A stretch of 63,503 nucleotides of DNA, filler included, from Octopus bimaculoides (lineage: Eukaryota), in NCBI RefSeq assembly GCF_001194135.2. It is 7 parts of 7 records of this genome, joined end to end, with 100 filler letters (N's around TTAATTAATTAA, not from the genome) between each part and the next. Parts side by side here need not be neighbours in the genome. Positions count along the whole stretch, not along the records: positions 1 to 16,987 come from NC_068993.1; 6 more parts are not named here. One strand, 5' to 3'. Below are positions 1 through 63,503 of this stretch, in pieces. Under the pieces are notes generated by a model. That model was not told where the DNA came from, made no database searches, and was given only the letters and a program-made list of their open reading frames with translations. The translations under genes and the position numbers were made by a program. Numbering within the stretch: position 1 is the stretch's first letter; every line of letters begins with the position of its first letter.

Positions 1-34
<34 letters not shown>

Positions 35-488
35 TTATGCGCACGTATGTATATATATATGTGTGTGTGGTTTGTGCATGTCTGTATACCTGAGTACATG
101 CGCGCGTGTATGTATGTGCACGTGTTTTTCTGTTTCTGTATGTCTCTCACCACTCAACAAGCGGTGATGGTTTGCTTATGTCCCCTTACGTAGCTATCCC
201 GCAAAACGAGACGAATGGAAAACGAGTCAAACTTATAAAGTGAGCGCCGCTGGGGCTGATTTGATTGGCCAAAACCCTCGATGACAATACTCCAGCATAA
301 CAACAATTCAATGACTGAAACAAGAATAAATAAAAAGAAAAGAAAAAGAAAAAGAATAAAAGAAAGTAAAAGAAGTGAAATGAGATTCTGTGATGTTCAT
401 GCTTTTATCCAGAGATCAAGCAACGTACGTATAAGGAAATAGCTAAAGCCGAAAATCGAGGCTAATACAAGGACACATCTCTCAAGAC

Positions 489-841
489 TAGTGGTTCTCA
501 ACCGGAGTCCGTATGACCCCTGGGGATCCATATAAAATTTCGGAGGGTTCCACGTAAGTAAAATAGTAAATTCGAGAGCTACAGTAATATATTCAGGTTC
601 CATGAAAAATAGTTACTTTAGAAATATTTATTGTAAAAAAAACAGCTCGGTTTTGTTTTTCTCTCTAATGTTTTACGCAGTTCAACCTATACAAGTGAAT
701 GTGTGATGAACAAAATAGGTATTTTGAAAGAGGTATCTATAAAATTAGTTTATAAACATCGAATGGCTATGGGGGGTCCACCAGAATAAAATAGTAATCA
801 AAGGGGTCCATAGATTAAAACAATATGGTTGAGATTCCCTG
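489..841. mobile_element. hAT-superfamily MITE (Charlie/Buster-like)
   Basis: Ends TAGTGGTTCTCAACC and revcomp CAGGGAATCTCAACC. Flanked by 8-bp imperfect TSD CTCAAGAC (481-488) / GTCTAGAC (842-849), matching the NTCTAGAN target of Charlie/Buster hATs. Internal GGGGTCC subterminal motifs. Confidence 0.8.
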
Positions 842-1051
842 GTCTAGACCTACTCTATACAACAGGGGGCATTAAAATTGTTATTGATCAAAGAAGAGAT
901 AAAAGATGGAAAATATAGATGGATATATTTGTTATTGATTTGTCAATGCACATGCGTGAGAGAGATAGAGGAAGAGAGAAAGAGAAGGGGAGAAAGCACA
1001 GAATCGTGTGTGTGTGTGTGTGTGTGTGTACAGTGCGCGCGTTTTACTTAC

Positions 1052-3248
1052 TTAGGTTCGATGTTCTTCGAGCTATTTTATTTCGAGCTTGTTGCCGGAA
1101 ATTACGGGAAGAATCGTCAGTCGAGGGTCGAACATCTGACCTCTGTCTCTGTGTGAAGGGCTTTACTGTTGACAACATCGACTGCTGTACGCGTTCCTGC
1201 CACCAAGGAAATGGTCCGTGATTATTCCTATTGAATGAATGACTTGGATTTATTTTTAACCGAGGCCAAACCACCGGAGCTTTCCAATCGAATTCTTTGA
1301 TTTGATCACTGAAGCCACTTTTTAGTTTCGGTAGAGGAACTGTGATGCTGTCTGTTATTCTGCCTTGTTCAGGATTTTTCTCGATCCAGAAACTATTTCT
1401 CGATGCCCTCAGTTTAATTTTGGTTTGAGGAGTTTGCTCTGGTCTTGTTCTGTGGTTGCTTCTTGAAGGTACAGTGTGTAGTTTGGTAAATATTTCAGCT
1501 CTGGATATTTTTCGTTCGGGTTCAGCGTTTGATTGCCGTTGCTCAGATTCCGGATAAGGATTTCTTCGTTCAGGCTCAGGGCGAAGATTTCTCTGCTTAT
1601 TTTCAGGGATTGAATTTGGGGGCTCAGACTCAGAAAATGGATTCCTTTGTTTAATCTCAGCAAACGGATTCTTTCGTTCAGGCTCAGGATGGAGATTTCT
1701 TCGTTCAGGCTCAGAAAATGGATTTTTTCGTTCGGGCTCAGGGCGAGAGTTCCTTCTTTCAGGCTCAGCATGTGAATTCTTTCGCTCAGGCTCAGAAAAT
1801 GAACTTTTTCGTTCGGGCTCAGGGCGAGAGTTCCTTCTTTCAGGCTCAGCATTCGAATTCTTTCGCTCAGGCTCAGAAAATGGATTCCTTCGCTCAGGTT
1901 CAGGATAAAGGTTCCTTTTTTCAGGCTCAGAAAATGGATTTTTTCGTTCGGGCTCAGGGCGAGAGTACCTTCTTTCAGGCTCAGCATGTGAATTCTTTCG
2001 CTCAGGCTCAAAAAATGAACTTTTTCGTTCGGGCTCAGGACGAAGGTTCCTTCGTTCAGGTTCAGCATTTGAATTCTTTCGCTCAGGTTCAGAAAATGGA
2101 TTCCTTCGCTCAGGCTCAGGGCGAGAGTTCCTCCTTTCAGGCTCAGCATGTGAATTCTTTCGCCGAGGCTCAGAAAATGGATTCCTTTGATCAGGCTCAG
2201 GATGATGGTTCCTTTTTTCAGGCTCAGAAAATGGATTTTTTCGTTCGGGCTCAGAAAATGGATTTCTTTGCGCAGGCTCAGGATGCGAGATCCTTCTTTC
2301 AGGCTCAGGATATGGATATCTTCGTTGAGGCTCGGAGTGTGGATTTTTTTGTCTTGTCTCATGATTTGCATATTTTTGCTGTAACTTTGGGATTGCAATT
2401 TTTCCTTCAGGTTTCAGGTAAGGACTCCTTAGTTCAAATTGGGAGTTTGCATTTCTTTGCTCGGCTGCAGGTTGTAACCTTCTTCTTTCAGGAGTTGAAG
2501 GCTCCGTTTCGGGCTGAGAGTACAAAGAAATCCTTATCGAATTCTCACTCAACCAACTGTTCTTTCGATTCCTTTTATCTACTTCAGATATTGGAAAAGT
2601 TCTTTGAATATTATCACCAGGAAATATTCTTGGAGATTTTACATTATGTACAACTTTTTCTCTTTTTGATTCTGTTCTTCCTGAATTTATTTTGTGATCT
2701 TTGTAAGGAATTAACCAGCCAGATTCTGAGAATCTTTGAATTGGATTAACACTTGGATAAATAATCCTTGTCCACGGTCTAGCACTGATTCCGTGAATTT
2801 CACTGGCAGTAAATCTTCTATCTCTTTTAGACATTGCCGGATTTGCAGCAGACGTTTTCCTTGGTTGTTGCGTATCACGTTTCACTCTGTTGCGTCTAAG
2901 AGACGTCCCTACAATACTGCGAAATGTTTCGATCGGTGGATCGGTGGGATAAACGATTCGCTTCGATTGAGTCTTTCGAAATCCAGAACTGACGTTTGGT
3001 GTGGCTGTCTCAACATCACTAATCAATATTTTTCGGAAATAATTTTTCGCATATTCTTTATCGCGGTTCGAGCTTCCGCTGCTGAGGTGATCAGACACTA
3101 CCTCAGTTCCCATTGCACTTGCTGTATGGACATCAATAAATGCAGTCGGCATATTATGTACGAGAGATCTGGTGGTTAACATGCTTGTAACAGATGTAAT
3201 GCATGTAGCTGTGGTTAGAAACCATAACACCGAGAACAAAAGATCCAT
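1052..3248 (-). CDS. First coding exon of a predicted secreted, low-complexity precursor with 31 x 9-aa EPE-dibasic repeats (family not recognised)
   Basis: Part of the 875-aa ORF 1044-3671. ATG at 3248 starts MDLLFSVLWFLTTATCITSVTS (hydrophobic signal-peptide-like). RRNRVKR furin motif (RVKR at 2888-2877). The ORF stays open for 2.2 kb in a repeat-rich AT-rich genome. Consensus donor GTAAGT at 1051-1046 (phase 1) lies just before the TAA at 1044. Codons upstream of 3248 are trinucleotide microsatellite. Confidence 0.8.
1509..2345 (-). repeat. 27-bp coding minisatellite, 31 units (NPFSEPERK/NSHAEPERR/NSRPEPERK variants)
   Basis: Units counted directly from the translation. First unit NPHSEPQRR starts at 2345, last full unit QSNAEPERK ends at 1509 (31 x 27 = 837 bp). 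Confidence 0.95.
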
Positions 3249-3339
3249 CCTTGCTCTCTTCAGCAACTGATTTAATTGTAAGTTACCTGTCCAGGTAAAT
3301 GTAATGGTAGGTAACAGCGTCGATATTTTGTTAGACAGT

Positions 3340-3602
3340 TTCGGTGGTAGGATGTAGTTGTGATGGCGGAAGTGGTGGTGGTGATGGCATGGTGACGGTG
3401 CTGATGGTGGTGGTGGTATGGTGACGGTGGTGCTGCTGCTAATAGTCGAAGTTGTAGTAGTGGTAGCAGTAGCAGCAGCAGTGTTCGTGGTGGTAGATAA
3501 AGCAGACGTGGTGGAAGTGACGGTGGTATCAGAGGTAGTAATATTGGTAGCGGTGGCAGCATAGGTATTAGTGTTGGCGGGAGTGATGACAATGGTGGGT
3601 AT

Positions 3603-3638
<36 letters not shown>

Positions 3639-3665
3639 ATGGTAGTAGTAGTAGTTGTAGTAAAT
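3340..3665. repeat. Compound (GGT)n/(AGT)n/(AGC)n trinucleotide microsatellite
   Basis: Visible directly. Explains the Y/H/T-rich N-terminal extension of the 1044-3671 ORF. Confidence 0.9.
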
Positions 3666-3986
3666 TTTCAAGATATTTTACTAATTCGACATACGTGAGA
3701 GAATATGTATCTGCGAATGTATTTGTATACGTACGGGAATGTTTAGACTTAATTCGTGTATATACGCGTGTAGGTATGTCTATATGTATCCTCGTATGAA
3801 TGTTTGCAAGTAGTTATGTCCATTCAGGTATATGTATGTATGTGTGTGTGTGTGTGTGTGTGCGTGCGTGTGTGTGTAAGTCATACTGCTGTATGTATGT
3901 ACAGGTAACTACCATTCGCTCGTATTAAGCGTTTTGCCAGGTGTGAAAAGGATTCTGCCAGCTCCCTACTTTAATAACAATAATAA

Positions 3987-4187
3987 TTTCAAATTTTTGC
4001 CACAAGGGCAGCTTGGAGGAGGTGGGGATGAATCGATTACATCGACCCCAGTGTTCAACTGGTATTCAATCGACCCTCGAAAGGATGAAACGAAAATTCG
4101 ACCTCGGGGGGAATTTGAACGCGGAACGGCAGACGAAATACTGCTAAGTATTTAGCCCGGCGTGCTACCGATTCTGCCAGTTCGCTG
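3987..4187 (-). mobile_element. tRNA-derived SINE, family A
   Basis: Revcomp gives the head (GAACTGGCAGAATCGGTAGCACGCCGGGC...GTTCAAATTC, A/B-box-like) and the shared core TTTCATCCTTTCGAGGGTCGAT. At least 10 related copies in the window. Confidence 0.9.
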
Positions 4188-4461
4188 CTTCAGTAATCCT
4201 TTCTATTCTAGGCACATATTCAGCTGTATTGTGTTCAGAATAAACGTTGGCACCCCCATTGCTTTCACACCACGTTAGACATCGCCTCACACTTTAGCAA
4301 TTCCACCACACATACGCATATTCACGCTCTGCATCGCATCCTTCTTACATATATACGGCCATCACTCATTATTTTTACGTGCCCATGCCAACGAGGGACC
4401 CTTTTCGTGGTCTCGACCTTTTCGCACCTCACAGTCGCAGAAAAAGGACACATTGTAAATA

Positions 4462-4678
4462 TGTGGGGGTGCTGAAAAGTTCCTGGCTTTAAGGGTGTCG
4501 CGAAAGGCCTGGCTGATGGCCTAATCTTCCGAGTTCTTCTACAGGACTTAGAAAAACTGAAGGACCGCTGCAATGAGTGTGTGAATCTGAGAGAGGAATA
4601 TGTTGGATAACATCAGAAGTAACTGATCCTCCTGTACTTTTTATTAACTAAAGCCAAGAACTTCTCAGCACTTCCTCG
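4462..4678 (+). mobile_element. Internally deleted mariner (MITE)
   Basis: TIRs TGTGGGGGTGCTGAAAAGTTCCTGGCTTT and revcomp CGAGGAAGTGCTGAGAAGTTCTTGGCTTT, flanked by TA on both sides. Interior retains a transposase-C-terminus-like KLKDRCNECVNLREEYVG*. Confidence 0.8.
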
Positions 4679-4898
4679 TAATTCTTGAGTTTTCTACGTA
4701 TAGGAAGAAAGCGAAATTGTCACGGTTGGAATGTCTTTGATCAAAGGTCTGCTCAATCGGGAACTGATCTGGGGTTAAACAACAATAATCTCGATACCCC
4801 ATAACACAGCACCATTCAAACCCCACCCCCACACGTAAACATACTTACCATTTCCCCTCACACACATCAACACGACCGCAACCAAATCACCACCATCA

Positions 4899-4935
<37 letters not shown>

Positions 4936-5009
4936 CACGCACACACACGCACGCACGCACACACGCATACACACATACACACTGCCAAGTTAATTAATTT
5001 TTCTCGCTT

Positions 5010-5242
5010 CCGCCACTACCACCACCAACACCAACCCCACCGCTACCACGTGCCACAATACGTATAGCTATGTGATGTCATTAAGATTTGATCATGAAAC
5101 TATTTCCTCCTACCAGCCAACACACCAACACACCAACACACCACTACCATCACCACCACCACCACCACCACCGCTACCGACGTTACCACCCCCATAATCA
5201 TCATCACGAGGATATATCACAATCAAAACCATCACCACCACT

Positions 5243-5288
<46 letters not shown>

Positions 5289-5770
5289 ACAGCACCTTCC
5301 ACCACCATTACCACCAGCAGCTGTTAAAAAGAGATATACTGTATAACAGGATGGTCAGAAGTGGAATGCCTTTGAGCATAGTTTTACTCAGAGTTCAACT
5401 GGTGGGGCTAAGCAACAACAACCACCACTACCCACTACTACCCAAATCTCATCATACTACTACCTACTACTACTACTATTACTACTATTACTACTACTAC
5501 CACGACGACGACCACCACCACCACTACCAGTACCTCTACTACTACTACTATTACTACTACTGCTACAAACATCACTATCACCGTCACACTAAATCTACTA
5601 CCACTACTACCACCACTATCATTACTACGACGATAACGACCACCACCACCATCGCCACCACCATCACAACCACCACCACACCTCTAATACCATCATCACT
5701 ACTACTGCTACTACTACCACCACCACCACCACCACCACTACTACTACTACTACTTACTCATATTACCTAA
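5010..5770. repeat. Compound (ACC)/(CAT)/(ACT) microsatellite field
   Basis: Direct inspection. Source of the poly-H/T/Y ORFs. Confidence 0.9.
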
Positions 5771-6099
5771 TTGCCATCAACGGGATCACGTGGTGATTCT
5801 TAATTACACGTTTGTCTCCGCAAACACGTATGTTTAATATTTAAACGACTTAATATATTTCCCTACCACAGATTCTATGTACATTGGCGGTGATTGTGCT
5901 AAACTTATTAAGGGGCAACACAGAAACTGGGTCACACACTGGGTCAATGATTGAAGTGGTAAGGGACAAAAAAAAAATGGTATTTGTTGCATTATATTTC
6001 GTCATTTTCGTTTCATGCCGTACCATGTTACTAATATGGCGGCTAATTAAATGACAGACAGTTGTTTAACCCGTGGGTAAACCCCACATCAAATCCCTG

Positions 6100-6250
6100 A
6101 TTAGTCTTTTATTTTTTTCATCTTTTAATTCATTAGACTGCGGCCATGCCTTGAAGAATTTTTAGTCGAATGAATCGATCCCAGAACATTTTTTTTTCTT
6201 TTCTTTAAAGCCTGATACTTATTCTATCGGTCTATTTTGCTGAACCGCTA
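6100..6250 (-). mobile_element. SINE family B, 3' half
   Basis: GACTGCGGCCATGC...TACTTATTCTATCGGTC...GAACCGCTA is the revcomp of the 3' half of the full copy at 7725-8175. Similar pieces at about 230-330, 18735-18800, 20880-21030, 36460-36628, 46230-46425 and 53595-53633. Confidence 0.8.
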
Positions 6251-6444
6251 TATATATATATATAGTGGGGACGACCACCATTCCTCCATGTAATCGGCTT
6301 TAAAATTTATTAAGACATTAAGATATTTTCTTGGCATGAAATCAATGGTAGCCTTAATACGTAAATAAAGAAATTTTATCCACCAGTGCGTTACTGAGCA
6401 CTTATTTTCATTGTTCAACATTTACACACACACACCACACATAC

Positions 6445-6483
<39 letters not shown>

Positions 6484-7724
6484 CTGACCGCCTACACTTT
6501 TTTCTGCAAAATAGGGGTAGCTTATCCTGTTCAGGCTATATTATTAGCATAATCCTGCGTTTGAGAATTTAAAATCACTTCTTTAACTTTCTAAAGACAT
6601 CTCAACGCCTCTAAAAGCAAACTTCGTTTGTTTGTTTACGCTCATTGTAATTTGAATTTTATATANNNNNNNNNNNNNNNNNNNNNNNNNNNNNNNNNNN
6701 NNNNNNNNNNNNNNNNNNNNNNNNNNNNNNNNNNNNNNNNNNNNNNNNNNNNNNNNNNNNNNNNNNNNNNNNNNNNNNNNNNNNNNNNNNNNNNNNNNNN
6801 NNNNNNNNNNNNNNNNNNNNNNNNNNNNNNNNNNNNNNNNNNNNNNNNNNNNNNNNNNNNNNNNNNNNNNNNNNNNNNNNNNNNNNNNNNNNNNNNNNNN
6901 NNNNNNNNNNNNNNNNNNNNNNNNNNNNNNNNNNNNNNNNNNNNNNNNNNNNNNNNNNNNNNNNNNNNNNNNNNNNNNNNNNNNNNNNNNNNNNNNNNNN
7001 NNNNNNNNNNNNNNNNNNNNNNNNNNNNNNGGTGGCGGCGGCAGTGGTGCTGGTGGTGGTGGTGCTGGTGCAGGTGCAGGTGCTGGTGCAGGTTTTGGTA
7101 CACTGGTCGGACGCAGGGGTAATTGTTGCAGCGGAAGTGATAATAGTTACGATTATTATGATTCGCAATCAGTAAATGGTATTTTTTTTTTTAATCTTCT
7201 TTCATCGTCAATATCTGAAAATAAAATAATTTCTAAAAAATTTTTTTAAATGATCTAAATTCAGTCCCCCCCCCCCATTACCATCCAGTTTCAAAATGAG
7301 TTCTGTTTTAGCTCTATTATTAATGATTGCATTATTCCATTATTCATGATTCCTTTATGATTCCATTATCCTATGATTCCTTATAATTCTTCTATGCCTT
7401 TATTCCATTCTTCTATCAATATTCTATTGTATAATTTTTGTTTGTTTCAATATTCTTGTTAGTGTGCTTGTAATGTTATTGGTATAAATACGGTTTGAAG
7501 AGAAAGGTATTGTTCCTCTCAAACACCGTATTGGTGCTACTGCTGCTACTGCTGCTACTGGCGTTGCTGCTGTTGTTGCAGCTGTTGCAGCCGTTGCTGC
7601 TGCTATTGTATGCTGCTGATTCCATTGTTGTTATTATCGATGCTAAACAATCTAAACCACTTCCCAAAAACTAGAACGTTAAATATATTAACATATTTTA
7701 AAGTTTTAGTCAGGAACACTTTCT

Positions 7725-8175
7725 CTTCCGAGGTATGGCTATGTGATTAAGAAGCTCACTTTGCAGCCACGTGGTTTCAGGTTCCGTTCCATTGCGCGGC
7801 ACCTTTGGCAAGTGTCTTCTACTAGAGCTCCGGGCTGACCAGTGTCTTGTGAGTGAATTTGACCGGTTCCATACGACGGGTTCCACACGACGGGTTCCAC
7901 ACGACGGTTTCCACACGACGGCTTCCGGACATAAACTGTTTGGAACCCGTCGTATAAACATGTGTTTGTGCCTCACCACCGCTTGACATTCGGTTTTGGT
8001 TTGTTTACGTTCCTGTAAATTATCGGTTCAGCAAAAGAAATCGTTGGAATAGAATAAGTGCCAGCCAGACTTTTTTGTAAAATAAGTATATCGCACGGTG
8101 TTCGATTTGTTCGACTAAAACTCTTCAAGGCGGTGCTCCAGCAAGGCCGCAATCCAACGACTAAAACAAACAAAC
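7725..8175 (+). mobile_element. tRNA-derived SINE, family B (CORE-like), near full length
   Basis: Head TGGCTATGTGATTAAGAAG...CAGGTTCCGTTCC, CORE-like GGCACCTTTGGCAAGTGTCTTCT, short TG-rich centre, tail ...GGCGGTGCTCCAGCAAGGCCGC...ACTAAAACAA. Other copies or heads at 9447-9760, 24361-24705, 24772-24935 and 43365-43490. Confidence 0.85.
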
Positions 8176-8864
8176 GGTAAACGAAGAAGGAAAAACTGGA
8201 GATGACCAAATACATTGAGCAGGAGGAGGAGGAGGAGGAGGTAAAGTACTAAGTAGCTGAGAATCTCTGAAGTAGAGGATTCTTCGTGGACAATTAGAGC
8301 TGTTGTTTAACATCAAGGCAGCAGTGTTTGAGCAGACCTATGATGAAAGCAGTCTAGCCGTAGCCATCCAGAATGACTTTCACGGGCTCTTTGAAATTGC
8401 AACGAAGAATTTATAACGCAAAAGAAAAGAAAAAGAACATCTGAAATGAGAAGATAACTCTTAGGTAACTCGTAGATTTGGTAGCGTGTTTGGTAATGCT
8501 CTTATTCAACAATATCAGTTATGGTTGTAAAAACGAAAGACCACAAGGAAAAACCTTCCTTTCACTATATGTATATAATCTGGTTTGAATAACGTTAAAT
8601 AGAGTGACTAAGCAAAAAGTGTTGAGTTCGGTCGAGCCACTAACAATTTTATTAAGTTTTAATTTAATGTAAATGGAAAGACCACACAGACACAGACACA
8701 CACACACACGCACACAGAATTTAGAGATGGTTTTTTTTTTTATTAGCGACGACGAAGTAGTTTTCTTAATATGCACAAAAAGTTAGACCAGTGTTTGGAC
8801 TAATGTAGCTGATGTCGCTTTTTTTGCTAAATGGGCATGCATAGAAATATGAATTATTCTAACT

Positions 8865-8906
<42 letters not shown>

Positions 8907-9024
8907 ACATTATATTATATTGTATTTTATAAGTATTTTATCTGTATATGTATGTATATATACTATGTACGTATGTGTTTATGTATGCATATATCTCACA
9001 CACATTATATTGTATATATTAAGA

Positions 9025-9078
<54 letters not shown>

Positions 9079-9446
9079 GTATATGTATATGTATGTATAT
9101 GTATATATATACAAATACATGTGTATGTATATATATGCATGAATGTATAAATGCATATACATGAGTGTATGTATGTGTGTATGTATATATCCATGTATGC
9201 ATACATGCATGTATGTATGTATGTACGTACGTATATGTATGTATGTATGTATGTATGAAGATTTTAATCAATAAATTACATCAATAACTTAATGATGACA
9301 CTTTGAATGTGTTTTATAATTGTTTGTTTTTATATTCTTTATTACGCTTCTACTTATCGTGTTTATATTTTCTCATTATTTTCGTAACGTTTTTATTTTA
9401 TTAGTTTTGCATTTTTTAAGTACTTCTTACGATTATTTATATATTT

Positions 9447-9600
9447 GTTGGCTGTGTGGTTAAGAAACACGCTTTGAAATCGCATGGTTTCAGGTTCAGT
9501 CCCACTGCATGGTACTTTGAGCAAATGTCTTCTACTGTAACCCTAGGGTGGCTAATGTCTTGTGAGTGATTACGGTCGACAGAAACTGTGTGGAAGCCTG

Positions 9601-9660
<60 letters not shown>

Positions 9661-9760
9661 TTTCTTCCACCGCTTGAAAACCAGTGTTGGTTTATTTACG
9701 TTCCCATAGTTCAGTGATTCTGCAAAAAGAAACCAATAAATAAAGTTTAAATAGATAAGT
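9447..9760 (+). mobile_element. SINE family B with internal (TG)n microsatellite
   Basis: Head TGGCTGTGTGGTTAAG...GGTTCAGTCCC, then (TG)n at about 9605-9657, then CCACCGCTTGAAAACC...GCAAAAAGAAACCAATA tail. Confidence 0.8.
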
Positions 9761-9769
9761 AAATAATCT

Positions 9770-10180
9770 TTTCAGTTATAGGTACGAGGCCTGAAATTTT
9801 GAGGAAGGGGTCTACTCTATATACACCGACCCCAGCTGTGTTCAACTGGTATTTGTTTCATCGACCCAGAAAGAATGAAAGGCAAAGTTAATTTTGGCGG
9901 AATTTCTACTCAGAGCGTAAAGACGGACGAAAGCTGCTAAGCATTTTGTCCAGCATGCTAGCCTGCCAATAATAAGAATAACCCTTTTTTATTTTGGCAT
10001 AAGGCCAGCAACTTTTAAGGGTGGGGAAGTCGATTACATCGAACCCAGTGCGTCCCTGGTATTCATTTTATTGACCACGAAAGGATGAAAATCAAAATCG
10101 TCCTTGGCGTAATTTGTACTCAGAATATAAAGTCGGGTGAAATGCCACTAAGCATTTTATCCGGCGTGCTAAGCTCGCCA
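9770..10180 (-). mobile_element. Two tandem family-A SINEs
   Basis: Two consecutive copies (9770-9967, 9990-10180), each with the GAAAG(G/A)ATGAAA core and GCTAAGCATTT, separated by short (AAT)n. Confidence 0.85.
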
Positions 10181-11138
10181 ATAATAATAATTATTATTGT
10201 TACATTTGCGTAGGCTTTTTACATGTTATATTATTTACCTAATTTCACAAGAATCATTCTTCTTTCAAACAAAGGACCAAGTACGCCTATCGAACTCAAC
10301 CCGGCTACTTATGTTGTAATTCTGAAACACTGGAACTGTGTGTGGGTAGCGTTACACGATAGCAACAACCACAAGACACAAAGGATAAATATTAAAAAAA
10401 AAATATTTCTGATATTCAATACATTCATACGTTCCACCAAATGGATTACTTGGTGGAACATTGCCATCAAAAATACCTCCAAATGCAATCACAATAGATC
10501 TGACTGTTGTTTACAACAGAAGGCAAAATTTGTGCGTTGTCCAGCGGATATGAGTATTTCATTGAAAATCAATGAAAAAAAATGAGAACATTTATTGATA
10601 AATGCTGCTCAACCAAGATTATAAATTTACACTTATACCTATAATAATAATAATGAACTCACTTTAAAGACGGCGTGCTGGTAGAACCGTTACCGCTCCG
10701 GCAAAGGTACTTAACAACATCTCGTTCGTCTTCACGTTCAAATTTCGTCAGCGTTGCTTTTCGGAATCGCCGGCCTAGCTTGACAAAATTTCTTACTGGT
10801 GCAATAGTTTACCTTAACCCTTCGTGGTCCGTCGGGGTTGGAATTACACAAGAGGCCATTGGGGGTCTCTTTTTATTTTTAGTTATGCTAGAAGGCACAT
10901 CCCCAAGATGCTGGGAAGTTGGACTGAACTCGAAACCTCGGTGTTGCAAAGCGATCTTCATAACCACAAAGCATGTCAAAATTTATATTATTATTATTAT
11001 TATATATGAGTAAAGACCACACACTCAAAAAACCTAATAATCGAAGCAACCAAAGTTTAAAGCAAAGGTTAAATGCTTAAAATAGCTGCATAAATTATGG
11101 TAATTGTTTTAAAATTTGTGATGAGCAATCAAATATTA

Positions 11139-11284
11139 CCGTATTTTAACGTGTATAAGAAACCCTTTTTTGTCAAAAATTAGGTTTAAAAAATGTGGTT
11201 GTTTTTTTATACAAGGATAGTATTATAATCCCTTACATAACCTTTTTTTTCCAAATTTTAAGCCATTAAGGGGTTAAAATACGG
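11139..11284. mobile_element. pogo/Tigger-like MITE
   Basis: Perfect 16-bp inverted repeat ATTACCGTATTTTAAC (11135-11150) / GTTAAAATACGGTAAT (11273-11288), including TA at each end. Confidence 0.75.
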
Positions 11285-24705: not shown

Positions 24706-25908
24706 AAACTATGATAGCAGAAGCACCAGACTTTGACAAATAAAAGATATAATGTAGAACGTGTGTCCTATTGGCGTAGTATGGTTGAATGGTTAAGCGT
24801 TTCACTTGACAACTATGAGACACAGAGTTCGATCCCACAGTGTGGTATCTTGAGCTAACATCATTCTTTATAGCTTCGGGTCGACCTACACCATGTGAGT
24901 AAAACTGAAGATGGAAACTGTATAGAAGCCTGTCGGTGGATTCTGTTTGTGACTGAAAATATAACGGGCTCTTCCTCTATCTTCAGATGCGCCAAACGTA
25001 CTGTATGTCATAACTACGGCACCTCCAAAACTCTCTCGAGTGATTGAGGGCTCGAGGTGAGGGCTCGAGGTGAGGGCTAGAGGCTGCTATCAACAGCAGT
25101 GCATAAGAAAGGAGAATAATAATAAATGTTCAAATAACAGTGAAACTCGTCGGTCTGATCCCGTTTCTAAGTTAACAGAAAGGATTTGGCTCCCTTCAGT
25201 GGGTTGACAGGCTAGACACGCCAGACCATCACGTCTCAAAGTAAATCCTTTATAGGGAATTCTGTCAGTTAAAATGCGTTGTTAGATGGATGAATGAAGT
25301 TAATAAGGGGACCCAAGACTGTCTGAAAACGCCTTTAAAAGACTTCAGCCCTGTTGTTTCTTCTTGGGAGCAGCTTCTTCAAACCCGACGCAGTGGGGGC
25401 AGTCTGTTTCATACCATTATTTCGCTTTTGGGTGCCATTAGCACAGTCTGGTCACTATGTTTCAAGCATTCAGAACAAGTCTGAACGGTCTTGGAATAAC
25501 TTTATATCCCTTTCTTTCGGGTGTCGGAATCTTTTGAGAAGATTACGGCTCGACCTTCTTTAGTTTGAATAAATTATTGCGAAAATTTTGTCGGCAATCT
25601 AATATATTAGTAATATCTGAATGAGATGATTTGGCACGACTGACTGGATATTCGGCCTATTTTTGGCGGCAGTACTTTTTGGCACTTGTGGCAAAACACA
25701 TATGCGTGTGGGCAGGAATATACACATACTGACAGAGATAGAGAGAGCGGGGGAGAGAGAATGAGGAGAATGAGGAGGAGGAAATATGGAGAGAAAGAGG
25801 CATTACAACTTATTAATCGAACGCGATTGGCATAAACACTTTGCTTCTTCTCAGACTCATAAAAAGAAATATTCCCATACGCATAGACAGACAGACAAAC
25901 AGACAGAC

Positions 25909-25960
<52 letters not shown>

Positions 25961-26897
25961 GGTGAGAGAGACAGACAGAGACAGAGAGGAAACAGAGAAT
26001 GAGAAACGCATTAAAACGTCTACTGTCAAACAAGTCAGCTTTGAATGAGCGATTGCAAATGGACGACGCCAAAACGTTTGTGCCAAAACGACTCACACCT
26101 TATCAAATATAGCCATTTCGCCTGTTCGTGTCTGTTAGTGATGCTGATATATATATGTTTGTTTTCTGTCTCCACAGTAATATCTTCTTGCCAGTAATTC
26201 CTTCACTTTGGTAACAGAATATTCCTGTGTTCCTGTATTTACCAAATCTGATTCCAAACTCCACTTCACGAACCCCAAAATAACAATGTCAGTTATGTAT
26301 CATTTTGCTTTGCACTTTTTTTACTCTTTTTTACATTTCTTTTTTGTTTTTTTTACGTTCTTCCATTTAGTATTTTGGGTGAATATTTCACAGGTTCTTC
26401 TATACCTTGCCTTTTCATGAAACCGCACTTTATTCACTGCGCAACCCCGACTCAGTAAACACACACACACACACACACACACAAATACACCCCCCACACA
26501 CACACACACACACAAATACACAAATACACACACACACACATATATATATGTATACATACATATATACGTTTCCACACGCCCGTACACACACTTATATACA
26601 GACACGCAAACATACATACACCCATATATACACCCCTACACGCATATATATGTAGATATAAATATATAGAGAGAGAAAGGGAGACGGAGAGAGGGGAAGA
26701 GTACAAACACACACATACACACACATATATATACACGCACATTTATGTACACGCGCTCACACACACACGCACACATATATATTATATATATATATATNNN
26801 NNNNNNNNNNNNNNNNNNNNNNNNNNNNNNNNNNNNNNNNNTTAATTAATTAANNNNNNNNNNNNNNNNNNNNNNNNNNNNNNNNNNNNNNNNNNNN

Positions 26898-26935
<38 letters not shown>

Positions 26936-27650
26936 ACAAAGGTATATAGATATATGTAAGTACACACATATATACACACACATATATAACTAAACGTATG
27001 AGTGCATGTGTGTATGTTTCTGTGTGTCTGTGTATGTATATGTCTTTGTGTATAAACATATACCTTCATATGGAAAAATAGAATATAGAAGCTTTCACTT
27101 TTATATTAATAACTATGGAACACTGGTGGGAATATTATCTGTATGAACTTCAAGGGCTAGGTTTACTTATAGAATTATTAATTTACCGATTCTGATTTTG
27201 TATATAGGGTAAATGTGGTTCTTTTGTTGTGTTTTAATTAATAATGCTAGTGTTTAATCCTTCCTCGAATTAAGATTGAATGAATGTTATGATATCTAAG
27301 GTATGTTTGTTCCTAAACAACACTTATGTTAGTGCTGCTGACACCGCTGGTACTGCCCAGGTGTCGAAACCATAGTGATATCCGTGGGGCAGCTGATGAT
27401 GGAGGTGTGTTAGTTGTTTGGTATGGCTGTTATTGTATGTGCAGAATAGTTTCACAAGACATCCATTTGATATATATGCATGCAAATATGTGTGTGAGTG
27501 CGTGCGCGTGAGAGTGTGTTAGTTTGTGTGTACATATAAATTTACATATTTTTATATATATGCACTTCTTATAAATACCACCATATTTACATACATACAC
27601 GCATACATACACACACATATATATGCACACACACACACACGCACATGTAG

Positions 27651-27698
<48 letters not shown>

Positions 27699-28204
27699 TT
27701 ATATATTTATACATATGCATGTGTGTGCTTATGTAAATATTTTGATTGGATTGGTATAAGGAAGTATTTATAGATAAATGTAGCGACGTGCATTATTTGA
27801 ATAATCTTACTCAATAGATAAATACAGTACAAATAGTAAAAATAGAAATATAAGGAAATCCATCTCGAAATTAAAAAAGAAACTGTTTCTGAAATTATTA
27901 TATAACTTGAAAATAGAATTATGTCATATCTTGCCCATTGCTAATATATTATCGCATATAATTTCTACTCGCTATAATGCTTATATTGTTGATATTGTAA
28001 TTTGCTTTTATATTTCTGATATAATTTTCCTCTTAATCGTCCTTCTTCATCGAAGTACACCGGGCAAACTGTTTTGCGCACTTTCTGCGCTGAAATCACG
28101 TCATGTATATCTTTTCTCTTTGTAAATCTATAGTGGATATAATGAACGTTACTGAAGAATGTTACATGTATCACCTAAAATCCAGCATGCTGTGACAATA
28201 CTGG

Positions 28205-28415
28205 TCTCAAATTTTGGCACAAGGTCAGTTATTTGGGATGGTGGGGCTAGTCCATTACATCGACCCCAATACACAATTGGTACTTATTTTATCATCCCCA
28301 CTAAAGGATGAAAGGCAAAGTTAACCTCGGCGGAATTTGAACTCAGAGCGTAAAGGTAGACAAAATGCCGCTAAGCATTTTTCCTAGCGTGCTAACGGTA
28401 CTACCAGCTCACCGC
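28205..28415 (-). mobile_element. SINE family A
   Basis: AAATTTTGGCACAAGG...AAAGGATGAAAGGCAAAGTTAACCTCGGCGGAATTTGAACTC...CCAGCTCACCGC. Confidence 0.9.
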
Positions 28416-28783
28416 TTGATGCTGTGGCAATTGAAAATCAGCGTTATTGTTATTAAGAAATCCTAAAAATCTGGCAAAACCTATATCGCTCCTACATACT
28501 TGTGCTAAGGTTTCAAGTTGAGTTCAATTTACACCGAATATAAATTATTTCTGCCTGGCGCATTTGACAATATGAGTAACAGTCACCAAATCAAACCAAT
28601 TAATTAGACTCTTTGCTTTCCCCCCAAATTCAGGGCTCCTCTATCTAAACATTATCATTCGCTATTAATCCTTTTTTATTTTGGAAGTCAAAATATCTCT
28701 GTCCCGCTGTGTTCCTCACTGTTTTTACTGTGTATCTATACATATGGATACAAGCATACACACCCACCCACATATATATGTCC

Positions 28784-28840
<57 letters not shown>

Positions 28841-28956
28841 TATATATATACATATATATATGTGTGTGTGTGTGTTATTTCTTTACTACCTACAAGGGGC
28901 TACACACAGAGGGGAGTGTGTGTGTATGTAAGTGTGTATACCTATATATACATATA

Positions 28957-29196
28957 CAGTTATTCCTCGCCACATCACGGTTCACCCATCGTGGTTCACT
29001 TATCGCGGTTTATTGTTTAACCTTACGTCGAATCCTCCGTGGTGTTGTTTTGCATTTATAATAAAACAGATGTATACAAATTATGAAAAGAGTAAAAAAA
29101 AAAATATATACAGTACAGTACTGTTTCTACTTCGTGGATTTTCACCTATCGCGGAGGTTTTGGAACGTAACACATGTGATAGTCGTGGGATTACTG
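28957..29196. mobile_element. Tigger-like MITE
   Basis: Left end TA|CAGTTATTCCTCGCCACATCACGG. Right end revcomp CAGTAATCCCACGACTATCACAT. Repeated TATCGCGG subterminal motif. Confidence 0.7.
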
Positions 29197-29320
29197 TGTA
29201 TATGCAACGATATATGCGAACATCTTTGTTTTTGATTTTGGACGCGTCAAATGTGTATCGTATCGTAAAGACAAGAAAAAAGGTTTGTTTACATATGTTG
29301 TTGCATTACAAAAGAAGCTA

Positions 29321-29388
<68 letters not shown>

Positions 29389-29719
29389 TNNNNNNNNNNN
29401 NNNNNNNNNNNNNNNNNNNNNNNNNNNNNNNNNNNNNNNNNNNNNNNNNNNNNNNNNNNNNNNNNNNNNNNNNNNNNNNNNNNNNNNNNNNNNNNNNNNN
29501 NNNNNNNNNNNNNNNNNNNNNNNNNNNNNNNNNNNNNNNNNNNNNNNNNNNNNNNNNNNNNNNNNNNNNNNNNNNNNNNNNNNNNNNNNNNNNNNNNNNN
29601 NNNNNNNNNNNNNNNNNNNNNNNNNNNNNNNNNNNNNNNNNNNNNNNNNNNNNNNNNNNNNNNNNNNNNNNNNNNNNNNNNNNNNNNNNNNNNNNNNNNN
29701 NNNNNNNNNNNNNNNNNNA

Positions 29720-30066
29720 AATGTACTTAATCATTAAGGTGGAGGTATTGTTTTCAGTCGTGTTTGTTTGTTTGTCCGTTGACAAGATATCTCAAGATGG
29801 ATTCGGATGAAACTTTCAGGGATGTTTGGCCTCGTGACTGGCACGAACTGATTTGATTTTGGGATCAATCCGGTACCGGCCAAGGATTCTAGATTATTTT
29901 CCCATTTTTATTATTTAATTTTTGCGGTTCATTTTTAGTATTCTTATTTGTGAGAGCAGTCGAGTTTATTCCAGATATTTTAATTTTAAGCATCATCTCC
30001 GCCTAATCGTTGAGAGGACGCTGGTGTTACCTTGGCGGAGGTTTTCGCTCTCTCAGTGCTCTTGAT
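29720..30066 (+). mobile_element. Probable non-autonomous Helentron/DINE-like element
   Basis: AAGGTGGAGGTATTGTTTTC followed by a (GTTT)n core, GGATGAAACTTTCAGG, GATCAATCCGG, and a 3' end CCTTGGCGGAGGTTTTCGCTCTCTCAGTGC. Resembles this element class from recall. Confidence 0.5.
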
Positions 30067-32047
30067 TATAGTACGGTACTTTGATACGTATAGTATTCAT
30101 ATCTTCTAAGGTGAATATAAAACGTGAACTTCAGTAGGTTTTTAATCACCATTTTTTAAATATCGATTCAAATATTGCCGAAAGAATTACGAATATTTTT
30201 GCAGCAGATGAATTTTCGTATTCACTACAAGACATAGCACTTAAGAAATAAGGCAGGAAAAATATTCAACACTGGAATAGTTTTTTCATTAAGTCTAAAA
30301 TCTTCTTCGTGCGTGGGTGTAGGAATATTTTGCTAAGTTGAAAAATAGTTTACTCGGAGTAAATTATTTAGCAGCAGGAAATATTTCTCGAGGGAAGACA
30401 ACACACCTAAGCAACTTCCGAATATTTGTGAAAAGATTTCTATTGTGAATTATCGTCAGATATCTTGAAATAATTATATCATCTCATAGTTACACAACTC
30501 ACGAATATTTAGTTGTGCTTACTATGGGGTGAATATCAAAAGGAATACGCATAGCCAAGAGTATGAAGCATGATGTGAATGGAAAAAAGGAAAGTCGGCG
30601 AAGTTGAGATTTGAAATTGGAGCATCAAATAATGTAAATAAAAAAATTATACATTGTCTATCTTATTAAAATTACGGACACTCCGGATAATCAAGAAAAA
30701 GCAAAACAAGACGGGATGGTCCTAGTTAAAGAAATTTGATCGAGAGTTTACTCAATCAACGCTGACACGTTCGTAAGGAGGAAAGTAGCATAAGAAACAA
30801 CAGGTGCGGGTGTTCATACAGACACTACACTACGAAAACGAATAACAATTTCAAACTTAGTAGTGTGCGAACTACGAGAAGCCATCAACGCGTACTAGAT
30901 TCTTGTAGGAGCAACATCCGATAAAGTGTTCCACTCTACATGCCTTCATAGTATAGTTAAACTAGTTTGTTGCCTTTGCCATAGTATATCTCTATGACTG
31001 TGATTTAAATATGTTCACACGCATTTCATTTCCATTGCATTAAAAATTATATTTGTCTCTGTAATCTCCTACTTGGAACCTACTCCAATCACACACACAC
31101 AAACTTGTATATTACATATACTTATACATATATACATAGATACATATACATATTACACACACACACACACACACACATATTCTTCAGTCATACAATTTCC
31201 CCTCATTTCTTCATCCACAATATAACCGCACTAACCCCAATCTTCCATTCATTTCCCATTTCTAACTGGCAGCCTTCGTTTATTCTGAAAACGTCTTTAA
31301 GCACTCGGAATCCTACTTCTCTCCGTTTCGCACACCACAGCAAAAATAAAATAATATAAAATTATTAATAAAAAATATACAAAATGAAGCATTATACATA
31401 ATAAAGATAGAGTAAATGTAACTGACTGACATAATTGAAACATCGTTATCGTCTTGACGAGTATCCCCCCTCTCTCTCTTTCTGTCCCTATATTAACTAC
31501 CTCTTTCATTCTTACGTGATTATCTAATTTACTTTAAGTTGCCATTACATAACGTCCAGCCAAATTTACTTGGCTTCTGTTCCATTCATTTTGGCTTCTT
31601 ACTCCATATTTCACTGAAATTTTCAATTTATCAAATGCAGGCCTAATCGAAGAATATTCAGTTCAAACAAAACCACTTAATGGATTTGAAAATCTCTGCT
31701 TTAGAAACAGTATTGACGGATAACGAAATTATCCAGAATTATCTTCTCTGCACATGCCACATTGTTCGTTCTTTGATTCGCACCCAATCCGCACCCGCTT
31801 TACTTCCCATTATATTTCCATTGCACACCAGAGTTGCTATCTTTTCGTTACAAGCAAGAACTATTGATTCCAGTTCACTAAGTCTCAGGTTTGCGGCCTA
31901 GCAGAAATAGGATGTTGTGGAATTCTTGCCTTTCTCAAAGAGATCGAAGAAAAACGGAACAGAGATGCATTTTTTTAATAATTCATCATTATCAGGATTT
32001 GGTTCGTCATAACATTTCCTAGCTTTTTTCTTCCATTCGCCTTTGAT

Positions 32048-32282
32048 CTTCTTCTTCTTCTTCTTCTTCTTCTTCTTCTTCTTCTTCTTCTTCTTCTTCT
32101 TCTTCTTCTTCTTCTTCTTCTTCTTCTTCTTCTTCTTCTTCTTCTTCTTCTTCTTCTTCTTCTTCTTCTTCTTCTCCTTCTTCTTCTTCTCCTCCCCCTC
32201 CTCCTCCTCCTTCTTTTTCTTCTTCTCCTTCTTCTTCTTCTTCTTCTTCTTCTTCTTCTTCTTCTTCTTCTTCTTCTTCTTC
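32048..32282. repeat. (TTC)n polypyrimidine microsatellite, about 235 bp
   Basis: Direct inspection. Followed by (CGT)/(CAT) repeats to about 32425. Confidence 0.95.
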
Positions 32283-32397
32283 CGCCGTCGTCATTGTCAC
32301 AGGTCACAGTTACCGTTGCCGTCGTCATCATCATCATCGTCATATTCGTAATCATCATCATCATCATGACTATCGTCGTCGTCGTCGTCGTCGTCGT

Positions 32398-32428
<31 letters not shown>

Positions 32429-32606
32429 TCGCCAATAAAACTACCACTGACTCCCAAAATTTCTTCAGGGCAAAAAGACAAAAATTAGATATTGTAAGCG
32501 AGAATAATCTCTTATTCATTGAAATTTCCTTCAATGTTCATACTCAGATGGAATTTAGCATATAAATGAGAAGGGACCATAATAATATTACTAATANNNN
32601 NNNNNN

Positions 32607-32658
<52 letters not shown>

Positions 32659-34612
32659 TGTATGTATGTATATGTGTGTCTGTGCGTGTGAATATATTAT
32701 ATGTGCGCAAAATATTAATGTGTCTGCGTGTATGCGTGTGTCTTTGTCTGCCTGTGATTATGTGTGTGAATGTATAGCTGCATACAATTCATGGGATACA
32801 TTTCAAGACAATAGTTATCTCGATTTAAGCCCATATTCATATAAAACTGTAAAATGCAGCAGTGTTCACCAGCATTCACAGCATATACTGCTATAGCAGA
32901 AGAAACTTAACCATCTTCTCACACCGTCTCCAATCAAGGGATATAATAAATATCCTGGAAACAGTTGTAAGACCTACTTATAAATGTTCTATAATGTACA
33001 CAGCCTTGGTTTTTTATCTCATTACGAAAAGTAAATCCATATATATATATCAGGAAGATAGGTTTTGTGCAGGCAAAATGTAAATTATTCTAATGAAGAC
33101 GTGGGTCTATTGTGGCCTAATATTATACAGAGCAAACCAAAGAAGAGAAAAAAAAATTATGATGAAAATAACCAGAAAAGTCGTTAGTTTATGCAATATG
33201 TTAATCATACGAAATAGTTTAAATATAATATTTTCGTTAGATTTGATATTTGTTGAAAAAAATACGATGAACTGCTGATTTTCTGTTGTGAAAATCATCT
33301 CAAATANNNNNNNNNNACAGCCTTGGTTTTTTATCTCATTACGAAAAGTAAATCCATATATATATATCAGGAAGATAGGTTTTGTGCAGGCAAAATGTAA
33401 ATTATTCTAATGAAGACGTGGGTCTATTGTGGCCTAATATTATACAGAGCAAACCAAAGAAGAGAAAAAAAAATTATGATGAAAATAACCAGAAAAGTCG
33501 TTAGTTTATGCAATATGTTAATCATACGAAATAGTTTAAATATAATATTTTCGTTAGATTTGATATTTGTTGAAAAAAATACGATGAACTGCTGATTTTC
33601 TGTTGTGAAAATCATCTCAAATAGTTTCTGGTAACAAATAGGCACTACCATTTCAAGTACCTGTAGCTACTACATTTAAACATTACTGCATTTTCTCAAT
33701 TTTCCCCAAACTCCGAATTGTTTCACTTAGGTATTTGAACCTGATTAAGCATATTGTTATAAGAGTGTTTAATAAACATCTACTAGATTTTTAAACGTTA
33801 AGTCATATATTAACTGAAATTTTCTAAACATGTTACATAAACTTTTCCTCATTGATCATTGCTACAGACTAGTTTTCAATAGTGGAATGCCGTTGTACAA
33901 TATAAATGAAGGATAACTCGCAAGTCACTCAGTTAAGGGAGGCTATGTATACAAATAGTAATTCTAATGAATGCTCACTCGAACAGACATGCACTTCCGG
34001 AGCAATAATATGAAGAAGAAATTAGTTCACCTAGAATGACTCACTGCAATGGCATGGAAGAAAGTAGATTTGAGCAAGTTACTTCGGCCGCGAAAATCAT
34101 TTAGAGGCAGAAAAATAGCTAACAAAAAAGAAAAAAACATTACAGATTTATATTTACCTCTTAAGAGAGCATGAAGGTAAATAGATAAATAGATCGACAT
34201 AGTTACACTTTCGTCTTTTAAACCTAACTAACTTAGCAGGAGTATGTTTATGCATGGTAAACTTACATTATAATTTATTCATGACCTTAGAATATATTAT
34301 AAATTACTTTTCAGTTTCATGCTGCACCAGCAAATCCATTCCTTTTAAAACAGAGAAACAAACAAGCAGATAAATACCTATGATTAAAAGCCAGAAACAA
34401 AATGATAAAACTATATAAATTCATAAAAATCTATATAGGAAGCAAATCCATTCTGCAAAATGTAAACTGCAGGAAATATAATCTAATTCTAATATATACA
34501 CAACGCAGGCACATACACGCATCTATCATACACACTCACACGGATACAACAAATATACATACATGCATTAACATTCACATATACACACATATACATATAT
34601 ATTTACACACAC

Positions 34613-34658
<46 letters not shown>

Positions 34659-36747
34659 NNNNNNNNNNNNNNNNNNNNNNNNNNNNNNNNNNNNNNNNNN
34701 NNNNNNNNNNNNNNNNNNNNNNNNNNNNNNNNNNNNNNNNNNNNNNNNNNNNNNNNNNNNNNNNNNNNNNNNNNNNNNNNNNNNNNNNNNNNNNNNNNNN
34801 NNNNNNNNNNNNNNNNNNNNNNNNNNNNNNNNNNAAAAATATTTTTATATTATTATCGAAACATATTTTGTTTACAAATGTAGCAAAATCAATTCATATT
34901 ACGAAGTAAATAATACTCTCACGAGGTGGATGAGAAAGAGGAGGTGAGGAGGAAAAAGACGATGATAGAAATATTAAATACGACAACAATAAAAATAAAT
35001 AATTCCACAACAAAATAAAATAAATTCATTTATATAATGAAACAAATAAAGCTCCTTTCCTCCTTTGTATGAAACATTGTTTTATTCTTTATCCTGGAAG
35101 ATAACTTTAGCTTTATATTCTATAAGCTATGATGAACCGAAAGCTATAAACGTATTCTCATAGTTTGCATTGCATGGAAAGCAAGTCTTTATTACTTAGC
35201 CTCAAGGACGCAATATGTATAAAGGAATGGGAATGAAATTATTCCTATCTTTATGAATGATAAATACAGTATTAGAATGTAAATTGAATTGCTATTTAAG
35301 ATCCTGCGTATCAACATTAACAATTGAAGTACTCAGTATAGCTACCGAAAGCAGTGTGTCGCACTTTTAAGTTCCGAGTTCTAAGTTTAATTTCAAAGTT
35401 TAACTTATAGTCTAAAATTAGTCATGCTTTGACCTTGTTTGGAAATTCCCAAGGTTAATACTTCAACAGAATTCAGTAGTATATTGGAATCGGTTCCGAA
35501 GAATATACTTTTAGTTGGTGTGTTGTTTCAGAAAATAATGAACATTAAATGATGAATCAATATTAAAAATGTTAGAGCTCATTAACGCAAACGGTCATTA
35601 GTTTCGGCCATTTGTATTCTTAATTCACATTCTCATCAAACAGTTTTAATTTTCGTCCCCACTTCTGAATCTGCCGAAAGACATGCATCACTAATAACAA
35701 AGAATTTAGTCAATTAGATATAATGTTTCTCTAAAATGACATTATCTTTTTTTTCAGAAATACAAAAGCTATGTTTAAATGAAGATAACGATAGGATTTT
35801 CGCAAACCGGGACTAGCAGCTCGTTTCAATTCACTGTTCAGGGATATTTACATGAATTGTTGTAGTGATGCAAGTGAAGTGGAGATATTATGAACATCAC
35901 CGTATTCCATATTTATTATTTTCTTGCAATGCAAAGTTATTTTCTATCAAAAAAGGATATTCTGAATCGGAATCAACATGAATGCCACAGAACAAGAAGC
36001 TTGAGAATTGAATCCCTTAGGTAGATTCTTTATTGAAGGAATTGAAATTAGATAACTCAGTTATTTCGGAAGTTGATGATTACAAAATATCATTACTTTC
36101 TACTATTTCAGACACAACAATAAAAACTTTAAAAATATTTCTGTGGTTGTTTATTCGTGAAACGACAGTGTAGAACAGTTATAGCACTGCAGAATGAATT
36201 TTGGTGGACACAAAAAGAAAGATTCGACGACGTACAATAACGGTATTTTTCATAATGAGATTGATGAGTGTTGACAGGTTAATTAATGACGATAAAAATT
36301 TTATTTCACGAATAAAATTTTAATCTTAACTAGGTGAGAATGTATCTAGTTGATGTAAATGAAAATTAAAACTATTAGGATTCCTGACAGCTTCACCAAG
36401 CAAACGCACTTTCTGACTATAGCAAAGATTGTATCTTAAAGATCAGCGAGTCCGTATGTTAGAGATAATAATTCAGGCCACCACCTTTAGTCGAGCAAAT
36501 CGACCCCAGGACTTATTCTTTGTAATCCTAGTACTTATTCTATCGGGATCTTTTGCCGAACCGCTAAGTTAAGGGTACGTAAACACACCAGCATCGGTTG
36601 TCAAGCGATGTTGGGGGGACAAAGACAGNNNNNNNNNNNNNNNNNNNNNNNNNNNNNNNNNNNNNNNNNNNNTTAATTAATTAANNNNNNNNNNNNNNNN
36701 NNNNNNNNNNNNNNNNNNNNNNNNNNNNGTTAGACGTCGTTGTCACT

Positions 36748-37090
36748 CGACTTTGCCTTTCATCCTTTCGGGGTCGATAAATTAAGTACCAGTTACGCAC
36801 TGGGTCGATGTAATCGACTTAATCCCTTTGTCTGTCTTTGTTTGTCCCCTCTATGTTTAGCCCCGTGTGGGCAATAAAGAAATAAGAAACGTTAGCACAC
36901 CGGGCGAAATGCTTAGCGGTATTTCGTCTGTCTTTACGTTCTGAGTTCAAAATCCGCTGAGGTCGACTTTGCCTTTCATCCTTTCGAGGTTTATAAAATA
37001 AGTACCAGTTGCGTACTGGGGTCGATCTAATCGACTGGCCTCCTCCCCCAAAATTTCAGGCCTTCTGCCTAGAATAGAAAAGAATAACAA
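36748..37090 (+). mobile_element. Head-to-tail family-A SINE dimer
   Basis: The first copy's tail CAATAAAGAAATAAGAAAC runs directly into GTTAGCACACCGGGCG of a second copy that has a different 3' tail. Confidence 0.85.
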
Positions 37091-37289
37091 GGAAACAGAA
37101 ATCACGTGATTAGCTTCTTTAACTTACAGTTGTTTCTGCTTTAAGAAGCAGTGCTCTCAAAGCTGAGTTTTTGCACCACATCCGATAGCTTCGATGAAGC
37201 CATTAAAATGATTTAGTTTTAATGCACTGCTTCCAGTAGCAGAAACAGCTGTAAGCTAATGAAGTTGATTACGTGATTCCTGTTTTCTT
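37089..37289. mobile_element. Foldback MITE-like inverted repeat
   Basis: About 66-bp imperfect arms, 37089-37154 and 37224-37289 (AAGGAAACAGAAATCACGTGATTAGCTTC... vs revcomp AAGAAAACAGGAATCACGTAATCAACTTC...). No clear TSD. Confidence 0.65.
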
Positions 37290-37513
37290 AACATTCGTTA
37301 ACATCGTTAATGTGTGTGTGTGTGTGTGTATGTGTGTGTGTGTGTTGCGCACGTGTGTCTATGTCTATGTATGCATATACATATACACTTATACGTATGT
37401 ATACACGCGCACAGACATGCGCGCGCGCACACAAAAATAATGAGTAGCAATTATCCACCTCTACCACAAGCCAACCCGGGTCCAATCATTTACAAAAAAA
37501 AAAATGAAGCAAA

Positions 37514-37521
37514 TGACGTCA
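37514..37521. promoter_or_regulatory. Perfect CRE/ATF palindrome TGACGTCA about 1.07 kb upstream of the nodal ATG
   Basis: AATGACGTCATT 12-bp palindrome at 37512-37523. Function is inferred only. Confidence 0.35.
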
Positions 37522-37955
37522 TTAGCAAAACCTAAGCGATGTCCGTTCCGCACAGCATGAGCTTCCGAAATCACATTATTTGCTATTTACAATTTCACAG
37601 TTTTCCATGCCTTCACAAAGGAATCCTGATCTGAGCGTTATCTTTCTTCCTGTTAATCCCTTTTCTGATGGTACTTACTCTGTCTGGATTGAAGAGTATG
37701 TTGACAATTAGGGAATGATCAAACATTGTAAGATTCTCTTAAGATAACAATCGCAACTCAGATACCAAACACGCGCAAACTTCATTGTATAGACATACAG
37801 ACACAGACATAAGCACACACACACACATGCACATACACACAAGTATATAGATATACGTATATTACACGTTTACGTGAAGACACATATATATATATACACA
37901 CACACATATATATATACATATATATAGATATATGCATATATACACATATATATAC

Positions 37956-37992
<37 letters not shown>

Positions 37993-38589
37993 CATACACA
38001 CACACATATATATATACATATATATATACATACACACACACATATATATATACATATATATATTCACGCACACACACACACATACATGCGCACACACATA
38101 CACACCCAGATGTATATATATTCAGAAGGTGCTGTCTCCCTTTCTTTTATTAAAGAACAACGTCCTTCGCAGGTTTCACTTCTCGCCCTAACCGTATCGT
38201 AACCTGGACTTACAAGTCTTAAAAACGATCATAATCATTCTTCAAATTCTAAGCAATGACAACTTTTCTTAACAGAGATCCCACTTTTCAGTAACATAAT
38301 TTTATTTTCTTCTTTATTACCTCTGCTTTGATTCTCAAGTCAATACATTCGATCTATTGAAAATAATCAAAAAGAAACAAGATTCATATAACAGAGCTGC
38401 ATTCCCTTCAGGAACTTTTGAGTTGCTACAAAGCTATAATTTCATGATAAAAGACAGTTCTGTCAATACCACTGACAATTAATTTTTGTACTATTCAATT
38501 GCAAGTTATACTGTTAGCAGCGATTACGAATCTTTCAGTTACTCAATATTCTGGTTGAATTCTCAGAATTTATAGCGTCTTTGTTGAAA

Positions 38590-49751: not shown

Positions 49752-51239
49752 TGCCAAACCAGCACAGGGGAAGCTGCTGACCTCCCCTGTTCGAAGGTTA
49801 TAAAGGACACAGGTTCGTGTGTCACATAGCTAGCTAGAGGCGATGGCCTCTTGGAGCTAATCCACGGCAGCATTCGTCCTAATTTTGGGACTACCATGTT
49901 GGCTTGGCGATAACTATTAATTTATATTATATATATNNNNNNNNNNNNNNNNNNNNNNNNNNNNNNNNNNNNNNNNNNNNNNNNNNNNNNNNNNNNNNNN
50001 NNNNNNNNNNNNNNNNNNNNNNNNNNNNNNNNNNNNNNNNNNNNNNNNNNNNNNNNNNNNNNNNNNNNNNNNNNNNNNNNNNNNNNNNNNNNNNNNNNNN
50101 NNNNNNNNNNNNNNNNNNNNNNNNNNNNNNNNNNNNNNNNNNNNNNNNNNNNNNNNNNNNNNNNNNNNNNNNNNNNNNNNNNAATGTTAGCCAAATTCCA
50201 TTGAGCGAATATATAGAAACATGTGGTCAGAAAATGTAACTAATTTTTCCTTTCCACAAATCATATGACACAAGTAAGTTTGGAAGAAAGATGAAAGAAA
50301 AACGGTTTATTAAGATGTTCAAACCTGTTCTGAATGCAAATAACAAAAATATAACAACTAGTTAATGATGTGGATTAAAAAATATCTTTAACATATGAAT
50401 ATAAACAAATTGCAGAAGACTCCCACCAATTGAAATAAAAACGATCGAAACCAACTAAGTTTGCTCACTCATAAAACCATTACATTTAAACCGAAAGTTA
50501 ATTGGTTAAAATAAAGGCAGGATGAATGCTAGTAATATCGGTACGCCCGGCAAACCGTGGCCTTTAAGATGCATGCGGATTGGTCAAAACCGTATTCCAA
50601 AAATTCGGCTTCTTGAGCCTTCTAAGAGGTACAAAATGGAAGACATCAGTTATTTTAATACAGTTGTCAAGAACTCGACTGTCAGTTAAATACATTTTGA
50701 AATCTCATGATTACTACGAACGTATGAAAGCGCTAATTGAACTTTATGAACATTAAAAAATATTTTTCAATGTTTAACACACTTCAACATTGTAAAAAAA
50801 ATAATATTTTTCAAAAAATACCATAATAAGAAACGTGAAAACTAGACAATGTTTTAACTTTATTCAACTGATATATTATTCTATACAAATTTACACAAAT
50901 TCGGAAAATATATATATGTGCGCGCGCGCGCGTGTGCACGTGTGTGTGTGTGAAAAGGTATGAGAAACAAAAGATGTATATATTTGTTCCCTACGTACAT
51001 TTCACCATTCTGGCTATTTGTACCCTCTGCAGTAGGTATTCAAAATTCTTGCACTATGTAAATATAATGCTTTATTGCGTTACGTATACATAAATCAAAT
51101 GCATCAAGCATTCTACCACGATGGTGAAACGCACGTAGGAAATAAATTATATAAATAGCATCTTGTTTTTATCGTATTTTTGGGGGGTTTTTCATGTATT
51201 TTCTCTGTATATAATAACCTGTAATACTAGTCAGTACAG

Positions 51240-51880
51240 TAGTGAGGCTATAGTAGTAACCACACGACTTTGCTAAAAGAACAGGCTGGTTGATGATTCT
51301 CTACATGGGGTTTAAAACTTACTAGTCGTACAATAAGCTACGTATGCCAAACCAACCTGTCGCCACTCACTTCAACACTACAAGTCATTCGATCACTTAC
51401 TTATCAGCGTGCAGCATCGCCGTACAACCTGGATACACATTCTCCAGGAAACGGAATGAACAACGTTCCATATTTGAACTTGGCACCATGTCTCCGACAG
51501 GTTTAAATGAACGTTTTTTTATTCTTGTACAGCTACACTTCGTTTTTTTAGTTCATTAAACCCTTTCTTATCCATAAACTCCTCTCTCATTTCAAATCAT
51601 TCTCGATTTTGCCTGTTTCGCTTCATTCCATTACTTTTCCCGTCTCACACTTTCTCCGACCACTACTTGTTCGTGTACGAAGCTCACGCGGTCCTGTTTA
51701 CATTATTATTTTGCAGCCAATTTATTTTTTTTCAACTTAGAGAATGTAAAACTCTGCTGTCCCTCGTTAAGTTCCTTTCAGCTTTTCACTGAAGAAGGAC
51801 AATATCGAAAACGTTGGATTTTTCCAATCCGCGCAACAAGTTCACTGGGCTTTTTAATTTTTTTTTTTTTACCTATTCTA
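51240..51880 (+). mobile_element. Penelope-like element 3' end: GIY-YIG endonuclease C-terminus and 3' terminal repeat
   Basis: ORF 51344-51559 PVATHFNTTSHSI...RKRNEQRSIFELGTMSPTGLNERF matches the PLE endonuclease C-terminal pattern PVAxHFN..HS..RKxxEQxxIFxLGTLxPxGLN. A hammerhead-like motif follows the stop. Confidence 0.8.
51785..51819 (+). ncRNA. Degenerate minimal hammerhead in PLE 3' repeat
   Basis: CTGAAGA(51789-95)-A-GGA-CAATA-TC-GAAA-ACGTT. Same CAATA loop as the 49705 copy and a palindromic AACGTT. Stem II is one C short and stem I is weak. Confidence 0.5.
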
Positions 51881-52221
51881 CTGCATAAAATAAGTCTTGC
51901 CGGTGCAGACCAACACTAGCCTCTTTGGAGTCTGTTTCACCATATGTATGTATATGTACGTAATGGGTTCGGAATACTATATTCAGTATACTATAATGGG
52001 GAGTGTCAGTTTCTCAACGAAAGATGCAGCTAAATGGTAATCCATTAAACCAAACGGAGAAGATTTCTATTTGCTTTCGTATTTGAAGTTGACAGTGGGC
52101 GTTGCTTCTGCTCCTAACTATTAAAATATTATTCTGCAATAATAATACATACATACATACATACATACATACATACATACAAATCTACATACATACACAC
52201 ATACATACAAACATACATATG

Positions 52222-52273
<52 letters not shown>

Positions 52274-52471
52274 TATATTTAGATATACATACATATACAT
52301 ATAAGTATATATGTATGTGTATATGTATATATATATGTATACCCACCTGTATATATTATATGTATGCATGTATGTCTGTATCTACTATCTAGCCTGGAAT
52401 ATAAGAGTGCACTTCTGTATTTTGACCTCTTAACGATCTATCTATATATAGATACAAATGTTTATACATGT

Positions 52472-52502
<31 letters not shown>

Positions 52503-52526
52503 TGTATATATGCATGTGTATATTTG

Positions 52527-52588
<62 letters not shown>

Positions 52589-52989
52589 ATATAAGGTCCG
52601 CATACAGATGTGTGTATATGTGCGTTGTGTTCTTCTAGCACTAATTCACCTATTATTATATAGTTACTTCTCTTCAAACGAAAATACAGATTAACAAGGG
52701 AGCGACAAAGAATGCGATAATCAGTCTTATCTCGAGATACAATTAGAGACTTAGAAGAGAAATAAATAGACGAAGATAAGATATTACAGAGCTTTACCAA
52801 AAAGAGCAGATGCAATAACAACGCAATCAACAACAACAACAGCAAGAACGACAGCAACAACAAACACCGGTGATGGATCAAAAACGTTAATGTATATCAC
52901 TAAAGGGGAAAAAAATTAAAATCATGGAGAGCAGATCTGAAGTTGTTTATATATTAAGTTATATATTCGCTGTTGTTGTTGTTGTTGCA

Positions 52990-53153
<164 letters not shown>

Positions 53154-53154
53154 G

Positions 53155-53345
53155 TCGTTGAACTGGCAGAATCGTTAGCACGCCGGGCGAAATGCTGAGC
53201 GCTATTTTGTCTGCCGCTACATTCTGAGTTCAAATTCCACCGAGGTCGATATTGTCTTTTATCCTTTCGAGGTCGATTAAGTAAGTATTAGTTACGCACT
53301 GGGGTCGACGTAATTTGAGGCGCTGAGTTTCCAGTAGAAAGGATT
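53155..53345 (+). mobile_element. SINE family A embedded in a (TTA)n array
   Basis: GAACTGGCAGAATCGTTAGCACGCCGGGCG...GAGTTCAAATTCC...AGTAGAAAGGATTATT. Confidence 0.9.
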
Positions 53346-53365
53346 ATTACTGTTGTTGCTGTTGC

Positions 53366-53417
<52 letters not shown>

Positions 53418-53490
53418 GCCTCTGCACAGCTTCGAACGCTGGAGATGTTCTACGGTGCCAGCTGTTCACTACCAGTTAAGAAGGATGCTG
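53418..53490 (-). mobile_element. 3' UTR of an R4/Dong-type non-LTR element, followed by (TAA)n
   Basis: Revcomp ACTGGTAGTGAACAGCTGGCACCGTAGAACATCTC...GTGCAGAGGC matches the 3' UTR at about 63105-63165. Confidence 0.75.
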
Positions 53491-54049
53491 AATGGTCGCA
53501 AGAACTGAAACAAACACTAGTCTGTCCAAAAACAGACAGAACTAGTCGTTTCAGTTAGGGAAGTGGAGGAAATTAGCCCAAAAATGGGCAACTGGAAAGC
53601 CCCGGGACCGGTAAGTTACGGGGAAGTTAACACNNNNNNNNNNNNNNNNNNNNNNNNNNNNNNNNNNNNNNNNNNNNNNNNNNNNNNNNNNNNNNNNNNN
53701 NNNNNNNNNNNNNNNNNNNNNNNNNNNNNNNNNNNNNNNNNNNNNNNNNNNNNNNNNNNNNNNNNNNNNNNNNNNNNNNNNNNNNNNNNNNNNNNNNNNN
53801 NNNNNNNNNNNNNNNNNNNNNNNNNNNNNNNNNNNNNNNNNNNNNNNNNNNNNNNNNNNNNNNNNNNNNNNNNNNNNNNNNNNNNNNNNNNNNNNNNNNN
53901 NNNNNNNNNNNNNNNNNNNNNNNNNNNNNNNNNNNNNNNNNNNNNNNNNNNNNNNNNNNNNNNNNNNNNNNNNNNNNNNNNNNNNNNNNNNNNNNNNNNN
54001 NNNNNNNNNNNNNNNNNNNNNNNNNNNNNNNNNNNNNNNNNNNNNNNNN

Positions 54050-54093
<44 letters not shown>

Positions 54094-54798
54094 TTATACA
54101 CACACATACGCACGTACAAATATATGTGTGTGTATGTGTTTCAGCTACTATGTAAGTGAGTGTGTACGTATATATGTGTGTAGGTGTGTGTATATGCATG
54201 CAATGTATGTATGTAGCTTAATAATCGGACTTCACACCCGAGTTTCGTATGTTGCTACTAACCATACAATGCACGAAACTCTCGGCTTGATAGTCACTCT
54301 GCAACTTCTGTCGATTACTAATAATAATAATAAAAAACATATATATCATGTTTTGAGTTCTATTTTCCTGATTGTATCATCAAACCTCTCCCGCTCCTCT
54401 TTCTCTTCCTCTCTGATATAGCCATATCACGTGATTTCGAATTTTGAATCCCAGGTGCAGTAAGAGTCACTGACGAGGCGCAGTAAGGGCCACTGACGAA
54501 AACTAAGATGCTCTGCATCAGAATTCGAGATCACAAGATATGGCTATATCTGAAACCGTAGGGAGCTTTGCCTCCCTTAACTTACTAAGCGCCTTTGTGA
54601 CTAATGACTCGTTTTTACTCTTATTTCTTGCAATGCTTGTAGTACATTGTACTCTTCGTTACTTTAGTGGCGTCCATATATATATATATATATATATANN
54701 NNNNNNNNNNNNNNNNNNNNNNNNNNNNNNNNNNNNNNNNNNTTAATTAATTAANNNNNNNNNNNNNNNNNNNNNNNNNNNNNNNNNNNNNNNNNNNN

Positions 54799-55075
54799 TG
54801 TCTTTGTATGTTTTGGGTGATTGGAGGTGAACAGAAGGTATTGCTTGGAATCAGTCGGTTTGTAATGAATATCAGTCTCAATGCTGGTACCCATTTTTAT
54901 AATGAGAATGTCAAGAAAAGGAAGTTGGTCTTGACTGTATTCCATTGTAAATTGGATATGGTTGTTGACACTGTTAATTAGAGTTTTGAAGTCAAAGAGT
55001 TGGTCGAGTGTGTGGGACCATAGGATGAGGCAATCATCCAAGTAACGTTTCCAATTCTTCAACAGGTATTGGTGG
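54799..55075 (-). mobile_element. Penelope-like element RT/thumb fragment
   Basis: WKRYLDDCLILW...IQFTMEYSQDQLPFLDILI...HYKPTDSKQYLLFTSNHPKHTK are canonical PLE RT C-terminal motifs. Confidence 0.9.
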
Positions 55076-55474
55076 AAAGACATACATATATATATGGTAT
55101 TTATATAAGCTTATAGCAATTACCATGCAATGACTAAGAAAAATAGTCTAATAATGGGGCATATAAACCCTTAACAGAAAAAAGTAGGCTTTCCTATCCG
55201 TGTGGGACTCGAAACCACATCCCTAAGCGTGTTACCATTACACCAGTGAATCAGCCTCCCTGTTTCTGTCAAATTTAAGAACTATATTAGTTTGTATTTA
55301 TTCTTTGTAAACAAACTTCTATGTTCTTTCAGTGTGAAGGGCTTTGTTATATGGTGCCAAGTTTTACGGTCCTATAATAATGGTATTTATATAAGCTTAA
55401 AGTGGATAGAAAAGCCTACTATTTTCCCAAGTCATTGCATGGTGATGGCTATAAGCTTTAAGCTTATATAAGAG

Positions 55475-56118
55475 ATGGAAATCTGAGGTGCTAAATCTGG
55501 TGAACAGGACAGGTGCGGAAGCAATACCAAGTTGTTTTTGGCAAGAAACTCATGAGTGAGGAGGGCTCAATGACAGGGTGTATTGTCATGAAGAATCCAA
55601 TTCTTCATGCTCCATGGATCCAGTGGCTTTTACTGAATGTCATCCCTTGAATGCTTCAAAACATTGCAGTAGAACTCTTGATTTATGGTCTGGCCCAGGG
55701 GTACAAATTCTCAATGCACAATACCACATTTCTGGAGGTGACACTCATAGCAGGTCTTCCAGATCATTCATCATCTTCCAGGAACGCTCTTCCAGTGCCA
55801 CTCAAAACATTGCATACAACCCATTGCCATAAGCTTGCTGAAGCATGCTCAATGTCTCTGTAGCAGACTTCCCAAGTTTAATGCAAAATTTCACATTGAC
55901 ACTTTGTTCCTGTCCCTGAAAAAATTGCAGATTACACCATACATGTGCTCACAAAAACACAAATTTCACAACTTGCGAATTAAACAGTGATATCATCACT
56001 CAGCACAATACCTCATGTAGGTCACTGTCAGCTCTCACTGTGCACATAACTGTGTGCTGCCATCTGTCGGTGTGCTACAGAACTAGTCCAGGAAATTTTT
56101 GGTGCCACTTCACCCATG
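55475..56118 (-). mobile_element. Internally deleted mariner remnant
   Basis: Minus-strand EQSVNVKFCIKLGKSATETLSMLQQAYG (N-terminal HTH) and WILHDNTPCH*ALLTHEFLAKNNLVLLPHLSCSPDLAP (catalytic region). Confidence 0.8.
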
Positions 56119-56375
56119 TACAAATGTTTTTTAAATGAACATATTTCCAGAAGAAAATTAAACTTGCATAATGAGCTGAAATTTGATCAATGAAATTTGA
56201 TCAATGAAATTTGATCAATGAACCACAAGCAGACTATGCATGCATATATATGCATGCCTGACTGGCACCCATTTGCTCATTCAATTGAAAGTTGAACAGC
56301 AAACTCTTAGGTACGTACAAGTACTGGAAGAGCATATGCAAGCAATTTGCTAAATGAACAAATTTTTAGAATATA

Positions 56376-57704
56376 TAGGGTGTTCTATAATGTGTGCCGA
56401 ATTAGTATTGGGCAACACTTTTGTGTTTTGAAGTTTGAAAGCATGCTTTTATCATATTTGCTATCTCTCTTCACTCTGATTAATAGTTTTTTGTTTGTTT
56501 TTCAGAATAGTGTGCAGTGTGTCATGGAGCAGTTTACAACTGAGCAATGCATTCTCATCATAAAGATATTTTACCAAAACAGAGAAAGTGCAATGCAAAC
56601 AGCTCCAACACTTTGTTCCATTTTGGGGAGAAATGAAGTACCCAACGAGTCTACGGTTCGCAGACCAATGATGAAGTTTAAAACAACTGATTCAGTTGCA
56701 ACAGCCAAATTGCCTGTGTAGAATCATTCTCATTGGACAGAGTAACAAATTGCTGTTGTGCAAGACAGTGTCACGCTGAGTCCAGGAAAATCAATTTACT
56801 GACATTCGTAGCAGTTGGGCATCCCGATCACTTCCTTACATCGAATTTTGCATAAAGATCTTCATTTGCATGCATACAAAATTCAACTTATGCAGAATCT
56901 TCAGTTACCTGACCATGGGAGGTGAAGGAAATTTGCTGACTGGGTTGTGGAGAGACTTGCAGCTGAGGAAAATTTTGCAAAGAAAACATCTTCAGTGACG
57001 AGGCCCACTTCTACTTGAGTGGATTTGTCAATAAACAGAACTGCCAGATTTGGGGAAAGGAAAATCTTCACATAATACAAGAGCATGAAATGCATCCACT
57101 GAAAGTGACTATGTGGTGTGACTTTTGGGCAGGTGGAGTGCTTGGACCGTTCTTCTTTGAAAATGATGAGGGGAATGCAGTTACCATTAATGGAGAACAT
57201 TATTAAGACATGATATCCACTCAGTTATGGCTGACCTTGGAAGATTCGGAGATTGACAACCTCTGGTTTCAACAGGATGGAGTGACCTGCCACATGTCAT
57301 GCCAAACACTTGCATTACTCCACGAAAAATTTCTGCAACAAGTGATATCCTTGCATGGTGACCAGCAATGGCCACCAAGGCCCTGCAATCTTACCCCTTG
57401 TAATTTCTTCTTATGGGGATATGTGAAATCACAGGTATGCGTCAAGAAATCATGCAAATTCCTGAACTGAAATCAGGCGTGTGATTAGAGGCATTGGGCC
57501 ACACATCTGTGAGAGACTTATCGGAATTTCGAGGAGCGCATTATTGTATGCAGACTGAGTGCAGGTGGATATATGACCAACATTGCATTTCATACCTAAA
57601 TGGGAGACATAACTCATTAGAAATATGCAGAATATAACCATGTTTATAAGATTTCATTTTAATTAATCACCTTTCAAATTCAGCACCCTTTATGGAACAC
57701 CTTG
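56376..57704 (+). mobile_element. Tc1/mariner DD41D (rosa/Visitor-type) transposon, decayed full length
   Basis: TIRs TAGGGTGTTCTATAATGTGTGCCGAATT and revcomp CAAGGTGTTCCATAAAGGGTGCTGAATT, with TA on both sides. Motifs SDEAHF, VNKQNCQIWG, WFQQDG and WPPRPCNLTPCNFFLWGYVK. I count 41 residues between the second Asp and the third catalytic position (here mutated to Asn). Confidence 0.9.
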
Positions 57705-58729
57705 TATAATAATTTATTAAGAAATTGTGCAGCAAACAGTTTTACTTTTTGTGGGTTTTTTATCTGAAGAAAACTATATTCAGTCAACAAGGTGAAAATT
57801 TTAATAACAAACTGCAAGTAGGCTAGGTACTGGAAGAGCATTTACAAAGAGTATGCTAAATGATCAAATTGTACAGCAAGCAGTTTTTATGAAAATAGTT
57901 ATATTTACCCAATGAATTGAAGTTTGAACAACAAACCACAAGTAGACCACACACATATGTAAGTGGCTAGGAGATTATGTACAACCAGTTCATCAATATT
58001 GATGTGAATTGCATATTTTACATAGAAAATTATAAGTATAGATTGACAGAACTAAGACAAAGGGTAAAATGCATACTCACACATGCACACACACACACAC
58101 ACACATGTGACAACACACAAAACTCTCAGACTTTGAATCACTCTGTTACTTCTGCTTAGTATTAGTAAAATATACATATATATTTATGAGCTGTATTTGC
58201 TGGTATATAAGACACACAGCTCACAAGATGTACCCTTATTTTACAACTATATTTTGTGGATAAAAAATAAATTTATGTTTCATCATACATTTATTGACAG
58301 TTATTTAGGGAAAATTCATGATTCTGTACTTGTAAATACAATACTGTGACAGTATACTGGAATAAAGTATGAAACTATAAATTTTTTATATATAAACTAT
58401 TATATGAGTACTGCATTTTATTTTTGTCTTCTTTCAAATTAACCATGTAGTTGTTTATATTTTGGTTGAGAGAATTGCTATATAGGAGTTTACTGCTATG
58501 GTTTTGTTGTCGTCTATTTGTTGCAAATAGCTGATAGGTGGATGGAAATTTAACATTCTTTTCAGCTTTTTAGGAGAGTTTCCATTTAGATAACTAAAAC
58601 AATGTTCAAACACAGTCATTAAATAATTTAAGACACATTTGAGGTGTGTCTTATGTATGCTGGGGAAGGAGGTATGATGAGGTGATGTGACCACACCACA
58701 AAACTGCTGGCAAACCATGAGCAATTTTT

Positions 58730-59975
58730 TATGAGTTCATATTAATAGGCTGTGATATTTTGGCTTCTTTACAATATTTTATAGTTAGTGACAGTTGTTG
58801 TGCTCCAATTTGGGCACATACCAGCTTCCTCTTACTGGGTCTTCTGTTCTTACCCTCTCTAGGATCTCCTGCATCATTGTCACCATTCTCTCCCCAACTT
58901 TGTTTCCCCAGCTTGCCCCATCTGCTCATCTCTTAACATAGCTGCATGCTTCTCAAAGTCACCCCATGATTGCATAGTGACCTTCCATTCTCCCACACAT
59001 CAAGAATAATTCTCATCTGTTGATGCTGATGCCCAGTTCAGGAACCTCATTTCCTCTCTGAAATATTAACACATTCGTTTTGTCTTTTTGAAGCTTGAAC
59101 CCCAGTGCAGCTCCTCCAAACATTGGCTTCGGTGATTTCACCTTTAACACAAACTTCTTCAGGTAACCTATGGCCCCTGTGGAAGACACTACAGTTTCAT
59201 CTTTATAGGAATCGGTGGCCTTTTTTACCTTGTCCACCTTTCCCTGGATAGATTTGAGCACTGTTGCCATGAACTTTGGTGCTGAATTCAACCTGAAACC
59301 TAGCTTAGTCAAACAATATGTCTGGCCCTTATGTCTCACTAGCTGATACTTCCACATTTCTCCTTCACATGGAGCTACAGATATGCTGACTTCAAGTCGA
59401 CAATTGTTGCAGCCCTTGTCATCTGTCTCTATTCTTTCACTGTTTCTCCACAGACATCAGAACCTTGTTGCCCGATACATAGCCATTCATCTTTCAAAAG
59501 TCCAGTACCGGCCTGACCTTGCCCTTCATTGGCTGCCATTAGCAGCAGCACTCCACTCTTCACTTTCTCCTTCCACAGGATTAAGATACCCTCTTTGATC
59601 CATCCCTCTACCTCTCCTTCAGACTCGCTCCTGGTATCTCCTTTCAGGATATGCTGATAACAGCTTAGCCTGTAGCTCAGCATCTGGGTCTCTCTTTTCC
59701 AGTGCCACTCAACTGTTCACCACTGGCTGTTGAACACTGTCAGAAAATCTTTATTTTCAAAGGTGTAATCAGTACAATTCTCCGCGAAGCACTGCCTACT
59801 CTCTTGTTGCAGACTCATAGTGCATGATGCCCCTGTGCCACCACAGGAAACCATGTCTCCATTAACAATGACACCTCCTAGGTGGTTGATCATGTTCATG
59901 CCTATTACCACATCAATTCCATGTACCACACAGTTCACCATTACTCAGAGCCTTGAACTCCTTTTAGCTATGCCT
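58730..59975 (-). mobile_element. Ty3/Gypsy-like pol remnant (protease-RT), frameshifted
   Basis: GIDVVIGMNMINHLGGV, EVEGWIKEGILILW..GVLLLMA, and WKYQLVRHKGQTYCLTKLGFRLNSAPKFM..ATDSY. Confidence 0.75.
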
Positions 59976-60380
59976 TACCACGTGTTAGGAGAGATGTTGG
60001 CATCTCTCAAGGAAATCTTCAGCAAGTCTTTATATCTCTTTTTTGGTTTATGTGGAGGTCGTTTTCCTTTAGCTAACTCTCCATAAAAGAGTTGCTTTGG
60101 AATCCTTGTATCTTTCATCCTGACCAGATGACCACTCCATCTGAGCCTTTGCTTTGACACAAGAGCTTCTACACTTTCACACCGAGAGCTTTACGAGAAC
60201 TTTACGAGAGGAAATGAATGCTGCAGATTTTGGGGAAGATTGGTCGACCCTCAAAAAGTCAGTTTATGATATAGGCAGGAAAGTTCTGGGATTGATACAA
60301 AGAAAGCATCAAGATTGGTTTAAACAAAATGATGAACAGATAGATGATTTATTGGCTGTTAAAAGACGTACTTTGTCACG
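59975..60380. mobile_element. RTE-clade LINE fragments in opposite orientations
   Basis: Minus 59975-60165: QRLRWSGHLVRMKDTRIPKQLFYGELAKGKRPPHKPKKRYKD (RTE C-terminus). Plus 60166-60380: WSTLK..LGLIQRKHQDWFKQNDEQIDDLL (EN-RT linker). Confidence 0.85.
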
Positions 60381-60516
60381 CTACATACATACATACATAC
60401 ATATATATATTGTTGTATTTGGGGATGGTCATGTTGCCAGTTTAGCCAATAAAAACACATGCACTATATATTTGGTGTTAATTTGCTTCAGCTTTATATT
60501 ACATTAATCGTATTTC

Positions 60517-60561
60517 GGCCAGAGTTCTTTCGTCACACTTCTGTGACCTCAGCAGTGGTCC
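60517..60561 (-). ncRNA. Type I hammerhead ribozyme with A6>C core mutation
   Basis: GGACCA-CTGCTGA-G-GTCACA-GAAG-TGTGAC-GAAA-GAACTC|TGGCC. Same stem II as 44877 with a different loop, G-C stem III, CUC triplet, stem I GG(A)CCA/TGGCC. Confidence 0.7.
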
Positions 60562-60779
60562 TTTGCTTTCTTCTTTCTTATTTGTGTGTCCCTCCTTACT
60601 AACGATCAGCCATTTTGTATTTTGTATTCCTATTGTATGTGTCTATGTTTGCGCATGCGTATCCCTCTATGTGTGTCTATGTTTAGTGATTGCATGTGTG
60701 TGTATGGGGAGTGCCTGTATTATCTGTATCCCCTGTTTATATATGTTCATTTAATTTGTTTTTATTTATTTGTTCATGT

Positions 60780-61490
60780 GTTCATCAGGTAAAGAAAATG
60801 ATTGCACATGCACTACGAGCTAGTATAAGAGTTACCCTAAAAGGCCACACGTTTAAGTTTAACAACAAAATATATGCCCAGGACGAGGGGGCAGCCATCG
60901 ATATTAGTATCGCCAGTGATGTAGCCAACCTTTTCATGGTATGGTGGGACAGAAAGCTTAAGGAACGCCTAACACAGGACTCCATACTTGTGAATATGTA
61001 CTCTCGATATGTCAATGATATCAACGTAGTGGTAAAGACACCCCCACAAGAGAGTACTCTTGAAATAGAAATAGAAACTAATACTATGGAGAGCATCCAG
61101 CAAATAGCTAACTCCATCCACCAGAGTATTAAGGTCACGATAGACTACCCCACTAAACACCCTAACCATAGACTACTAGTACCAAATACAGAACTCTGGC
61201 TGGAAACTGAGAATAATAAAACCCGAATCCTTCATTCACACTATGCCAAACCTATGGCCTCCAAATACCTGATCCACCGGAACTCAGCTATCGCGGACAA
61301 TGCCAAATTCAATATATTGATGGCAGACCTCGTCAGAGTAATGCGAAATGTGTCCCGCATGTGCGACCCTACAGGGTTAAAGAGACATATACAACATTTC
61401 GTTCACTGCATGCAGTTCTCAGGTTACAGCCATAAAGAAAGGTTCAGAGTATACAAAGGAGCTATGAGGAAATTTGAAACCATCAAACAT
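60780..61490 (+). mobile_element. Penelope-like element RT fragment (second clade)
   Basis: HTFKFNNKIYAQDEGAAI..ASDVANLFMVWWD..YSRYVNDI..DYP..HSHYAKPMASKYLI..MQFSGY are RT motifs of PLE type. Confidence 0.8.
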
Positions 61491-61608
61491 ANNNNNNNNN
61501 NNNNNNNNNNNNNNNNNNNNNNNNNNNNNNNNNNNTTAATTAATTAANNNNNNNNNNNNNNNNNNNNNNNNNNNNNNNNNNNNNNNNNNNNTTACAAATA
61601 TATATAAC

Positions 61609-61770
61609 ATACAGAAAATTGCACTACTGGGCACTGCACACATCCTACGCAAAACACTTTCAATACAGTAACCATAAGAGTACCACAGCAAACCACAGCA
61701 CATACCCAAGGCGCACAGAGCTGCGCTCGGTAGTGAAGTGTAAGCACGTTATAAAAATAAAACTACTGAA
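61609..61770 (+). mobile_element. R4/Dong-type element 3' end (subfamily 1)
   Basis: IQKIALLGTAHILRKTLSIQ* is a typical restriction-like endonuclease C-terminus. Followed by a short 3' UTR and then (TAA)n. Confidence 0.8.
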
Positions 61771-61801
61771 CAATAATAATAATAATAGTAATAATAATAA
61801 T

Positions 61802-61834
<33 letters not shown>

Positions 61835-61849
61835 AAGAAGAAGAAGAAG

Positions 61850-61881
<32 letters not shown>

Positions 61882-61900
61882 GAAGAAGAAGAAAAAGAAG
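61771..61900. repeat. (AAT)n followed in phase by (AAG)n
   Basis: Direct inspection. Confidence 0.95.
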
Positions 61901-61914
61901 AATGACAGATAAAC

Positions 61915-63165
61915 AGACAGGCGGGAAAGTTGGATTACTTGCGTAGACAGAGATTGATCCTGAAGTCGAAATTAAACGTACGGAATAAGATTGAAGCTAT
62001 CAACACCTGGTCGATTTCACTACTTAGATGTGAAGCTAGGGTAATCGCAAGGACAATAAACGAACTAAACAGCTTAGACAGAAAGACAAGGACGTTGCTG
62101 ACTATATATGGGCTACTTCACCCAAAAAGTGAAATAGACAGGCTGTATGAACCAAGAAAAATATCGGGAAGTGGACTGGTTGGATTAGAACACAGCATTA
62201 GAGCAGAAGAAAACAACATAGCATGTAATGTAAACATGCCATAGAACCACTATTATTTGAAGTAAGAAGGTCAGGATTGTGTAGAATGCAAGATTGCAAA
62301 GATGAGGCACGGTAGAAACACTTGAGAATTAGTGAAACTGAAATTAGGGGGACAATTTTACAGGGATGTTGAAGATATGACAAACAGAGAAACAAGATGG
62401 CTATGGATGACTAAAAGTGATTGAAAACCTGAGAAGGAGGCTCTAATCTATGCTGCCCATGTATAAGCATTAAGAACCAATTACATCAAATACAGAACAG
62501 ACAACACAACAGAAAGTGATAAGTGCAGAATTTGTGGACAAAATGGTGAAACCATGTGGCATATTACCAGTCAATGTACGCCACTAGACCAGAAAGACTA
62601 TAAGAGACGTCATGACAATATAGCAAGTATTGTCCATTGAACACTTTGCAAGAAGTATAGACTTGACAAAGCAAAAACGTGGTACGAACATAAACCCAAA
62701 AGCATCATCAAAAATGATAATGCAAATATCCTATGGGATTTTATGATTCAGTGCAATCATGAGATAGAGAATAGGTAACTAGACATAGCGTTAATTGAGA
62801 AAGAAAACAAACTATGCTGAATCATAGATAACGCATGCCCAGCTGACAACAAAGTATGCGATAAGGAAGAAAGCAAAGTCGACAGATATGACAGGTTAGT
62901 TTAGGAAGTTAAGAAGTTGTGGTCAAAGAAAAATGTGGTAGTAATACCAACACTTGTCGGAACCCCGAGAATAGTGAATAAAAATCTTGAGAAGTACATG
63001 GAACAAATAGGGGCTGCTCTAACGGTAGAGCACTTGCAGAAAATAGCACTGCTTGGAACCTTTCAAATACTATGGATGATGCTGGAAAAATAGGTGTTAC
63101 CTTAGTCACTGGTAGTGAACAGCTGGCACAGTAGTACATCTCAACCATTAAAAGTTGTGCAAAAA
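61915..63165 (+). mobile_element. 5'-truncated R4/Dong-type non-LTR element (post-RT domain, CCHC knuckle, restriction-like endonuclease), decayed
   Basis: LILKSKLNVRNKIEAINTW..LDRKTRTLL..LHPKSEIDRLY, SDKCRICGQNGETMWHITSQC, YKRRHDNIA, ILWDFMIQC, IIDNACPAD. 3' UTR is followed by (TAA)n. Confidence 0.9.
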
Positions 63166-63220
63166 CAACAACAACAGTAATAATAATAAAAATGATGATG
63201 ATAATAATAAGGATAATAAA

Positions 63221-63261
<41 letters not shown>

Positions 63262-63282
63262 GAATAATAATAATAATAATAA

Positions 63283-63503
63283 TGATAAACCGAAGAACTG
63301 AAAACCACAGATCTTAGAATGGACCACAGATTATATCTCCCAAAAATCAAAATAGACAATAAAACAACATCAATAATAAATAGCATAAACCTGGCCGTCA
63401 CGGAACTAACAACCACAGAAACAACAGGCAATATCACTGAGTTAAATGACATAATATATGCGGCAGCCACTGCAGCCACAAAAGAAGCAGGATACTCACT
63501 CAA
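63283..63503 (+). mobile_element. Start of a third R4/Dong-type insertion after (TAA)n
   Basis: RLYLPKIKI..IINSIN..ITELNDIIYAAATAA..GY resembles the pre-RT region of R4/Dong ORFs. Runs off the window. Confidence 0.6.

Follow-up and report, generated by a model that had tools for sequence, protein, structure and literature searches.

The window analysed here is a stretch of 63,503 nt of Octopus bimaculoides DNA, filler included, joined from seven parts of seven records of RefSeq assembly GCF_001194135.2, the first of which (positions 1 to 16,987) comes from NC_068993.1. Near the start of this part, translation of the minus strand gives a frame of 732 open codons from 3248 to 1052, which reads up to 1047 as 734 residues without a stop (Table 1). 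Upstream of the ATG the frame stays open to 3671, but this extension is microsatellite, as determined by sequence scan and Tandem Repeats Finder (TRF). From base composition, the probability that the non-repeat flanks of the coding region remain open by chance is ~1e-9 for 299 codons and 2e-4 for 145 codons. Since the reading frame runs into a consensus splice donor, the TAA at 1046-1044, which overlaps GTAAGT, is probably intronic. The product encoded by this exon has a net charge of about +47 (R 13%, P 12%, S 11%, E 11%) and, past a signal-like segment, consists of about 710 Cys-free, R/P/S/E-rich residues. Pfam assigns the product to no family, and no match in the piece came from Rfam or from a tRNA scan. 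Other open frames across the repeat array (1409-2398 on the minus strand, 1718-2749 on the plus strand) were rejected, with pN/pS of about 1 and no reach into unique sequence.

Table 1. Features of the minus-strand frame and its flanks, in window positions
Feature	Position	Strand	Basis
Start codon, AGGATGG context	3246..3248	-	Earliest ATG ahead of the hydrophobic N-terminus
Signal-peptide-like segment MDLLFSVLWFLTTATCITSVTSM, residues 1-23	3180..3248	-	Sequence reading
Non-repeat, Cys-free, basic-cluster-rich region, residues 24-299	2352..3179	-	Composition, O. sinensis comparison
RVKR, furin-type R-X-K-R, residues 121-124	2877..2888	-	Read directly; kept in O. sinensis
32 nine-residue units, consensus R-[RK]-N-[PS]-x-x-E-P-E, residues 300-587	1488..2351	-	In-register unit list
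216-nt higher-order repeat (8 units), 2.8 copies, 84% identity	1656..2254	-	TRF
Dibasic-poor conserved segment leading into the stanniocalcin (STC) domain, residues 588-732	1053..1487	-	pN/pS, identity
Exon end, first base of a split Arg codon	1052	-	Donor shared with the O. sinensis model
Splice donor CTAA/GTAAGT (CTAA on the exon side)	GTAAGT 1051-1046	-	Identical donor used in the O. sinensis gene model
Start of intron 1	1..1045	-	Exon 2 beyond the piece edge

The N-terminus, MDLLFSVLWFLTTATCITSVTS, shows on direct reading a 9-residue hydrophobic core (LLFSVLWFL) ahead of small polar residues and is thus signal-like, in keeping with the preliminary description; the RVKR site bears out its furin site. 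Residues 1-23 are 52% hydrophobic and contain no basic residue, leaving the n-region without positive charge; they hold the only Cys of the exon 1 product (C16) and differ from Octopus sinensis by one substitution. In residues 24-299, dibasic pairs number 13, compared with an expectation of 8.5 (p = 0.055), and the clusters RRNRVKR, KRDR, SKR, DKRNRK and ERRR are all retained in O. sinensis. Nucleotide identity between the two species is 93.7% in this region, compared with 76-89% in flanking non-coding DNA, and pN/pS over residues 1-299 is 0.78, a value not distinguishable from 1 (neutrality).

The central part of the exon is a nonapeptide array. It had been described as 31 units with 25 dibasic sites; the count of 25 stands (12 RR, 11 RK and 2 KR at the unit starts), while the number of units in register is 32. 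The heptamer counts stand as well, with NPFSEPE present six times, NSHAEPE and NSRPEPE three times each, and NSNAEPE and NLRPEPE twice each. At the nucleotide level, TRF detects 26.3 copies of a 27-nt unit at 1624-2333 and higher-order repeats at 81, 162 and 216 nt. The zone with the 216-nt period is the youngest part of the array, and the length difference from O. sinensis falls within it. The array contains 26 dibasic pairs, compared with 14.9 in composition-preserving shuffles (p = 3e-4), and 9% hydrophobic residues. Among its units, the frame described here has the lowest pN/pS of the six frames (0.42, with pS 0.53). Within the unit, R/K2 and E7 never vary, P8 and N3 hardly do, and conservation is highest at the junction E-P-E-R-[RK]-N; positions 4-6, the middle of the putative peptide, are the most variable. 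R/K at positions 1-2 is kept through synonymous changes (CGA, AGA, AGG, AAA). RK is the least-used dibasic type in prohormone processing. As first described, no Gly precedes any dibasic pair, so that the G-[KR][KR] amidation signal is absent from the whole exon product; the peptides also have no pyroglutamate-type N-terminus, and the four commonest heptamers are not mentioned in the searchable literature. Outside exon 1, the unit motif is missing from both the window and the 36-kb O. sinensis locus, and an origin of the array from a dispersed satellite or transposon was therefore rejected.

Between the array and the exon end lies a segment of a different character. Over residues 588-690, pN/pS against O. 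sinensis is 0.18 (Fisher p = 7e-4), and across the 139 residues from 588 to 726 there is no dibasic pair, although 4.7 would be expected (p = 0.0024). The identity of residues 588-732 to O. sinensis is 95.6%. The last dibasic site kept in both species is RK579-580, and RR727-728, directly ahead of the STC domain, is QR in O. sinensis.

The O. sinensis orthologue is XP_036363976.1, an "uncharacterized" protein of 216 residues that starts at a Met matching residue 691 and whose residues 1-42 match residues 691-732 of the frame at 93%. From the donor shared with the window, the O. sinensis gene (locus L001) continues into exons at 12479-12639, 12794-13047 and 26010-26115, CTAA being joined to a ...CAACAG/GG acceptor to read L-R-A-E-R-C. 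These exons 2-4 encode a ten-Cys, STC-like domain and, being outside the window, were seen only in O. sinensis; tblastn did not find the STC domain in the window. Window positions 755-203 and 197-16 align with L001 11000-11541 and 11809-11986, and O. sinensis exon 2 begins about 0.5 kb past the aligned end. Exon 2 of O. bimaculoides is predicted from this alignment to lie ~0.5 kb beyond base 1 of the window. The absence of Cys after the signal peptide, as noted in the preliminary description, thus applies to exon 1 and not to the gene, which in O. sinensis continues into a ten-Cys domain.

The array has diverged between the two species. Dibasic conservation in an orthologue, whose lack the preliminary description had named as refuting its reading, is only partial: 18 of 29 O. 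sinensis units have a dibasic start, the unit number differs, and individual sites are gained and lost at aligned units (QR, QN, QK and LK variants). At the two alignable ends of the repeat, between-species pN/pS is 0.91 and 0.48. The O. sinensis assembly also has two frame changes in the repeat, placing the signal peptide and the STC domain out of frame with each other; these could be assembly error or real decay. All three frame pieces read identical nonapeptides, the pattern that isolated single-nucleotide errors within A-rich runs would leave.

Database searches support the initial view of an unrecognised secreted-type coding sequence with regular dibasic sites, in that word-index search, exact look-up and phmmer revealed no annotated or predicted protein covering residues 1-690. 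The word-index search with the full exon product returned 8000 candidates, none significant, and was probably saturated by repeat words; the exact product sequence has no record in public assemblies. Exhaustive phmmer gave the one truncated O. sinensis model and otherwise repeat-composition matches, namely 81 unrelated proteins that have nothing in common with the query but a charged repeat of EPER type, whose period is 9 residues in several of them. With XP_036363976.1 as query, word-index search returned only the self-match. A PDB sequence search gave only chance-level matches. The O. sinensis accessions are not mentioned in the searchable literature.

The relationship of the ten-Cys domain to stanniocalcins is suggested by its Cys framework and gene structure. 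A ten-Cys pattern is a recognition criterion for stanniocalcins, family identity between lineages is 13-37%, and the C4-C5 loop of non-vertebrate STCs is longer by six residues (Roch and Sherwood 2011, PMC5654410). The Cys spacings encoded by O. sinensis exons 2-4 are 8,4,6,14,23,15,24,7,36, compared with 8,4,5,8,23,15,13,6,34 in human STC1, whose sequence was confirmed against vertebrate STCs. A framework match as good was obtained in 9 of 1.6e7 random placements (p ~5e-7) and in 32 of 362,880 permutations (p = 8.8e-5). C4-C5 spans 14 residues in octopus against 8 in STC1, exactly six extra, in a stretch that includes FAFNVG, and an FD-x3-K-x-[FY]-[VL]-[KR] motif lies at equal distance ahead of C6 in the octopus domain and STC. 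Intron phases are 1, 0 and 2 in octopus, in Nannospalax STC1 (L002) and in Myotis STC2 (L003). Intron 1 lies 4 residues ahead of C1 in octopus and 5 in STC1 and STC2, while intron 2 (exactly 10 residues ahead of C6) and intron 3 (in the codon 12 residues ahead of C10) interrupt the same residue in all three.

Profile-level similarity to STC was not found. Pfam (PF03298) gave no match to the O. sinensis domain even at E <= 10, hhalign against STC1+STC2 gave E = 0.21, and pairwise BLASTP against STC reached only E = 0.046, with C1-C6 aligned. An HMM built from 120 vertebrate STC sequences ranked the octopus domain 387th of 2001 when compared with shuffles, and so did not set it apart from them, and a homologue search with an STC1+STC2 profile had only vertebrate STCs among the matches listed. 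The STC fold is all-helical with five disulfides; the single-sequence AlphaFold2 model of the O. sinensis protein is all-helical but of low confidence (pLDDT 44.7), and with it a Foldseek search of the PDB returned nothing at E < 1. Other differences concern architecture. STC precursors and the octopus gene share a secreted-type organization in which exon 1 encodes the signal peptide (putative in octopus) and the residues preceding C1, but the octopus exon 1, at ~732 codons, is about 18-fold larger (~40 codons in STC1, ~50 in STC2), and the precursor would reach ~906 residues (732 from exon 1, 174 from exons 2-4), compared with 150-300 in the family. Unlike STCs, the octopus pro-region carries a tandem nonapeptide array, and the domain lacks the 11th (dimerisation) Cys and the N-glycosylation sequon at the vertebrate position. 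Altogether, because the O. sinensis donor joins STC-type ten-Cys exons, the window is considered to hold exon 1 of a divergent STC homologue, and on sequence grounds the frame is the putative first exon of an unannotated, divergent octopus stanniocalcin relative. Moreover, a disulfide-rich secreted domain with ten Cys needs a signal peptide, and the sole candidate is at residue 1, which argues that the whole frame is coding.

Vertebrate STC1 is a prepro-protein whose short, exon-1-encoded pro-segment is removed at a basic site. In octopus, exon 1 most likely encodes a signal peptide and a long, disordered, cleavage-site-rich pro-region, as opposed to a stand-alone peptide precursor. We give a probability of about 0.55 to the full reading, in which this oversized pro-region of a divergent STC homologue is cut by convertases and the STC-like domain is the product kept. 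The signal peptide would direct the precursor of ~906 residues to the ER for the C-terminal domain to form its five disulfides, and the disordered N-terminal two-thirds would act as the pro-region. RVKR, the KR/RR clusters and many of the repeat junctions would then be cut by enzymes of the furin/prohormone-convertase type. The retained product would be the STC-like domain, probably still with the dibasic-free conserved residues 581-732, and the acidic fragments of 7 to 16 residues would be by-products, accessory products at most. The array itself may have grown via recent unequal exchange under only loose constraint. Processing of this kind would fit both the dibasic enrichment in the repeats and the absence of such pairs from residues 588-726. 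Counting against cleavage, RK makes up 11 of the 25 sites in the repeat, and RR727-728 is not kept in O. sinensis.

The preliminary description had offered either a peptide precursor or a disordered spacer. A self-contained precursor no longer holds for what is exon 1 of a longer gene, and the later exons encode an STC-type ten-Cys domain, so a disordered segment in a larger secreted protein comes closer than a heptapeptide polyprotein. A strict form of the spacer idea, in which the Cys-free region stays uncleaved on the STC-like domain as a charged polyampholyte arm, is possible but seems the weaker account. Such an arm might, equally tentatively, bind polyanionic matrix or mucus or set the reach of the domain, the dibasic periodicity then being a property of the duplicated unit. 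It would suit the R/P/S/E-rich composition and the scarcity of hydrophobic residues in the repeat, and the 81 unrelated proteins suggest that charged arrays often arise as low-complexity spacers; different copy number between species, turnover of dibasic sites and a between-species repeat pN/pS of 0.5-0.9 point the same way. However, furin and prohormone convertases are expected to cut exposed dibasic-rich chains during secretory passage, and a disordered chain with RVKR and >35 dibasic pairs should be no exception. The depletion of such pairs (0 against 4.7) where the sequence is constrained would also be hard to explain if they were without consequence, as would the preservation of R/K at unit positions 1-2 by synonymous changes. 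It is unlikely that the acidic peptides (NPFSEPE, NSHAEPE, NSRPEPE and others) are themselves selected bioactive products of a multi-copy precursor, released with the STC-like protein. Dibasic flanks in 25 of 32 units behind a signal-like peptide, among-unit pN/pS of 0.42 with synonymous differences near saturation, and the constancy of R/K2, E7, P8 and N3 would all be in keeping with selection on them, but it is the junction that is best conserved and the peptide middle that varies most. The frequent use of RK, the 11 of 29 O. sinensis units without a dibasic start, the change in unit number and the fast evolution of the repeat also speak against it, as does the absence of amidation Gly, Cys, a pyroglutamate-type N-terminus and any literature record of the heptamers. 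A dual output from one gene, with the STC-like protein accompanied by acidic 7- to 16-residue secreted effector peptides, is held to be distinctly unlikely. If true, the peptides might be hormonal, or prey-acting given salivary-gland expression like that of canonical octopus STC mimics, and a tandem array expanding within an ancient hormone gene's pro-segment would be a new route to a peptide family.

If only a short protein of the O. sinensis type were made, from Met691 onward, the upstream part would be a decaying remnant or 5' leader; we regard this as very unlikely. The two frame changes in the O. sinensis repeat, the start of the NCBI model downstream of both, the pN/pS of 0.78 for residues 1-299 and the lack of any predicted protein over residues 1-690 are compatible with it. 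On the other hand, the short model begins without a signal peptide although it encodes a ten-Cys domain of secreted type, and the strong constraint on residues 588-690 (pN/pS 0.18) lies upstream of Met691. The 732-codon frame is intact although a stop would result from about 5% of single substitutions, and indels between the species in the N-terminal coding part are multiples of three (+6, -3), whereas the nearest one upstream of the ATG, at 22 nt, is of 2 nt. Each O. sinensis frame piece, moreover, keeps the same nonapeptides. Hardly credible is an intracellular scaffold in the cytosol, prompted by NPF, which about 10 units carry ahead of acidic residues, and by RRNS, RKNS and RKSS, which fit R-R-x-S; we take these to be potential EH-domain-binding motifs and basophilic-kinase sites, respectively. 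A hydrophobic signal-like N-terminus and, in O. sinensis, a ten-Cys domain homologous to a secreted hormone argue against it. A granin-like acidic protein was rejected on account of the net charge of the exon product.

Stanniocalcins are ancient secreted proteins whose function, receptors and processing outside vertebrates are poorly understood. The growth of exon 1 by ~18-fold would show that an STC pro-segment can be remodelled into a polyprotein-like, Cys-free region dense in convertase sites. It also exposes an annotation gap, the sole public model of the gene being a 216-residue protein without signal peptide and the large exon being in no model. STC-like "doppelganger toxins" (superfamily SF5) have been described from the posterior salivary glands of O. 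bimaculoides and Hapalochlaena maculosa, and a role as mimics directed at prey has recently been proposed for STC-like proteins of octopus venom glands (bioRxiv 10.64898/2026.02.02.703354). The likeness to SF5, compared by description, is that both are cephalopod members of the STC family; SF5 toxins have the normal architecture, whereas the present gene has a 700-residue insertion and falls below usual BLAST thresholds. Since venom-gland STC mimics have been proposed, the expression tissue and processing of this divergent paralogue become a concrete, testable question.

Similar layouts are found in other precursors. Cys-rich peptide and toxin precursors and granin-type substrates combine a signal peptide, a Cys-free dibasic-rich pro-region and a Cys-rich C-terminal product. 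The resemblance of the octopus gene to these signal-pro-mature and granin-type precursors is functional only, with no homology implied, and its pro-region is far longer, repetitive and net basic (+47), whereas granins are acidic. Multi-copy neuropeptide precursors (FMRFamide-type, pro-TRH, proenkephalin) share with the octopus frame a signal peptide (putative in octopus) and many short units separated by dibasic sites. In contrast to theirs, the octopus units are acidic, abut without spacers, lack the amidation Gly and use RK at about half of the sites; their core varies more than the junction, both units and sites have turned over between the two congeneric species, and a large, Cys-rich, hormone-like domain follows.

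The end of the frame under study (minus strand, 732 codons, carrying an array of nine-residue units) is not the end of the protein: it reads AAC CTA A/GT AAG TAA, with a consensus GTAAGT donor right after base 1052. In an exhaustive phmmer search over 1.84 billion representative proteins, 81 proteins matched the charged repeat alone, and only the Octopus sinensis 'uncharacterized protein LOC118765724' (XP_036363976.1, P0012) matched unique sequence. Residues 1-42 of that protein align with window residues 691-732 at 93% identity, and past residue 42 it continues as RAERCAMLVARGDC... for 174 more residues with ten cysteines (C1-C10). At its genomic locus (L001), the identical CTAA/GTAAGT donor is spliced to ...TTCAACAG/GG, the split codon giving Arg, and two more GT-AG introns lie downstream. 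Alignment to L001 would place exon 2 about 0.5 kb past base 1 of the piece; as expected with exon 2 beyond the edge, tblastn found no stanniocalcin (STC)-domain exon in the window. The NCBI model of XP_036363976.1 (216 aa), which begins at an internal Met downstream of frame breaks and is devoid of a signal peptide, is almost certainly truncated. The orthologous exon undergoes two frame changes in the repeat, its parts being read in frames 1, 3 and 2 of the assembly. Because the three pieces, translated separately, each give the same nonapeptides, isolated (indel) errors in the A-rich repeat or a very recent disruption are suggested. Unlike the O. sinensis assembly, the window holds an intact copy of the exon.

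The gene is considered a divergent STC homologue with a probability of about 0.85-0.9, on the basis of cysteine framework and intron positions and not of alignment scores, the STC exons being seen in the orthologue only. STC was tested because the cysteine spacing resembled it: 8,4,6,14,23,15,24,7,36 in the O. sinensis domain and 8,4,5,8,23,15,13,6,34 in human STC1, a reference confirmed against STC1 entries in databases (98-99% identical) and against STC2 chains in the PDB, which it matched. An equally good match was obtained in 9/1.6e7 random placements of the eight inner cysteines and in 32/362,880 permutations of the observed spacings. The C4-C5 loop is exactly six residues longer in octopus than in human STC1; non-vertebrate STC homologues share a hydrophobic stretch of six residues between C4 and C5, and family members are identified by the ten-cysteine pattern, not by sequence identity (13-37%) (Roch and Sherwood, PMC5654410). 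Introns, a test independent of the cysteine framework, were mapped in L001 and in vertebrate STC1 (Nannospalax, L002) and STC2 (Myotis, L003) loci. Intron 1 is in phase 1 throughout, 4 residues before C1 in octopus and 5 in STC1 and STC2. Introns 2 and 3 agree in all three loci: intron 2, of phase 0, follows FD-x-x and precedes C6 by 10 residues, and intron 3, of phase 2, splits the codon that lies 12 residues ahead of C10. Agreement in all three phases, together with two identical positions and one shifted by a single residue, is very improbable as a chance outcome.

Counting against membership, hhalign of the ten-cysteine domain with STC gave E = 0.21. An HMM from 120 vertebrate STC sequences scored the domain no better than shuffles, and pairwise BLASTP with STC reached only E = 0.046. 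No sequence method put a name to the domain: Pfam returned no match, PDB sequence searching gave chance-level matches only, and a word-index homologue search with XP_036363976.1 recovered only itself. The octopus homologue is thus missed by a Pfam-type sequence criterion, and a single-sequence structure model of the O. sinensis protein was too poor for fold comparison. STC is the closest family, with which cysteine framework and gene structure are shared, but the octopus gene differs in exon 1 size, in its repeat array, in showing no profile similarity and in lacking the eleventh cysteine. STC-like 'doppelganger toxins' of octopus posterior salivary glands are reported to be BLAST-detectable and of normal architecture (2026 preprint, bioRxiv 10.64898/2026.02.02.703354); they are probably different paralogues. 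Multi-copy neuropeptide precursors are analogous in function alone, and two features that define them fail in the octopus exon. A literature search found no paper on this gene or these peptides.

The preliminary description had spoken of a secreted polyprotein-like precursor. Its secreted-type repeat frame stands, but vertebrate exon 1, which covers the signal peptide and the short run of residues leading up to C1, has about 40 codons in STC1 and about 50 in STC2 against 732 here, and the 'precursor' is therefore the first exon of an STC gene, enlarged about 18-fold. For the full protein, a length of about 906 residues is predicted. The frame stays open upstream of its ATG, through a TAC/ACC/ACT microsatellite only (poly-Tyr, poly-His, poly-Thr), which is a mechanical, non-coding extension. 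Given this microsatellite and a 2-nt indel that separates the two octopus species 22 nt ahead of the ATG, that codon (context AGGATGG) is most likely where translation starts. The N-terminus reads MDLLFSVLWFLTTATCITSVTS, in which nine residues form a hydrophobic core and small polar residues come next; the sole cysteine of the exon, C16, lies within this N-terminal segment. Residues 24-299 are non-repetitive with clusters of basic residues, residues 300-587 form 32 nine-residue units in a single register, and residues 588-732 are again unique.

Coordinates of features in the window piece and at the O. sinensis locus L001
Feature	Position	Strand	Detail
Frame, ATG to TAA	3248 to 1046-1044	minus	734 codons, read from sequence
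Exon	3248-1052	minus	732 codons
Open upstream stretch	3249-3671	minus	141 codons
RVKR	2888-2877	minus	part of RRNRVKR cluster
27-nt period	1624-2333		Tandem Repeats Finder; also 81-, 162-, 216-nt higher-order periods
Other open frame	1409-2398	minus	329 aa
Other open frame	1718-2749	plus	343 aa
Scaffold gaps (N runs)	6666-7030; 13734-13802		365 and 69 bases
Dispersed repeat copies	7736-7856 and 9449-9569; 9838-9932 inverted with 15820-15914; 3926-4188, 9764-10172, 15752-15987		70-79% identity
Dense microsatellites	4870-5770, 8868-9257, 12855-12925, 13444-14109, 16525-16987		di-, tri-, tetranucleotide (CA, TA, TAC/ACC, TAGA, TGTA)
Window alignment to L001	16-755		L001 11000-11986
Orthologous exon	L001 8011-10132		frame changes near 9210-9225 and 9422
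Matches to dispersed repeats	L001 6770-7152, 30501-30726, 33556-33716, 34470-34674		examples
TCTA run	L001 12650-12750		intron 2

Dibasic pairs start 25/32 units (RR 12, RK 11, KR 2), and the preliminary counts of acidic heptapeptides proved exact once the units were listed in register, as did the statement that amidation signals are absent from the exon product. The repeat motif was not found elsewhere in the 17-kb piece or the 36-kb orthologous locus; a dispersed satellite origin was therefore rejected. Repeats on the same EPER/EPEK core (e.g. RRMSIVEPE, EPERKAPVI, SEKEPERSK) occur in unrelated phmmer-matched proteins (P0024, P0053, P0003), which has the look of convergence between low-complexity architectures and not of homology. 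Two other open frames across the array were rejected, with no extension into unique sequence and an among-unit pN/pS of about 1; they are by-products of the stop-free repeat unit.

Translation of the window frame over its whole length, now or until recently, is supported by a pN/pS of 0.18 (Fisher p = 7e-4) in residues 588-690, which precede the start annotated in O. sinensis, by indels that all keep the frame (+6 and -3) in the N-terminal 299 codons, by interspecies identity of 94-96% in the exon against 76-89% in flanking intron/intergenic DNA, and by the ER entry that the ten-cysteine domain needs; a cytosolic NPF/RRxS scaffold is unlikely. Given the base composition, the probability that the unique flanks stay open is about 1e-9 for one and 2e-4 for the other. 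The claimed frame has the lowest among-unit non-synonymous/synonymous ratio (0.42; other five frames 0.69-1.15), with synonymous differences near saturation (pS 0.53), and its basic positions are retained through synonymous or conservative codon swaps (CGA, AGA, AGG, AAA, AAG). Coding divergence from O. sinensis is about 5-6%. Counting against translation of the whole frame, residues 1-299 show a pN/pS of 0.78, indistinguishable from 1, and amino-acid-level constraint there is weak. A decaying relic is unlikely. Arg is encoded by CGA, one CpG transition from TGA or CAA, at 25 places in the exon; in aligned O. sinensis units several such codons read CAA (Gln) and 0 read TGA, consistent with selection against stops while single dibasic sites drift.

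Relative to shuffles, dibasic pairs are enriched in the repeat (26 observed, 14.9 expected; p = 3e-4) and in residues 24-299 (13 and 8.5; p = 0.055) and depleted in residues 588-726 (0 and 4.7; p = 0.0024), and O. sinensis retains 5/5 N-terminal basic clusters. The N-terminal two-thirds, free of cysteine, is rich in dibasic pairs and loosely constrained; the segment after it, next to the folded domain, lacks such pairs and is constrained. A pro-region would be expected to look like this, and we infer that convertases would process it ahead of a retained product. Vertebrate STC1 has a prepro organisation, which the proposed octopus pro-region parallels. A serious rival is that the array stays uncleaved as a polyampholyte spacer. 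That the acidic heptapeptides are themselves selected products is disfavoured: the unit is best conserved at the junction E-P-E-R-[RK]-N and least at positions 4-6, RK, a poor convertase site, makes up 11/25 sites, O. sinensis has 29 units, 18 of them dibasic, with gains and losses site by site, interspecies pN/pS is 0.91 and 0.48 at the alignable array ends, and amidation signals are lacking.

Elsewhere in the piece, the dispersed repeats, which also match several places in L001, are probably SINE-type interspersed elements. Microsatellite density is very high to either side of the exon, and several microsatellites occupy corresponding O. sinensis intron positions.
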